Under the pieces are notes generated by a model. That model made no database searches, was not told where the DNA came from, and was given only the letters and a program-made list of their open reading frames with translations. Positions 1 through 64,000 of a stretch of 64,000 nucleotides of DNA are shown here, piece by piece. A program made the translations under genes and the position numbers. The stretch comes from Patescibacteria group bacterium (GTDB lineage Bacteria; Patescibacteriota; Patescibacteriia; UBA10025; JAHIVO01), in the NCBI GenBank assembly GCA_043808365.1, contig JAZDEZ010000007.1, positions 73,637 to 137,636 of the forward strand, given 5' to 3'. How positions within the stretch are numbered: the stretch's first letter is position 1; the number at the start of each line of letters is the position of its first letter.

Positions 1-2205
1 AAAGGTGCTATTGGCCGGAACAGTAAATGCATCCTCTGGCTTGGGATTTGATGCAACATACCCACTACCGCCACCGCGCACATTCACGCCGGCCATATAT
101 TTCTTCCCGCCGCGTACGGAAAACGTGAAGCTGCCATCCGGCTGAAGTCTGGTTCCGCGCCACTGCCAAGAGTCATCGTTTACGTACACTTCCGCATCTA
201 GATTCGTTACTAAAAAACCATTTTGGTCCTTTACAAATCCGGAAATAGTGGAGTCATTCGCCACAAGCGTTACCTTGACAATTTTCGTTTCCCCGACAGC
301 CACGGCTACCTCCACCTCTTCTCTCAAAGAATATCCGATTCCGGCATCCGACGGCAGATTCGCGCCAACGACAAACGTGGCGCCGCCGATCAGTCTGATT
401 GTCGCCGTACCCTGGTTGATGCCAGATCCAAATTCATTTCCCGGGCCAAATCCAGCCCCTTTCTTCCTGGCATACGCATATCCGAACATGTTTGAAATGG
501 CGTTGCCATTCACGTCAACCAATTTTACCTGTAACGTTGCATCGGCCAGCTTGACGACGATATTCCCCGCGCTGACCGTTTGGTTGTCGGCGACCGCGAC
601 ATCAACTGACTTATTGTCATTCGGAATATAATTCCCTGACTGTGGCCCGTTATCAATATTCAACTGCCAGTTTCCCGGTGACACATACATGGAAAACGTA
701 CCGTCAATCCCTGACGTCGTATTCCCCCAACCGCCGCCATTCATGATCCAGGCATTTATTCTGACCCCGGATACGCCAGTCCCATTGTCCAAAACAACCT
801 TGCCGGTGATCGTTGAATTTTTTTGAGCCATCGTTATAGTACCCAGGTCTTTTGTCTGATTATCGACAACGCCGACAGGGATCGTTGCAGAATAATATCG
901 CGCATATGCCGGATTATTCATATCAGGATTCACTGAAACATTATAGTTTCCGGCCGGCACATTAACAGAAAATGAACCGTCTGCGCTGAGGCCGGTACCC
1001 AAGCCCATACCTCCATCCTTCTGGATATTCACATTTCCATTTGGCAATGGGGAACCATTAGGCAATACAACCTTCCCTTTAATTACCGCCGTTGCCTTAA
1101 TGACGGTAAATGTCAAACTTTGCGTTTCAGTGACACTATTTTGCGCAAATTCAACTGAAACCGGCGGCTGGTTATAGGCCCAATCGCAATTACCCGGTGA
1201 GTTCGTCTGCTGGTTCCATGGACAATTCACTCCGACGTCCCAGGACCCGCCAGAAACGGTTAATGCTTTTACTCCGGATGAGTCCACTGTGCCACCTACA
1301 TTGCTCCCGCCGCCGCGCTTATTCGCCCAAACATTCGCATTCGTTACCACGCTTCCATTGTCATATTTTACGGTGATATTAATTGTTTTTGCCGCCACCA
1401 CGAACGAAAGATTCTTGGTGACTATCGCCCCATTATAAACAAACGAAGAAGCATCGGGAGGGACGATTCCGCTCGCTCCTTGTGGAGGGAAAAGTTCAGC
1501 AAAATATGTCTGGCCTGTCTGGAATGTGCCTCGATCAGTCACGACCGGAATTGCGTAATACCCGTTTGAATCAACGCCAGTGCCATAATTAAATGAAAAA
1601 TCCTGGGTCCGAACATTAATCCCGCCGCATTGCCTATTTGGTTCAGTCCCGACGCATGGCACGCTGCCGTCTGGATTGGTGATCTTTCCGACGACTGCCA
1701 AATTTCCGACAAACACGGGATTGGTGCTGACAATCTCATCGTCTGGCGTATACCCAACAGGATATTGGAGCATCAGCCGCAATGAATACGGCCCACTCAC
1801 GTTCGGATTCGTGACATTATTCATAGTAATGGATACGGTGCCAGAAATGTCGGCTGAGGTAACAAACGCATACGTATCAGGGTCATATGCCTCTTGGGAA
1901 ACGACCGATACGCCGCTCATACTGGCCCCGGTCACGCCGATAGAACATTGCAGCCCCTCACCACAGCCTGGACCGGTCAAATTGGAATTGAAAATTATCC
2001 TGGTACCAGTCGGTATCGTCTGGCTGGTAACGAGCGACAGCGTATACGATGTGGTCGCACTTAATACCGTTGAATAGCCGCTATCAACGGCCAATCCACT
2101 GACTCGATTATATGTCGTAGCTTGAGCCGGCTGGACGAGGAGCAGGCCGCCTAACAAGGCCACTCCCGCCAGCATGATAAATCGCCAACGCGCAATGATA
2201 TTCAT
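1..2205 (-). CDS. Large secreted surface protein (3' end lies outside the window) with a signal peptide and repeated carboxypeptidase-regulatory-like beta-sandwich modules
   Basis: Missing from the ORF track because it runs off the window. The minus-strand frame is open from the ATG (complement of 2203-2205) to base 1, 735 codons by manual translation. It starts MNIIARWRFIMLAGVALLGGLLLVQPAQA (signal peptide). Recurring modules include GKVVLPNGSPLPNGNVNI..DGSFSVNVPAGNYNV and ITGKVVLDNGTGVSGVRINAW..DGTFSMYVSPGNWQL. Confidence 0.75.
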   Translation of the reverse strand, partial: MNIIARWRFIMLAGVALLGGLLLVQPAQATTYNRVSGLAVDSGYSTVLSATTSYTLSLVTSQTIPTGTRIIFNSNLTGPGCGEGLQCSIGVTGASMSGVSVVSQEAYDPDTYAFVTSADISGTVSITMNNVTNPNVSGPYSLRLMLQYPVGYTPDDEIVSTNPVFVGNLAVVGKITNPDGSVPCVGTEPNRQCGGINVRTQDFSFNYGTGVDSNGYYAIPVVTDRGTFQTGQTYFAELFPPQGASGIVPPDASSFVYNGAIVTKNLSFVVAAKTINITVKYDNGSVVTNANVWANKRGGGSNVGGTVDSSGVKALTVSGGSWDVGVNCPWNQQTNSPGNCDWAYNQPPVSVEFAQNSVTETQSLTFTVIKATAVIKGKVVLPNGSPLPNGNVNIQKDGGMGLGTGLSADGSFSVNVPAGNYNVSVNPDMNNPAYARYYSATIPVGVVDNQTKDLGTITMAQKNSTITGKVVLDNGTGVSGVRINAWIMNGGGWGNTTSGIDGTFSMYVSPGNWQLNIDNGPQSGNYIPNDNKSVDVAVADNQTVSAGNIVVKLADATLQVKLVDVNGNAISNMFGYAYARKKGAGFGPGNEFGSGINQGTATIRLIGGATFVVGANLPSDAGIGYSLREEVEVAVAVGETKIVKVTLVANDSTISGFVKDQNGFLVTNLDAEVYVNDDSWQWRGTRLQPDGSFTFSVRGGKKYMAGVNVRGGGSGYVASNPKPEDAFTVPANSTF

Positions 2206-2256
2206 ATTATTTCCCTTATTACCCCCGAGGGGAATTAATTAATAAATTAATAATTA

Positions 2257-2280
2257 TCAAAAAAACCGCAAAAGCGGTTA
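2257..2280 (-). terminator. Intrinsic terminator downstream of gdh
   Basis: On the minus strand, AACCGC-TTTT-GCGGTT is followed by a T-run, about 160 nt after the gdh stop. Confidence 0.7.
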
Positions 2281-2442
2281 ATATTCGTTTTTATTGAAGC
2301 CAAGCTCATTTGTTATACCGAAAATTTCGGTCACCCCCATAAAATAAGCTTTATAGTTAACTTACCGGCCAAAATTGTTTATTTAACATCCTTATTATAC
2401 CAGACAATAAGCTAATGCGTCAATCACCCCACCTATTAACGA

Positions 2443-3708
2443 TTATTTGCGTTTTTTAATCGCTTCAATGATCCGACCAACCGCCAGATTATAAGTGGCT
2501 GACCGTAAATCAATCTTCTGCGATTGGGCAATGGCCCAGACATTGCCGAATTGCTTAACCATCTTTTCTTCTAACTTATTATTCACTTCCTGCTCTGACC
2601 AGTGTTCATGATCCAGGTTTTGGCGCCATTCGAAATAACTGACCGTAACTCCGCCGGCATTCGCCAAGACGTCCGGCACTACATAGACGCCTTTTTTGAA
2701 CAATATTAAGTCCGCTTCGGGCGTCATCGGGCCATTGGCCATTTCTAAAATTACTTTCGCTTTGATCTTATCGGCATTCTGGCCGGTAATCTGGTTTTCC
2801 AATGCAGCCGGAATCAGTACGTCGCCATCCGCTTCCAATAACTCTTCATTGCTCGCCTTATGATATTCTATTTCCTCACACGCCGATCCTTGGCAATACA
2901 CGCCGGCCAATTTGCCGCTGGCTTTTTTATGCACCATCACATGTTTGGGATCAACGCCGCCGGGCACGAGAATCGCGCCTTTTGAGTCTGACAATCCGAT
3001 GATTTTATAGCCATGTTCATGCAATATTCTGGCGGTATGAAACCCCACATTACCAAATCCCTGGACAATGACGCGCGTCTTGGCTGGACTTAAACCGATC
3101 TTCTTCAGCAATTCTCTAAGGACAAAAAAACCTCCCTGTGCGGTGGAATACTCTCGGCCAGCCGACCCGCCGATATCCAGCGGTTTGCCGGTAAATGAAG
3201 CGGGGGTATTTTTCCCGGCCAGCTTCGAATATTCATCCACCATCCATGACATAATTTTCGGGGTGGTATTAACGTCCGGCGCCGGGACATCCTTATCCGG
3301 ACCAATGGCATTAAAAAAAGCCTTCACCCAGCCCCGCGCCAGGCGCTCCAGTTCCGCTTCTGATAATTCCTTTGGATTCACGGTTATCCCGCCTTTGCCG
3401 CCGCCCATGGGGATGTCCACCGCCGCGCATTTTACGGCCATCAGGCAGGCCAGCGTCTTTACTTCATCCAAGTCAGCTTCAGGATGGAAACGAATACCAC
3501 CTTTATACGGCCCGCGGGCATTATTGAATTGTACTCGAAAACCGTTAAAATTTTTTGGTTCGCCAGTATCCATAATGATGCTTATCGGGCGCTCCAAAAC
3601 TGCGTCTGGCTGGCTTAGCTTATCTGCATAGGACGGCTCAGCGCCCAGGCGCTTTACCGTTTCATGAATCTTTTTCACGACATTATCAAACGAATGGATA
3701 GCATCCAT
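2443..3708 (-). CDS. gdhA: Glutamate dehydrogenase (Glu/Leu/Phe/Val dehydrogenase family)
   Basis: 421-aa ORF. It has the family catalytic motif region PMGGGKGG, KGGIRFHP and a GFGNVG Rossmann motif. Confidence 0.9.
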   Translation of the reverse strand: MDAIHSFDNVVKKIHETVKRLGAEPSYADKLSQPDAVLERPISIIMDTGEPKNFNGFRVQFNNARGPYKGGIRFHPEADLDEVKTLACLMAVKCAAVDIPMGGGKGGITVNPKELSEAELERLARGWVKAFFNAIGPDKDVPAPDVNTTPKIMSWMVDEYSKLAGKNTPASFTGKPLDIGGSAGREYSTAQGGFFVLRELLKKIGLSPAKTRVIVQGFGNVGFHTARILHEHGYKIIGLSDSKGAILVPGGVDPKHVMVHKKASGKLAGVYCQGSACEEIEYHKASNEELLEADGDVLIPAALENQITGQNADKIKAKVILEMANGPMTPEADLILFKKGVYVVPDVLANAGGVTVSYFEWRQNLDHEHWSEQEVNNKLEEKMVKQFGNVWAIAQSQKIDLRSATYNLAVGRIIEAIKKRK

Positions 3709-3740
3709 AATACAATTTTTATAAGTTAATCTAACTAAAT

Positions 3741-4700
3741 TTATTTCTTAACACTGGTCTTCCAGTCGATCATCACGGCCGTCTTGCCGCTCTTTTGTTG
3801 GAGGTATTTGTATGCCTGCAATGCGGCCTTGCAACCTTCACCGGCGGAAATAACGATCTGTTTATAGGTCACCGTTGTCACGTCTCCGGCCGCGAAAATG
3901 CCCGGCACCGAAGTTTCATTATTCGGAGAAATGATGATTTGGTTTTGCGGATCTACCTTAACCAGGCCCTTAATAAAATCAGACTTCACCGTATATCCAA
4001 TCTCCACAAATACCCCGTCAACGGCAAAGTTGCGTACTTTTGTGGAATCATCAACATCCGTGACAATCAACGACTCCACGCGTTCCTGGCCGGTAATTTC
4101 TTTCGCGGCAATACCCGTAAATATTTCGATATTCTTTTTCCCCGACAATTGATCGACGAGGACCGCCTCTCCCTTCAATTTACCGCCGCGGCTAAACAGG
4201 TATACCTGTCCGGCAATACCTGATAGATAAAGGGCTGTACTAACGCCAGAATTCCCGCCGCCAACGACAGCCACGCGTTTCCTCTTAAAAAGCGGACCGT
4301 CACAGGTGGCGCAGTATGTCACGCCCCGGCCGATCAATCGTTCCTCGCCTGGAACGCCAAGGTGCCGATGCGACAAACCAAAAGCTAAAATGATTGTTTT
4401 GGCAATATATTCCTGGCTGGCCGTTTTTACCAGGAATATATCCTTACTTTTCTCAATTTTTTTTACCTCGTCGAAAAGGAACTCCGCGCCAAATTGCTCG
4501 GCTTGCTTGTGGAATTTTGCCATCAAATCAGGACCAGCGATCGATTCATGGCCGGGGTAATTCTCAACTATGTCGGTAATCGATGCCTGGCCCCCGATGT
4601 CCTGAGAAATCACCAATGTTTTTATGGCCCGGCGACTGGCATAGATGGCGGCCGTTAATCCGGCCGAACCGCCGCCTACGATAATTACATCGTATTCCAT
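3741..4700 (-). CDS. trxB: Thioredoxin-disulfide reductase (low-Mr type)
   Basis: 319 aa. N-terminal FAD motif VIIVGGGSAGLTAA, redox-active CATCDG and second dinucleotide motif VVGGGNSG. Confidence 0.92.
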   Translation of the reverse strand: MEYDVIIVGGGSAGLTAAIYASRRAIKTLVISQDIGGQASITDIVENYPGHESIAGPDLMAKFHKQAEQFGAEFLFDEVKKIEKSKDIFLVKTASQEYIAKTIILAFGLSHRHLGVPGEERLIGRGVTYCATCDGPLFKRKRVAVVGGGNSGVSTALYLSGIAGQVYLFSRGGKLKGEAVLVDQLSGKKNIEIFTGIAAKEITGQERVESLIVTDVDDSTKVRNFAVDGVFVEIGYTVKSDFIKGLVKVDPQNQIIISPNNETSVPGIFAAGDVTTVTYKQIVISAGEGCKAALQAYKYLQQKSGKTAVMIDWKTSVKK

Positions 4701-4714
4701 AAGTAATAAATAAT

Positions 4715-5038
4715 TTAGGCTAAAACCTTTTTTAACTGTTCGGATAATTGCGCCTTCTGCTGTAATCCGATCCCCTGCCAGACAATTTTGCCTTGCTTAA
4801 AAATCGCCAGGGTGGGGATGCTCATTACCCCATATTGCTGGGCTTTTGCAGAATTCTGGTCAACTTCCAGCTTGCCGACTTTGGCCTTGCCCTCGAAATC
4901 TTTTGCGACTTGCTCAACAATCGGTCCCTGCATCTTGCACGGGCCGCACCACTCAGCCCAAAAATCGACGAGCACCGGTTGCTCTGACTTGATGACTTCT
5001 TGTTCGAAATTTTGATCGGTGAATGTAATTTCTGACAT
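4715..5038 (-). CDS. trxA: Thioredoxin
   Basis: WCGPC active site and a typical ~107-aa length if translation starts at MSEITFTD (ATG is the complement of 5036-5038). The ORF-track start at 5101 adds 21 Asn/Ile-rich residues and is probably too long. Confidence 0.9.
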   Translation of the reverse strand: MSEITFTDQNFEQEVIKSEQPVLVDFWAEWCGPCKMQGPIVEQVAKDFEGKAKVGKLEVDQNSAKAQQYGVMSIPTLAIFKQGKIVWQGIGLQQKAQLSEQLKKVLA

Positions 5039-5290
5039 AAAAATATTGTTATTAATAATCAATGCATTAACATTGTAAATGTTTATTACCAATTTGTCCA
5101 AACACGACTCGCTACTTGTTTTGATGGTGTGATTGACGTTGACTTTGGCCGTTTCGGAATAGACCCTAATCTCTAAACCCTTAATTTTGGACAGATTTAA
5201 AATCCCAATAATCGAAATTTAAAAACAGATAATATTTAAACCAGCTTGGAACACTATATTTTTGAACAAATGTCGTAAAACTGTCCAGCC

Positions 5291-5605
5291 TTAAGTTGCC
5301 TTGAAGAGCGCCTCCACGATTTTTTCTAAATCCCCGATTGACTTCCGGCCGGAAGCGTCCTTAAAACAACCCTGCGCCTCCTGCTGCAGAACAGCTATGG
5401 CGACCTTGCGCAAAGCTTCCCGGCAAGCCACCACCTGCTGCAGTACGGACAAACAGTCTTTTTTATTGGCGATCATCTTTTCAATGCCGCCGATCTGCCC
5501 CCGGACGCGATGCAAACGGGCTTGAATATTGGTAAAGTTGCACCCCTCTATACCCCCCTTCCTCGATACCCCGGAGTTACTACTTTTTGTTTTGCCTTTT
5601 GGCAT
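5291..5605 (-). CDS. CsoR/RcnR/CstR-family (DUF156) metal- or thiol-sensing transcriptional repressor
   Basis: 104 aa. The core ARLHRVRGQIGGIEKMI..DCLSVLQQVVACREALRKV..LQQEAQGC matches the family helix bundle. Cys is present at the X and Z ligand positions, but the usual His four residues before the last Cys is Glu. Confidence 0.8.
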   Translation of the reverse strand: MPKGKTKSSNSGVSRKGGIEGCNFTNIQARLHRVRGQIGGIEKMIANKKDCLSVLQQVVACREALRKVAIAVLQQEAQGCFKDASGRKSIGDLEKIVEALFKAT

Positions 5606-5634
5606 TAGAAATTAGTAATTAGTCATTTACCAGC

Positions 5635-5651
5635 ATACTCCCCCCCAGTAT
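5635..5651. promoter_or_regulatory. Candidate CsoR/RcnR-type operator (ATACT-C7-AGTAT)
   Basis: A perfect 5-bp inverted repeat flanks a C7 tract 30 nt upstream of the repressor start codon. Its form is the same as the TACT-G6-N-AGTA type-1 operators known for this family. Confidence 0.6.
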
Positions 5652-5926
5652 ACCCACCTGCCGATAAACTGTCAAGCAAACAAAAAAACCCGCCTCAGTA
5701 TATACAACTAAAACGGGCTTATCAACGACTTTTTATTATTGTCTGGAATTGAGAAAAGGAAGCTAGAATCATATCCAACTTCCTTTAATAATAGCGGACA
5801 CCGTTATTCCCCGCCGAGAATTGCTAACAGGAAACCCAAGACTGGAGAAAAGTAGACTACTAAACTGGTCAGTAAATCTATGACGAGAAACGGGGACATG
5901 ATGAGAAGCAAGCGCCTATAATCCTT

Positions 5927-6352
5927 TTACTTCTTTTGATTTTGTTGAAGACTAGCCTTCATTTGTGCTTCTTCGTCATCAATGTACGGTTCGTCCATTA
6001 TGGCTTTCAGCAGCTTTTCATCTTCGACATACTTTTCAAAAACTTTATCTGCCCCAGCGTCATGCGCTTTCCGCCTATAGGCAAACGCCAGTTTGGACCA
6101 GACAAAAATCGGATTTTTATATCCCCTTCCCCGTAACCACTTGATGCAGTTCAGGCCATCATCAGGACCGTTTTTCAAATACAGCCCAATTATAAATACT
6201 GCATTATCGTAAAACTTTTCTATCCCCAAACATAGCTCAATTTTCGAATAGACATGAAAAAGTTCGTATTGTCCGGGATATCTTTCATCCAACAATTTCT
6301 TTAAACGATTGCTGTCATAATCGTTGTCGCCAAAAAGAAACACCTTTTTCAT
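5927..6352 (-). CDS. Stand-alone receiver (CheY-like) domain protein lacking the phospho-acceptor Asp (pseudo-receiver), paralog 1
   Basis: 141 aa. Pattern is MKKVFLFGDND (acidic pocket) .. VFIIGLYLKNGPDDG (Tyr/Gly where Asp57 is expected) .. IFVWS (conserved Ser/Thr) .. GADKVFEK (conserved Lys). RBS is AGAGGTG. Confidence 0.6.
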   Translation of the reverse strand: MKKVFLFGDNDYDSNRLKKLLDERYPGQYELFHVYSKIELCLGIEKFYDNAVFIIGLYLKNGPDDGLNCIKWLRGRGYKNPIFVWSKLAFAYRRKAHDAGADKVFEKYVEDEKLLKAIMDEPYIDDEEAQMKASLQQNQKK

Positions 6353-6440
6353 CTTTCACCTCTTTTGTTAAAGTTCATTTTTTTCTCTTTTTCAGCCAAC
6401 AACCTTTGTCATTAGCTGGAATAGAAAGGGAAGTCTGAAA
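6337..6440. repeat. Copy A of a ~104-bp near-identical block (first codons, RBS leader and upstream terminator hairpin of the receiver paralogs)
   Basis: It differs at about 2 positions from 6852-6955, while the adjoining coding regions have diverged to about 55-60 percent amino-acid identity. Confidence 0.85.
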
Positions 6441-6468
6441 TATCCTGACTTCCCTAGCAATGGGCGAC

Positions 6469-6867
6469 TTAACTTTCAACCACGGGCGTGGACTTGATTC
6501 CATCAATCGCGGCCAGCAGCTTTTCATCTTCGACACACTTTTCGAAAACGTCGTCAGCGCCGGCGTCTAGCGCTTTTTGTCGGTATTCGTTTGCCCACTT
6601 GGACCAGACAAAAATTGGATTCTTGTATCCATCACGCCGTAAATACTTGACACACCTGATCCCATCTTCGGGTGATGCTTTCAGATAAAGTCCAATAATG
6701 AAAATCATTCCCCGCGTTCTTTCTCCAAGCTCCATGACACCGGCAGTAAACTCCGCCACGTTATAAGCTTGGTAAAAGTCATATTGCCCCGGGTATTTTT
6801 CATTTAACTGCTTCTTAAGATAATTTAGGGCAACATCCGTGTCGTCAAGAAGAAACACCTTTTTCAT
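6469..6867 (-). CDS. Stand-alone receiver (CheY-like) domain protein lacking the phospho-acceptor Asp, paralog 2
   Basis: 132 aa. It aligns along its full length with 5927-6352 (MKKVFLLDDTD .. IFIIGLYLKASPEDG .. IFVWSK .. GADDVFEK). Confidence 0.6.
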   Translation of the reverse strand: MKKVFLLDDTDVALNYLKKQLNEKYPGQYDFYQAYNVAEFTAGVMELGERTRGMIFIIGLYLKASPEDGIRCVKYLRRDGYKNPIFVWSKWANEYRQKALDAGADDVFEKCVEDEKLLAAIDGIKSTPVVES

Positions 6868-6955
6868 CTTTTACCTCTTTTGTTAAAGTTCATTTTTTTC
6901 TCTTTTTCAGCCAACAACCTTTGTCATTAGCTGGAATAGAGAGGGAAGTCTGAAA
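6852..6955. repeat. Copy B of the ~104-bp leader/terminator block
   Basis: See 6337-6440. It includes the hairpin GGGAAGT..ACTTCCC just downstream of the stop of the 6989-7555 gene. Confidence 0.85.
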
Positions 6956-6988
6956 TTTTTCAAACTTCCCCTGAATGTGCTGCGTGGT

Positions 6989-7555
6989 TTAACTATCCTG
7001 ATGCAGAAGATCGGGAAGACTGCGGCCCGAAAAAGTATAAGTGCCATTCCTGCTATCCGAACTTCCAAATGTTATTTCGGGCATTTCGCCTTTACGCCGG
7101 CAATAAACACTTATTGACCGGTCCAAATCATTATGTTTGGCATAAATGCTCTGGCCGAGCATGAGCACCACTAAAATTGAGGCGTTTTTCAGGTGAATGA
7201 GATTGTTAACATCGACTGTCTTGCTTTCATAGTCGAGAGCCACGATTCCGCCTTCGGTCATTACCATGAAAGAATCCCTGCCGGCAATATCCCACTTAAC
7301 CAGAATAGCTTCAGTTTCATGTTCTGGCTTTCTGAAATGTACCAAGCTGCGACCCAAAACATTACTATTGAGCGAGGCTTGCATAAAGCAAACCTGGGCA
7401 TTTTTAATGCGATCTTTTTCCCGCTCAACTTCTGGCCAAATATTGATTTTTAACTGGCCGACTGACACAGCGTCATAGGCACTATTTCCGCGTCCAAAAT
7501 GTTCAAAGCGAATGCCTTCTTTGCCTTTGTCATTGGTAATTTCATAGCATTTCAT
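6989..7555 (-). CDS. Hypothetical protein, first gene of the three-gene cassette array
   Basis: ORF of 188 aa from MKCYEITNDKG, preceded by GAGGTG 5 nt upstream. The leader shares the GAACTTTAA motif with the two receiver paralogs. No recognisable domain. Confidence 0.6.
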   Translation of the reverse strand: MKCYEITNDKGKEGIRFEHFGRGNSAYDAVSVGQLKINIWPEVEREKDRIKNAQVCFMQASLNSNVLGRSLVHFRKPEHETEAILVKWDIAGRDSFMVMTEGGIVALDYESKTVDVNNLIHLKNASILVVLMLGQSIYAKHNDLDRSISVYCRRKGEMPEITFGSSDSRNGTYTFSGRSLPDLLHQDS

Positions 7556-7760
7556 TTTGCACCTCATTTTTTTTAAAGTTTTAAAGTTCGTTTTTTGATT
7601 TTAAAAAGGCTTTCTGCCTATTTGGAAGAAAGCTTGTTTCAGGCTCCCTCCCAAAAACCTTTTATTAACAATAATATTTGATGTTTATTGTTAACAGGCC
7701 AGTATATACCCGCCTTATAATCTTGTCAATAGCCCTCGACAATATTTCTGTGGATAAGTA

Positions 7761-7789
7761 TTGACGAATAAAAATAGATAATATATACT
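7761..7789 (+). promoter_or_regulatory. Sigma70-like promoter of the TrmB-family gene
   Basis: TTGACG, 17 nt, TATACT. It is followed by the inverted repeat ATGTCG-N11-CGACAT (7794-7816) just before the start codon. Confidence 0.6.
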
Positions 7790-7818
7790 AATTATGTCGT
7801 CGAAGAATATCGACATTT

Positions 7819-8571
7819 ATGGAAATATCAAAAGAACTAGAAAAATTTGGACTAAACCAGAAACAAGCCGAGGTTTACTTAGCCTGCCTTGAGCTTGGCC
7901 AATCCTCTGTCCAAAGAATTGCCGATAAAACTGAGATAAAAAGAACCTCGGTCTATGACCTTTTACAAAACTTAATTGATAAAAGGCTGGTTACCCAGAC
8001 TATTAAGGGCAAAAAAAGGCTGTTCGTGCCCGAAGACCCGGAAACATTAAAAAAATCCATCCGCCAAAAAGAAATGGAGCTAGACGCTCTCTTGCCCCAG
8101 CTGAAATCTATGTTCTACGTACCCGGCGTCAAACCCCGGATGGAATATTATGAAGGCGTGGCCGGAGTAAAAACAGTTTTGGAAAAAACTCTTCAAAGCA
8201 AGGAAAAAACTTTAAGAAGCATTTTGCCCTTAAAAGATATTCTGGATTTGGTTGGTGAAGAATTTTTTGAGAATTTAACTCAAAACCGCATAAAAAATGG
8301 GTATTATTTACGCACGCTGAGGCCGGAAATCAAGGAAGTAGCCCAAACCGTAGAAAAATATAAATGGGGGACTAGCGTAAAAGATAAGCGTGAAGTCCGT
8401 CTGGCACCCACCGATTTCAAATTTTCCATGACTATGTATTTGTATGACGATATAGTATCCATTATTTCCTCAAGGAAAGAAAATTTTGGCATGATCATCA
8501 AATCAGAGGAATTAGCCTACAACCAGAAGGCGCTATTTGATGTGTTATGGAAAATTAGTAAATTGTTTTAA
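7819..8571 (+). CDS. TrmB-family transcriptional regulator
   Basis: 250 aa. The N-terminal winged HTH LEKFGLNQKQAEVYLACLELGQSSVQRIADKTEIKRTSVYDLLQNLIDKRLV is typical of TrmB-like regulators. Confidence 0.8.
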   Translation: MEISKELEKFGLNQKQAEVYLACLELGQSSVQRIADKTEIKRTSVYDLLQNLIDKRLVTQTIKGKKRLFVPEDPETLKKSIRQKEMELDALLPQLKSMFYVPGVKPRMEYYEGVAGVKTVLEKTLQSKEKTLRSILPLKDILDLVGEEFFENLTQNRIKNGYYLRTLRPEIKEVAQTVEKYKWGTSVKDKREVRLAPTDFKFSMTMYLYDDIVSIISSRKENFGMIIKSEELAYNQKALFDVLWKISKLF

Positions 8572-8580
8572 TTTTAAAAA

Positions 8581-8612
8581 AACAGCTCGTTTATCCAACT
8601 GCTGTTTTTTTT
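8581..8612 (+). terminator. Intrinsic terminator after the TrmB-family gene
   Basis: AACAGC-N14-GCTGTT followed by T8. Confidence 0.75.
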
Positions 8613-8661
8613 AGTGGACTCCAAGGGAGTCGTTATTCAACTACTTACCGCCTCATTCTTA

Positions 8662-8695
8662 TGGACCAAAGTGGACTTGAACCCCTGACCTCCTC
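8662..8695 (-). pseudogene. tRNA-Ala-like 3' fragment (variable loop, T arm and acceptor strand) abutting a GC-clamp cassette
   Basis: The minus strand reads GAGGAGGTC AGGGG TTCAAGT CCACT TTGGTCC A. It is nearly identical to the 3' end of the interrupted tRNA-Ala at 9149-9198. Confidence 0.6.
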
Positions 8696-8805
8696 CCCGC
8701 CTGCCGAAGCCATTGGACCGTACCGGAATCGAACCGGTAACCTCTTCCATGCCATGGAAGCGCGCTACCAATTGCGCCAACGGCCCACTGGTTTCAGCAG
8801 GCGGG
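8696..8805 (-). mobile_element. GC-clamp cassette carrying tRNA-Ala(GGC)
   Basis: CCCGCCTGCC (8696-8705) and GCAGGCGGG (8797-8805) are complementary. The inner 7-mers GAAACCA/TGGCTTC pair 6/7 and flank the tRNA. Confidence 0.5.
8714..8786 (-). tRNA. tRNA-Ala (anticodon GGC), no encoded CCA
   Basis: Manual cloverleaf: GGGCCGT TG GCGC AATTGGTA GCGC G CTTCC ATGGCAT GGAAG AGGTT ACCGG TTCGATT CCGGT ACGGTCC A. The G3:U70 Ala identity pair is present. Confidence 0.85.
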
Positions 8806-8869
8806 AATCAGCCTTTTGAGCCTGAGGCTCATAATTAACCTTATTTTATAACATTTTTCAAAATTGTTC

Positions 8870-8969
8870 CCCGCCTGCCATGCCTATTAGTAAATTTTCA
8901 TGATGTTCCACGTGGAACAGTTAGATTATATTATTGCCAATATTGATCAACTTAGCAATGGCGGGCAGG
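8870..8969. mobile_element. GC-clamp cassette with non-tRNA cargo, inserted precisely into a GTTCCACGTGGAAC palindrome
   Basis: It is bounded by CCCGCCTGCC (8870-8879) and GGCGGGCAGG (8960-8969). The flanks GTTC (8866-8869) and CACGTGGAAC (8970-8979) rejoin into the perfect 14-bp palindrome. The cargo itself holds an intact copy at 8905-8918 and TTGATCAA at 8943-8950. Confidence 0.6.
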
Positions 8970-9101
8970 CACGTGGAACATCCATTTCCTTTCTGGTCTG
9001 GTCTGGTGGACCTGGGGAGAATCTCTGCCAGAGGCAGACCTCGCCCTACCTTGATTAATTTTATTTATTGTGGCGGGGGAACTCCGATATATAGGTCACT
9101 T

Positions 9102-9138
9102 TGCATCGTGCCGGAATTGAACCGGCGATCTCTGTCGC
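9102..9138 (-). pseudogene. Orphan tRNA 3' fragment (T arm plus acceptor strand)
   Basis: The minus strand reads GCGACAGAGATC GCCGG TTCAATT CCGGC ACGATGC A. No matching 5' half was found. A further 20-nt tRNA 3'-end fragment with CCA lies at 9004-9023. Confidence 0.5.
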
Positions 9139-9148
9139 GTAATTTTTT

Positions 9149-9370
9149 TGGACCAAAGGGGAGTCGAACCCCTGACCTCTGCAATGCGAATGCAGCGCCC
9201 CGCCTGCCATCGCCAATGGACCTAGGGAGAATCGAACTCCCGTCTGAGCAATGCGAATGCCCTGTACTACCACTGTACGATAGGCCCAATGGCCATGGCG
9301 GGCAGGTAACCAATTCCGACGTTTCAGTCGGAATCCCGACCGCTTCGCGTCGGGACTGAGCTATTGGCCC
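9149..9370 (-). other. Interrupted tRNA-Ala(CGC) gene: 5' piece 9355-9370 (plus TGGTTA at 9307-9312) and 3' piece 9149-9198, split in the D-loop
   Basis: The outer pieces GGGCCAA TA GCTC AGT..TGGTTA and (GG)GC G CTGCA TTCGCAT TGCAG AGGTC AGGGG TTCGACT CCCCT TTGGTCC A give 7/7 acceptor pairs including G3:U70. The interruption consists of two small hairpins (9313-9354) plus cassette 9199-9306. Confidence 0.6.
9217..9287 (-). tRNA. tRNA-Ala (anticodon CGC), no encoded CCA, nested inside the interrupted tRNA-Ala
   Basis: GGGCCTA TC GTAC AGTGGTA GTAC A GGGCA TTCGCAT TGCTC AGAC GGGAG TTCGATT CTCCC TAGGTCC A. G3:U70 is present. It is flanked by ATGGCCA/TGGCGAT adaptors and the 10-mers at 9199-9208 and 9297-9306. 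Confidence 0.8.
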
Positions 9371-9448
9371 TTATGGAAAGGTGCGGGACGAATGCTCTAT
9401 AGCTTACTGTACTATAGGCTCGGATATTATGATATTTATACTAGGCTT

Positions 9449-9629
9449 TGCCCTCGAGAGGAATCGAACCTCTATCTATCCCTTAGGACGGGATTGTTCT
9501 ACCCGCCTGCCATTACCATTGCCCCCACCAGGAATTGAACCTGGATCTAAGGCTTAGGAGTCCTTTGTTCTATCCGTTGAACTATAGGGGCATGGGCAAC
9601 GGCGGGCAGGTCCATTGAACTATGAGGGC
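9449..9629 (-). other. Interrupted tRNA-Arg(CCU) gene: 5' piece 9611-9629 and 3' piece 9449-9501, split in the D-loop by a 109-bp cassette
   Basis: The joined pieces give GCCCTCA TA GTTC AATGGA|TA GAAC A ATCCC GTCCTAA GGGAT AGAT AGAGG TTCGATT CCTCT CGAGGGC A (72 nt, 6/7 acceptor pairs). The unusual G32 could indicate decay. Confidence 0.6.
9520..9591 (-). tRNA. tRNA-Arg (anticodon CCU), no encoded CCA, nested inside the interrupted tRNA-Arg
   Basis: GCCCCTA TA GTTC AACGGATA GAAC A AAGGA CTCCTAA GCCTT AGAT CCAGG TTCAATT CCTGG TGGGGGC A. There is one A31-G39 mismatch. It is flanked by the 10-mers at 9502-9511 and 9601-9610. Confidence 0.75.
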
Positions 9630-9895
9630 ATAATATCCATTGCCCGCCAGAGGCGGGTCCGCCTTGGGCAGAAACTATAGAGGCATCGACAAGGGCGGAT
9701 TAGTCCATTATCAGCCAAAGGCATGTCCCCGCCCACCTGCTATCCTGCCCGACATGCCGTCATGGCAGGCGGGCGCAGGCTACAGGCGCGGCGCCTTCGG
9801 CGAAAAGTATAAGGGATTGTAATATCCACAACAGCGTAGAGTTGGGGCTCCGACTAAAGCGTCGGGATTGCCATGCCCATATCCACGTGTATTTA

Positions 9896-9995
9896 AAGAA
9901 TGTTCCACGTGGAACGTATATATTTACGTTCCGTGGAACAATTTAACTATTCAATTGCTATTATTGATCAATTTGGCAATAGCGGACAGATACAT
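9896..9995. repeat. Degenerate second copy of the palindrome-cargo element at the right edge of the tRNA island
   Basis: It contains GTTCCACGTGGAAC (9902-9915), GTTCC-GTGGAAC (9927-9939), TTGATCAA (9964-9971) and a decayed terminus AGCGGACAG. It aligns with 8899-8969. Confidence 0.6.
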
Positions 9996-10009
9996 TGAAC
10001 ATTCTATAC

Positions 10010-10288
10010 TTATCGAATTACAAGGGAGGTGACTTTCTCTGCTAAATACTGGATATTATTGGTTTTTTTATCAACAAAATAGAGTCCAATGATGATTAGG
10101 AGTAGGAACGAAACTAATACTATTACTCTATTCAGGTCTTTTCTGACATATTTATGCTGTAATAAATCGATTGAATCGACATTAATTGCGATGGGAGCCA
10201 CTTGTGATCCTGGGCTTGCAGGCGAACTTGGCTGAGTCAAATGCTCCATCCCTTGGAAGAATTTACGTTTTCTTTTATCTTTTGACAT
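10010..10288 (-). CDS. Small membrane-anchored hypothetical protein
   Basis: 92-aa ORF with a single hydrophobic segment, VIVLVSFLLLIIIGLYFV. Confidence 0.5.
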   Translation of the reverse strand: MSKDKRKRKFFQGMEHLTQPSSPASPGSQVAPIAINVDSIDLLQHKYVRKDLNRVIVLVSFLLLIIIGLYFVDKKTNNIQYLAEKVTSLVIR

Positions 10289-10409
10289 ATCTACCTTATT
10301 AATAATCAGTAAATAGAGTTTATACTATTTTTTTTAAAAATACAATTATTGACTAATCTTGAAATAAAGCTTAAAATTACCGCACAATTTTACTATTAAC
10401 TTCAAGTCT

Positions 10410-10802
10410 ATGGCGTTATTTAATTCAGGAGATGATATCCAAAATAAGGAGATAGAAACAATTATCGGGCCGTCCGTAAAAGTCGAGGGGAATTTTAAAG
10501 GTGACGGGAACGTTACTGTTGAAGGCGTTGTCCAAGGAAGCCTTAAAACAAACCATACTTTAAAAATTGGCAATAGCGCGAGGGTAAAAGCAGAAGTTGA
10601 AGCGGCAAACCTTTTATTGTCCGGCGAAATCCGCGGAAATGTAAAAATTTCAGAAAAAGCGACGCTTTTGCGATCAGCGAAAATATTCGGCAATTTGGAT
10701 ACTAAAATCCTCAGCGTGGAAGAAGGAGCGATCATTAACGGCAAATGCACGATGGTAAAGGATGAAATCACGGTGAATCCAGAAATAAAAAAAATTAAAT
10801 AA
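10410..10802 (+). CDS. Bactofilin-family cytoskeletal protein
   Basis: 130 aa. Repetitive beta-helix pattern VKVEGNFKGDGNVTVEGVVQGSLKTNHTLKIGNSARVKAEVEAANLLLSGEIRGNV..IFGNL is typical of DUF583/bactofilin. Confidence 0.8.
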   Translation: MALFNSGDDIQNKEIETIIGPSVKVEGNFKGDGNVTVEGVVQGSLKTNHTLKIGNSARVKAEVEAANLLLSGEIRGNVKISEKATLLRSAKIFGNLDTKILSVEEGAIINGKCTMVKDEITVNPEIKKIK

Positions 10803-10818
10803 AAAATTCGGAAGGTAA

Positions 10819-11592
10819 ATGTACTATTATATTTACGACTCATTTTTATCTGACCAAAAGTATTCAACGGCACTCGAACATGTTGAATCACGTTTGATGT
10901 CTCTAGGCATAAACGGGCGCATTGAAAAAATGACCTTGCTAAAAAGCTTTCGAGAAATTGTTACAGACGCAATAAAAAAAGGCGCGACCACCATAATCGC
11001 GGTCGGCAATGATGAAACGGTCAGTAAAATAGTCAATTTTTTGCCTAACCTTAGCATAACTTTAGGCATTATTCCATTCGGGAACAATAACGCGATTGCC
11101 GCTTCCTTAGGCATCCCTGCTGGGGATAAGGCATGCGACGTCTTGTCATCGCGCATAATTGAGCATATCGACGTTGGCAAGGCAAACGACTGTTATTTTA
11201 TTTCATCATTGAGCGTTCCTGCCCAAAAAGAAGTGGTTTTTGATTGGGGAGCGTACCAGGTTCGGCCGATTGATGAACAGAATCAAATTACAATTTGCAA
11301 TTTCAGTACCAGTACCGATCTTTACAATAATATTATGCGTAAAAGCTGCAACCCTCATGACGGAATTTTGGAAGCGGTATTCAAACCCCCTAAAAAGCAT
11401 AGATGGTTTTCATTTTCTAAAAAACAATATTCATCGGCCAGCGTGTTTCCATTTACAAAAATAAAAATAAAATGTTCCGCGGAATGCTTGCCCATCATAG
11501 CCGACGGCCAAACCACTATCAAAACCCCAGTCACCGTTGAAGTTATCCCCAAAAAGCTAAAACTGATCGTTGGGAAAAACCGCATGTTTTAA
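10819..11592 (+). CDS. Diacylglycerol/lipid kinase catalytic-domain family protein (YegS/BmrU-like)
   Basis: 257 aa. ATTIIAVGNDETVSKIVNFL and GIIPFGNNNAIAASLGIP resemble DAGK_cat motifs, with GGDGT degenerated to GNDET. Confidence 0.55.
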   Translation: MYYYIYDSFLSDQKYSTALEHVESRLMSLGINGRIEKMTLLKSFREIVTDAIKKGATTIIAVGNDETVSKIVNFLPNLSITLGIIPFGNNNAIAASLGIPAGDKACDVLSSRIIEHIDVGKANDCYFISSLSVPAQKEVVFDWGAYQVRPIDEQNQITICNFSTSTDLYNNIMRKSCNPHDGILEAVFKPPKKHRWFSFSKKQYSSASVFPFTKIKIKCSAECLPIIADGQTTIKTPVTVEVIPKKLKLIVGKNRMF

Positions 11593-11711
11593 AAACTTTT
11601 TTTAATCAAGAAATGATTAAAAAAAACGGTCAGTCAATTGATCGTTTTTTCATCGCCTGCATGGACAAAATGCCCTAAAAACGGTAATATATACGGCATA
11701 ACAAACGCCCT

Positions 11712-13775
11712 ATGAATGTCACTGAACTGGCCAGAAAACTCAACATCCCGACTAATGAGCTGAAAGTATTATTACCCAAGCTGGGATTTGATATTGGCCG
11801 AAAAGCGATAAAAGTGAACGACAATATCGCCGAACGGATTATGAAAAGGTTCCAAACTGAATCTAAGCTGATCGAGGAACTGAGGCGGCCCAAGCAGGAA
11901 ATTGTAGATACGCCTGCGGTCAGCATGACGAATCAAACGATAACCATCCCCCCGGTAATTACTGTCCGTGATTTCGCGGACTTAATCGGCAAACCAGTAT
12001 CAATCGTGATGCAAGAACTCATGAAAAACGGAATCCTGGTAAACTTGAATGAAAATATTGATTATGATACCGCAAATATTATTGCGCAAGATTTTGGGTT
12101 CAGTACAACAATAAAAGTAGAAAAAAGTAATGAAGAAACCCTAAGTGATGGCCTGGATACCTTACTGCTTGATGATGAAAAAAACCTCGTTAATCGACCG
12201 CCCGTAGTGATAGTCATGGGCCATGTCGACCATGGAAAAACACAGTTATTAGATACAATCCGAAAAACTAATGTAATAGCCGGTGAGGCAGGAGGCATTA
12301 CTCAGCATATCGGCGCCTACCAAGTGATGGTTCCGACGAAGGAGGTACCATCATCCCGACCTCGTATTGACGAGGGAGGGGTTCCTCGCAGTGCTCGGGA
12401 TGATCACGCTGGTCGCGCGATCACATTCATCGATACTCCTGGACATGAGGCATTTATGACCATGCGTTCCCGCGGGGCCAGGGTAGCTGACATTGCCATC
12501 GTGGTGATTGCGGCAGACGACGGGATAAAGCCACAAACAGAAGAAGTGTTCCAAATAATTGATAACGCCAAACTGCCATATATCGTGGCTATCAATAAGA
12601 TTGACAAGTCAGACGCACAACTGGAAAAAGTAAAACAACAATTAGCCAATGCCAATCGCCTGCCCGAAGATTGGGGCGGCAAAGTGATCTGCGTGCCAGT
12701 GTCAGCAAAAACAGGGCAGGGCATCGATGACTTGCTTGAACACCTGCTGCTTTTGGCAGAGGTGGAGAAAGACCGCATCCAAGCCAACCCAAGCAGGCCG
12801 GCTATCGGCACGATCATCGAATCGCATGTCGACAAAGGCGAGGGCATCATCGCCACGGCCATCATACTCACCGGCACCCTCCACACCACTGACGTCGTGC
12901 AGGTCGGTCAGGTGGTCGGTAAAATCCGATTATTAAAAGACGATCGAGGAAAACCGATAAAAGAAGCGGGTCCGTCCACCCCCGTACGACTGCAAGGATT
13001 GAAAAATTTGCCAGAAGTAGGCGATATACTGCAGGCAATCCGTAATCCGGAATCGCTTAAAAAAATCATGAAACAAATGGATTCGCGCCAAAAGACGTAC
13101 CGCGACCAACAGAGCTGGCGCATGGTCAAGACAAAATCCGAACAGGAGAGAAAGGACGAAAAAGTCGTTGACATCATCCTTAAAACTGACGTCCTTGGTT
13201 CCCAAGAGGCGATCGTGCAAGCCCTGGAGGCGCTCAGCACTCCGAAAATAAAAGTAAACGTAGTCAAAAAAGGCCTCGGCAATATCATGGACATGGACGT
13301 CCTGCGGGCAGAGGGGACGGAGCTGCATATTTACGGATTCAATGTCGACGCAAACGCGCGGGCCGCCGACCTGGCCAGGGACAAAGGCATAATCATCAAG
13401 ACTTACCGCATCATCTACGACCTCCTGAATGACGTAAAAAAAGAGGTGGAAAAAATGGTCGGGTACAAGAAAGAAATCGTGGAATTGGGCCGAGTGAAAA
13501 TCCTAGCAATATTCCGTTCGGAAAAAGGCCAGATGATAATCGGCGGGCAGGTGACAAAAGGAAAAATTGAGACTGGGGGCAAATGCCGAGTCATGCGCGC
13601 CGAGGGGGAAATCGGTAGCGGCCTGCTCACGCAATTACAGCAGGCCAAGCAGCCGGTCAGCAGCGTCCCGTCCGGATCCGAATGCGGCATGGAAATAAAA
13701 ACAAGCCAGATTCTTCAGGTCGGTGATTTCCTGGAAACATACCGCGAAGAAATGACTAAAGATACAAGCGCCTAA
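11712..13775 (+). CDS. infB: Translation initiation factor IF-2
   Basis: 687 aa. G domain VVIVMGHVDHGKTQLLD, GGITQHIGAY, DTPGHEAF, NKID. The C-terminal domains are collinear with bacterial IF-2. It carries a ~25-aa insertion between G2 and G3 (see findings). Confidence 0.95.
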   Translation: MNVTELARKLNIPTNELKVLLPKLGFDIGRKAIKVNDNIAERIMKRFQTESKLIEELRRPKQEIVDTPAVSMTNQTITIPPVITVRDFADLIGKPVSIVMQELMKNGILVNLNENIDYDTANIIAQDFGFSTTIKVEKSNEETLSDGLDTLLLDDEKNLVNRPPVVIVMGHVDHGKTQLLDTIRKTNVIAGEAGGITQHIGAYQVMVPTKEVPSSRPRIDEGGVPRSARDDHAGRAITFIDTPGHEAFMTMRSRGARVADIAIVVIAADDGIKPQTEEVFQIIDNAKLPYIVAINKIDKSDAQLEKVKQQLANANRLPEDWGGKVICVPVSAKTGQGIDDLLEHLLLLAEVEKDRIQANPSRPAIGTIIESHVDKGEGIIATAIILTGTLHTTDVVQVGQVVGKIRLLKDDRGKPIKEAGPSTPVRLQGLKNLPEVGDILQAIRNPESLKKIMKQMDSRQKTYRDQQSWRMVKTKSEQERKDEKVVDIILKTDVLGSQEAIVQALEALSTPKIKVNVVKKGLGNIMDMDVLRAEGTELHIYGFNVDANARAADLARDKGIIIKTYRIIYDLLNDVKKEVEKMVGYKKEIVELGRVKILAIFRSEKGQMIIGGQVTKGKIETGGKCRVMRAEGEIGSGLLTQLQQAKQPVSSVPSGSECGMEIKTSQILQVGDFLETYREEMTKDTSA

Positions 13776-13786
13776 AAATAATCCCG

Positions 13787-14131
13787 GTGTCTACCTTCCG
13801 CATCCAACAGCTTAACAAGCTCATTCTCCAACTGTTGAATGAGCATATCCTGCGGGATATCAATATGCCGGACGGATGCTTTGTCACAATCACAAAAGTG
13901 GATACTACGCGGGACCTGTCACTGGCCCGTGTCACCATTAGTGTTATTCCGACGGGCAGACAGGATTCTATTCTGGCGTACATGAACAGGCAGGCCGGCT
14001 ATTCCCAACACGCGATTGGGGGTAAATTAAAAGTGTATAAGGTGCCGAAGCTGATGTTCTATCTGGATACGGGCGGCTCCCATGTAGAGCGCGTAGACGA
14101 GCTTATTGACAAAATCCATAACGAGAAGTAA
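13787..14131 (+). CDS. rbfA: Ribosome-binding factor A
   Basis: 114 aa, GTG start, located directly after infB. Motifs ARVTISV and KVPKLMFYLD are typical of RbfA. Confidence 0.85.
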   Translation: MSTFRIQQLNKLILQLLNEHILRDINMPDGCFVTITKVDTTRDLSLARVTISVIPTGRQDSILAYMNRQAGYSQHAIGGKLKVYKVPKLMFYLDTGGSHVERVDELIDKIHNEK

Positions 14132-14185
14132 GATGGGTGGTTGGTAAAATTTCACTTTAACCAGCCTGAAAAAAGGCATTGTATC

Positions 14186-15157
14186 ATGAACGAACTCCAC
14201 CCAATCTTCAATAAAATCCAGGAGGAAATCACCAAGGCTGCCTCCATCCTGGTTATCAGCCACCAGAATCCTGACGGGGATGCCGTCGGCTCACTCATGG
14301 GCATCAGCCATTATCTCCAGTACCGGCAAAAAGTCCACGTGCTTTTTTGCTTGACGGGCGTTCCTGAATACCTGCAATTCATAAAAGGCACTGAAAAAAT
14401 CCAAACCGAGGAACTGATCCTCAAAAAAAAGGAATACGACCTGGTCATCCTGCTTGACTCAGGTGATTTGAAATATGCTGGCGTGGCCGAACATTTCCGC
14501 ACGCTCAAAGGCATGCCGGTGGTCATCAACATCGACCATCATCCCACCAACCAGCGCTATGGGCATATCAACCTTGTCCACCCGGCCGCATCTTCTACCG
14601 CGGAAATAATTTACCATTTTATTGATTATCACCGCGTACCATTCAATAAAGAAGTGGCGACCGCCCTGCTGACTGGCATCATGACGGACACCGGCAACTT
14701 CACCAACATGGCCACGACGCCGTTATCCATGGAAGCGTCGTCCCGCCTCATGGCCCATGGCGCGCGCGTAAAAGATATCAATGCCAATACCATGCGCAAT
14801 AAATCGTTAAACCAGCTCCAGCTCTGGGGACGGGCGCTGTCCCGCCTGAAGCTCAATGCGCAGACCGGCATCGTCACCACCGTCCTGACCCAGAAGGATT
14901 TCAAGGAACTCCAGATGGATGAGGACTCAAGCGAAGGGATTTCAAATTTCCTAAATTCTGTCGGCGAAGCAAAAGCAATCATCGTCTTACGGGAAAAATC
15001 CGACGGCACGATCAAGGCCAGTCTCCGCACCACCCAGCCCAGCGTAGACGTGTCCAAGATCGCCAAATATTTCGGCGGCGGCGGGCACAAGAAAGCGGCC
15101 GGCTTCACCATCAAAGGCACCCTAACCGAAACCGACGACGGCTGGCGGGTGGTTTGA
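14186..15157 (+). CDS. nrnA: DHH/DHHA1 phosphoesterase (NrnA-like oligoribonuclease/pAp phosphatase)
   Basis: Motifs ISHQNPDGDAVGS, LLDSGD, NIDHHPTN and GGGGHKKAAGF. The start was chosen at MNELHPIF; the ORF-track start at 14141 is an alternative. Confidence 0.8.
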   Translation: MNELHPIFNKIQEEITKAASILVISHQNPDGDAVGSLMGISHYLQYRQKVHVLFCLTGVPEYLQFIKGTEKIQTEELILKKKEYDLVILLDSGDLKYAGVAEHFRTLKGMPVVINIDHHPTNQRYGHINLVHPAASSTAEIIYHFIDYHRVPFNKEVATALLTGIMTDTGNFTNMATTPLSMEASSRLMAHGARVKDINANTMRNKSLNQLQLWGRALSRLKLNAQTGIVTTVLTQKDFKELQMDEDSSEGISNFLNSVGEAKAIIVLREKSDGTIKASLRTTQPSVDVSKIAKYFGGGGHKKAAGFTIKGTLTETDDGWRVV

Positions 15158-15336
15158 TTGAACCGGACTGAAGTCCATTTGAATCACTTAAAAGCGTCAG
15201 GAAAACTGTCCACCAACTGCCGCCCATTGCGGAGTAAGCTCCAGAAAATTACCGCCTGTCCCCTTGACAACAGATTAAAAAAACAATAGCATTGCTTTAA
15301 TTGCATTTATAATGTTCTTTGATAAAGGAGTATGAA

Positions 15337-16005
15337 ATGGGCCTTTGGCCTTGGAAAAAAAAGAATAAACCAGAACCGGAACTGGAACCGGAAAAAAGCC
15401 TGCCTGAGCTCATAAATGAGTATAAAACGCAAATCGGGCTGCTCAGCCTGCTTAACGCCGGCAAAACCAAGCCCTTGCCTGATCATTTTTACGACCGTTT
15501 CAAAAAAATTGAGCAGCAGATAATCGCCCATCTGCCGGATAAGTTCCAGCAAGAGGTCTTCCAAATACTGGCCAGGCATAAATTCGACATCACTGAATTT
15601 CTGAGAGACGAGGACTGGCAAACTTCATTTAAAATAATAGCGCGAAAAACCACGCATTATCTGCATTACGGCGCTCCTTATCCGGAAAAACCCGAATGGC
15701 CTCCCTTGCCCTGTCCAGGCAACGAATTTTATTACTGGATGATCCAGCAGTCAAAATCAGATGACCCGTCAAAGCGCGTGGAAAACATTCTGGTTGCCCT
15801 AGAGGTAATGTTTGGCAAAGGTGAAATTCTTGGCCATTCTCTCGGCAAATCAGAACTGGGATATATTAACATGTGCTGTCTGGCCATAATCGGAGGCGAA
15901 TGGCGCAAGCATTCCGCGGTATTGATCGACATTTATTGCGAGCTGGACCAAGGCGATGAATTTCTAAAAACGCTTCTGGGACTTCCCAATGCCCCTGCTG
16001 AATGA
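15337..16005 (+). CDS. Hypothetical protein
   Basis: ORF with AAAGGAG RBS before the ATG at 15337 (the track start at 15319 is a TTG). No recognisable domain. Confidence 0.55.
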   Translation: MGLWPWKKKNKPEPELEPEKSLPELINEYKTQIGLLSLLNAGKTKPLPDHFYDRFKKIEQQIIAHLPDKFQQEVFQILARHKFDITEFLRDEDWQTSFKIIARKTTHYLHYGAPYPEKPEWPPLPCPGNEFYYWMIQQSKSDDPSKRVENILVALEVMFGKGEILGHSLGKSELGYINMCCLAIIGGEWRKHSAVLIDIYCELDQGDEFLKTLLGLPNAPAE

Positions 16006-16215
16006 ACTACCTCGCAGTAAACTGACGAGGTATCGTCAGCCAAGAGATATGTTCATTCTCCGTAGCTAGCTATCCTCCTTCGCTTGCGCTTCGGAGGATT
16101 CTCCTCATTTGTTTCCCCGCAGTCCAGCCTTCGTAGCCGAAGCTACTTCGGCGGAGTAGGCCAAGCTGCGGAGTATTAATGCGGAGGAGAATAAAAAATT
16201 CAGCAAAGATCAACC

Positions 16216-16249
16216 AACTCCACTCTGATTTCTCGGGTGGAGTCTTTTT
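16216..16249 (+). terminator. Intrinsic terminator
   Basis: AACTCCAC-N13-GTGGAGT followed by a T-run. It directly abuts the repeat at 16251. Confidence 0.7.
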
Positions 16250-16250
16250 A

Positions 16251-16427
16251 TTAGCTTAGCAAAATTTTCGAGCCGATCATAATTCCTTAGTTAAAAAAGA
16301 GGCGATGAAAATTTGGCTAAGCTAATAATCCCGAGTAACCCGAAGGGAGCGAGGGATCTGACTAAATTTTCAAGCCGACCATAATTCCTTAGTTAAAAAA
16401 GAGGCGATGAAAATTTGGCTAAGATAA
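16251..16427. repeat. Tandem pair of ~75-bp MITE-like units with ~19-bp terminal inverted repeats (TTAGCTTAGCAAAATTTTC / GAAAATTTGGCTAAGCTAA), separated by an ATCCCGAG..CGAGGGATC hairpin
   Basis: Units lie at 16251-16325 and 16359-16427. The same family occurs at 50488-50673, with identical termini and a different interior. Confidence 0.8.
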
Positions 16428-16576
16428 CAATCCCGAAAAGGCCGGCAGGTAGCATAATTGGAGCGAATATCAAGTTTCGGCTAACCGAATGTTGACTGAA
16501 AATTCGAAAAATGCTAATAATTAACCATATAATATGATAGTTTTTGTCCTTTAACATTTTTTAATTGGAGGATCTC

Positions 16577-17032
16577 ATGTCCATAACTGCCAAGGAAAAG
16601 CTGATCTTTTGTTTAATTCAATTCGCCTTCATTGGCGGATTGATGTGCGTATCGTTCGTCCCGAAAAATTCGCCGTGGACCGCAATGTTTTGTCTGTTAG
16701 GTTTTGAATTGGCGTGTGGCGGAATGTTATTGAGTATTTTCTGGCGCAATAAAAACCTGATGAAATGTACAACATCATGTAAATCTTATCTTTATATCAG
16801 CGATGTTATAACATTATTTACCGGGCTATATATCATCTGGCTGACTAACTGGTATGATATTAAAAGTTTTTTCTTTCAAACCCCCGGGGAGGTTGGCCTG
16901 CAAATTCTCTTAATCCTCTGGCTCTGCTCATTGATATTAGCATGGAAATACTACGCTATCGAGCAAATCCTGCCGGCTGAAAAAAAGCAGGCCGTAAACA
17001 CCTATTGTTGTGGCGGATGCCATACTGGATGA
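16577..17032 (+). CDS. Polytopic membrane hypothetical protein with a Cys-rich C-terminus (CCGGCHTG)
   Basis: TGGAGGA RBS before the ATG at 16577. There are four hydrophobic segments. Confidence 0.6.
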   Translation: MSITAKEKLIFCLIQFAFIGGLMCVSFVPKNSPWTAMFCLLGFELACGGMLLSIFWRNKNLMKCTTSCKSYLYISDVITLFTGLYIIWLTNWYDIKSFFFQTPGEVGLQILLILWLCSLILAWKYYAIEQILPAEKKQAVNTYCCGGCHTG

Positions 17033-17078
17033 TGACCATATTCGCAACTGCCAAGGGCGTTAACAAAAACCACAAACA

Positions 17079-17111
17079 CCCTCGTTTCACTAAGACGAGG
17101 GTTATTTTTTT
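17079..17111 (+). terminator. Intrinsic terminator
   Basis: CCCTCG-N11-CGAGGG followed by a T-run. Confidence 0.75.
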
Positions 17112-17421
17112 GTTTTAATCTCGAGAATCCCGGGCATAGCCGAGGGGGATAAAAGATTTATTTTACGCCATCCTAAGCTAACTAAGATTATTTAAGTTAT
17201 TTGTCGCATTTCTAATGGGAATTATGGGGCCTCTGTCCTAGACGGACTGGGTTGACACATATTAATTGCCCGTGATATATTGGATTACTGCTCTTTACCA
17301 TTTTCGCTGGCTGCATGTCCGTAATAAAACGGGTGAATGCAGGGCGAATCAATATTAAACCCTTAAAAAACTACACTGGCTGCGGCACGGAAGTGGATCG
17401 CGGAGTGAATAGGAGGAAGCC

Positions 17422-17973
17422 ATGCCAGACAAACGATGTTTGCCAGTCGTGCTGTCAAATGAATGCAATTTCTATGCTTTCTTTAATGACAATTCGGATC
17501 GAATAATCATCGGGCCTCACTACCAAGAAACCATCCAGGATAAATTCCGACTCACGGAAAGATGTCCAGGACCGCTGGTTATAACAGTTACTAAACGTGA
17601 TAGCTGTGATAGGTTTGATAAACTTATCAAAATCGAACTCTGCTGCGCCTATTGCGGATACCAGGTCACCACAGATGAATACTTTTGGTTTGATGGTTAT
17701 CAGGAGATGTTATTCGCCTTCAGCCGTTGGTTTGCCATGACTGAATCGCCGTACCCACTCCCTCTAGGTAAAATGCCGGAAATCCCTTATAAAAGATCAC
17801 CGAGCGGCAAACTGTTCTGTCTTTATACGCACACGCGTAACCTCTATCTGGTACTGCTGCCCAATAGAGCACTTCAACCTTTTGCCTGGCAAGGAACCTC
17901 GATCATCCTAAATAATCTAGCAGAGGCTGATGGAGAATGCCGCACAAAAAAGAAAAAAGGCCTCGGGTTTTAA
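17422..17973 (+). CDS. Hypothetical Cys-rich protein
   Basis: 183-aa ORF with AGGAGGA RBS, preceded by a ~130-nt structured leader and followed by a hairpin terminator (17985-18015). Confidence 0.6.
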   Translation: MPDKRCLPVVLSNECNFYAFFNDNSDRIIIGPHYQETIQDKFRLTERCPGPLVITVTKRDSCDRFDKLIKIELCCAYCGYQVTTDEYFWFDGYQEMLFAFSRWFAMTESPYPLPLGKMPEIPYKRSPSGKLFCLYTHTRNLYLVLLPNRALQPFAWQGTSIILNNLAEADGECRTKKKKGLGF

Positions 17974-18070
17974 AAAAGACGCCGCCTTGCGTAATGTAAG
18001 GCGGCTTTATTTCACTATTGCTGAATTTAATAATATCATCTAACATTAAAAAAACAACCAAGGAGGAATT

Positions 18071-18271
18071 TTGGCAAAAAGAAAAAAGCCTTGTCCCAGT
18101 GGCAATCATACCAGCTCCAAAGAACAGATTGTCGTTCGATATTGCATCCTATGCGGTGGTGAGGTCAATAAAAATGCCGAAGCGGCGCCTAATTGCTCGC
18201 AATACCACTTGGAAAGAAGAAATAGAGGTTACAATTATTGCCCTGATTGCGGGAAAAATATCAGCTCATAA
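18071..18271 (+). CDS. Small zinc-ribbon protein
   Basis: 66 aa with two CxxC pairs (CILCGG .. CPDCGK). AGGAGG lies 4 nt before a TTG start, and a terminator hairpin follows. Preferred over the overlapping 18018-18356 ORF. Confidence 0.55.
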   Translation: MAKRKKPCPSGNHTSSKEQIVVRYCILCGGEVNKNAEAAPNCSQYHLERRNRGYNYCPDCGKNISS

Positions 18272-18409
18272 GGAATCGACGGGTAGCACTAAAATAATGC
18301 TCCCGTTTTTTTATCAGCAGGCGGAGCAGGCTAAAAGGCCATGCGATGTAAAATAAAAAAAGCCCAGGTATGACATTTTAACTTCTCATTGACACAGAAA
18401 TCCCTAAAA

Positions 18410-18438
18410 TTGACAAAACAATGCCCGCATAGTATACT
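18410..18438 (+). promoter_or_regulatory. Sigma70-like promoter of clpP
   Basis: TTGACA, 17 nt, TATACT. Confidence 0.65.
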
Positions 18439-18469
18439 GCAAAACACGTTTTAACCAACTAAATAAGTT

Positions 18470-19042
18470 ATGTATCTCATCCCGACGGTTATAGAAAAAT
18501 CCAATTTCGGTGAACGAGCTTACGACATTTACTCTCGGCTACTTAAAGATAGGATTATATTCCTGGGCAACCCCATTTCGGACGATGTGGCCAATACGGT
18601 CATAGCGCAGCTTTTATTTTTGGATTCCGAGGACAAGGCCAAGGATATAAAACTTTACATCAACACACCGGGCGGCTCGGTCACTGCGGGTATGGCGATC
18701 TACGATACGATGCAATATGTGAAGCCGGACGTGGCCACGATTTGCGTGGGCATGGCCGCTTCCATGGGCGCGGTTCTGTTAGCCTCCGGCAAAAAGGGCA
18801 AACGTTTTGTCCTGCCGAATTCCGAAATCCTCCTGCACCAGATCATGGGCGGCGCCGAAGGCCAAGCCATCGACGTCCAGATCCGGGCGGAGCACATCCT
18901 GCGCATCCGCGATCGGCTCAATGACATGATCGCCAAACACACCGGACAGACCCTGGATCGGATCAAGAAAGACACGGACCGCGATTTCTTCATGAACGCG
19001 GAACAAGCTAAGAAATACGGCGTCGTAGACAAGATCATCTAG
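18470..19042 (+). CDS. clpP: ATP-dependent Clp protease proteolytic subunit
   Basis: 190 aa. Motifs [27 protein letters not shown] (catalytic Ser) and [10 protein letters not shown] (catalytic His). Confidence 0.95.
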
Positions 19043-19174
19043 CCCTAAGCCCACAACATCTTTAAGTAGCTGAGAGGACTCCCGACGATACGTCGGGAAA
19101 GCCGAAGATTTTTTATGGCCAATATCAGCACTTTATCACGCATTAATTAACAATTATCAATAGGATACTTTCGT

Positions 19175-20707
19175 ATGAATGATGCAAGCTTAATTTGGAT
19201 CATCCTGACCTGCGTCGGCCTGCCTGGCGGTATAATTACCGGCTGGTGGGGACGCAAATTTTGGGCGACCAAGCAAATCAATACCGCCGAAGCTAAGCTC
19301 AACCAGCTTATCCAAGAAACTAAAAACAAACAGAAAGAACTGCTGATCCAGGCCAAGGACAGGGCCATGCAGGTGATAGAAGACGCCAAACGCGAGGCGG
19401 ACAGCCGACGGCGCGAAGTCATGCATCTGCAGGATCGCATGGAAAAACGCGAAAGCCTGTTTGACCAAAAACTCCTTGACCTCGAAGGAAAACAACAGCA
19501 GTTACTGGACAAGGCCAATCGTCTAGAAGCGGCTAAACAGGAAATCCTCAAGATCAAAGACCAGCAGATGAAAAAACTGGAACAGATCGCTAACCTGACC
19601 CAGGAAGATGCCAAACGGGTATTGCTCGAAAATACCGAAAGCGGGATGAAGGAGGAACTGGTCCAGAGAATAAGCAAACTCCAGCATGAATCAAATGAAA
19701 CTGTGGAAAAAGAGGCGAAAAACATGCTCTCCCGCGTGATCCAACGGTGCGCCGCCCCGCATACTGCCGAGACGACTACAACCGTGGTCAACCTGCCGTC
19801 CGACGAAATGAAGGGCCGGATCATCGGCCGCGAGGGCCGGAACATCAAAACTCTTGAACAGCTCACCGGCGTGGAAATAATCGTCGACGACACGCCAGAA
19901 GCCATTGTCATTTCCGGCTTCTCGCCCATCCGCCGCCACCTGGCCAAGCGGGCATTAGAAAAATTGATCCAGGACGGCCGCATCCATCCGGGCCGGATCG
20001 AGGAAACTATTGAAATCGCAAAAAAGGAACTAGCCGCTGACATCAGAAAAGCCGGCGATGAAGCGTGTTATGAAGTCGGCATTGCCGGCATGGACAATAA
20101 ACTTATACAAATCGTCGGCCGTCTGAAATACCGCACCAGCTATGGGCAAAACATCCTGCGCCATTCAATTGAAGTGGCCCACCTGTCCGCGCTCCTCGCC
20201 GAAGAATTAGGCGCTGACGTGGCTGTGGCTAAAAAAGGCGGATTCCTCCATGATATCGGCAAAGCTGTTGACCATGAAGTCCAGGGCACCCATCCGGAAA
20301 TCGGACAGGATATCGGACGTAAATTCAAACTCCCCCAGTCAATCATCAACTGTATTGCCTATCACCATGAAGATGCGCCTCCGTCATTGGAAGCGGTGAT
20401 CGTCAAGGTAGCTGACGCCATTTCCGGCGCCCGGCCTGGCGCGCGCAAAGACACCTACGAGCAATATATCCAGCGATTAGACGAACTCGAAGGGCTGGCA
20501 AAGTCATTCGAGGGCGTGGAGAAATCCTATGCCATCCAGGCCGGCCGGGAAGTGCGGGTCTTTGTCGTTCCGGACAAGATTGATGATCTGGCTGCGGTCA
20601 AATTGGCAAAAGATATCGCCAAACGCATAGAAGAAGAGCTGAAATACCCCGGTGAAATCAAAGTGAATGTTATCCGGGAAAAACGCATCATCGAATATGC
20701 CAGGTAA
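19175..20707 (+). CDS. rny: Ribonuclease Y
   Basis: 510 aa with an N-terminal TM helix, a coiled coil, a KH domain (MKGRIIGREGRNIKTLE) and an HD domain (HSIEVAHLSA..GFLHDIGK). Confidence 0.93.
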   Translation: MNDASLIWIILTCVGLPGGIITGWWGRKFWATKQINTAEAKLNQLIQETKNKQKELLIQAKDRAMQVIEDAKREADSRRREVMHLQDRMEKRESLFDQKLLDLEGKQQQLLDKANRLEAAKQEILKIKDQQMKKLEQIANLTQEDAKRVLLENTESGMKEELVQRISKLQHESNETVEKEAKNMLSRVIQRCAAPHTAETTTTVVNLPSDEMKGRIIGREGRNIKTLEQLTGVEIIVDDTPEAIVISGFSPIRRHLAKRALEKLIQDGRIHPGRIEETIEIAKKELAADIRKAGDEACYEVGIAGMDNKLIQIVGRLKYRTSYGQNILRHSIEVAHLSALLAEELGADVAVAKKGGFLHDIGKAVDHEVQGTHPEIGQDIGRKFKLPQSIINCIAYHHEDAPPSLEAVIVKVADAISGARPGARKDTYEQYIQRLDELEGLAKSFEGVEKSYAIQAGREVRVFVVPDKIDDLAAVKLAKDIAKRIEEELKYPGEIKVNVIREKRIIEYAR

Positions 20708-21506
20708 AACGCTTTCCATCCTATTTTTTGGCGATATAGTCGGCAAACCAGGCCGCAAAGCCCTGGCTGCCGTATTGCCTGGCATAAAGAAAGAGTTGCA
20801 ACCAGACCTGGTCATCGCCAATGCCGAAAATATCGCGCATGGCATCGGCATCACCTCCAAAACCCTGAATGAATGCCGGCAAGCCGGCGTGGATTTCTTC
20901 ACGTCAGGCAACCACGCCTTCAAGAAACCCGACGTCCTGAATATTTTCGCTGATCCGGACGCGCCGCTCATCCGACCGGCCAACTTCCTGGAACAAGAGT
21001 CAGGCGCGGGGTTTCGTGCTATCACGATTGGCAAAATGTCGCTTCTCGTGGTAAACTTAAACGGCCAGGTATTCATTGAAGAAAAATTTTCCTCCCCCTT
21101 CGCCGCCATTGACCAGATTTTGGCCCAGCGCCACGACACTGAACTTGCGGGAGTTTTCGTCGACCTGCACGCCGAGGCGACGTCCGAAAAAGTGGCGTTT
21201 GGCTGGCACGTTGACGGCCGCGTATCAGCGGTGATCGGCACTCATACCCATATACCGACGGCGGATGAAAAAATATTGCCAAAAGGCACGGCCTATATCA
21301 CTGATGCGGGAATGGTTGGGCTGAAAGAATCGGTCATTGGGGTGGATAAGGACATTATCCTCAATAACTTCACCAATACCGAAACGACAGCGCATGACAT
21401 ACCGGACTATGGGGCATGCGTAGTAAATGCAGTGCTTGTCACTATTGATCCAGCTACCCGCAAAGCGACTGATATCCGCCGTATCCACCGTGAAATCTCT
21501 ATTTAA
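20697..21506 (+). CDS. ymdB: YmdB-like metallophosphoesterase (2',3'-cyclic-nucleotide phosphodiesterase family)
   Basis: LFFGDIVGKPGR, ANAENIAHGIGIT, GNHAF and GTHTHIPTAD. The ATG at 20697 overlaps the rny stop by 11 nt. The rny-ymdB pairing is conserved in Firmicutes-like genomes. Confidence 0.85.
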   Translation: MPGKTLSILFFGDIVGKPGRKALAAVLPGIKKELQPDLVIANAENIAHGIGITSKTLNECRQAGVDFFTSGNHAFKKPDVLNIFADPDAPLIRPANFLEQESGAGFRAITIGKMSLLVVNLNGQVFIEEKFSSPFAAIDQILAQRHDTELAGVFVDLHAEATSEKVAFGWHVDGRVSAVIGTHTHIPTADEKILPKGTAYITDAGMVGLKESVIGVDKDIILNNFTNTETTAHDIPDYGACVVNAVLVTIDPATRKATDIRRIHREISI

Positions 21507-21592
21507 AAGCAAAATTAACACCCTAAAAGGTCGAGGAATACTAACCATCAGCTTGGCCCGGAGGAGCGAGCTAAACTAACGATTTATTACCC

Positions 21593-21877
21593 ATGAACAA
21601 AGCTGAACTCATTGAAAAGATCGCCGAAAAAGTCGGCGTCACTAAAAAACAGTCAGAGGACATGCTCGAAGCTTTTGAGGACATCACCACCGACACCCTG
21701 AAAGGCGGCGGTGAAGTAACTCTCACCGGCTTTGGCACGTTCATGGCCAAACACCGGTCAGCCCGCGGCGGCGTCAATCCGCAGAACCCGACAGAACGCA
21801 TCCAGGTACCGGCCGTAACCGTCCCGAAATTCAAGGCCGGCAAAGCCCTGAAAGACGCATTAAAAGGCAAAGCATAA
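21593..21877 (+). CDS. hup: HU-family DNA-binding protein
   Basis: 94 aa. MNKAELIEKIAEK.. GFGTF..R.ARGGVNPQNPTERIQVPA..VPKFKAGKALKDA. Confidence 0.92.
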   Translation: MNKAELIEKIAEKVGVTKKQSEDMLEAFEDITTDTLKGGGEVTLTGFGTFMAKHRSARGGVNPQNPTERIQVPAVTVPKFKAGKALKDALKGKA

Positions 21878-22008
21878 CTTCCGTATTGTACGGATAAAAA
21901 AACTCCCTGGTTGTCTCAGGGGGTTTTTGTTTTGGGATTGACAAGCACCCCAGCATGAACTAAGCTTCACTAATACAAAAATCGTAAACCGTTCACGTGG
22001 AGGTAAGT

Positions 22009-22365
22009 ATGTATATAAAAAACGTAGAGCTCAGGTGTCTGGTACTGGAATTTAACAAAGCGCGCGGCGGTTTGATTCTAACAGTGTTATCTAACACGCT
22101 TCTTCCATACCCATCCGGGTATCCCGTGCTCATTGTTGTTCCCTGTGAACAGAGAGTTGGACATACCTATCACGGCCAGGGACTGCTCTGGATCCCCTTC
22201 GCACAAGCGCTGGCAGAAAGTGGCGTAAACCAACCATTTGTAGTGCACGTCACCGGTGAAATCGAACTGGTCAAATCACTGGCTCTCTATCCGCAACAGC
22301 CGAAAGAACAGTGGCCGACCAAGCCGACGCTAATAATTAAAGCCAGCTACCTGAACATCGAGTAA
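22009..22365 (+). CDS. Hypothetical protein
   Basis: TGGAGGT RBS before the ATG at 22009. Its last 10 codons plus the terminator are duplicated at 23461-23556. Confidence 0.55.
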   Translation: MYIKNVELRCLVLEFNKARGGLILTVLSNTLLPYPSGYPVLIVVPCEQRVGHTYHGQGLLWIPFAQALAESGVNQPFVVHVTGEIELVKSLALYPQQPKEQWPTKPTLIIKASYLNIE

Positions 22366-22714
22366 TCCAGGCAGCAACCGTAACGAAAATACCACACAAA
22401 AACCCGACGTCACCAGGCGCCGGGTTCTTTTATTACCAGAAAAACTCCCTGGTTGTCTCGGGGGTTTTTGTTTAGTAAAAACAATATTTCGCCCAATGAC
22501 CAAAACCCGGCGCGATGATCGGACATGCAAAACTTAGTAGTAAGACATTTTAACTTCCCGTTGGCAATCTCCAAATTTTTGTTGACAACCTATTGTGCTC
22601 AATGCGATAATAAATCAAAGAAAAATGGTTTTTTGTAAGTCACGACAGAACAGAACCTTAGGAAACCTATGTCCATTGGAGAGTCTGTATTGTTTGGGTC
22701 ATAATGGAGGATTG

Positions 22715-22927
22715 ATGAATATGTACACGTTATCAGAACAAGAAAGTAAAGAGTTGTGGAGCGTTATAGACAACACGTTCCCAGTTGAGATGAGTCCCAT
22801 TACACCTCAGGGAGCTCTAAGAGAATGGTGGAGTATGGTACAGGGGCCATTGTGGGATGCATTGACTGAAATTGACCGAGATCAAATGCGGTCAGCTTCA
22901 GAAGCGCACGAAATCTGGATCCGGTAA
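22715..22927 (+). CDS. Small hypothetical protein
   Basis: GGAGG RBS before MNMYTLSEQESKELW. A TTGACA-N17-GATAAT promoter lies at about 22584. The terminator is at 22964-22989. Confidence 0.5.
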   Translation: MNMYTLSEQESKELWSVIDNTFPVEMSPITPQGALREWWSMVQGPLWDALTEIDRDQMRSASEAHEIWIR

Positions 22928-22963
22928 TGGCTTCGTTTTGGACTTCAATTTAAAACGTAAAAA

Positions 22964-22989
22964 GTGGCGATAGGTCCGCCACTTTTTTT
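22964..22989 (+). terminator. Intrinsic terminator
   Basis: GTGGCG-N7-CGCCAC followed by T7. It overlaps the ORF-track start of the next ORF, which argues for a later start. Confidence 0.75.
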
Positions 22990-22996
22990 GTGCATC

Positions 22997-23380
22997 ATGA
23001 CAGTGATCCAATATACAGTCTTTGATCCTCAATCCCAGGAGTTTGGCAAGCATATAGAAGAATTGCTTACTCCGTCTACGTTGACTGACCGCCACAACTA
23101 CTCTCTCGCCAGCATTCTCAACATCTTGATTGATCGCTTAGGGGCAAAAGCCGTGGTGAACGAGCCGAGATATATCGATGCTGACTACGCCAATATGTAT
23201 GCCCATTGGTATGCTACCGCGTTGCATAAGCACGACAATCTCTGTACTCGACTACACTTCTTCAAGACTAAGGTGTCACTTGAAGACTTACGGTCGTTCG
23301 ACGTAAACTCGATAGACTACCTCGGCGATATGATTTTTAACTTCTATGATACGTGGACGAGTTGGAAAAACGGCGGTTGA
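22997..23380 (+). CDS. Hypothetical protein
   Basis: ORF from MTVIQYTVFDPQ. No clear RBS and no recognisable domain. Confidence 0.45.
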   Translation: MTVIQYTVFDPQSQEFGKHIEELLTPSTLTDRHNYSLASILNILIDRLGAKAVVNEPRYIDADYANMYAHWYATALHKHDNLCTRLHFFKTKVSLEDLRSFDVNSIDYLGDMIFNFYDTWTSWKNGG

Positions 23381-23578
23381 GGTGTTTTATTTGAGCGAAG
23401 AATTACTTCTAGGGGCTTCCAACAACTTTCTTCCGAATAGACTATGACGCCAGAGCTGGTAATTAAAGCCAGCTACCTGAACATCGAGTAATCCAAGCGG
23501 TTGCCATACTGAAAATACCACATAAAAACCCGATGCTATCACACGCCGGGTTTTTAATTTCGGGAAGATATCAACCGC

Positions 23579-23653
23579 TGGTGGGTGCACCAGGATTCGA
23601 ACCTGGAACCACCACTTTATAAGAGTGGCGCTCTACCATTGAGCTATGCACCC
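23579..23653 (-). tRNA. tRNA-Ile (anticodon UAU) with encoded CCA
   Basis: GGGTGCA TA GCTC AATGGTA GAGC G CCACT CTTATAA AGTGG TGGTT CCAGG TTCGAAT CCTGG TGCACCC A CCA. All stems are perfect. Confidence 0.9.
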
Positions 23654-23739
23654 ATAATAATTTCGCAAATCTTTTTTAACATCAACCCCCACGGCACCTG
23701 TCCCCCGAAGTCCCGAACGAAGTGAGGGAACGAAGGGGG

Positions 23740-23883
23740 ATAAGAGTGGTGCTCCCTGCCCCGTAAAAACGAACGTAGTGAGTTTTGTACGGGGTAACCA
23801 ACTGCCTGCCCCGATAGAAATCGAAGATTTCGTACGGGGCCTGCCCGCCGCAGCGTACTCACGAAGGCGGGAGCTATGCACCC
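23740..23883 (-). pseudogene. Duplicated tRNA-Ile(UAU) 5' half broken into three pieces by GC-rich hairpin insertions
   Basis: The pieces GGGTGCATAGCTC (23883-23871), AGTTGGTTA (23803-23795) and GAGCACCACTCTTAT (23754-23740) concatenate to acceptor strand, D arm and anticodon stem/loop up to UAU. The gaps are CCTG-prefixed hairpins. Confidence 0.65.
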
Positions 23884-23914
23884 ACGCATTATCATCCTAA
23901 TATAAATTATAACA

Positions 23915-24022
23915 AATTACCAATATCCAATTACAAATATCCAATCAATTCTCAAAATCCCAATAAAGCAATTGAACATTGGTCATTCATTGGATATTGG
24001 CTATTATAAAATTGGATATTAG
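23915..24022. repeat. AT-rich CCAAT/ATTGG long palindromic element
   Basis: Arms CCAATATCCAAT (23920-23931) and ATTGGATATTGG (23989-24000) are exact reverse complements. It is homologous to 32070-32188. Confidence 0.75.
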
Positions 24023-24076
24023 TCCCCGGTAACCGAAAACAAACATGAATTACCTGCATAATCATATTACCGGCGC

Positions 24077-25102
24077 TTAAAGCGGCTTCACTAGCGGCAG
24101 CTTAGAAAACCAGCGCATCAGCTTGCTTGGCGCCTTGTCTTCTACCAGTTTGAGGAACAGAAGCGTCCAGGCAGAATATTGATAGCTGACGAATATGCCT
24201 CCCAAAATTCCCACCGCCAGAAACCAGGCAATGCCGCCAAGAGTGATTGCCACAATCAGGCCGGTACCGCTGCCGAAAAACATAGCCGCAATCCCAATCA
24301 AGGCGAACGGTACGGCAATGAGGCCGAGCACGAGGATAATGGCTAATCCATATACTATGCCTAATACGAGAATTACAATCGCCATTTCAACGCTCACCAG
24401 CCAGTTTTTCTTGAATAGCGCCCAGGCCAACCGCATCGCTTCACCGGCCCGCTTTCCCTGGATGACGATATATGCGACAGCGAATTTTACGATAAAGGCC
24501 GCCATGGCAGTCAGCGGGATATAAATGAAAAACAATAAAAAGACGAATATGAAACCGCCCCACAAGTTATCACGGATAAGCAGCCAGGAGATCAATGGCA
24601 GGCCCACTACCACTAATATGCCGTAAAGTATCACTTTTACAATCACGTTCAATGCCAGGACGGGCATAAAAAAACGATTCCCGACGACAAACCCTTCTCG
24701 ATGGGACGCTGGCTGATTTTTGTTGATTTTATTTACCCCGTCAAAAAGGGCGATTTGCGCGACTATCGCCAGCCACAGCATCACTAGGCCAACCACCACA
24801 ACCATCAGGATGAAGAAAAAGGCCTGCACCGGCTGGGTGCTGAAAGCATCCCTGATATTCGCCAGGATCGTCCAGATCACGCCGCCTTCCATCAAGCTGC
24901 GCATGTCCAGGATCCGGCTCGAAGTCTGGCCGATGCTGGTATAATCCCGAGTCAATGTTTCAAACTCGCCTCCGATGCCCAAAAAAGACGCAAAAAATCC
25001 GAATATCCATAAAAATTTATTAGCTTTAATGATATTAAACGCCCGTTTCAGGACGTCGCGGAAAACACTGCCGGGCACGGTCACCACTTTTGAATTAGCC
25101 AT
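24077..25102 (-). CDS. Polytopic integral membrane hypothetical protein
   Basis: 341 aa with at least 7 hydrophobic segments. No catalytic motif was recognised. Confidence 0.65.
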   Translation of the reverse strand: MANSKVVTVPGSVFRDVLKRAFNIIKANKFLWIFGFFASFLGIGGEFETLTRDYTSIGQTSSRILDMRSLMEGGVIWTILANIRDAFSTQPVQAFFFILMVVVVGLVMLWLAIVAQIALFDGVNKINKNQPASHREGFVVGNRFFMPVLALNVIVKVILYGILVVVGLPLISWLLIRDNLWGGFIFVFLLFFIYIPLTAMAAFIVKFAVAYIVIQGKRAGEAMRLAWALFKKNWLVSVEMAIVILVLGIVYGLAIILVLGLIAVPFALIGIAAMFFGSGTGLIVAITLGGIAWFLAVGILGGIFVSYQYSAWTLLFLKLVEDKAPSKLMRWFSKLPLVKPL

Positions 25103-25132
25103 AAAGCCTCCTTGGTTATTTTATTGAATTTT

Positions 25133-26974
<1,842 letters not shown>

Positions 26975-27131
26975 GAAATTGCAGAAAATATTAATTATTA
27001 TTGAAACCAAGAAAACCGTAAAATCCAGTACTATTATACCGGAAAATCGCGATTTCCGCAAATAAACCAGCTGGAAACGAAACGCGTCCCGGATTTTTGC
27101 CCGAGACGCGCTGAAAATACGATTTAACCTC

Positions 27132-28325
27132 TTACTCCTTGGCCGGAGGCTCTGCGGGCTTCTGTTCAGGGGTATCGGTAGGTACTTGGCCGCTGGCCGG
27201 TTCGGCTTCCGTCTTTATCGGCGGCGCTTTTTCGGTCAGCGCCTTGAGCGACAAGCCTAACCGGTGATGTTCCGGCTCAATCGAGAGGATCTTGAATTTA
27301 TAGCGCTCGCCGGGCTTTACGATTTTGCTCGGATCAGCGATCCGGTCAGAAGATAATTCCGAGATGTGCGCCAACCCGTGAATCTGTTCGTCCAGCTCGA
27401 CAAACGCGCCGAACGGGTTTATCTTCAGCACCTGGCCCTCGACGACCTGGCCGACTTTGTACCGTTTGGTCGCCTCTTGCCATGGGTCCAGGACCATCGA
27501 TTTCATGGATAATGAAATCCTGGATCCCTCGATATTAATGATCTTTGCCTTTACCTTATCGCCTACCTTTACATAATCAGACGGATTATCAATGCGCTGC
27601 CAAGCCAGCTCGGAGATATGGACCAAACCTTCCAGATTATCGCCAAACTCTATAAACGCCCCGAAGTCCACTACGCCCGTCACGGCTCCATCGACGACAT
27701 CGCCAACTTTATATTTTGAAATCACGTGCTGCTGCTGTTCTTCCCAGGCCGCTTTTTCCGAGACGATCAGCTTGCTGTCCATTTCCATGACGTCGATGAC
27801 TTTTACCTTCAGCTCCTGGCCGATAAATTTATTCAACAGTTCGAGGATGCGGTTCTTGTCGCCGCCTTCTACCCGGGGATAATGCTCGACAGTCAATTGG
27901 GAAACTGGCAAGAAGCCCTCAATCCGGCCGACTTTCACCATGAGACCGCCTTTATTCGCTTCGGTAACCGGGACGCTGATGACGTCAGCGCGGTGCATCA
28001 GATCGATCAGGTCGTTCCAGGCCTTTTGGTGGCCGGCCTGGCGGAAGGACAATTCCATCTGGCCGTTTTCGTTCTCCAACTCCAAAACTGTCGCCTGCAC
28101 CTTGTCGCCGACTTTTAAATTCGTATACAATCCGGATTCGTCAATCAGCTCCTTGCCGCGTACCACGCCAGTCGTAAGCCCGTCTATATCGACATGCGCC
28201 TCATTGCTGGAAACGGTCAGGATGGTGCCGTCGGCCACTTGGCCGACTTTCGGCAATACCGGCTGGTCCGCGCTTTCTAAAAGCTCGGCCATCTTTGATT
28301 TTGGCTGGATCGTTTTGTCTGTCAT
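27132..28325 (-). CDS. rpsA: 30S ribosomal protein S1 (four S1 domains)
   Basis: 397 aa with repeated S1/OB motifs (GxVxxVxxFGAFVEL/IEF ..GLVHISEL). Confidence 0.88.
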   Translation of the reverse strand: MTDKTIQPKSKMAELLESADQPVLPKVGQVADGTILTVSSNEAHVDIDGLTTGVVRGKELIDESGLYTNLKVGDKVQATVLELENENGQMELSFRQAGHQKAWNDLIDLMHRADVISVPVTEANKGGLMVKVGRIEGFLPVSQLTVEHYPRVEGGDKNRILELLNKFIGQELKVKVIDVMEMDSKLIVSEKAAWEEQQQHVISKYKVGDVVDGAVTGVVDFGAFIEFGDNLEGLVHISELAWQRIDNPSDYVKVGDKVKAKIINIEGSRISLSMKSMVLDPWQEATKRYKVGQVVEGQVLKINPFGAFVELDEQIHGLAHISELSSDRIADPSKIVKPGERYKFKILSIEPEHHRLGLSLKALTEKAPPIKTEAEPASGQVPTDTPEQKPAEPPAKE

Positions 28326-28598
28326 AAATAAAAAAATTGCCTTAACCCGCGCAGATTTTTTCCACCGCCGCGAGCCCCATGTCCTTAGCCATCAAATGCC
28401 AAGCGAACACGAGATTGATTAAGTATTAAGTTATTAATGGTTAGCCGGCTAAGTGTAGCGTATACAGCGTTTTTTGGCAAGGACTGGCTATTAACAACTC
28501 CTACATTATGTTATTTGTCACGTTTTTATTGGAAATTTTTACGGGATTAAAAAGGAACCCCCGACTATATCGCTAGGGTTCCCAAGCAAACAAAGTAC

Positions 28599-30008
28599 TT
28601 ATAGATGCATGATATCAACTCCGTAATTGAGAAGTCTCTCATGCCTAACCTCGGTTAATAATCTGAATCGATCCTGGCCAAGCTGATATTGACGAAAACG
28701 CATTTGCTCACTAAAAGCTGATGAACTGTAGTAATCACAGAACAACCGACGCTTTGCTTCAATAAGCTCTTGGTCTGTCACATACGGATCATTAACCACC
28801 ATTGGCCGTAAAAAGTGAAATTCAGAAAAGTCACTTGTCCTAAGCTGTCCCGCAAAACGGTCATCGGCAAATCCAGGAAATGGCGTAAAGAAGGTCGCCA
28901 CCAATTCATCCGGTCGCAGTTCCTGGACTGCCTTGAGAATCGCCGGGAACATTTCCAATGTATCGCCAGGGCACCACAACATGACATTAGCGATAATGAA
29001 AATACCAGCCTCTCGGACGACCTGGAAAGCCTCGACCGTCTGTGGCCAGCTCTGGACTCGCCCGAGTCGAGCACGCCCCTCCACGGTCACATGCTCAACG
29101 CCCATGTTAAAGCCAATGACTCCTGCCTTGGCCATCAGATTGATCAAATGCACATGTTTTTTGACCAATCGGACGTCGCCAAAACACTGAAACATAACCT
29201 TCCCTGACAAATCACTATTAAGTATTTGTTCGCAGACTTCGGTAAGGAGTCCTGGATAAAGCAAAGGATTTTCATCACGGATAAAGATAAAATTCACATC
29301 TTTCTTAACCAGCCCTTCTATTTCGTCCACAATTTCATCTGCTGATCTTCCTGGCGCCAATCCTCTGCCGGACGGACAATACTTGCACGAAAACGTGCAT
29401 CCGCCACGCATAACGATCGAAGCTGTCCGTTGATTATGGGACATGCCAATGAAGGTTAAATACGGGCGAATGGCCGGTTCGATTGTTACATTGAATGGGT
29501 ACCGATGTGGCAAAATTGAAACTACATCCCCATCAATAACAAGGCCGGCATACTTACCAGGTGTCAGCAAGACGTGGCTCACTCCTTCTCCGCGTCCTGT
29601 TACTATGACACTGCCAGGATAACGTCGTAGGATAGCTGAACGAAGTGCTTCGCCGCACATTGATACGTGCCAACCGCCGAAGATAAAAGGGATGTCTGAA
29701 AGGAGTAATCGTATGCGTTCGGCAATGCGTTCGGTGCGCGGCCAGCCAGCCGTGAAACTAGAGAAGCCTATACATGACGACGAAAAACTCATTATGGCGT
29801 CAATCAGCTCATCATCTGACAATAAATCACCATTGAGCACCTTCACCACAGCCTGACGATGTAAAGCCTCTGCCACCCAGGCCACCCCAGGCTCCAGATA
29901 ACTGAAACTAAAGCGCTGATCAATAAGTTCCTGCCGCTGCTGGCTGTTTGGTTCTGAGCTGATAGTAAGCTGTACAAAAAGTAACCGTTGCATCATGTTC
30001 TCCTTCAA
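28599..30008 (-). CDS. B12-binding-domain radical SAM enzyme (class B-like)
   Basis: 469 aa. The N-terminal region has an IFGGWHVS cobalamin-domain-like motif, followed by a CxxxCxxC cluster motif (GGCTFSCKYCPSG). It starts 6 nt downstream of the PKS-like gene. Confidence 0.75.
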   Translation of the reverse strand: MKENMMQRLLFVQLTISSEPNSQQRQELIDQRFSFSYLEPGVAWVAEALHRQAVVKVLNGDLLSDDELIDAIMSFSSSCIGFSSFTAGWPRTERIAERIRLLLSDIPFIFGGWHVSMCGEALRSAILRRYPGSVIVTGRGEGVSHVLLTPGKYAGLVIDGDVVSILPHRYPFNVTIEPAIRPYLTFIGMSHNQRTASIVMRGGCTFSCKYCPSGRGLAPGRSADEIVDEIEGLVKKDVNFIFIRDENPLLYPGLLTEVCEQILNSDLSGKVMFQCFGDVRLVKKHVHLINLMAKAGVIGFNMGVEHVTVEGRARLGRVQSWPQTVEAFQVVREAGIFIIANVMLWCPGDTLEMFPAILKAVQELRPDELVATFFTPFPGFADDRFAGQLRTSDFSEFHFLRPMVVNDPYVTDQELIEAKRRLFCDYYSSSAFSEQMRFRQYQLGQDRFRLLTEVRHERLLNYGVDIMHL

Positions 30009-30014
30009 TTACAA

Positions 30015-30947
30015 TTATTTCCAGCGCAATATGCAAGCGGCAGCTATCAATTCATTTGTTTCTTGCCCCGGGCCAAACGTTACTATTACACCATATGATC
30101 CAGGCTTCGGCTGCTCTTCCTGCACTTTTTTCAAGACAAAGAATACAGACGAACCGCTAATATTCCCATGTTCGCGAAGCGTCTCCTTAGAAAAATGCAA
30201 TGCCTCTTTTGGCAGTGAAAGCGACTGCTCAATCTGATTTAGAATACGGATGCCTCCAGGGTGGACGATCCAGTAGGATATTTGCTTTTGGCCAACGCTA
30301 AGCTGATTCTGTAGTGCATCGAGGCAACCCTCGACAAGCAGAGGAATCTGGGCTGGTAGCTTTGCATCAAGATGAAATTTTCCGTCGACCATGCCAACGA
30401 GCTTGCTCTGTTCTTTCTGATACACGCACCCAAGAATCTCTGGACACCCTTTCGGCACGTTACCCCCACATTCAACTAAGACTACCGACATTGCATCACC
30501 CATAATACTATAATTCACGACATCACTGCTGTTCGTGAAATCTGGTGACCAGCGTAGATAAGACTGGAGGTTGCATGCGACAATTAAGGTTCGCCCAGGA
30601 TCATTCTTGGCGTAGTCGAGCGCGAAAACCGAACCGGGGCACCAACCATAATGCGCATAACGCTTACCAGAAATCGCGTAGGCAGTTGTTAAATTCGACA
30701 CTTCGACTACCGAATCGACGTCGGGTACCTCTGGAATAATTTCGTCTAGCCGCGGGAAAAACCGTTCTTCTCTGCATGGGCCAAGCAGAACCTCTGCCGG
30801 TACACTAAAGTAACGTCGATCTACCTGGGCACGCCTGAATATAACCTTCGCGGCCCGGTTATTGCCAAGGCCGAATTTATCAACCAATTCTGCCTGCGTG
30901 TAACTGTAAGGCGGAAGCCACGTTGCTATCTGTGAAATGAATGGCAT
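30015..30947 (-). CDS. Type III polyketide synthase-like condensing enzyme (chalcone/stilbene synthase / FabH superfamily)
   Basis: 310 aa with a Cys-His-Asn triad context: YGWCPGSVFAL, WIVHPGGIRIL, EHGNISGSSVFFVL and FGPGQE. The N-terminus MPFISQIATWLPPY resembles bacterial type III PKSs. Confidence 0.7.
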   Translation of the reverse strand: MPFISQIATWLPPYSYTQAELVDKFGLGNNRAAKVIFRRAQVDRRYFSVPAEVLLGPCREERFFPRLDEIIPEVPDVDSVVEVSNLTTAYAISGKRYAHYGWCPGSVFALDYAKNDPGRTLIVACNLQSYLRWSPDFTNSSDVVNYSIMGDAMSVVLVECGGNVPKGCPEILGCVYQKEQSKLVGMVDGKFHLDAKLPAQIPLLVEGCLDALQNQLSVGQKQISYWIVHPGGIRILNQIEQSLSLPKEALHFSKETLREHGNISGSSVFFVLKKVQEEQPKPGSYGVIVTFGPGQETNELIAAACILRWK

Positions 30948-31127
30948 ATTTCCTCCGAGTATTTTATTTTTAAGGTTCTTTGTTTAACTAGAAATTTTAT
31001 ATGACAAATACAATATTGTCAATAGGAATAGACTATCTATCAATAATCTATTAATCATAACTAAATATTGACTAAAACTAGCAAAATATGATACAATTAT
31101 TATTGTCAGCGACTATTGACAAAATAT

Positions 31128-31883
31128 ATGAATATATTAGAAAAAATTGGGCTATCAGCAAATGAGGCCTCTCTATACGAAGCTTTATTAAAGCTGGGGT
31201 CGGCTAATGTTCGCCAAATATTCAGAACAACTAACATAAAGCGGCCGACAATTTACTTTTGCCTGGAAAGGCTCATTAAAATAGGCGTGGTTAACGAAAA
31301 AATCACCAAAGGCAAAAATGTCTACTCGGCGGTAGACCCGGATGAGCTTCTTAAAATTACCAGGAACCAAAAAGCTGATCTGGAAGCCAGAGAAAAAGGA
31401 CTATTAGAAGCCATTCCAAAGCTGAAAAATATGGCTAAAGCAAAAGAAGCAGCAGTAGAGGTTAGGATTTATGAGGGGCCAGAGTCTATTTGGAAGCTGA
31501 GTGACGAGCTTTTACATGACCATAACGATTTTCTATTCGTCTACTCCGGCCAAACTACACTGAAGCATGTTTCCACTGAACAATTGCTATTAAAATTTAC
31601 AAAAAGGCGGCGGCAGATCGGTGGGTCAAAAGTCTATGCCATCAGTGATATTAATCCCATCAGCGAAAAACGTCTGACCGAAGGGGACACCGACTTTCGG
31701 GAAATTCGTATCCTGAAAAAACCTATCACTTTTAATTCGATCTTTTGTTTATGCGGCAAAAAAATTATCCTCATTTCCTTACAAGGTAATCCTAAAGCAA
31801 TTGTTATCGAAAACGAGCCGATTGCCGGCATTCTTGGTTTCCTTTTTTGGACACTATGGGAGTCGCTGGATACACCACGATAA
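31128..31883 (+). CDS. TrmB-family transcriptional regulator
   Basis: MNILEKIGLSANEASLYEALLKLGSANVRQIFRTTNIKRPTIYFCLERLIKIGVV. A TTGACT-N17-ATACAA promoter and the palindrome TTGTCA-N8-TGACAA (31103-31122) lie upstream. It is divergent from the PKS/rSAM operon. Confidence 0.8.
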   Translation: MNILEKIGLSANEASLYEALLKLGSANVRQIFRTTNIKRPTIYFCLERLIKIGVVNEKITKGKNVYSAVDPDELLKITRNQKADLEAREKGLLEAIPKLKNMAKAKEAAVEVRIYEGPESIWKLSDELLHDHNDFLFVYSGQTTLKHVSTEQLLLKFTKRRRQIGGSKVYAISDINPISEKRLTEGDTDFREIRILKKPITFNSIFCLCGKKIILISLQGNPKAIVIENEPIAGILGFLFWTLWESLDTPR

Positions 31884-32069
31884 TCGTACGGCAACGGCTT
31901 TAACCTAACTGTTTATGTGGCTCGGGTAGTCCGAAGAATCAAATTGCTTAAAAATACCTAAACTTCTTTACTACCCTAAGCTACTCATCCTTGGTTGAAT
32001 TTTTGTTTATCGCATACGGTATAATGATTGAAAAAACTCCAAAAAAAAGATATACTAGGCATACAAATG

Positions 32070-32188
32070 ACTAATAACCAATATCCAATTTCCAATAAAA
32101 TCCCAATTCCCAAATGCCCAATTAATCATTGTGAAATTGGTCATTGGACATTCATTGGATATTGGAAATTGGTAATTGGAAATTGTTA
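32070..32188. repeat. AT-rich CCAAT/ATTGG long palindromic element
   Basis: Arms CCAATATCCAAT (32078-32089) and ATTGGATATTGG (32154-32165). It shares AAAATCCCAAT, ATTGGTCATT and CATTCATTGGATATTGG with 23915-24022. Confidence 0.75.
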
Positions 32189-32193
32189 AACAT

Positions 32194-33294
32194 ATGGCTC
32201 TCCCCCCGAAATACCTCCCGAAAATCAAAATGAGCACGGCCAAGACTATGGCCAAAAGCCTGGTTGCCAACCGGGTTGGCCAGAAAATCAGCGACTCCAA
32301 ATTCAAGCAGATCCTGAAAAAAGAAGATGGGCTGAAAACATACTACTACAAACCGAAAGATGCGAAAATCTCCAAGCTGCAGGCGAAAAAATTCTTCAAC
32401 CAGGTCGTTTCGACGGCCAAAAACACTCCCGGCCTGAAGATCAGCCGGCTGGCCCAAAAAATCGGCATCAAACCGAAAACAAATTTTACGCCGTCAAATA
32501 TCGCCCTGAATAAACTGTACCAAAAAGCGACTGACACCCAGCTCCAGGCCCAAGCCCCGACTGGACCGTCTCCGGAAGAAGTCCGCAAGCAACACCGGCA
32601 TGACGAGATGATGAAAACTATGCGCAAGCACGAACGGGCAGATGAAAACACCCGCAACAAATTAGCCCAGCCAGTCAGCCAGCCAAAACCAGCCAGTCAG
32701 CGTATTGCGCCCCCGACCATGCAAGGGTCGGTCAGTGGGGCAACCATCAAGCCAGTTGGCCAATCCACCGGCACACCGGCTGACCAGGCCCAACCGGCAG
32801 TAAAAAAAACCAAAGAGCCTGACCGGCCAACTTTAGCCATCATTCCGTTAATAAATTTATCTCCAGCCGCTGACCGCACCGCGTGGCTGTGCGAACGTAT
32901 CGACAAGCAAATCCGGCAAACATTGCATAATGAAAACATGTTCAACCTAGTCTCAGATCCGGCCATGCATGACGCCATCCGCCGGTATCCCCTGTCCGTG
33001 CCGGCTGACCATGGGACGCTGCACCTGATCGCGAAGGATGCGCATGCTCAGCTGATAGCCTATGGCCATCTGAAAAAAATCGGCCCTCTGGTTGAAATCA
33101 GCGTCAATCTGGCAAATACCCAGAATGACCGGCAGCTGACCCTGGCCTCCATCCGGCAGGAAACTGACGATGTTTTTGACCTGGAACGGCGGCTGGCCTG
33201 GCAGGTCTCAAATGCCCTGTCAGCCGATGAAATCGGGCCGGCGCAAAAACCGCCCGCTCCAGGAAGCAGCGAGGCGATTGACATGCCGATATAA
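32194..33294 (+). CDS. Hypothetical protein with a Lys/Pro/Gln-rich low-complexity N-terminal half
   Basis: ATG at 32194 (the track start at 32176 is a TTG inside the palindromic repeat). The C-terminal ~130 aa (TLAIIPLINLSPAADRTAWLCERIDKQIRQTL..) weakly resembles LpoB/FlgO-type alpha/beta domains. Confidence 0.55.
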   Translation: MALPPKYLPKIKMSTAKTMAKSLVANRVGQKISDSKFKQILKKEDGLKTYYYKPKDAKISKLQAKKFFNQVVSTAKNTPGLKISRLAQKIGIKPKTNFTPSNIALNKLYQKATDTQLQAQAPTGPSPEEVRKQHRHDEMMKTMRKHERADENTRNKLAQPVSQPKPASQRIAPPTMQGSVSGATIKPVGQSTGTPADQAQPAVKKTKEPDRPTLAIIPLINLSPAADRTAWLCERIDKQIRQTLHNENMFNLVSDPAMHDAIRRYPLSVPADHGTLHLIAKDAHAQLIAYGHLKKIGPLVEISVNLANTQNDRQLTLASIRQETDDVFDLERRLAWQVSNALSADEIGPAQKPPAPGSSEAIDMPI

Positions 33295-33456
33295 ATTTTC
33301 CAAACGCTGTCGAGGATGTTTCGAAGAAAAATACCAAAAAACAGGGTTTACTCCTAACCCGAAATGTGTTAATATTCCCTTACAAATATATCCAAACTTA
33401 CGTACCACCGGTTTCCGAAAACACAAAAAAACTAAGGAACTAACTCATCTCAAAAA

Positions 33457-34095
33457 ATGCAAATCACTTGGCTTGGACAATCATGTTTTAAAATACAGGG
33501 CAAGGACGTGACGGTCATCACCGACCCGTATAAAAATGACATCGGGCTGAAGCTTCCTCGACTGAACGCGGACATCGTCACTATCAGCCATGACCATCAT
33601 GACCACAATAATATTGATGCCGTCAATGGCGCCCCTTTTGTCATTGACAAGGCCGGTGAATATGAGGTAAAAAATGTTTTTATCCAGGGCATCCCCTCAT
33701 TCCATGACGGCGCGTCAGGGACCGAACGGGGGAATAACATCATCTATTTCATCCAGATGGAAGAGTTGAAGATCGCCCACCTCGGCGATCTCGGGACGAA
33801 ATTATCAGACGAACAGCTGGAAAAACTTGAGGGAGTTGACATCATCTTTATCCCGGTCGGCGGCGTGTTTACCATTGACGGCAAGCAGGCGGCTGAGGTG
33901 GTCAACCAGATGGAGCCCCGCATCGCCATCCCCATGCATTATAAAATTCCCGGACTGAACATAAAACTCCAGTCTGTCGATAAATTCTGCGATGAAATGG
34001 GCGTGAAGCAGAATGGCGCAGAAGACAAACTCAAGATAACCAAGAAGGAACTGCCGGCAGAAGAAACTCGCGTCATTATCCTCAAACCAAGCTAA
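33457..34095 (+). CDS. Metallo-beta-lactamase-fold hydrolase (UPF0173/YtkL-like)
   Basis: MQITWLGQSCFKIQGKDVTVITDPY and the SHDHHDH metal motif. Confidence 0.8.
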   Translation: MQITWLGQSCFKIQGKDVTVITDPYKNDIGLKLPRLNADIVTISHDHHDHNNIDAVNGAPFVIDKAGEYEVKNVFIQGIPSFHDGASGTERGNNIIYFIQMEELKIAHLGDLGTKLSDEQLEKLEGVDIIFIPVGGVFTIDGKQAAEVVNQMEPRIAIPMHYKIPGLNIKLQSVDKFCDEMGVKQNGAEDKLKITKKELPAEETRVIILKPS

Positions 34096-34099
34096 TACT

Positions 34100-34549
34100 A
34101 TGTCACCAGTCGATTCTATCCGCCCGCCCAGTCGGGCAAAAAAAATCACCCCGCCGCCCAGTGCCCCCGCACCGCGGGAAACCGTCCCAGCTGAAAAAAA
34201 TATAACTATGCCTGACGAATCTCCCAAAAACTTTGAGGCCAGCCTGTCACCCGCCACGACGTCACGGAAGCAAAAGACTATCGTCATGATCGTAGTGGTC
34301 ATTATGGCCCTGATCTTCATCAGCTGGGTAGCGTTATTTATGGGCGGGAAATTAACGCGTTCCAGTGCTTCAAATTTCGGATCAGTCATATCCAGCCAAT
34401 TGAAAAACCTCTGGCAAACCATCAAGACTGACATCCTAAAAATTAAAAATACGGACCTGAATGCCAATAGCGCCAATGTCAACGATGAACAGATCAAAAA
34501 ATTAGAGAACGCCGTTTTCCCGCAATTTAACGACCCGACAAAACAATAG
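34100..34549 (+). CDS. Membrane-anchored hypothetical protein
   Basis: 149 aa with a Pro-rich N-terminus and one TM segment ([23 protein letters not shown]). Confidence 0.5.
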
Positions 34550-34551
34550 CT

Positions 34552-37050
34552 ATGCCAAAACCGACCGACACCCCAAAAAAAGAACCGAAACAGGCCAAAC
34601 TGCCGTCCGCGAACCTCGGCGCCATTGAACCGCGGCCGATCGTCCAGGAAATGCAGGAATCATACCTGGACTACGCCATGTCAGTGATCATCTCGCGCGC
34701 CCTGCCTGACGTGCGCGACGGGTTGAAACCTGTCCATCGCCGCATCTTGTACGCCATGTGGTCAATCGGCCTGCGAGCCAACGTAAAATTCAGAAAATCT
34801 GCCACCGTCGTCGGTGAAGTGTTGGGCAAATACCATCCGCACGGCGATACCGCAGTATATGACTCAATGGTCCGCATGGCCCAGGACTTTTCCATGCGAT
34901 ACATGCTGGTGAATGGGCAGGGGAACTTCGGCTCAATGGACGGGGATACCGCGGCCGCCATGCGCTATACCGAAGCAAAGCTTTCCCGCGTTTCAGAAGA
35001 GCTCCTGTTCGACATCGACCGCAACACTGTTGATTTCATCCCGAACTACGACGGATCGCATCAGGAACCGACCGTCCTGCCGGCCAAGCTGCCCAACCTG
35101 CTTTTGAACGGCACGATGGGCATCGCCGTCGGCATGGCCACCTCAATCCCGCCGCATAACCTGACTGAAATCATAGACGGCATCAATTACCTCATCAACA
35201 AGCCAGAGGCTTCTGTCGCCGAGCTGATGCAATTCGTGAAAGGTCCCGATTTCCCGACCGGCGGCATCATCTACAACAAGAAAGATATCGAGCAGGCCTA
35301 CGGCACCGGCAAAGGCTCCATTGTCATGCGCGGCAAAGCGGAAATCATCGAGACAAAAACGGGATATTTCAACATTATCATCACGGAAATCCCTTTCCAG
35401 GTGAACAAGGCCGGCATGATCGAGCACATCGCCCAGCTCGTCACGGATAAAAAGCTTGAGGGCATCAAGGATCTTCGCGACGAATCGAATAAAGACGGCG
35501 TCCGCATTGTCGTGGAACTGAAAAAGGAAGCCTACCCTAAAAAAGTCCTGAACAAGCTGTACAACATGACCGACCTCCAGACGTCATTCCACGTGAACAT
35601 GCTGGCGCTGGTCGACGGCATCCAGCCGCGCGTCCTGAATCTGAAAAACGTGCTGGAAGAATACATCAAGCATCGCGAAATCGTGGTCAAGCGCCGCACG
35701 CAATATGACCTGGACAAAGCGAAAGACCGGGCGCATATCCTGGAGGGTCTGAAAAAAGCCGTAGATAAAATCGACGCGGTTATTAGGGTCATCAAAGCGT
35801 CCAAGGATAAAGAGCAGGCCAAAGTAAACTTAATGAAGCAGTTCAAGTTTACCGAACGGCAGACATTGGCCATATTAGAAATGAAATTATCGCAACTGGC
35901 TAACCTGGAACGCCTGAAAATCCAGGAGGAGCTGAAAGAGAAATTAGCTTTGATAAAAGAACTTGAATCCATCCTGTCCTCGCGCAAAAGGATCCTGTCC
36001 GTCATTACCAAAGAACTCGACGAAATCAAGGAGAAATTCGGCGACGCCCGCAAGACTGACATTAACGTATCCGCCATCGGCGAATTCAAGCAGGAAGACC
36101 TCATCCCAAACGAACCGACGGTCGTCATGGTGACCCGCGACGGCTATATCAAGCGCGTCCCGCCGGAAACATTCAAGGCGCAGAAACGCGGCGGCAAAGG
36201 CGTTATCGGGTTGACGACAAAAGAAGAAGATACCGTGGAACACCTCATTACCACGACCACCCATGCCGACCTCCTGTCTTTCACCACCCGCGGCCGCGTG
36301 TTCCAGCTGAAAGCCTACGACGTTCCGGTGGCATCCCGCACCGCCAAAGGACAGGCGATTGTCAATTTCCTTCAGCTCTCGCCAAATGAGAGCGTCGCCG
36401 CCATCATGTCTCTTGAGGAGCTGGGTGATTTTAAATATATCGTCACTGTCACCGAACACGGCATCATCAAGAAAGTTGATATTGACGACTTCAAACAGGT
36501 CCGCCGGTCGGGGCTCATCGCCGCAAAACTGAAACCGAACGATGTCCTGCGCTGGGTCAAGCCGTCGACCGGCAAGGATGACATCATTATCGTCACGGCC
36601 AACGGCCAATCCATCCGCTTCCACGAAAAACAGGTCCGTCCGATGGGCCGCAACGCTTCCGGCGTGCGGGGCATGAAACTGAAAGGATCCGACAAGATCG
36701 CCGGCATGGACATGATCAATGAAGGCAAGGCCGAACAGCACGAACAACTGTGCGTGGTGATGGAAAACGGTTTCGGCAAACGGACGGCACTCCGCAGCTA
36801 CCGCGTCCAGGGCCGTGGCGGATCAGGGGTAAAGACGGCCAAGATCACCCCGAAAACGGGAAAGATCGTCTCCGGCTTTATCGTTAATGCCAAACTGGAG
36901 GGGGAAGACGTCATTATCATGTCAGGAAAAGGCCAGGTCATCCGCCTGCCGCTGAAAACAATATCCGTACTGGGCCGCGCTACCCAGGGCGTCCGCCTGA
37001 TGCGCTTCTCTGAGGCGAATGACAAAGCATCAACCGTGACGTTTGTGTAA
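34552..37050 (+). CDS. gyrA: DNA gyrase subunit A
   Basis: 832 aa. Motifs [17 protein letters not shown] and AAMRYTE (catalytic Tyr), plus C-terminal beta-pinwheel repeats. Confidence 0.96.
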
Positions 37051-37076
37051 ACAATTCAATCTTTATAAAGTAAAAA

Positions 37077-37101
37077 CCTTCCCCAAACTCGGAAGGTTTT
37101 T
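37077..37101 (+). terminator. Intrinsic terminator after gyrA
   Basis: CCTTCC-N8-GGAAGG followed by T5. It ends immediately before the ATG of the GIY-YIG gene. Confidence 0.75.
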
Positions 37102-37389
37102 ATGTACACATACTACGTCTACATCATGACAAATAAATTCAATCGTGTCTTATATACCGGCGTTACTAATAATTTAATACGCCGAGTTCTTGAACATAAG
37201 ACAAAAGTTTCGTCTGGTTTTACCAGCCGATATAATGCCACAAAACTTTTATACTACGAAGAAACAAACGATATTGGAGTAGCTATAGGTCGCGAGAAAC
37301 AGATTAAAGGCTGGATTCGGAAAAAGAAGGTTGTGTTGATAAAAACCATAAACCCCACTTGGCAAGATTTAAGCGAATACTTTTTCTAA
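37102..37389 (+). CDS. GIY-YIG nuclease family protein (UPF0213-like)
   Basis: 95 aa. YYVYIMTNKFNRVLYTGVTNNLIRRVLEHK .. REKQIKGW. Confidence 0.85.
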   Translation: MYTYYVYIMTNKFNRVLYTGVTNNLIRRVLEHKTKVSSGFTSRYNATKLLYYEETNDIGVAIGREKQIKGWIRKKKVVLIKTINPTWQDLSEYFF

Positions 37390-37644
37390 TTGTCATTCTG
37401 AAGCCGAGCGTCAGCGAGGATGATGAATCTCCTGACCGCAGGTCAGGAGACGCTTCGCTTCACTCAGCGTGACAATAAAGGGGATGGGACTTGCCGAATT
37501 TGTTACAGCATCCATAACTATAACGGAGGATGGTTTTTTTATCTCCCGAGCGCACCTCTCCGCGGGTGCGCGTCTATCCAAAAAAAGGGGGGTTGCTTCA
37601 TTGTTCCACTCCTCACTATGACAAACTATAAGCGCTTCCTCATA

Positions 37645-37677
37645 AATAAAAAAGGCAGCCAGAACATTCTTGCTGCC
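37645..37677 (-). terminator. Intrinsic terminator of the small Cys-rich ORF
   Basis: On the minus strand, GGCAGC-N12-GCTGCC is followed by a T-run directly after the stop. Confidence 0.7.
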
Positions 37678-37700
37678 TTATCCAATAAAAGGACCGCTCT

Positions 37701-37925
37701 CTAGAGCTGCGGAAAATCGTACAGGCGCACTGCCCTGCTGGTGCCGCAGGCCTTGCAATTATGCAAATCGAATGGGAGTACGGAAGTGCCTCTCGTATCC
37801 CAGTGGCCGACGCAAGGGCCATAAATCTTGTTCTGGCAGTTCTTGTTGGCCGGCCGGAGTTGATCTTGCCCCGCGGCCAGTATCTCCTCCCGCAGCTGGG
37901 GATCATCACCGATGGTTCCAGGCAT
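37701..37925 (-). CDS. Small Cys-rich hypothetical protein
   Basis: 74 aa from MPGTIGDD. Cys/His cluster is CQNKIYGPCVGHW..HNCKACG. It has its own terminator and is locally more GC-rich than its surroundings. Confidence 0.45.
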   Translation of the reverse strand: MPGTIGDDPQLREEILAAGQDQLRPANKNCQNKIYGPCVGHWDTRGTSVLPFDLHNCKACGTSRAVRLYDFPQL

Positions 37926-38062
37926 AATATACAAACCTACCTTTCTGGATTGACATGATCAAAAGAACCATTTACAATGTCCCCACATCTTAGTGCAATG
38001 GACGCAACTTGTCAACGAAGCGCCAAATAGGTATAATTTACTCAATCTAAACTAAAAATTTT

Positions 38063-38296
38063 ATGGGATTACCAGCAAAACGCCGGACAAAACAGTCAAA
38101 ACGAGAACGCGCTGCGCACTTTGCGCTCACGGTACAGCAATTGGCCAGCTGCCCAAAATGCAAAAAACCGATCCGGCCGCACCACGTGTGTGATTTTTGC
38201 GGTTTTTACAAGGGCAAGGACGTGCTGATGCTGGATACGAAAGCTGACCGCAAAAAAAAGAAAGCCAAGAAAAAAGAGGCTAAGGCAAAGAAATAA
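38063..38296 (+). CDS. rpmF: 50S ribosomal protein L32 with a Lys-rich C-terminal extension
   Basis: MGLPAKRRTKQSKRERAAH.. CPKCKKPIRPHHVCDFCGFYKGKDV. Confidence 0.9.
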   Translation: MGLPAKRRTKQSKRERAAHFALTVQQLASCPKCKKPIRPHHVCDFCGFYKGKDVLMLDTKADRKKKKAKKKEAKAKK

Positions 38297-38298
38297 AT

Positions 38299-38447
38299 AG
38301 CCAATTCCTAATTACTAATTTCCCCGCCTGCTTCGCCTTTGCGAAGCAAATGGCGGGCAGGTAATCAATCCCCAATGATTTAATGACTAATTGAACATTT
38401 AGGAATTAATCATTGATTAAATATTAGAAATTGAGTATTAGAAATTC
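38299..38447. repeat. AT-rich palindromic element with a nested GC-clamp hairpin (38322-38361)
   Basis: The outer arms are AATTCCTAATTACTAATTTC and GAAATTGAGTATTAGAAATT. The nested part is CCCCGCCTGC-TTCGCCTTTGCGAAGCAAAT-GGCGGGCAGG. The 15-mer CTAATTACTAATTTC is the reverse complement of 5608-5622. Confidence 0.7.
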
Positions 38448-38511
38448 AGGCACAGCATCTCCATAACACATAAACCATCCACGCGTACATATTCCGCTTT
38501 TCGAAAAAACT

Positions 38512-39018
38512 ATGTCAAACCGCCATCTCTCCCGGACCATCGCCATGCAATCCCTGTACGAATGGGATTTCAACAAGCTGGACGAACGCGTGCTCCCGGC
38601 TCTCATTGGGCGAAACTTAAAAGAGTTTGCGCCGGCGTTTGAAGACAACGGCTTCAGCATGCGGCTGGTCAAAGGCGTCATCCATAATCTCGCTGACATC
38701 AACCGGCTCATTACCTCGTTTGCGCCAGAGTGGCCGCTGGAGCAAATCACCGTTGTCGACCGGAACGTCCTGCGCATCGGCATCTGCGAGCTGAAATTTT
38801 CCAAAGGAGAAATCCCGCCCAAGGTGGCGATTAACGAAGCCATCGAACTGGCTAAAAGCTTCGGCGGGGAATCGTCCGGTAAATTCATCAACGGCGTCCT
38901 TGGTTCCATTTACAAAGAAATGGTCAAGGCCGGCGAAGTCGCCATTTCCGAAACTGGGCCCAAGCATCCGGCGCCAAACGACCAGCCCATCCAACCAACT
39001 AACCAGCCATCAGTTTAA
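38512..39018 (+). CDS. nusB: Transcription antitermination factor NusB
   Basis: 168 aa. [13 protein letters not shown] .. [13 protein letters not shown] .. [22 protein letters not shown]. Confidence 0.9.
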
Positions 39019-39069
39019 ACGAGCGTTCGGTGTTCCGCGAACTTTCGTTTAAGCTCGTGCATACGCATC

Positions 39070-39759
39070 ATGAAAGAAATCAACGAGCTAGAAAAAAACA
39101 TCAAAATCACCTTCAAGAGCCAGGACCTCCTGCGGCAGGCCATGGTCCATCGTTCGTATCTCAATGAGCATCCGGAGTTCCCCCTGCCCCACAACGAGCG
39201 GCTGGAATTTTTAGGCGACGCGGTGCTGGAGCTGGTCGTGACGGAATACCTCTACGCTAAATATCCGAACCCGGAGGGCGACCTGACCAACTGGCGCGCC
39301 AGCCTGGTCAACTCAAAAATGCTGGCGCAGATTGCCCAGGCCTGCGACCTCAACGGCTACCTCTACTTATCGAAAGGCGAATCAAAGGACGCAAACTCGA
39401 AAGCCAGGCAGTTCATCATGGCCAACGCTTTCGAAGCCCTTATCGGCGCCATCTACCTGGACCAAGGCTGGGAATCGGCGAAAAAATTCATCCATGAACA
39501 GATCCTTTTCCATCTGGAAGGCATCATCGCCAATAAAGCCTATCAGGACCCGAAAAGCCGGTTCCAGGAATTGAGCCAGGAAAATTACGGAATCACGCCG
39601 TCTTACCAAGTATTGTCCGAGAACGGTCCGGACCACGCGAAAAATTTCGTCATCGGTTTGTTCTTGGGCAAAGAGCGAATCGCCACCGGCGAAGGCTTGT
39701 CAAAACAGGAAGCGCAGGTCGCCGCCGCCGAGGCCGGGCTGAAAGTAAAAAACTGGTAG
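39070..39759 (+). CDS. rnc: Ribonuclease III
   Basis: 229 aa. Signature NERLEFLGDAVLELVV, followed by a dsRBD (KSRFQELSQ...GEGLSKQEAQVAAAEAGL). Confidence 0.95.
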   Translation: MKEINELEKNIKITFKSQDLLRQAMVHRSYLNEHPEFPLPHNERLEFLGDAVLELVVTEYLYAKYPNPEGDLTNWRASLVNSKMLAQIAQACDLNGYLYLSKGESKDANSKARQFIMANAFEALIGAIYLDQGWESAKKFIHEQILFHLEGIIANKAYQDPKSRFQELSQENYGITPSYQVLSENGPDHAKNFVIGLFLGKERIATGEGLSKQEAQVAAAEAGLKVKNW

Positions 39760-39837
39760 TGACAGGCAATAAAAAATATTCCATACTCCCCTGCGTATTA
39801 AGGTAACGACACGATAATTATTAATAAGAAGAATTTT

Positions 39838-40971
39838 ATGCGAAAAATGACCACTCTCATTGGCAGTTCGGCCATTCTTTTTGCGCTACTCATGGCCCTG
39901 CCGGCTCACGCTGAAAGCGTTTCAACCAGCGCGATCAACGTCACAGGCACCCTCACCGCCATGAGCGGCACCAGCGTCCCAGCGACAATTACGTTAACCG
40001 CCGGCGCCACGGTCTACACGGTGAATGTCGACTCGGCCACAGTCCTGGTCAGAAAATATAATAGTTTGGCTGACCTCTCGGAATTCCTGATCGGTGACAT
40101 ACTCCTGATACGTGGCACCCTGTCGAAAGACGCTGTGAATACCATCACGCCGAAAACAATCAAAGACCTTTCCGTCCAGCGCGCGGGCGGCACCTTCATT
40201 GGCAATATCGTAACAACAAACTGCGCCGCTAATTCTTTCACCTACAAGCCAAAAGATCGGGAGCAGCAAACCGTAACCATTACCACCAATACAAAAATCA
40301 TCCGCGGTGGAGAAAAAATTACATGCACCGACCTGAAAAACGGTGAACTGACACGGGTCATCGGACTCTGGCGGCCAGCGACCAAACAGATAGAAGCTGA
40401 CCGTATCATTGTCTATATGAAAACCCTATCCGGAACAATCTCGGCAATTGAACTCACTGATGGCGGACTGCCGGCAACCTTTACCGTTGACCTGGCCAAT
40501 AAACAACAATGGACGGTAAATATTACCTCCACGACGAAGCTTTTCCGCAAACACATGCTCGCGGCTACAATCGATGAGTTTTCCGTGGGGGACAAGATAG
40601 AGGCCCGCGGCACGCTGGGCACCGGCAAGACGCTCAATGCGAAAATAGTCAGGAACAATACGGTCGTCGCAAAGTACCGCGACATGAAAGGCACGATCAA
40701 GTCCATTGACGCCGCTGCCCGCACGTTCGTCCTCCAGATGGGCAATTCGAAAAAAATGGCAGAGGTGACGGTCACCACTTCAAGCTCGACAAAATACCTG
40801 TACCTGGAAAAACCGGTAGCGAGCACCGGATTCGTGAAAGCCGCCTGCAATACCACTGTCAATAAGACATTTGACGACCTGACTGTCGGCGAAAAGGTCA
40901 AAGTGGTCGGAGACTACGCCTCTGCCACGAGAATATTGGCCGCCTCGCGGGTCATCTGGGACAACAAATAA
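39838..40971 (+). CDS. Secreted repeat protein (four tandem beta-rich modules)
   Basis: Signal peptide MRKMTTLIGSSAILFALLMALPAHA. Modules recur, each ending ..F.VGD.I..RGTL / ..L.NGE.TRVIG. Confidence 0.6.
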   Translation: MRKMTTLIGSSAILFALLMALPAHAESVSTSAINVTGTLTAMSGTSVPATITLTAGATVYTVNVDSATVLVRKYNSLADLSEFLIGDILLIRGTLSKDAVNTITPKTIKDLSVQRAGGTFIGNIVTTNCAANSFTYKPKDREQQTVTITTNTKIIRGGEKITCTDLKNGELTRVIGLWRPATKQIEADRIIVYMKTLSGTISAIELTDGGLPATFTVDLANKQQWTVNITSTTKLFRKHMLAATIDEFSVGDKIEARGTLGTGKTLNAKIVRNNTVVAKYRDMKGTIKSIDAAARTFVLQMGNSKKMAEVTVTTSSSTKYLYLEKPVASTGFVKAACNTTVNKTFDDLTVGEKVKVVGDYASATRILAASRVIWDNK

Positions 40972-41026
40972 TTTCACTCTTTATAAAAAATCAAAACAGT
41001 AACCTTTAAAAAACAAGGGAGGAAAA

Positions 41027-42058
41027 ATGCCTATCAGAATCGGCATTAACGGTTTCGGCAGAATCGGCCGGATTTTCCTGCGGCAAGCATTTGAAGATTC
41101 AGGAATTGAGGTAGTCGGTATCAACGACCTGATGACGGCGGGAAACATGGCCTATCTTCTACAAAACGACACAACCTATGGCCGGCTGGATCGCCATGTA
41201 GAGACAGCTGATGGTAAAAACATTGAAACAACTAATAGTAAAACCATTGATCTGGGCCAATCGGTGATTCCAACTTTCAGCTGCAAAGATCCCGGTGAAC
41301 TGCCCTGGGGCGACCTGAAAGCCGATATTGTCATTGAATCAACCGGCAAGTTCCGCAAACGGCCAGACATTGCCAAACATCTGACTGGAGGCGCTAAGAA
41401 AGTCCTGCTGACAGTCCCGTCTGAAAAACCGGAAGATGTTGACGCTACTATCGTTATGGGAGTGAACGACGACCAACTCGTTCCAGAAATGCAGATTATT
41501 TCCAACGCTTCCTGCACCACCAACTGCCTGGCGCCCCTGGCTAAGGTGATTCATAAAAACTTCGGGATTGTTTCCGGCCTGATGACCACCATCCATAGCT
41601 ACACCAATGACCAGGTGCTGCTCGACTTTCCGCATAACGACTTCCGGCGCGGCAGAAGCGCGGCCGCCAATATCATACCGACCAGCACCGGCGCGGCCAA
41701 GGCCATCGGTCTGGTCATTCCCGAGCTGGCCGGCAAGATGAACGGGCTGGCAGTGCGCGTGCCAACTATCACCGGTTCAATGGTAGACCTGGTGGTTAGC
41801 CTCTCCCAAACGCCGACAGCCGAAAAAATCAACCAAGCTGTCGCCCTGGCCGCTGATAATGAGTTAGAGGGAATACTGGAATATTCAGACGAACCTCTGG
41901 TTTCGAGCGATATCATCCGCAACCCAGCCAGCTGTATTTTTGACTCCTTGCTGACCATGCGGGTCGGTAATCGACAGTACAAGCTGATCGCCTGGTATGA
42001 CAACGAGTGGGCCTACTGCAGCCGGCTAATCGATCTGGTTCATAGAATGTCCCAATAA
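41027..42058 (+). CDS. gap: Type I glyceraldehyde-3-phosphate dehydrogenase
   Basis: 343 aa. INGFGRIGR, active site SNASCTTNCLAP and WYDNEWAY. Confidence 0.95.
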   Translation: MPIRIGINGFGRIGRIFLRQAFEDSGIEVVGINDLMTAGNMAYLLQNDTTYGRLDRHVETADGKNIETTNSKTIDLGQSVIPTFSCKDPGELPWGDLKADIVIESTGKFRKRPDIAKHLTGGAKKVLLTVPSEKPEDVDATIVMGVNDDQLVPEMQIISNASCTTNCLAPLAKVIHKNFGIVSGLMTTIHSYTNDQVLLDFPHNDFRRGRSAAANIIPTSTGAAKAIGLVIPELAGKMNGLAVRVPTITGSMVDLVVSLSQTPTAEKINQAVALAADNELEGILEYSDEPLVSSDIIRNPASCIFDSLLTMRVGNRQYKLIAWYDNEWAYCSRLIDLVHRMSQ

Positions 42059-42074
42059 TGTTCATTTCCAAAAA

Positions 42075-42099
42075 CCACAGAATTATCTGTGGTTTTTTT
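42075..42099 (+). terminator. Intrinsic terminator after gap
   Basis: CCACAG-N6-CTGTGG followed by T7. Confidence 0.8.
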
Positions 42100-42228
42100 C
42101 TATTATAAATAAGGGGCGCACCATGTCAGACAAGCAGTTTTTTATTATTTTTTTTAATTAACGAGGAGGCTTGACAAAAAACTCTCCAGAGGATAAACTC
42201 CTCAGAAAGCCAAAAAATAGGAGAGAAT

Positions 42229-42966
42229 ATGGTACCTTTAAAACTTATCAATTCGGTAGCCAGAAACCAGCTGCCCTCTGGCCAATTTCCCACCCTCATG
42301 AGAAATGTGGAGGAAAACTGGCAAAGACAGGTGGGGACCCTCACCCCGACATATCTGGTCTGCCTGTTGCTGTCCCTGTACCGGGAACGGCATCAATCGC
42401 ACGCGATAATTGATCGAATTATTTCACGATGCCTAGATTACGTCGAATCTCGGTGCTACTACGATCCGATCGAGGGCTATCGCGTCTGGCACTTCAATTG
42501 CTTCTACCCGCCGGATTGGGAAGAAATCTGCTGGTGCACCTGGATGCTCTGCGAAGCCAAACGGATAAACCGCCGGGAGCTCGAGGCTCTGTACCGCCTG
42601 ATACGGGAAAACGAAACCGAAGAAAACGGCATCGGCGTCTGGATCCGCCACCCCTACAGCGAAGAAAGCAAATACAAGAATGCGTTCGACGGCTTCGTTG
42701 ACCTGTCCATCACCTTTTGGCTGAAAAATGTCTTTCGGACCTGCTCAGCACCGACGGACGCGCTCCTGACCCGTTCAATCGCGGCCAACAATCTTTCGAG
42801 ATACTATTTCCCCGACTTTGCCAGATTTTTCTTCTCGCTTTTCGGGCATTTTGACCCGCCGGCGCAGCTGCCTTCGCCAGACGCGCCGCTTTTCCATCAA
42901 GGCAGCCGCCGGCAGGTGCAGTATTTCTCGCCTGACGTGTGGCTAGCCGCCAAATTGTTCGTCTAA
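42229..42966 (+). CDS. Hypothetical Trp/Cys-rich protein
   Basis: 245-aa ORF with GGAGAG RBS. No confident domain assignment. Confidence 0.55.
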   Translation: MVPLKLINSVARNQLPSGQFPTLMRNVEENWQRQVGTLTPTYLVCLLLSLYRERHQSHAIIDRIISRCLDYVESRCYYDPIEGYRVWHFNCFYPPDWEEICWCTWMLCEAKRINRRELEALYRLIRENETEENGIGVWIRHPYSEESKYKNAFDGFVDLSITFWLKNVFRTCSAPTDALLTRSIAANNLSRYYFPDFARFFFSLFGHFDPPAQLPSPDAPLFHQGSRRQVQYFSPDVWLAAKLFV

Positions 42967-43606
42967 TAATGCTATCGACTGCTTTTTTTTAAAAACTCCT
43001 GGAAAAATTTCGGGAGTTTTTTATTTTTTACAGAGTAAAAAAAACTCTGCTGCCGCTGACTGTGGCTGTAAGCGTACAGACACTGACCGCGGGAAACAAA
43101 ACCGCTAAGCTCATTATCCGGCACTACTGGCGGATCGTGGTATATCAAACGACCACGGCCCATCACTGTCAACAAGGAGGCGCGCACACCACTCCTCTTT
43201 TTTTATTAAAATATGTAAAACAAACTATAAAATCAGGCGCCGTCTAATATAGACAGCGCCTTCTGTTGTACTTAGAGCGGCTTTTTTAAATATAATTTAT
43301 AAAAGCCTAAAGTTCGTTTTCACCACGTGCTTCTTGGGTTAAACGAGCAGACCCTGATGACGTTTCAGCATAATAATGCTCCGCGTCCACGTTAATTGTT
43401 ATTAATTGCCTGCAGAGACTGCAGTGTTAATAAAGTGCTGTAAAAATCTAAGAGGCAGTTCCTAGTGGATATCATATCAACGATTTATGAAACTTTCAAG
43501 CCTAGCGGCACCGTATGGTCGATAACTAATTGACAGGCAGTCTAATTTCAGGTAATTTACTGACAGTACCGAACCTAGAACACTCTCAAGCATAAAGGAG
43601 GATACA

Positions 43607-43966
43607 GTGGATAGCGTACCTTTGCTCAAACGGGGGGAAGCAGCAATTCCCGCCGGTACAGTCATTCGGGGCTTCCCTCGCATCAGAGTGGCTGCCGTCA
43701 ATCCAAGCATCGGATTCGCTCCAGGGGTGACGCTTATTTTTACGCCGAAAAAATCCAGAAGCAGCCACCGCCCCTGCCGAATCACCGTGAGATCTATGCA
43801 GATCAACCACCAACCAGTAGATGCGGTCCAGCCTGGCCAGGCCTGCGGCATAGAACTGGACTGCCCCAACAATAAAATGCCAGAACGCGGCGATACTGTC
43901 TGGCTGGTCACGCCGGAGGGTGGGGAAGTAGACTTTCCGCCTCCGGGACTCAGCTTCCCCACGTAA
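43607..43966 (+). CDS. Small hypothetical protein resembling a stand-alone translation-factor beta-barrel (EF-Tu domain 2-like)
   Basis: AGGAGGA RBS and a GTG start. The pattern RITVRSMQINHQPVDAVQPGQACGIELD..ERGDTVWLV resembles the domain-2 consensus. Confidence 0.5.
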   Translation: MDSVPLLKRGEAAIPAGTVIRGFPRIRVAAVNPSIGFAPGVTLIFTPKKSRSSHRPCRITVRSMQINHQPVDAVQPGQACGIELDCPNNKMPERGDTVWLVTPEGGEVDFPPPGLSFPT

Positions 43967-44233
43967 CATGTGGCGAGGAGGAAAAACACCGTTCATTTTT
44001 AAAATGAAAACGACGGCGCTTGTTAAAAGATCAGCTAAAGACAGCGGTAAAATCCTGCCCCTAAAAAAGGCAGGATTTTTTTATTCACCTCCGCTAATCC
44101 CTCTGAGCTTGGCCTGCTCCGCCGAAATAACTTCAGCTATGAAGGCTGGACTGTGGGGTGGTTCATTTGACTTTTGCCTGATATTTATATAGGGTAAATT
44201 CAACGGATGTTCCTGAAAAACAAGGAGGAAAAA

Positions 44234-44452
44234 ATGGATAAAACTGGAGCTGGGATGATAATAGGGCCCTTTGAGCCGAAAATTCTGGTTTGCGTTGAAT
44301 GCGGCAAAGAATTTGTCTTTACCGCAAGTGCTCAACAGTACTTTGCTGAGCTAGGTTACATTGAAGATCCTAAATGGTGCAAGCACTGTTATGTGTCGCG
44401 TAAACGCCAGCGAAAGAACAATGAGCCGCCGCCGGCAAAAACACAGGGCTAA
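44234..44452 (+). CDS. Zinc-ribbon domain protein (CxxCG..F.FTA..Q.YF...G...P..C..C type)
   Basis: AAGGAGG RBS before MDKTGAG. The motif is CVECGKEFVFTASAQQYFAELGYIEDPKWCKHCY. Confidence 0.65.
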   Translation: MDKTGAGMIIGPFEPKILVCVECGKEFVFTASAQQYFAELGYIEDPKWCKHCYVSRKRQRKNNEPPPAKTQG

Positions 44453-44495
44453 GGTAATATAATGAAAAGCACTTTAACATGTCAGGTGAGAAAAA

Positions 44496-44762
44496 ATGGC
44501 TAAAATAGGCAAAAGGGACGTATTCAGGATGACATTAGATTTGCCCTTAAGCGACATGGGTCGTATTGAAAAATTGCAAGAACTAACCGGCTCGAGCACT
44601 CACAAATCTATCTTTGACATGGCGCTTGCCGTTACAATGTATGTAGTTGAGTGTTTACAGAATGGCGAAAGATTTAATGTTGTCACGCCTGGAGGTGAAA
44701 TTAAAGAAATCATTTTTCCTTTAAGGGTGAATAGATTAAAAAAAAGGAAAAAAATTTCTTAA
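44496..44762 (+). CDS. Small hypothetical protein, possibly ribbon-helix-helix-like
   Basis: 88 aa. The N-terminal FRMTLDLPLSDMGRIEKLQELTG resembles RHH strand-helix segments. No partner toxin gene is adjacent. Confidence 0.45.
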   Translation: MAKIGKRDVFRMTLDLPLSDMGRIEKLQELTGSSTHKSIFDMALAVTMYVVECLQNGERFNVVTPGGEIKEIIFPLRVNRLKKRKKIS

Positions 44763-45077
44763 GAAAAAACCGACAAACCGCCGAGACAAAAATCCGGTGG
44801 TTTTTTATTTATTTAAAAGAACGCCGTTTTATAAAAATTGGTAATAAATAATACAATGGCGATTTTTACCAGACAAAGTCAAATTAAATAAATCTCCGCG
44901 CTGAGAACACGAAATACACGCATGGAAACCGTGCGGCTCACAAATCCCGTACATGAACTTTTTTAGAATTTTAGATTGGGTAATCTCCGCGATTAAATAT
45001 TGACAAATCATACGCTATTTTATAAAATGGCGTCACTCAAGTAAAAGATTGAACATTTTTCAATAGGAGGTCGTTTC

Positions 45078-45482
45078 ATGGCAAACGCGAAAGAGCTAAT
45101 CCCCGTTGGCCAAGTTTTCGGAACTTTTAAAACTAATGACGAAGGAAATGTCATTATCGGAATCCAGGTGACTGACCATCCTTTCGGCACTGGGAACAGC
45201 CTTTTCCTCCGTCCGGCCGATAAACCGGAGAAACTGATGGAAATAAAAGTCAGCACTCTGGAATTAAATCGCACCAGGACAAATGTCGCCCTACCGGGAG
45301 GATCGTATGGAGTAAAGCCCTTTCTCAGCAACGGCACGGCGCTATCCGCCATTCCTGAGCCCGGCTGGCAAGTGCTGGTGCGCGCCAACCAGTCAGATGG
45401 AGCCGCCAAACGCCAGCCCAAGACCTGGCCGCGGCCGCCGCGCTACGAGGTAAAAAAATTGCTTCTTGGGCAGATTAGATAG
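45078..45482 (+). CDS. Small hypothetical protein, second beta-barrel-like orphan
   Basis: TAGGAGG RBS with a TTGACA-N17-TAAAAT promoter at about 45001. The architecture resembles 43607-43966 (weak). Confidence 0.5.
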   Translation: MANAKELIPVGQVFGTFKTNDEGNVIIGIQVTDHPFGTGNSLFLRPADKPEKLMEIKVSTLELNRTRTNVALPGGSYGVKPFLSNGTALSAIPEPGWQVLVRANQSDGAAKRQPKTWPRPPRYEVKKLLLGQIR

Positions 45483-45896
45483 CCATTCGTTCTTATGTAC
45501 GCGCTCAACGGAATTTCCGGCGCGTACTTTTTTTGCTTAAACACGGCGCGGGGGCTTGACGCCACCGTTTACCGGTGTTAAGTTAATGTAATTAAAAAGT
45601 GCTTTAACGCATCGAATAAGAAAACCACGCGCTTTGATGTGGAAAAGAACTTGGTAATATTAGCCGTGTTACCAGCATCTTCTTCAGATCATCCAGAAGA
45701 GGCGCGCCAGAGCGCGAAAAAAGCCTTGCCGCAAAGAGCGACAAAAAACACTGCCAGAGCAGTGGGCTTACAGGAAGTACCCCGGATGAAGCGCAAGAGC
45801 GCGGGGATCCGCTACGCCGCTATTTGGTCAACAGCAGCGTGCCTTCAAGAGAAGATATAGCGGTAATTCCAACCCGACCACGGAGGATATATTACA

Positions 45897-46697
45897 ATGG
45901 AACCTTTACAATTTGGAGTCGAGTGGCCGAAGCAGTTCGGCTTCTTGGAGCAATTTGGCATGAGGAATCAATTTCTCCTCATCCTGGCTTCGGCGCGAAG
46001 CGCGAGGGATTTACGGCATCTTCATTCTTTGCTGCCGGCAAACTGCCAGTTGCCCCAAAAAGACTTTGAAAAACTTTGCGAGTTCTGGCAAGGACTCTGG
46101 GGCGATAAGAAGCCGATAATAGGATGTCGCCTTGGCGACAGCGTAATGCAAGCGATACTGAATTATATGTGTCCAGAGGCAGGTTTGCGCGCTTACTACC
46201 GAAGCCTCTTAATGAAAAGAGTGGAACAAAAAATATGCGGCATACACGATGCGGACAAAGTGTATAGTCCACAGTATGATACCCGTGGTCAATCGCTTTT
46301 TATCGTATGCCTCGATGCGTCTGACGATGCATCTGACGAGCTCAAAATCGGCTTAAATCTCTTCCGATCACATGATATGGAATTTTTCGGAATCCGATTG
46401 CATGTGTGCAATCGGGACTTAACCGAAAAGGTGACGCATCAGCTCCTGCAATTACCCCCCTCGGGAATGACATATTGGATGGGCAAGGGCATTTATTGTT
46501 CGGATCCCGAGACTATCACTGATTTCTGGTATTTTGTCCCACTTTTAAAACTGGAACACGCTATAACAAATTGCAAAAATGAAGACACCTGGACTGGGCC
46601 AAAAATGGTAGCTATAAGCGTGTTGACACAAACCTTACTAACAGTGTTAAAGGAAGATGTCGGACTGAAAGTCAGATCTCTTCAGCCGTGCTGGTAG
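45897..46697 (+). CDS. Hypothetical protein
   Basis: 266-aa ORF with CGGAGGA RBS. It is preceded by a ~300-nt leader from a TTGACG-N17-TTAAGT promoter at about 45555. Confidence 0.55.
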   Translation: MEPLQFGVEWPKQFGFLEQFGMRNQFLLILASARSARDLRHLHSLLPANCQLPQKDFEKLCEFWQGLWGDKKPIIGCRLGDSVMQAILNYMCPEAGLRAYYRSLLMKRVEQKICGIHDADKVYSPQYDTRGQSLFIVCLDASDDASDELKIGLNLFRSHDMEFFGIRLHVCNRDLTEKVTHQLLQLPPSGMTYWMGKGIYCSDPETITDFWYFVPLLKLEHAITNCKNEDTWTGPKMVAISVLTQTLLTVLKEDVGLKVRSLQPCW

Positions 46698-46857
46698 CGC
46701 TCATTTCTGCTAATAAAACAAAAGCTGTTCTACCCAGAACGGCTTTTTTTATACACAAAAAATCCAGTGATTTTTTATTTGACATTAAAAAGTACTGATG
46801 GTAAAGTATTGAAAATTAAATTGCACATTAAAAACCATAAAAAAACAGGAGGTTTCC

Positions 46858-48087
46858 TTGAAAACTAAATACCAGCAATGGGTGATAGACACCTTCATGG
46901 ATTTAGCGCGCATTTATGGCCCGTCTGGCCAAGAAGGCGCTGTTGCCCAGAAAGTACTCGCTCTGATCGGTAAAATGGGCTATGAGAACTTGGTGCAGAT
47001 TGATAACGCCGGACCGCGTTTCACCGAACTTGGTTTGGCGCCTGGCGAAACCGGCAATCATTATTTCTACATTCCCGCATCACCAGGCGTGACTGGACCG
47101 TGTATCGGACTGAATGCCCATCTCGACACAGTCGAACCGGCCGCCGGCAACGAACCAAAAATAGTTGAGGTGGACGGCCGATCCAGGATTATCACCAATG
47201 GCCGTTCGATTCTTGGAGCGGACTGCCGGGCAGGGATAAATATCATCCTCTATGTCCTGAAGGTCTTGAAGGAGGAAAACAAACCCCACCTGCCGATCCA
47301 GGTGATCCTGACCGTCGGAGAAGATTCCCATCTCATCGGTTCCCGGCTTATGGATCCAGATAAAATTAAAGCTGACATGATCTTTTCCTTCGATGGCGAC
47401 GAGCCCGGCGAGTTAGTGCTCGGGACCTGCTCCTGCGATATGTTCAAGATTATGATCACCGGTAAAAATGCCCACGCTGGCGTAAATCCGCATAAAGGCA
47501 TCAACGCCGGGTTAATCGCCAGCCACGCCCTGTCCAAACTTGATAATATTGGCTTGTTTGGCCGCTTGGTAAATGCTCGCGGCTTACCTTCAGAAAAACA
47601 TATTGGCTCTATCAACATCAACTACGCCGAGAGCCAGGCAGCTGGGCCTGGCGCTGTCGGGACCAACAGCGTCCTCGGCTGGGTTAAACTGATAGGCGAG
47701 GCGCGGGAAATTGACCAAGAGCGTCTAGCTTACTTAACAGCCGCGATTAAGCAGGAATTTGAAAACGCTCTCAAGCTGGTGCCTGACCACGAAGGCAATC
47801 TGGGTTCAGTAGAATTTAAAGTTGACCGGGTTTATAATTCCTTTGCCATTGACCCCGGCAGCCTGATTGCCATGCGCGCCCTGGCTGCCATGCGCGCCAA
47901 CAATGTCGAGCCTCATCCTTATCCGCAGATAATGGGCGGATTGGATGCCTGCTGGTTCAATGACTACGGCATCCCCACGGTCGGCCTGGGCATGGGGGCC
48001 CGCGAATATCACACTGTCAATGAATATCTCGATCTCGAGGAGCATTTCCAGTGCTGTGATATCGGACTAACTCTGGTCCAACCATAA
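46858..48087 (+). CDS. M20-family metallopeptidase (peptidase T-like)
   Basis: 409 aa with AGGAGG RBS and a TTG start. Motifs NAHLDTV and GADCRAGI (compare GADDKAG of PepT). Confidence 0.65.
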   Translation: MKTKYQQWVIDTFMDLARIYGPSGQEGAVAQKVLALIGKMGYENLVQIDNAGPRFTELGLAPGETGNHYFYIPASPGVTGPCIGLNAHLDTVEPAAGNEPKIVEVDGRSRIITNGRSILGADCRAGINIILYVLKVLKEENKPHLPIQVILTVGEDSHLIGSRLMDPDKIKADMIFSFDGDEPGELVLGTCSCDMFKIMITGKNAHAGVNPHKGINAGLIASHALSKLDNIGLFGRLVNARGLPSEKHIGSININYAESQAAGPGAVGTNSVLGWVKLIGEAREIDQERLAYLTAAIKQEFENALKLVPDHEGNLGSVEFKVDRVYNSFAIDPGSLIAMRALAAMRANNVEPHPYPQIMGGLDACWFNDYGIPTVGLGMGAREYHTVNEYLDLEEHFQCCDIGLTLVQP

Positions 48088-48230
48088 ATAATTGGTCTTT
48101 TATCTATCAAGGCGTCCGCAATTCAAGCGGGCGCTTTTTTATTTACCCCCACCATTCCTACTATTTACTTACGTACCATATTCAAGTATTATCTTACTAT
48201 TTTGAATTTGTAGGAATGGCGTGAGGGGAT

Positions 48231-48259
48231 TTGACACCCCTGTTTCCCAGTGCTAAGAT
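48231..48259 (+). promoter_or_regulatory. Sigma70-like promoter of pyrF
   Basis: TTGACA, 17 nt, TAAGAT. Confidence 0.65.
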
Positions 48260-48320
48260 AACGCAGATATGAAATAGAAACAGATGTTTGAAAACCTATA
48301 GAAACCAATGGAGGTGTATC

Positions 48321-49157
48321 ATGGCACTTATCGAGAAACTGCGCTCAGCGCAAAAAAAAACCGGCAGCATGCTCTGCGTCGGATTGGATCCAGACCTGGA
48401 CAAACTGCCCCCAAAAATGGTCGCGGCGTTCGATGGCAGGCTGCAGCCCATGTTTTACGAATATCTCACGCGGGTTATCAGGATGACGGCGCCACACGCG
48501 TGTGCCTTTAAGCCTAATATGGCTTTTTATGAGGCATTGGGCCCCAACGGAATATCGGTCCTGGAAACTATTTGCGCATTAATCAAAAATGAACACCCGG
48601 ACCACGTCCTGATCGTGGATGGCAAGCGCGGGGACATCGGCAATTCTGCCGAGAAGTATGCTGCCGCTCTGAAAAACCTCGGCGCTGACGCGGTCACGGT
48701 CAATCCCTACCTCGGCCCTGGAACCCTGAAACCCTTTCTCGACGCTGGACTCGGCATCATCGCCCTTTGCGTCACGTCCAATACAGATGCCGCTGCCTTC
48801 CAAGGACTAATCTGCGACGGCAAACCGGTTTATCGGCACGTAGCTGAAATCCTGACCAAGGAATACGGCTCTACCGGCAACCTCGGCCTGGTCACTGGGG
48901 CCACCCATCCCAAAGAACTCGGAGAAATCCGCAAAGCTGTCGGCGACGAAGTCGTCCTCCTTATCCCCGGGATCGGCAAGCAGGAGGGCAACCTGGAAGC
49001 CACCGTCCATAACAACGGCCACGGCCTAGCGGTCATCAACGTTTCCTCCAATATATGTCACGCCAGTTCTGGCGATGACTACGCTATGGCGGCAGGGAGC
49101 GCTGCGGAAGCATACAACCAACAGATCAACAACTTGCGCGCCCTACCCAAAGAGTAA
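48321..49157 (+). CDS. pyrF: Orotidine 5'-phosphate decarboxylase (type 2)
   Basis: GGAGGTG RBS before MALIEKLRSAQKKTGSMLCVGLDPDLDKLP. It also has FKPNMAFYE and VDGKRGDIGNS. Confidence 0.88.
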   Translation: MALIEKLRSAQKKTGSMLCVGLDPDLDKLPPKMVAAFDGRLQPMFYEYLTRVIRMTAPHACAFKPNMAFYEALGPNGISVLETICALIKNEHPDHVLIVDGKRGDIGNSAEKYAAALKNLGADAVTVNPYLGPGTLKPFLDAGLGIIALCVTSNTDAAAFQGLICDGKPVYRHVAEILTKEYGSTGNLGLVTGATHPKELGEIRKAVGDEVVLLIPGIGKQEGNLEATVHNNGHGLAVINVSSNICHASSGDDYAMAAGSAAEAYNQQINNLRALPKE

Positions 49158-49160
49158 ACC

Positions 49161-49538
49161 ATGGCACAAAAGAAAAAAAACCAGATTCACCAATTAACGG
49201 ACGGACTCAGCCGCGAGTTAGTAGATGGAATTGCCATCTACCGCTTTTCCGGACAAACGGTGAGCGGAACGGCAATCATCAAATTCGGTGCTTCCCTGCG
49301 CGACTCGCTAAGCCAAGGCCGCCAGAAATTCGTCGTCAGCTTTATAGAACTTGATTTGCTCGACCTCGACGGCTGCAGTATGGCCGTCAGCGCCCGCCGA
49401 GCCGTCCAAAGAGCCGGAGGTAAAATAGTGCTCTGCAACATTGAAAAGGCTGAAGATGAATATCTGATTTCACGGCTCTCCCAGCTCTTTGACCATTTTC
49501 CTATGGAAGAAAAGGCTATCGCCTTTATCTCCAAATGA
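49161..49538 (+). CDS. STAS-domain protein (anti-sigma-factor antagonist-like)
   Basis: 125 aa. The pattern ..FVVSFIELDLLDLDGCSMAVSARRAVQRAGGKIVLCNI resembles SpoIIAA/STAS. It starts 3 nt after pyrF. Confidence 0.5.
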   Translation: MAQKKKNQIHQLTDGLSRELVDGIAIYRFSGQTVSGTAIIKFGASLRDSLSQGRQKFVVSFIELDLLDLDGCSMAVSARRAVQRAGGKIVLCNIEKAEDEYLISRLSQLFDHFPMEEKAIAFISK

Positions 49539-49546
49539 ATCCAATA

Positions 49547-49571
49547 GGCCACAGCCACTGTGGCCTTTTTT
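49547..49571 (+). terminator. Intrinsic terminator
   Basis: GGCCACAG-CCA-CTGTGGCC followed by T6. Confidence 0.85.
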
Positions 49572-49660
49572 ATTGCAATTCATATGCATTCAATTCGTAT
49601 GTGTATGTGGAATGAAGGTGTGGGATATGTGGGGGGAGGAGAATCTAAAGCGGAGGGGGT

Positions 49661-49689
49661 TTGACAAAGCAAAGTTAAATTGATAAGAT
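49661..49689 (+). promoter_or_regulatory. Sigma70-like promoter of pyrE
   Basis: TTGACA, 17 nt, TAAGAT. Confidence 0.65.
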
Positions 49690-49747
49690 AGCTTAATTAT
49701 TCGTTCATTAAAAAACAACCCAAATCTTTTTAAAAGGAGAGGTATCC

Positions 49748-50419
49748 ATGGAAACTCTGAATTCTAAGAAATACTTGGATTTCCTGACAAGGCTGTTCAA
49801 GGAGGAAATTATTATCATCGGCCCGAAGACCAAGCTCAAGGACAGCAGCCTGTCGCCGATTTATATCGACCTGCGCGACCGGATGTGGGCCAGCTACGGA
49901 CTGCTGCCAACTTTCGGCCGGCTTTTTGCCACACTAATCTCTGAGCTCATCCCGGAGCGCCACCGGTTCCCACACCTTGTTTGCGGCATTCCAGAAGCAG
50001 CCAATCCGTTGGCCACTGCCGCGGTGATCGCCGGCCAGGAATTGGGCATGGACCTCCAGCTTGTAGCTTTGCGCCAGCAGCCTAAGGCCCACGGTACTGG
50101 CAGCCAATCGTTCGTCATCGGTAAGTACGAAAAAAATGGCCACCTCTATCTGATCGACGATGTCGTGACGACATCACAGAGCAAGCGCGATGCGATAGAT
50201 AAGCTGGTGCAAAGCGGCTTCCCCAAGGAAGAAATCACCGTGATAGTTGCCTTCGACCGGCAGCAGGGCGGCCTGGAGTCCCTGAAGCGCGACGGTATCC
50301 GCACCGCTTCGCTCTTCAAAATCCTTGATGTCGCTCAGACGTTCGCCGACGAAAAAATCATCACCTCTAAGCAGCACAGAGACGTCCGGAAGTTTATTGC
50401 TAATAATCAGCATTGCTGA
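49748..50419 (+). CDS. pyrE: Orotate phosphoribosyltransferase
   Basis: 223 aa with the PRPP-binding loop LYLIDDVVTTSQSK. The N-terminal region is typical of OPRTases. Confidence 0.8.
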   Translation: METLNSKKYLDFLTRLFKEEIIIIGPKTKLKDSSLSPIYIDLRDRMWASYGLLPTFGRLFATLISELIPERHRFPHLVCGIPEAANPLATAAVIAGQELGMDLQLVALRQQPKAHGTGSQSFVIGKYEKNGHLYLIDDVVTTSQSKRDAIDKLVQSGFPKEEITVIVAFDRQQGGLESLKRDGIRTASLFKILDVAQTFADEKIITSKQHRDVRKFIANNQHC

Positions 50420-50455
50420 CCAGCGCAAAACATCACAACAGTCTGTACGTTACCA

Positions 50456-50486
50456 ACGAGGCGTGTGACTCATGCCTCGTTTTTTT
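50456..50486 (+). terminator. Intrinsic terminator after pyrE
   Basis: ACGAGGC-N11-GCCTCGT followed by T6. It directly abuts the repeat at 50488. Confidence 0.8.
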
Positions 50487-50487
50487 G

Positions 50488-50673
50488 TTAGCTTAGCAAA
50501 ATTTTCGAGCCAAACTAACTTCCTTAAACTGAAATAATTGGCGATGAGAATTTGGCTAAGCTAACAATCCCGACCCCGAGCATAGTCGAGGGGAGGGATC
50601 TATGGCAAAATTTTCGAGCCAAACTAACTTCCTTAAACTGAAATAATTGGCGATGAGAATTTGGCTAAGCTAA
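50488..50673. repeat. Second tandem pair of the TTAGCTTAGCAAAATTTTC-TIR MITE-like family
   Basis: Units lie at 50488-50564 and 50601-50673, separated by an ATCCCGACC..GGGAGGGATC hairpin. The termini match 16251-16427. Confidence 0.8.
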
Positions 50674-50805
50674 CAATCGGCGCGAAGCGGTAAATCTGAA
50701 TACACAAGGGCTTCTTTATTTGTATATTAAACGCCAATATGCTAGTTTTTACTCATCGTAAAACAGCACTTTATACAATTATAACTATAATACGGAGGAG
50801 GAGGC

Positions 50806-51390
50806 ATGAATTTCGAATCTATGTCCGGTCCGGAAGTATTGCGGGCGGTTCTGGACGCGCTGTCAAAAGGCGGGCAATCCTTTGACATCGCCTTGTCGCC
50901 CAAAGAACTAGATGAAGGCGGAGTTGTCCAGAAAATTTCCAGCTCGACGGGAGACGTGCATAACCCCATATCAATGGGTTTGATAACGTATCGTTCTTAC
51001 GTCATCAAAACGTACAGCGATCAGGCGTGGATTTTCAGCCTGGGCCAGGGCCCGGTACATCCGGTTTACAGCCTGCAAAGCAATTTAATCGGCGCCCGAT
51101 TGAACAATCAGCCGTCCAGCCAAACGGAAGAGTCTGTTCGAACAATGATTGGGTATGAATTGACCTTTACCCTGCTGACTGCGTCAGACCAGGGTTTGAT
51201 CGCCACGATCAATGAATTCGACCAGCGGTTCGAAAAATATCAAGCCCTGCGTGAACGCCTTTCCGTCTCTCTGAAGAATCGGCTGAGTGAATTCATTATA
51301 AAACTTCCCGCATCGGTGCCTGTCAGTTATTCTCCAGCTATCGTCCCATGGCTCACCCAGCTTATGGAAAAAGAAATCGCATTCTTTTAA
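50806..51390 (+). CDS. Hypothetical protein
   Basis: 194-aa ORF with GGAGGAGGAGG RBS and a strong terminator at about 51425-51455. Confidence 0.6.
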   Translation: MNFESMSGPEVLRAVLDALSKGGQSFDIALSPKELDEGGVVQKISSSTGDVHNPISMGLITYRSYVIKTYSDQAWIFSLGQGPVHPVYSLQSNLIGARLNNQPSSQTEESVRTMIGYELTFTLLTASDQGLIATINEFDQRFEKYQALRERLSVSLKNRLSEFIIKLPASVPVSYSPAIVPWLTQLMEKEIAFF

Positions 51391-51622
51391 ATCGTTAGGC
51401 TGGGAATTTCCGGCCGGCCGGTCAGGCTGTCCAATCATCATTGGACAGCCTTTTTTATGGTAAAAAATCCCCGCAACAGTCTGCCTGCCCGGGGACAAAT
51501 TCAGCGTACAATGGGGTAAGAAGCGCTCGGGTATTGACACCTCTAAACGCTTAATTTAAAATGAGCTTCTGAAAGTAGAATAACTGAAGAATCTCAACTT
51601 ACATGCAAGCAAGGAGGAATTC

Positions 51623-51838
51623 ATGCCAGGATTCACGCCTCGTCCAATAAGACAGTTAACCTGCAAAGAAGCGTTAACTCTCCAAAGCGTTGTTCTCCGG
51701 ACCCAGCAGAGCGGCACAATAAACACCATTACCATTAATAATCCGACAATCCTGCTGAAACCCGGCGGGCAGCAGGTCCATATCATCGGCGGCGGCCAGT
51801 CATTCGGAGAAGGCACCTACGTCATCGACATAGCATAG
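51623..51838 (+). CDS. Small hypothetical protein
   Basis: 71 aa with AAGGAGG RBS and a TTGACA-N17-TAAAAT promoter at 51534-51562. Confidence 0.55.
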   Translation: MPGFTPRPIRQLTCKEALTLQSVVLRTQQSGTINTITINNPTILLKPGGQQVHIIGGGQSFGEGTYVIDIA

Positions 51839-52053
51839 GATCATTACCTAAACCGGTCAAACCTCGTTCTTTTTCCAACCAGCATATCACCAGAGCCACT
51901 AACCATGGCTCTTTTTTTATCCTTGACTCATAAAGCGCGCCGTGATAGCATGGTCTGAACTTAATAGTACCTTTTAAAAAATTGGAGTATCCCTCAAGCC
52001 ACCGCCCATCGGACGGCAAACCGCGATCAGTACCGCGCTCAGGAGGCAATAGA

Positions 52054-52269
52054 ATGAAACTTTCTGTCAAAACCGTCACTCGAATCGTGATAATCGGGAT
52101 TGCCGCGCTGCTCGTTGCGGCCATCTGTATCCTGCCGTTCAACCGAGGCATCGGCAACTTGCTCATTTGCTTGGGCATACTACTCTGTTTCGTCTGGATC
52201 TTTGGCCTTCAGCTCAGCCTCGTGTTGATTTTCCGGCGGCGGAAACGGGTACGCAGACAGGATTATTGA
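52054..52269 (+). CDS. Small two-TM membrane protein
   Basis: AGGAGG RBS before MKLSVKTVTRIVIIGIAALLVAAICILPF. It has a basic C-terminus. Confidence 0.55.
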   Translation: MKLSVKTVTRIVIIGIAALLVAAICILPFNRGIGNLLICLGILLCFVWIFGLQLSLVLIFRRRKRVRRQDY

Positions 52270-52391
52270 TTTCCGCTTCATCCAGTTTGACCAGTCAGGC
52301 CGCGCATCTGCCCGGCCTTTTTTATTTTCTTCATTTTTTAATATGGAGTATACTGGATGGAGAAATAAGTTCCTTGCGACAGGGAGGGTTG

Positions 52392-52538
52392 ATGGGAACC
52401 ATAACTCCGCCTCAATCTATATGGATTTGCCCAAATTGCCAGCTCGTTTGCACCGACCCCAAACAATGCCAGCGCTGCGGCACTATCAAGCCAGGCTACT
52501 CTCTTGATGACCAGCCGCCGGCGCTTCCCAATTCCTGA
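52392..52538 (+). CDS. Mini zinc-ribbon protein (48 aa)
   Basis: GGGAGGG RBS before MGTITPPQSIWICPNCQLVCTDPKQCQRCGTIKPG. A terminator follows. Confidence 0.5.
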   Translation: MGTITPPQSIWICPNCQLVCTDPKQCQRCGTIKPGYSLDDQPPALPNS

Positions 52539-52675
52539 CGGAGCCACTCATACTGGCTCCGATTTTTTACCTTGACGCTCTTTTGCCGCTGTGGTAAGGT
52601 ATTTGAAATAAAAGGAAACTAACAGAGCAATTTAACATACAAACCGTCCCAGATGGAGGGACAGGAGGTTTTGTC

Positions 52676-53782
52676 ATGGAAACACGTGATGATGACAGCT
52701 TGGATAATGGAGAATTTAGACATCTTGTTAGATGCAAATTCCTAACTCCCGATCTGATTACCCAAATCCTAAACGAAGCGACGCTTATGGCGCGAGTTCT
52801 GAATTTCCGAAACGATCCGGGAATTGTCGACTACCGTCTGGCACTCAGGCAGGAATTCATGGACCAAGGTATCACCATGGCCAGCCTGTTTTACGAGGAA
52901 AGCCTGCGAACCCGCTGGTCCCATGAACGCGCCGCTCATGCCCTCGGCGCAGAAGTTATTTCAACTGAAAACGCGGCAAAATTCTCTTCCGCCGCCAAAG
53001 GCGAGAGCTTGGAACATGCTATTCAGGTCATCAGCGGCTTTCGCTGTCCGTCAGAACGGTATGCGGATATCGTTGTCATGCGCCATCCAATAGAAGGATC
53101 GGCCAAACGGGCAATGAAGTTCTGCGGTGTTCCCCTGATCAACGCCGGCGATGGCATTGGCGAACATCCAACCCAAGCCCTTCTCGACATCTTCGCGATC
53201 CAGAGACGATTGGGAAGAATTCGGGATTTCAAGATTGGAATGTTCGGTGATTTGCTCAACAGCCGCGTGATCCATTCAGATGTCTATTTGGTGTCAAAAT
53301 TTCCCGGCGTGCACATCTATCTGGTTTCTGATCCGCGGTTTGCCATCAAGCCTGATTTGCGCCAATACCTCGTCAAGCATAACATCTGGTTCACCGAGTG
53401 TACGCGGCCTGAGGGCTTCCCTGAAGTCTTTACAAAAGTGGACGTGGCAGTCATGACCCGTGTCCAAAAAAACCGCTTCAATATGGACGATCCAGCTGAA
53501 GCCGCCCTCTTCCGCAGCATTCGGGGCCAACAAATCGTCAACCGGGAGCTGGCCGATGATATGAAACCAGGCGCCTTCATTCTTCACCCGATGCCAATTG
53601 AAACTGACAGTGCCGACGGCTTCCCGCCGGAAATTATGACCGAAGTGGATAACCATCCGAATTCATTCTTCTTCCAGCAAGCAGGTGGCGGCATTCCCAG
53701 CCGCATGGCTGTCATCAAGATTCTCCTCGAGAACTGGGGACTAATAAAACGCATCGCGCCGCCTGAAAAAATAACTGCGTAA
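52676..53782 (+). CDS. pyrB: Aspartate carbamoyltransferase catalytic-chain-like protein (ATCase/OTCase family), divergent
   Basis: 368 aa collinear with PyrB: SLRTR (canonical STRTR), VMRHP, HPTQALLD, MTRVQKNRF, HPMP and FQQAGGG. It has an extra ~50-aa N-terminal segment. Confidence 0.7.
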   Translation: METRDDDSLDNGEFRHLVRCKFLTPDLITQILNEATLMARVLNFRNDPGIVDYRLALRQEFMDQGITMASLFYEESLRTRWSHERAAHALGAEVISTENAAKFSSAAKGESLEHAIQVISGFRCPSERYADIVVMRHPIEGSAKRAMKFCGVPLINAGDGIGEHPTQALLDIFAIQRRLGRIRDFKIGMFGDLLNSRVIHSDVYLVSKFPGVHIYLVSDPRFAIKPDLRQYLVKHNIWFTECTRPEGFPEVFTKVDVAVMTRVQKNRFNMDDPAEAALFRSIRGQQIVNRELADDMKPGAFILHPMPIETDSADGFPPEIMTEVDNHPNSFFFQQAGGGIPSRMAVIKILLENWGLIKRIAPPEKITA

Positions 53783-54055
53783 TGCTCCTAACATTGATCT
53801 TTTTTCCATTACCCCCTAACGCCGTGTTGCTTATGCGACACGGCCTTTTTTATTCTCGAGGCCTTGACGCACAATTAAAATGACGGTATGCTTGGATAAT
53901 TTGAGATTGTTGAATTATTCAACAATCTCATCCCGAATGGAATGAGGGATCTCCAATATTAGCCAAAAGGATCCCTTGCTACCGCTCGGGATGAGAACGT
54001 TTCATAATTATTCAACGGTCTCATTTAACAAATCGTTCCTTACAAGGAGTGCAAG

Positions 54056-54355
54056 ATGTCATTTAAAGAGTCGATATCCGATAACCTTTTTGCCCTAGTC
54101 TGTATCATCCTTTATCCGGCAGGCAGTATCTGGTGGCTGATGGAGCACCGCTTGAAGAATAACCGGCGTTTCCTCGTGCTATGCATGTATGGCTGCATCA
54201 CAGCCTTAACAGCGATTAACACGGGCTTAAACGGCTGTTTGATCAACAAGAACCCGGAAAGTTGGACCATGTTTCTGATTAGCGCCGTTTCATATGGTAT
54301 CGGCCTCATCGCCTTTATCATTATGAGCTGGCATAAAAGCAAAAAGATTGGTTAG
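54056..54355 (+). CDS. Small polytopic membrane hypothetical protein
   Basis: 99 aa with three hydrophobic segments and AAGGAG RBS. Confidence 0.55.
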   Translation: MSFKESISDNLFALVCIILYPAGSIWWLMEHRLKNNRRFLVLCMYGCITALTAINTGLNGCLINKNPESWTMFLISAVSYGIGLIAFIIMSWHKSKKIG

Positions 54356-54670
54356 ATAAACTGACGCCAACCTTCCAAAACATCATATAGCAAATAGTGC
54401 TGCGGCCTGATTTATGCAGAATTGGGCCGTTTTATTTTGAAAAGTTAGCAAATTATGTTAAAATACCTTCATCAAGAGGGTGCCAGACCTCTTTCGTTTT
54501 TACCGAATTTCAAGTCAATTACCCAATTCCAGCTTCCAACCTCTAATCTAACTTCCAGCATCCCGTCAAACTTCTAACAAACAACACCTAATTTCCAAAC
54601 TCCAGAAACCAACCTCTCTCCCTCTTCGCCTTCTTTAGCCATCTCGCTCCTCTATTCCTATAAAAAAGAC

Positions 54671-57337
54671 ATGTATCTCCAACAACTAGTCATCCAGGGT
54701 TTTAAATCATTTGCCAGCAAATCCGTCCTAGAATTCAAGCGGGGCATTACGGCTATTGTCGGCCCGAATGGCTCCGGCAAGTCAAACACCGCTGATGCGG
54801 TGCGCTGGGTCCTGGGCGAACAAAGCCTGAAGACGCTCCGCGGCAAGAAATCCGAGGATGTTATTTTTGCGGGATCGGACAAGAAATCACGCCTCGGTTT
54901 CTGCCAGGTGGACATGCACCTGAATAACGAGGACCGCCAGGCACCGATTGATTACGGTGAAATCATCATCACCAGGAAAATCTACCGGGACGGCGAGGGG
55001 GAATATTTCATAAACAAAAACAAGGTTAGGCTCCAGGACATCCTGCTCCTGTTGGCCAAATCAAATTTCGGCCAGCGGTCATACAGCATCATCAGCCAGG
55101 GCATGGTGGACCTGTTCCTGGCCGCCACGCCGTCGCAAAGGAAGGAATTTTTTGACGAAGCGGCAGGCGTACGCCAATACCAATTGAAAAAGGAACAGGC
55201 CGAGCACAAACTCAACCTAACCAAGGAAAACCTCAATCAGGCTCAGCTGCTCATCCAGGAAATCGAACCGCGTCTCCGGTCTCTGACCCGGCAGGTGCAC
55301 CGCCTGGAAAAACGGGAAGAAGTACAGGCAGAATTGAAAGACGTCCAGCACGCCTATTACACCGGCCAATGGCATGACCTGGATAAACAGCATGGGATAG
55401 AAGAAAAAAAATTCAACGAGACTGACAAGAAACGCGAATCAATCACCAAAGAATTGGCCGCCATCCAGGCCCACATGCGCGAATTGGCCATGGGCACGAC
55501 CCGGCAAGAAGAATACGACAAGCTCCAGCGGGAATACAACTGGCTCACTGTGGAAAAAAATTCTTTACTGCGCGACCAGGCCGTCATCAAAGGGAAAATT
55601 ACGGTCAATCGTGAACAACAGGGCCAATATGATCTGGTCTGGCTCGAGCGCCGCCAGGAACAATTACAAACGGCTATCAGCGGGCTTGATAAATCCAGCG
55701 CCGACCATTCCGCCCAAGCGGAAAAATTTTCCGGCCATTTGGTTGAAAAGGAAAAAGCATTCCTGGCCATCTCCTCAGAAATTCAGACGCTGAACCAAAA
55801 CCTCCAAGCGTCGCGCAGCCGGATGGCCAACCAAAAAACAATTGCCATCCCGGAAATCGCCCAATCCATTGACCAGCTTCTGACCGGGCAACAGGAATTA
55901 TTGAATAAGATCGAACAGGCCCAGACATTGGACGAGCTCCAGGCGGTCAAGACCACGGCTCGGGCCATCACCAGCCAACTGCGCCACCTGGCGCAGAAAT
56001 TGCGCGAATCAGGCTCTGGCGATCCGCACGAGGTCATCAGTATCCAGGACCAAATCGCCAAACTGCTCGGGCACAAGGAAACGATCGCCACTGAAATTAA
56101 TTCCTTGCAGATCCGTCTCCAAGTCCACCAGGAAAAGGAATCCTTGCATCGGGCCCAATTGAAAAGCCTGACAGATGAATTGGCCAAAATTTCCCGCGAC
56201 CTGTCCCGTGCTTCTTCGTCAAAAACCGCTTCGGAATTGTCCCAGGACATTGCCGATGACGAGAAGGAAATCAGCCAGAAAATAACGGCTATTGAGGCTC
56301 AATTGTCAAAAATTACCGAACAGATATCGTCGTTCAACCAGACTGAGCAGAAGAAAAAAGAGGAAGTCTTCAAACAGCAGAATATTTTCTCAATAAAACA
56401 GCAGGCGCTCAATGCCATTACCGCGGAGCTGAACGGCGTCCAGATCGCCATTGCCAAGATCGAAACGCACCAGGAGGATTTGGCCAAAGAAATGACGGAT
56501 GAGCTGACAGACGAAGAACGCGCCAAAGTGAAGGCGGGTCCGGCCGCACCGCCGGAGCCGCAACTGTTCGAACAGATACAGCATCTGAAAAAACAGATTG
56601 AGCTGATCGGCGGCATTGACCCTCAGGTGGCGGAAGAGTACAAGTCAACAAAAGAGCGCTTTGATTTTCTGGCCAAAGAGACCGAGGACCTGAACCAAGC
56701 CATGGCTGACCTGGAATCAGCCATCGCCAACCTGAACGAAACTATCAAAGAGCAATTCAGTAAGGCGTTTGAGCAGATCAATGAGCAGTTTGGTGAATAT
56801 TTCAAAATTCTTTTCAACGGCGGCCGCGCCAATTTGTCATTGATCAAGGAAGAGCCGAAAAGCCCGGAAGAAGAGCTGGCTGAAATGGGGGAAGAAGATA
56901 ATGAAGAAGGGGAGGACGATGCGGAGGAGGAAGAAAAGAAAAAAAATCCGCTCTATGCCAAAAAAACCGAAAAAATAATTACCGGCATTGATATCCACGC
57001 CACTCCGCCCGGTAAGAAGCTCCGCGGCATCAGCATGCTGTCCGGCGGTGAACGGGCCCTGACCTCCATTGCCCTGATCTGCGCCATTATCCACAATAAC
57101 CCGTCGCCATTCGTCATCCTGGACGAAGTAGATGCCGCATTGGACGAGACCAATTCAATCCGATTCGCCTCAATCGTCGAAAGGCTGTCAAAAAAAACCC
57201 AGTTCATCGTCATTACCCACAACCGCGCGACCATGAACAAGGCGAATATCATTTACGGCGTGACCATGAGCGATGACGGCGCCTCAAAGCTCCTGTCCAT
57301 TGACATGGCCGAGGCGGAGAAGATCGTGAATAGATAA
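54671..57337 (+). CDS. smc: Chromosome segregation protein SMC (short form)
   Basis: 888 aa. Walker A GPNGSGKSN, long coiled coils, signature LSGGERALT and Walker B FVILDEVDAALD. Confidence 0.9.
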   Translation: MYLQQLVIQGFKSFASKSVLEFKRGITAIVGPNGSGKSNTADAVRWVLGEQSLKTLRGKKSEDVIFAGSDKKSRLGFCQVDMHLNNEDRQAPIDYGEIIITRKIYRDGEGEYFINKNKVRLQDILLLLAKSNFGQRSYSIISQGMVDLFLAATPSQRKEFFDEAAGVRQYQLKKEQAEHKLNLTKENLNQAQLLIQEIEPRLRSLTRQVHRLEKREEVQAELKDVQHAYYTGQWHDLDKQHGIEEKKFNETDKKRESITKELAAIQAHMRELAMGTTRQEEYDKLQREYNWLTVEKNSLLRDQAVIKGKITVNREQQGQYDLVWLERRQEQLQTAISGLDKSSADHSAQAEKFSGHLVEKEKAFLAISSEIQTLNQNLQASRSRMANQKTIAIPEIAQSIDQLLTGQQELLNKIEQAQTLDELQAVKTTARAITSQLRHLAQKLRESGSGDPHEVISIQDQIAKLLGHKETIATEINSLQIRLQVHQEKESLHRAQLKSLTDELAKISRDLSRASSSKTASELSQDIADDEKEISQKITAIEAQLSKITEQISSFNQTEQKKKEEVFKQQNIFSIKQQALNAITAELNGVQIAIAKIETHQEDLAKEMTDELTDEERAKVKAGPAAPPEPQLFEQIQHLKKQIELIGGIDPQVAEEYKSTKERFDFLAKETEDLNQAMADLESAIANLNETIKEQFSKAFEQINEQFGEYFKILFNGGRANLSLIKEEPKSPEEELAEMGEEDNEEGEDDAEEEEKKKNPLYAKKTEKIITGIDIHATPPGKKLRGISMLSGGERALTSIALICAIIHNNPSPFVILDEVDAALDETNSIRFASIVERLSKKTQFIVITHNRATMNKANIIYGVTMSDDGASKLLSIDMAEAEKIVNR

Positions 57338-57422
57338 CCGGCCAATATCATGCCTCCCTTCTCCCTTCCAGGCCCGCTTCGCCGCGAGGCGAGGAGAAGG
57401 GCTTGGGGGATGAGGGGGGGCC

Positions 57423-57451
57423 TTGACGGGAAACCGCTTTTACCCTAAAAT
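57423..57451 (+). promoter_or_regulatory. Sigma70-like promoter of rpsP
   Basis: TTGACG, 17 nt, TAAAAT. The -10 element ends 9 nt before the ATG. Confidence 0.6.
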
Positions 57452-57460
57452 ACTTATACT

Positions 57461-57856
57461 ATGCTAACCATAAGACTTTCAAGGTTCGGCAAAAAGAAAC
57501 ATCCGGTTTTCCGGGTAATCGTTTCGGAAAAAACCAAAGACACGGTTGGCGACTATTTGGAATTGCTCGGGACATATGATCCGCACACCAAAAAAGTTGA
57601 GTTAAAAACGGAACGCGTCCACTACTGGCTGACCAAGGGCGCCACTGCCTCGGGCGTGGTCCATAACCTGCTGATCGACCAGAAACTTATCACTGGCGAG
57701 AAAATCAAGGTGGCGAATATCAAGAAAAAAGAAGAGGTGAAGCCTACTGCGGAAGCGCCCCAGCCAAAGGCTAGTCCCCGCCCACCTGCTTCCCCGCAGG
57801 AAGCGGGCGCGGCGCCTCAGGCGGAAAAAACGGAAGTAATCAAGCCAGCCGCATAA
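57461..57856 (+). CDS. rpsP: 30S ribosomal protein S16 with a Pro/Ala-rich C-terminal extension
   Basis: MLTIRLSRFGKKKHPVFRVIVSEKTKDTVGDYLELLGTYDP. Confidence 0.92.
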   Translation: MLTIRLSRFGKKKHPVFRVIVSEKTKDTVGDYLELLGTYDPHTKKVELKTERVHYWLTKGATASGVVHNLLIDQKLITGEKIKVANIKKKEEVKPTAEAPQPKASPRPPASPQEAGAAPQAEKTEVIKPAA

Positions 57857-57987
57857 AAATTATTAAAATAAAAACTGTCCCATAAACAGTGTTTCTTTAT
57901 AAGGAGTTTCACTGGAGGGATGCCCCGCACTCAAGTATCGAGCGTACTGGAGCAACTTTTTGGTATTTTATTACTTAATATAATAAT

Positions 57988-59997
57988 ATGAAAAAAACAA
58001 CAGTAATCCTCACGTTGTCAGCCGGACTGCTCCTCGGAGGGCTTTTGGTTTCTCATCCAGCCCATGCGGCTACTGCTCCCTACCTTTTACCCAGCATGGA
58101 CAGCGAAACCATTGCCACGCCGACTACGATCATTAATTTGAAACCTGTTTTGATACAGCCGACCGGCGTTCCGTCAAATATACTGCGCGCTCCACTGCAA
58201 ATCGCTCCTGATAACAAAACCCCAACGAGGGACTGTATTGACCCGGACACCTACACAGACGGGTACTTCTACTATAATGACCCAACAAACACGCCAATTA
58301 CCCTGACCCTGTGCAATAAGACATACACCCGGACTACCGCTATATATAAAATCGTCGGCATTAACTCGGCTAACGTGACGCTCGACTGCAACGGCGCGAT
58401 CATGGTCGGCAACTACGATTTCAGCGCTCCGGCCCCGAACCCAGCGTACTATAAAATCGCCATCTATGCCCTGGTCGCGAATAATTTAACGATCAAGAAC
58501 TGCACCATCGGCGGGTTCGGCTACGGCATGTATGTCGGCGGGGGGTATGACTCATGGTTCCACTTGCCCAACCCGCCGATGCAAGTGACTCTCTTTAATA
58601 ACACTTTCACCCAAAGTTCTTACATCGACATGGTCGTCAGCTCGGCGATCAACAGCGATATTTATAACAACACCCGAGCCGCGGGCACCGACAACCGCAG
58701 TGTGCTGCCTACCATAGACCTGGAGTTCGTATCAGACAGTTCCATTCACGACAACACCCTGCTGTCCAACGGCGGCATCAACCTGGCGTTCAATTCGAAT
58801 AACAACCAGGTGTACGGCAACACCCTCGGCCAATTTACCGCCGGGGCAGCCACGCCGTATGCCATCTTCCTGAACCACGGCTCGGCAAACAATAACGTGT
58901 ACAATAACGCCATCACCGGCGCCGCTGGGCAGGGAATCCGCTTCGATGGCGAACGCGATACCGATACCTTCTTAAACAGTGGCGGCGCGAAATTCAACGA
59001 CGTCCATAACAATTCGATCACCGATACAACCAGCGCCCTGTACTTCACCGGTGGCGCCCACTCCAATACCGCACACGACAACACCATCGCCAACGCCGCA
59101 GACGGGGTGCTTATGGAAGGCTTTTATGTACATGGCAATTGGGCGTACTCCCACGACAACACCATCCACACTAACTTAATAGAATCATGCTCCAGCACTG
59201 GCCTGTATCTCACGAACGGCAACACCGGCAATATTATTTATAATAATAGCTTCGTCAATAATTTCATCCAAGCGGCAGAGATGGCGGCTGGCAATTTTTT
59301 TGACAGCAATGGCCAGGGCAACAACTGGAGCGATTATGACGAGGAAATAGAAGGGTGCCTGGATACCAATACTGACGGCGTCTGCGACGCCTCATATACT
59401 ACCGGCGGTATGAGCGGCGCTGTTGACCATTACCCCCTGACTGATATGACCATTTGGGCCGAGAATGCGCCGCCGACGCTCGCTCCTCTCGCTGAGGTAA
59501 ATGTCAATGAAGGCCAAAAAATCACCATCCAGCTGGCAGGCAGCGATCCGGACAGCCAGATTACATACTACACCAATGCTGGCGAGGTAATTTATGACGG
59601 CTTTGCTTTTGACCCGGCTACGGGCTTATTTGAATGGACGCCGGCCTATCATCAATCAGGAGTTTACCACATCAATTTCGGGGTAACCGACGGCCAGTAC
59701 CGGGATTCTGACCTGGTGACCGTCACGGTTAATGATGTTTACCTCGTCTGCGGGGACAGCAATTGGGACAGCACTATTAATATTCTGGATATTGTTTACC
59801 TTATCAATTATATTTATAAAAGCGGACCCTTGCCTATGCCGTACAAATACATTGCCGATGTCAATGGTGAAGGCGCCGTTAATATTCTGGATATCGTTTT
59901 TCTGATCAACTACATTTACAAGCATGGCCCTCAGATAGTCGAACAACCCGGCGTCTGCCACAGTCCCACTAACGTAAACACGGAATTCGCCAACTAG
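57988..59997 (+). CDS. Secreted parallel beta-helix (pectate-lyase/NosD-like) protein with an Ig/cadherin-like module and a C-terminal dockerin
   Basis: Signal peptide MKKTTVILTLSAGLLLGGLLVSHPAHA. Repeated N.I..N / H.N turns. The C-terminus has duplicated DSNWDSTINILDIVYLINYIYKSGP / DVNGEGAVNILDIVFLINYIYKHGP, a type I dockerin-like pair. Confidence 0.75.
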   Translation: MKKTTVILTLSAGLLLGGLLVSHPAHAATAPYLLPSMDSETIATPTTIINLKPVLIQPTGVPSNILRAPLQIAPDNKTPTRDCIDPDTYTDGYFYYNDPTNTPITLTLCNKTYTRTTAIYKIVGINSANVTLDCNGAIMVGNYDFSAPAPNPAYYKIAIYALVANNLTIKNCTIGGFGYGMYVGGGYDSWFHLPNPPMQVTLFNNTFTQSSYIDMVVSSAINSDIYNNTRAAGTDNRSVLPTIDLEFVSDSSIHDNTLLSNGGINLAFNSNNNQVYGNTLGQFTAGAATPYAIFLNHGSANNNVYNNAITGAAGQGIRFDGERDTDTFLNSGGAKFNDVHNNSITDTTSALYFTGGAHSNTAHDNTIANAADGVLMEGFYVHGNWAYSHDNTIHTNLIESCSSTGLYLTNGNTGNIIYNNSFVNNFIQAAEMAAGNFFDSNGQGNNWSDYDEEIEGCLDTNTDGVCDASYTTGGMSGAVDHYPLTDMTIWAENAPPTLAPLAEVNVNEGQKITIQLAGSDPDSQITYYTNAGEVIYDGFAFDPATGLFEWTPAYHQSGVYHINFGVTDGQYRDSDLVTVTVNDVYLVCGDSNWDSTINILDIVYLINYIYKSGPLPMPYKYIADVNGEGAVNILDIVFLINYIYKHGPQIVEQPGVCHSPTNVNTEFAN

Positions 59998-60212
59998 ACA
60001 ATTACCCTGCATATCTGGAAACTCTTAATTTGAGATTGTTAAATTATTCAACGCTCTCGAATTATTCACGGGCTTCTTGATTGAGAATAATGAATACCCC
60101 AAAAACATCTCCCAGCCGGTCAGTGTCACCGTCCGCGATAACTGCCGTATTACCAAGTTTGAGAAGAGATCCTGCGCCTGGCCAGTGGAGGCGGTTGGGG
60201 GTAACTAAACAT

Positions 60213-60242
60213 TTGACAGATTCATCATGAAACTGCTAGCAT
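60213..60242 (+). promoter_or_regulatory. Sigma70-like promoter of the KH-domain gene
   Basis: TTGACA, 18 nt, TAGCAT. Confidence 0.55.
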
Positions 60243-60319
60243 AACTACAGGAAATCCAGTTCTGATCAGGTCGACAGTACTGGCACCTTAATAGATTAAA
60301 CTGAAGAACCACAATAATT

Positions 60320-60643
60320 ATGGCAAAAGAACACGACCAGGAATTCGTAGAGTACGTGGTCAAATCGCTTGTCGACAAGCCGGATGACGTTTCAACGGAC
60401 CGGACCGTCGATGAGATGGGCGTCCTGCTCACCCTCAAGGTCAATCCAGCCGATCTCGGCCAGGTTATCGGCCGCCAGGGACAGACCGCCAAGGCTATCC
60501 GCACCCTATTGCGGGTTGTCGGCGCAAAAAACCACGCCCGGGTCAATTTGAAGATCTACGAGCCGGAAGGCTACCGCAAAGGTCCTCGCCCGACGCAAGG
60601 CGAACCGGTAGACACCTCAGCGGTTGACGATCTGAAGATCTAA
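60320..60643 (+). CDS. KH-domain RNA-binding protein (YlqC/UPF0109-like)
   Basis: VVKSLVDKPDDV .. LTLKVNPADLGQVIGRQGQTAKAIRTLLRVVG. Confidence 0.85.
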   Translation: MAKEHDQEFVEYVVKSLVDKPDDVSTDRTVDEMGVLLTLKVNPADLGQVIGRQGQTAKAIRTLLRVVGAKNHARVNLKIYEPEGYRKGPRPTQGEPVDTSAVDDLKI

Positions 60644-60840
60644 ATTTCACAATCAAAACATTATAAACAAAAGCTGCTCAAACGAGCGGCTTTTGTGTTT
60701 CTGCAAGCGCCCCCCTCTTGCTCCTTATACTGTCATTGCGAAGAGTGGAGCGACGAAGCAATCTCATATTGACAATCATAATAATATACTTTAGGATAAG
60801 AAACTAACGTACATTAACAATAAAAAACAGGAGTCAATGA

Positions 60841-61476
60841 ATGTCTTCGGAAAAAACCACACCACAGCATTCTGATAAAAAAGCAAGGAACGTAAGGCGG
60901 GAATATCTGATAATAATCGTCATTACTGTGATGATCACTCTAGGTATTCAGATTTTTCTGATAATACCATTACGCGTTGGCTCAGGCTCAATGGAAGATT
61001 CGCTGCTGGTTGGAGATTACGTTTTGATCAATAGAATGGCTTACCAGCTGGTACAGCCTGAGTTGGGTGATATTATCGTTTTCAAAAACCCGTTCAATCC
61101 CAAATCTGACGATTATATCAAAAGGGTGATCGCCTTGCCGAACCAGGAAGTTAAAATTATTGACCGGACGGTCTATGCCGACAATCAACCAATAATTGAT
61201 TTTCCGCATGTTAAGCATACCGCTTCCCGCATCCAGGCGGATTCGTCGTCAACAGGAGATAATTTTGGACCAGTTATTGTGCCAGTCGGACACTATTTCG
61301 TCCTGGGCGATAACCGTGATAACAGCAACGACAGCCGCTCCTGGGGATTTGTCCCAGCCGGTGATATCAAAGGAGAGGCCGTGTTCATTTATTGGTCAAG
61401 CCGAAGTGACGGGGAAAATCGTCTTGGCAATTTTTTTACTGGCATCAGATGGGACAGGATATTCACGGTTTTATGA
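60841..61476 (+). CDS. lepB: Signal peptidase I
   Basis: 211 aa. A TM segment is followed by GSGSMEDSL (catalytic Ser), YIKRVIALP (catalytic Lys) and GDNRDNSNDSR. Confidence 0.9.
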   Translation: MSSEKTTPQHSDKKARNVRREYLIIIVITVMITLGIQIFLIIPLRVGSGSMEDSLLVGDYVLINRMAYQLVQPELGDIIVFKNPFNPKSDDYIKRVIALPNQEVKIIDRTVYADNQPIIDFPHVKHTASRIQADSSSTGDNFGPVIVPVGHYFVLGDNRDNSNDSRSWGFVPAGDIKGEAVFIYWSSRSDGENRLGNFFTGIRWDRIFTVL

Positions 61477-61654
61477 AATATAAAAGTGTCATGCCCTTTC
61501 AATGAACCGGTGATAAAGCTGTCCTAATTGACCTTTAATAACCGCTTCGTTGGTCAGAACGAAGCAATAATCCAAAACCAACCCTAAACCACAACGGGTT
61601 TAGGGCAAGAAACCATAGCCGATGGACATTGAGCCTAGGCGATTGGAGGAAATC

Positions 61655-62266
61655 ATGAGTAAAGAAGTATTAACCGTCGATGAACTCTTAGCACTGTTGT
61701 CCAAACAGGTGCTCGTTAGAGCCACGATTCACGCTGGCTTGATCCGCTATGAAACAAAGGAGGATATTCCTCGTACGTGTCGCATCGATAAATTACCCTC
61801 ATCAGAGAAACCGCCTATTACCATTATCCATATCATTGGCTTGTATAAAGATCATGAGGAGAACATAGTATCAATAGGGAAGATACTATACGATGATATT
61901 GGAGGAGACTGGCACAATGCTAATTTCCTGCCGACTCAATACCCGATCCAGAATAACAACGTGCGACAAGCGTACGATAAAGTACTAGATACTCTCAAAT
62001 TTCCCGGCTGGGATAAACCGCAGCCAGCCTGCGCCAATTGGGAATTCCAGCCATTAGTGATAAGCGAATTGCTCAACCCGGAGAAACGAGGAAGGACCCA
62101 TTGCATCACCCTCGACCCCCACGACTCCCGACTGATGGTACACTATGCGTATATTTCAGGGAGACTGAAGGAATACATGATTCAAACAAAACAATATTGC
62201 TGGGCAACCATAAACGATCGGTTCAACGGTTTCATCCGTGCCGGTCTGCCAAAGCTCATTAAATAA
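61655..62266 (+). CDS. Hypothetical protein, paralog A of a duplicated cassette
   Basis: TGGAGGA RBS before MSKEVLTVDELL. Its C-terminal part aligns with 62725-63243 (HCITLDPHDSRLMVHYAYISGRLKEY versus HCVECSPFSPHLLICYTYLLKELQRI). Confidence 0.55.
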   Translation: MSKEVLTVDELLALLSKQVLVRATIHAGLIRYETKEDIPRTCRIDKLPSSEKPPITIIHIIGLYKDHEENIVSIGKILYDDIGGDWHNANFLPTQYPIQNNNVRQAYDKVLDTLKFPGWDKPQPACANWEFQPLVISELLNPEKRGRTHCITLDPHDSRLMVHYAYISGRLKEYMIQTKQYCWATINDRFNGFIRAGLPKLIK

Positions 62267-62289
62267 CCAACTTCGCAACCACCGTCTGT

Positions 62290-62324
62290 CCCCGCCTGCC
62301 GTGCCTATAGCACTGGCGGGCAGG
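62290..62324. repeat. Minimal GC-clamp hairpin element (14-nt cargo)
   Basis: CCCCGCCTGCC-GTGCCTATAGCACT-GGCGGGCAGG, with the same termini as the tRNA-carrying cassettes. Confidence 0.7.
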
Positions 62325-62724
62325 CACGGTGTAAATTATAAGGACAGTCCCTGCTTAGACTGTCCTTTTTATATTGCTTGAAAAAATTCAAATGTCCGCC
62401 CCTCCCCTTCAGGGGAGGGGTCGGGGGTGGCTAGGCTGGTTCATGCACAATATGTGCTTACAATAATAGGGACTGGAGGTGAAGGAATCGATTCACATCG
62501 CCGCCCCCTCGTTGTCATCCTGAACTTGATTCAGGATCTCGGCTATCATAACTAACTAAGATCCCGGGTCAAGTCTGAAATGACAAAAAGAGTGATACTT
62601 GACGTCTCGCCTTCCTTGCGATAGGCTATCCTAATTGACCTTTAACAACCGTCCTGCTGGGCAGAGTAGGATACAACCACAAACCATAGCCGACGATGCG
62701 TAATCTAGGCGACTGGAGGAAAAT

Positions 62725-63243
62725 ATGAACGAACAAACTATCGGCCCGCTCATTGAGCTTGCCAGAAGCGGGAAAATTATTGTCCGGTCTGGGACACATT
62801 TCCTGAATCGAGACTGGATTCGGACATCTGTTTTAGCGCTGATAGTTGACGGGGAAGAGTATTGCACCGTGGACATGCAGTTCTGGTTTCATGGAGAAAC
62901 ATTAGAATGTCAACATACGCCGCCTCATGCCCCGGCGAATAAACTGGAGTACGACGAAAAAAGCCTGGCCGATCGGCTGCGTTTCATATGCCATCCAGAC
63001 ATCGCTCTTGAAAAAAGGCAAGTGGCAGCCTCACTAAATAACGGCCGCCATTGCGTTGAATGTTCGCCGTTTAGTCCACATCTCTTGATATGCTACACCT
63101 ATCTTCTCAAGGAATTGCAGCGCATCAGTCATCAGCCTGAAGAAGGCCATGGAGCGGTAACTCTCTATCGACGCTTTGACGCCTTCGTTGGTGAGCAAAT
63201 CAGTAATGCCCGCAAACAAGGGGCTTTCGTCCAGTTTGCATAG
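62725..63243 (+). CDS. Hypothetical protein, paralog B of a duplicated cassette
   Basis: TGGAGGA RBS. The upstream block CCTAATTGACCTTTAA..AACCATAGCCGA..CTAGGCGAYTGGAGGAAA is shared with paralog A. Confidence 0.55.
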   Translation: MNEQTIGPLIELARSGKIIVRSGTHFLNRDWIRTSVLALIVDGEEYCTVDMQFWFHGETLECQHTPPHAPANKLEYDEKSLADRLRFICHPDIALEKRQVAASLNNGRHCVECSPFSPHLLICYTYLLKELQRISHQPEEGHGAVTLYRRFDAFVGEQISNARKQGAFVQFA

Positions 63244-63506
63244 CGAGTTGTTTCTAAACACCTTTCATCATCCTCAAAAAGCAGCCCTGCCCGGCTGTTT
63301 TTTTATATTGCTTGAAAAAATGCAAGTACCCCCTCCCGAAAGGAAGGGCTGGGAGTGGGGAGGTAATGGAACATTCCACCAAGCGCACCTCTCCGTGGGT
63401 GCGCGATCATACATACACACGCGCGGGCAGAGACGCCCGCGCTCGGAGGAGGATTATTTCCTCAATAAAGAGAAAACTATGATATACTTACTTAGTAATA
63501 AATTTT

Positions 63507-64000
63507 ATGCAATTCGACCTCATCACCATCTTCCCGGACATCTTCAACTCTTACATCAACGAGAGTATTTTGAAACGGGCGCAAAGAAAGAAGGCGGTCA
63601 CCATTAAAATCCACAATCTCCGGGATTATACGAACGACAAACACAACACGGTTGACGACCGTCCCTACGGCGGCGGTCCCGGCATGGTCATGAAAGTCGA
63701 ACCATTATACCGCTGTCTGAAATCAATCAAGCGGATGAAAAAATCAAAAGTACTCCTCATGTCGCCGAGAGGAAAAATGTTCACCCAGGATGTGGCCAAA
63801 CAATACACCAAACTTGACCAACTAATCTTTATCTGCGGGCATTACGAAGGCATCGACGAACGGATCAACAAATACATTGATGCGGAAATTTCCACCGGCC
63901 AGTACATACTGACCGGGGGCGAATTGCCGGCCATGACCATCATTGACGCGGTCTCAAGACTGCTCCCCGGCGTACTTGGCCACGCAGATTCTCCAAAAGA
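63507..64000 (+). CDS. trmD: tRNA (guanine37-N1)-methyltransferase, 3' end outside the window
   Basis: Not in the ORF track because it runs off the window. Translation from the ATG at 63507 reads [58 protein letters not shown]. Confidence 0.9.

Follow-up and report, generated by a model that had tools for sequence, protein, structure and literature searches.

A broken tRNA-Ile relic with CCTG-tagged hairpins in a Patescibacteria genome: probable remains of a replaced gene colonised by small nonautonomous elements

REP and BIME elements, palindromes tagged by the tetranucleotides GTAG or CGTC, are mobilised by RAYTs, HUH tyrosine transposases of the IS200/IS605 type (PMC3733652). Transfer RNA genes attract mobile DNA of other kinds: a displaced tRNA fragment beside a regenerated tRNA gene is a known hallmark of tRNA-targeting islands (Islander, PMC4383910), and group I introns interrupt tRNA genes of Patescibacteria, often in the anticodon loop (PMC13011429). 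The locus described here belongs to a Patescibacteria (CPR) genome and lies in a window of 64 kb, the whole stretch of DNA that was analysed. It contains an intact tRNA-Ile gene and, directly upstream, pieces of a second one separated by small hairpins.

Both the relic and the intact gene are read on the minus strand, along which the order is piece 1, H1, H2, piece 2, H3, piece 3, H4. Piece 1, GGGTGCATAGCT (23883-23872), corresponds to tRNA positions 1-12; piece 2, CAGTTGGTTA (23804-23795), to positions 13-21, the last base of the D stem and the D loop; and piece 3, GAGCACCACTCTTAT (23754-23740), to positions 22-36, ending with the anticodon UAU. The pieces join with neither gap nor duplication into a 37-nt 5' part of tRNA-Ile(UAU). 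When the missing remainder is supplied from the intact gene, ARAGORN builds a perfect tRNA-Ile(tat) cloverleaf from it. A previous sequence-only reading, which had taken the three pieces for the 5' part of a tRNA-Ile, is borne out by this result.

The four units between and after the pieces (H1-H4) are 32, 35, 40 and 43 nt long and each starts with CCTG on the plus strand. H1 (32 nt, CCTGCCCGCCGCAGCGTACTCACGAAGGCGGG, 23840-23871, plus strand) folds as a hairpin and bears the tag CCTGCCCGCC, termed clamp, which occurs seven times in the window against 0.15 expected. H2 (35 nt, CCTGCCCCGATAGAAATCGAAGATTTCGTACGGGG, 23805-23839, plus strand) is located between H1 and piece 2, and the two share one insertion point between tRNA positions 12 and 13. 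H3 (40 nt, 23755-23794, plus strand) occupies position 21/22 and has a loop of the TCACTWCGTTC type; H4 (43 nt, 23697-23739, plus strand) is of the same family and sits in the anticodon loop, at 35/36 or 36/37. The division into four CCTG-led units agrees with the sequence-only reading except for the boundary of H1, placed there at 23870; because we set it at 23871, the C at 23804 that had been left over vanishes. Folds of -13 to -17.5 kcal/mol are predicted for the four units. H2 (z-score -3.3 to -3.4) and H3 (about -3.3 to -3.5) stand out from shuffled sequence, while H1 and H4 are, by fold energy alone, indistinguishable from GC-rich shuffles. UUCG- and GNRA-like motifs abound in the loops. 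The sequence-only reading rightly saw the fillers as related hairpin elements that enter without target duplication. No clear target motif is common to the sequences beside the insertion sites, which counts against mobile elements.

The relic continues past the anticodon. H4 is followed by TGCC and then by GTGGGGGTTGATGTT (23692-23678, the two together forming 23678-23696, minus strand), a decayed copy, according to spliced alignment, of positions 40-55 of the clade-typical tRNA-Ile. It covers the 3' strand of the anticodon stem, the variable loop and the start of the T stem of the old tRNA, and its junction TGCCGTGGG is kept in the related loci L062 and L254. The description of the fragment as a 5' half thus holds for the clean part up to UAU, but not for the relic as a whole, which goes on in decayed form and breaks off near position 55. 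Next comes an AT-rich leader of 24 nt (23654-23677, minus strand) with partial homology to the L062 leader TTAAAAAAG, and then the intact tRNA-Ile(UAU) itself (23579-23653, minus strand; 78.5 bits in Rfam, with an agreeing ARAGORN call). Nothing but H4, 19 nt of decayed tRNA and the leader separates the relic pieces from this gene, which we call a type 2 allele (D loop AATGGTA, T arm CCAGGTTCGAATCCTGG). Leader and gene are flanked by a direct repeat GGTTGAT (23570-23576 and 23681-23687, minus strand); it may be a target duplication or a microhomology junction, with the odds of chance roughly estimated at a few percent. A stem-loop with a T run, terminator-like by eye, follows the intact gene; a terminator scan of the locus gave no match.

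Exact joining of the pieces would also suit a working tRNA that is split or carries several introns, as in archaea, with hairpins as introns and pieces as exons, and the sites used (D, anticodon, variable and T loop) resemble those of non-canonical archaeal introns (work on intron transposition in Thermoproteales, cited in PMC10714607). Against it, the host is a bacterium, and the locus has a bacterial-type promoter and the terminator-like hairpin, both recognised by eye. A matching 3' half is absent: searches with acceptor-strand and T-loop patterns found no old 3' half elsewhere in the window, and the 64 kb contain no second TGCACCC acceptor strand besides that of the intact gene. Relics of the related genomes, moreover, are truncated, have indels and have lost acceptor strands, and an uninterrupted gene always adjoins. 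We regard a working split tRNA as hardly credible.

The promoter region of the relic spans 23888-23923 (minus strand). One candidate in it, TTGGTA-18 nt-TAGGAT, ends 10 nt before G1 of the relic, and a promoter scan reports an overlapping candidate, TTGTTA-16-GATAAT; directly before the intact gene no promoter of comparable kind was found. Read by eye, a promoter of the same layout, TTGGCA-17-TAGGAT-11 nt-GGG, stands ahead of the intact tRNA of L001 and, in both L005 and L254, ahead of the old 5' half; MAFFT aligned the window poorly. The fragment had been considered a variant copy of the intact gene. This has to be given up, as its D arm is of type 1, the intact gene is of type 2, and the ancestral promoter lies upstream of the fragment. 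Judged by its sequence, the fragment is the older resident gene, with the clade-typical type 1 D arm, and not a duplicate. Most likely it serves today as the first ~230 nt of the pre-tRNA, that is, as the leader of the working tRNA: transcription would start at the old promoter and read through, and RNase P would then cut the relic leader off. A transcript of 305 nt is predicted to fold unusually well (z = -3.5), and the old 5' acceptor strand is able to compete for the 3' acceptor strand.

Alignment with the tRNA-Ile loci of relatives, proposed as a check by the sequence-only reading, shows that 16 of the 20 related Patescibacteria genomes have broken tRNA-Ile pieces flanking an intact tRNA-Ile. 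The intact gene is uninterrupted in 15 of these 16; the L255 contig ends inside the downstream gene. The relics show truncations, indels, substitutions and lost acceptor strands, and because truncations and substitutions are so many in the genomes of the clade, we consider the broken pieces pseudogenes. Hairpins recur at positions 12/13, 21/22, 35/36 and 48/49, with the 21/22 site used in seven genomes, 35/36 in six and 12/13 in five. The proposed preference for the D loop is upheld, the loop/stem junctions being hit again and again. The closest relatives, L001 and L003 (89% and 86% identity of the DUF7544 protein), carry a clean gene at the locus.

Relatives also record how the gene was exchanged. 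In L005, L043, L012, L014 and L015 a replacement gene is located in the anticodon loop, and in L005, L043 and L062 a cassette that carries a complete tRNA lies between the two old halves. A replacement event at the anticodon loop had been suggested for the window as well; replacement did occur, but the new gene sits close to position 55, in the T arm of the old one, while the anticodon loop is filled by H4. Within the clade the type 2 intact allele is present in the window and in L016 only, and both also carry H3, with the flanking protein just 49% identical. In other parts of the window, tRNA-Arg(CCU) and tRNA-Ala(CGC) genes that are intact and bounded by CCTGCCCGCC...GGCAGGCGGG nest in the D loops of their broken counterparts, genes for the same tRNAs. 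Overlapping tRNA-Ala calls at 9149-9288 of the window are an example of misled tRNA finding.

An island or phage that integrated in tRNA-Ile, regenerated the gene and was later lost could leave such a displaced fragment, the hairpins being leftover sequences of its recombination arms. Gene content downstream of tRNA-Ile is variable among relatives, and in the window the interval from tRNA-Ile to HU contains three orphan ORFs. The displaced part, however, is the 5' part with its promoter kept, the gap to the intact gene is just ~24-70 nt, and the arrangement in L005, L043 and L062 is that of a complete-tRNA cassette between two halves. No transposase, integrase or nuclease was recognised by Pfam and PHROG in the ORFs flanking both tRNA zones or in the three downstream orphan ORFs, and several hairpins within tRNA pieces would stay unexplained. 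An integrase scar is accordingly quite improbable in our estimate.

H3 and H4 form one family, with the conserved loop TCACTTCGTTC and a covarying stem. The family alignment, which comprises both of them and hairpins of L016, L062, L013, L254 and L012, has a mean column identity of 74%; two-sided changes affect three of the four inner-stem pairs, and the covariation score was reached by none of 500 shuffles. The model built on the family, R1, scores H3 with 51 and H4 with 59 bits, and its strong matches in 739 kb of related DNA (7/7) all fall within remnants of tRNA-Ile; they share one orientation and are spread over three tRNA positions. By BLAST against the ~739 kb of related loci, H3 is 90% identical to an L016 hairpin at the same tRNA position, and H4, including 9 flanking nt, 92% identical to L062, again at the same position. 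H1 and H2 have no close copies there by BLAST; by our own count H1 shares 26 of 32 nt with an L005 insert located at 48/49, in the 3' half of the old tRNA-Ile, and L062 contains a similar one. Copies of H2, H3 or H4 outside tRNA-Ile remnants were not found in the 739 kb, and a metagenome scan with CTCTTATCCCCCTT for further H4 junctions returned 120 stretches, all of them chance matches and none a tRNA-Ile. CCTGYCYSCC tags fall within 300 nt of tRNA-Ile in 13 of 38 cases, such flanks making up an estimated ~1.8% of the DNA; in tRNA sense the tag reads CAGG, CAAG or TAAG. As to the expectation that the hairpins have further copies in the genome, they are not multi-copy within the window, where only the CCTGCCCGCC tag repeats; related hairpins occur at matching tRNA positions of other genomes.

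Transfer RNA DNA is prone to form structures, and hairpins that are low-copy and bound to one locus could be palindromes that formed in place by template switching or hairpin-primed repair, at a locus both structured and strongly transcribed, with no dedicated element involved. The arms of the hairpins, however, are not copies of the flanking sequence, and the common tag and the conserved 11-nt loop persist across genomes and insertion positions. A purely mutational origin therefore appears very improbable.

Another explanation is that the hairpins are RNA elements of a structured leader, kept by host selection on the pre-tRNA, and not selfish DNA; they might prevent wrong pairing of the old 5' half to the new 3' half, recruit a processing factor or make the transcript more stable. 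The conserved loop and covarying stem, the abundance of UUCG- and GNRA-like loops, the position of the promoter, which implies that the hairpins are transcribed, and the predicted fold and acceptor-strand competition of the 305-nt transcript all speak for such a role. So does the 90-92% identity of H3 and H4 across very distant genomes, with a neighbouring protein below 50% identity, which could equally fit host-level selection. Two-tier GC hairpins of similar kind also abut tRNA 3' ends in distant Patescibacteria. On the other hand, the hairpins are placed inside the tRNA-derived pieces instead of adjoining them, the tRNA position taken by family members varies with the genome (12/13 in L254, 35/36 in the window), L001 and L003 have neither relic nor hairpins, and the hairpin at the anticodon-loop site of L254, a 78% relative, differs in sequence from H4. 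A leader function as the whole explanation is in our view unlikely.

Rfam, searched with the gathering threshold and with E<=1, revealed no ribozyme or other RNA family at the locus, a group I intron included; it returned only the tRNA itself, an antisense artefact of it and, upstream, a weak match to a miRNA family (E=0.23, 23921-23999) taken as chance. An ORF beside tRNA-Ile in L019 looks by eye like a LAGLIDADG homing endonuclease, but because only an HTH domain is recognised in it, the idea of a homing endonuclease is unsupported. TrmB genes were discarded as markers of a rearrangement between the two tRNA zones, with the proteins of the window and L001 only 25% identical, and so was a REPtron-like arrangement in the viral contig L230, where hairpins follow ORF ends and a flanked transposase gene is not evident.

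We consider it probable that the relic is a dead ancestral tRNA-Ile, displaced by a tRNA cassette of foreign type and then colonised by nonautonomous hairpin elements. The region 23678-23883 would be the remnant of an ancestral single-copy tRNA-Ile(UAU), still behind its own promoter. A short cassette, leader plus complete foreign-type tRNA-Ile, would have lodged in the old T arm and taken over the function, and four small hairpins, all from one superfamily spread across the clade, would then have entered the redundant tRNA DNA. A putative element has a CCTG tag and a hairpin made up of G/C outer stem, internal loop, inner stem and loop, and would insert precisely and without duplication at the D-stem/D-loop borders, in the anticodon loop and at the border of variable loop and T stem. 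Because insertion into a live single-copy tRNA gene would be lethal, the elements are seen only in dead tRNA copies; versions with a complete tRNA would be viable only on landing in a gene for the same tRNA. The combination of tag and hairpin and the lack of duplications suggest that the inserting enzyme may be a single-strand transposase of the IS200/IS605 or RAYT type. Low copy number, and the flanking ORFs tested, in which no transposase, integrase or nuclease was found, count against mobile elements. No pair of near-identical strains with an empty and a filled state of one hairpin site was seen; mobility is therefore inferred, as are the order of events, read-through transcription and the enzyme, while the anatomy, its recurrence in other genomes, the kinship of the hairpins and their covariation are shown by the sequences.

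More tentatively, and with considerable doubt, we propose that this clade of Patescibacteria may harbour an undescribed kind of mobile DNA specific for tRNA genes, consisting of CCTG-tagged hairpins and of cargo cassettes that carry a replacement tRNA. The hairpin form, with its conserved loop, would enter tRNA DNA at a few positions only, precisely, in fixed orientation and without duplication. The cargo form would bring a complete replacement tRNA, making a hit on the single-copy resident gene viable, and the host would then depend on the newcomer ("kill-and-replace" tRNA cassettes). Over time tRNA loci would turn into nested graveyards, also swapped between lineages.

Genomes of CPR/Patescibacteria are tiny, and their tRNA genes appear single-copy at the loci examined. 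That such loci seem repeatedly rebuilt, with a complete gene sitting amid the ruins of the one before it, and these ruins full of dedicated hairpins, is unexpected. If the elements are mobile, they would represent a new way of life for selfish DNA in a streamlined genome: their target would be a universally conserved class of sequence, survived by supplying a spare copy or by hiding in dead ones. In practice, tRNA finders give chimeric or missed calls at such loci, and trees of tRNA alleles in the clade will be distorted by horizontal replacement.

Among described systems, Islander-type islands (PMC4383910) share with our locus an intact tRNA beside a partial copy and junctions in the anticodon loop or T arm, and a regenerated tRNA with a partial direct copy of the same tRNA is indeed present here. 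The displaced part, however, is the promoter-proximal 5' part, further split by hairpins; no island lies between relic and gene, neighbouring ORFs have no integrase domain, and the halves in relatives flank a whole-tRNA cassette of 100-200 nt. Archaeal multi-intron and split tRNAs and the transposing introns of Thermoproteales (works cited in PMC10714607 and PMC4090602) likewise have short inserts in the D, anticodon, variable and T loops, and in Thermoproteales, as here, related inserts occur at different tRNA positions. In contrast to these systems, the host here is bacterial and interrupted copies are decayed, incomplete and accompanied by an uninterrupted gene. In the window the perfect 5' 37 nt are followed by a decayed stretch that stops near position 55, so no complete cloverleaf arises from the pieces, nor are they the sole source of this tRNA, an uninterrupted tRNA-Ile(UAU) standing 24 nt downstream of the relic. 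The group I introns in tRNA genes (PMC13011429) come from the same phylum and share the anticodon-loop preference; our inserts are simple hairpins of 32-43 nt or tRNA cassettes of ~100-200 nt, with no ribozyme match.

Yeast mitochondrial GC clusters (PMC4478555) and Rickettsia palindromic elements (RPEs, in PMC3733652) are also small GC-rich mobile hairpins in AT-richer surroundings that may lie inside genes or RNA genes; their sequences and hosts are unrelated to ours, and they are high-copy and not confined to tRNA remnants. Classical MITEs do not fit, since no bases are duplicated at the joins and the inverted arms exclude the CCTG tag. REP elements differ in the tag, GTAG or CGTC (PMC3733652) against CCTG, in their ordinary extragenic location against tRNA remnants, and apparently in number, the 64 kb of host genome holding very few copies (four units at the locus and seven CCTGCCCGCC tags); the 20 window ORFs scanned include no RAYT gene. 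Still, the likeness to REP/RAYT systems extends to several traits: imperfect palindromes of 20-40 nt (32-43 nt in H1-H4, all of which fold, with a covarying inner stem in the family), a tetranucleotide tag at one end, absence of target duplication, head-to-tail clusters and a hairpin structure kept across copies.

The tRNA-Ile(UAU) locus lies in chromosomal DNA from a Patescibacteria (CPR) MAG. It neighbours the gene of a DUF7544 membrane protein (24077-25102, minus strand), with genes for FtsH, S1, RNase Y, YmdB, IF-2, GyrA and SMC nearby, and the order DUF7544 to tRNA-Ile(UAU) is kept in a wide set of related genomes. The intact tRNA gene (23653-23579, minus strand) is preceded by a 24-nt leader, and directly upstream lies a relic, a broken older tRNA-Ile(UAU) gene whose pieces are separated by four GC-rich hairpins (H1-H4). 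Read from the minus strand, piece 1 (GGGTGCATAGCT, 23883-23872) is followed by H1 (32 nt, ending at 23871) and H2 (35 nt), both between tRNA positions 12 and 13, then by piece 2 (CAGTTGGTTA), H3 (40 nt, position 21/22), piece 3 (GAGCACCACTCTTAT) and H4 (43 nt, directly behind the anticodon); TGCC and GTGGGGGTTGATGTT then lead to the leader. Fused, the three pieces give 37 nt, which, completed by the intact gene's 3' part, form a flawless tRNA-Ile(tat) cloverleaf in ARAGORN, so that the sequence-only reading was right to assign them to a tRNA-Ile 5' part. Its statements that all four units start with CCTG on the plus strand and entered without duplication are likewise borne out: all fold as hairpins, and no base is repeated at any junction. 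Its four units also stand, except for the end of H1, which absorbs a base that had been left stray. The folds of H2 and H3 clearly beat shuffled sequences, whereas those of H1 and H4 do not, since base composition alone gives stable folds. No ribozyme or other known RNA was detected by Rfam, which returned the intact tRNA and one weak match upstream, to a miRNA family (23921-23999, E=0.23). A further hit, "Plastid-ycf2 5'UTR RNA" (23581-23653, plus strand, 42.5 bits, below threshold), is antisense to the tRNA and was rejected as an artefact of tRNA-like sequence in the model.

The relic had been taken for a variant copy of the first 36 nt of the intact gene, a view contradicted by the D arms. 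That of the relic, AGTTGGTTAGAGCA, is of type 1, which is typical of the clade; the intact gene belongs to type 2 (D loop AATGGTA, variable loop TGGTT, T arm CCAGGTTCGAATCCTGG), an allele common, among the relatives sampled, to the window and genome L016 only (L-numbers are handles for compared loci, genomes or contigs). The stretch GTGGGGGTTGATGTT behind H4 is a decayed version of type-1 tRNA positions 40-55 (GTGGGGGTCGATGGTT). By eye, a promoter (TTGGTA-18-TAGGAT-10 nt-G1) stands directly before the relic, where a promoter scan gave an overlapping candidate (TTGTTA-16-GATAAT), and none comparable precedes the intact gene. Relatives have a promoter of the same architecture (TTGGCA-17-TAGGAT-11 nt-G1, also by eye), upstream of the intact gene in L001 and, in L005 and L254, upstream of the old 5' half; a MAFFT alignment of this region handled the window poorly. 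From the type-1 D arm, the decayed continuation and the promoter position it follows that the relic occupies the place of the ancestral gene. Judged from these sequence features, the gene in use today is a later arrival seated within the T arm of the former one, and its transcription probably starts at the former promoter and runs through the relic. The leader and the new gene are bracketed by two direct copies of the 7-mer GGTTGAT (23687-23681 and 23576-23570), which may mark the insertion junction or could be due to chance. Scars of classical integrases (PMC4383910) are a quite improbable source of this arrangement: the fragment is the promoter-proximal 5' part, the spacer is tiny, no integrase was found in the flanking ORFs scanned, and the hairpins within the pieces would be unaccounted for.

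Several observations concern the surroundings of the two genes. The acceptor 5' strand and D-stem start of the relic (13 nt with pieces joined, GGGTGCATAGCTC, the last C lying at 23804, past H1 and H2) are identical to those of the type-2 gene (23872-23883 versus 23641-23653), and in L254, L062 and L016 relic and intact gene differ there, which suggests that the two copies have undergone gene conversion in the window lineage. An AT-rich array of direct and inverted CCAATAT / ATTGGATAT repeats (23925-24025) separates the DUF7544 stop codon from the tRNA promoter; it is missing in the closest relatives and could serve protein binding or represent a different repeat family. On the other side, between HU and tRNA-Ile, three ORFs of 122, 110 and 138 aa (21997-23380, plus strand) are without any Pfam or PHROG match. 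In relatives this position holds other genes (TrmB-like regulators, a 240-aa ORF, an LDcluster4 protein), and the downstream side of tRNA-Ile is thus a variable region. In the relic-free genome L019, a 219-aa ORF with an N-terminal HTH domain (5166-5825) lies directly upstream of tRNA-Ile; its LAGLFLYWGEG stretch looks LAGLIDADG-like by eye, but Pfam gave no confirmation of a homing endonuclease.

Orthologous loci, whose alignment the sequence-only reading had proposed, were compared in 20 species-level genomes in which the DUF7544 orthologue is at least 41% identical. Broken tRNA-Ile pieces flank the intact gene in 16 of them, counting L255, whose contig end falls inside the intact gene; tRNA-Ile is clean in the other four (L001, L003, L010, L019). 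The 78% relative L254 has the architecture of the window with other hairpin sequences: promoter, GGGCATGTAGCT, a 43-nt hairpin, CAGCTGGCTAGAGCACCACTCTTAT, a 31-nt hairpin, TGCCGTGGGG, the leader and finally the intact gene. In L062, an unbroken 5' half is followed by an H4 counterpart, TGCCGTGGG, leader, intact gene and a 3' half with an H1-like 30-mer at position 48/49, and the acceptor strands of the outer halves match (GGGCATG / CATGCCC). In L016, a 5' part is interrupted by a hairpin at 13/14 and, at 21/22, by a counterpart of H3; a type-2 gene follows. An intact-gene cassette sits within the anticodon loop of an older gene in L005, L043, L012, L014 and L015, with TAT at both cassette junctions in L005 and L043 and three nested generations in L012, while in L013 and L018 a second full-length copy, heavily interrupted, comes after the intact gene. 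The tRNA-derived pieces of relatives show truncations, indels and missing acceptor strands (e.g. L011 CCACcacACTTAT, L017, L020, L016, L013) and are therefore pseudogenes rather than exons. That the pieces belong to a functional multi-intron or split tRNA deserves hardly any credence, given that the 3' part is missing and decayed, the relics of relatives are decayed as well and an uninterrupted gene is constantly present.

Hairpins recur at a few tRNA positions: 12/13 (window, L005, L016, L254, L255), 21/22 (window, L016, L011, L020, L012, L014, L017), 35/36 (window, L062, L013, L254, L014, L015), 48/49 (L005, L062, L015) and the T loop (L018, L256, L013). By BLAST, H3 is 90% identical to the hairpin of L016 (flanking protein 49%), and H4 with 9 flanking nt is 92% identical to that of L062 (flanking protein 47%). 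H3, H4 and the hairpins of L016, L062, L013, L254 (12/13) and L012 (21/22) share 74% mean column identity, a conserved 11-nt loop TCACTTCGTTC, a G/C outer stem and a 3' tail (A)CAGG. Their inner stem shows both-sided changes in three of four pairs. Over this small sample of seven related sequences, covariation scores 0.44 versus 0.16 in shuffles; none of 500 shuffles reached 0.44, and slid controls scored lower. In 739 kb of related DNA, a covariance model of this family recovers its own seven members, with no other hit above 25 bits; all seven lie inside tRNA-Ile remnants, in one orientation and at three tRNA positions. The tag CCTGYCYSCC occurs 38 times in these 739 kb, 13 times within 300 nt of tRNA-Ile; some of the others are in further tRNA spacers. 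H1 resembles, in opposite orientation, the position-48/49 inserts of L005 (26/32 identical, manual count) and L062. A purely mutational origin of the hairpins is very improbable, leaving a tag and loop common to several genomes unaccounted for. A structured leader selected by the host would agree with the conserved loop and covariation, with how strongly the 305-nt transcript folds (z = -3.5) and with a predicted fold in which the old 5' acceptor strand, being identical to that of the intact gene, can compete for the new 3' strand; such a leader explains neither hairpins inside tRNA pieces at shifting positions nor their absence in the closest relatives, and we regard it as unlikely. Separately, two-tier GC hairpins with symmetric TTCG-type internal loops adjoin tRNA 3' ends or occupy tRNA spacers in distant Patescibacteria (L058 7913-7950; L030 7682-7716 and 7863-7897; L038 7602-7634); they match the hairpin model weakly and may be distant relatives or processing/terminator hairpins.

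The same theme is found at other loci of the window. At 8600-9800 (minus strand), an intact tRNA-Arg(CCU) gene with exact bounds CCTGCCCGCC...GGCAGGCGGG, the clamp, interrupts a broken tRNA-Arg(CCU) in its D loop (GTTCAATGGA^TAGAAC). A broken tRNA-Ala(CGC) that retains G3:U70 likewise holds, in its D loop at 21/22, an intact tRNA-Ala(CGC) with clamp ends. The inner genes are substantially unlike the outer ones and hence not local duplicates. Older 5' and 3' pieces surround both genes, with up to three generations of 5' pieces and extra 3' pieces, and small hairpins are present; the outer tRNA-Ala, for instance, carries TCCCGACGCGAAGCGGTCGGGA in its D loop. A second tRNA-Ala(cgc) called by ARAGORN and Rfam at 9149-9222 (29.6 bits, at threshold), overlapping the call at 9216-9288, was rejected as a chimera that joins the right clamp to 3' sequence from the broken outer gene. 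A 100-nt clamp-bounded element (8870-8969, minus strand) splits the palindrome GTTCCACGTG^GAAC and carries an intact GTTCCACGTGGAAC with a promoter-like TTGATC...TATAAT; it is a tRNA-free case of an element carrying what it breaks. CCTGCCCGCC occurs seven times in the window versus 0.15 expected, and cargo-less clamps (CCTGCCCGCC-loop-GGCAGGCGGG) lie at 38361-38323 and 62324-62291 (minus strand). Pairing between their arms always includes a U-G wobble and a C-A mismatch. The clamp pair, with a loop of 8-38 nt, is also present in 32 IMG/VR viral contigs (L207-L238), several with multiple intergenic copies (L230, L209/L214, L215/L233); matches in contigs above 60% GC may be due to chance.

The most economical reading is a history of replacement followed by accumulation. 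A foreign tRNA-Ile cassette would enter the resident gene, which dies while the new gene uses its promoter, and small hairpin elements targeting tRNA DNA would then build up in the dead pieces. Such hairpins would not be sustainable in a live single-copy tRNA gene, leaving dead copies as the sole tolerated tRNA-like targets. Cargo-bearing versions would be viable only inside a gene for the same tRNA, which would be why inner and outer genes always match. Comparative sequence data point to mobility and horizontal exchange over quiet vertical decay, because family members occupy different tRNA positions across genomes, the window and L254 differ in hairpins at one shared site, window hairpins are near-identical to those of very distant genomes, H3 accompanies the type-2 allele in both the window and L016, and the loci of the closest relatives are clean. 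The latter could have been restored through recombination between repeated 5' parts.

A recent survey of Patescibacteria tRNA introns describes none but those of group I and, rarely, group II, and is silent on short hairpin inserts, remnants and nested genes (PMC13011429), and our search of full-text literature on palindromic elements in tRNA genes or replacement tRNA cassettes gave no match. Closest in form is the REP/IS200-type single-strand transposition (PMC3733652), which shares a tag plus hairpin, lack of duplication and one orientation. Membership is not claimed, since the tag differs, the window elements are low in copy number and no transposase was found in the readable parts of the genome and the ORFs scanned. 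We rate the locus as akin to two known kinds, palindromic repeats that carry a tag and tRNA-targeted insertion that restores the gene, with a fair chance that fuller data would reveal a distinct class.
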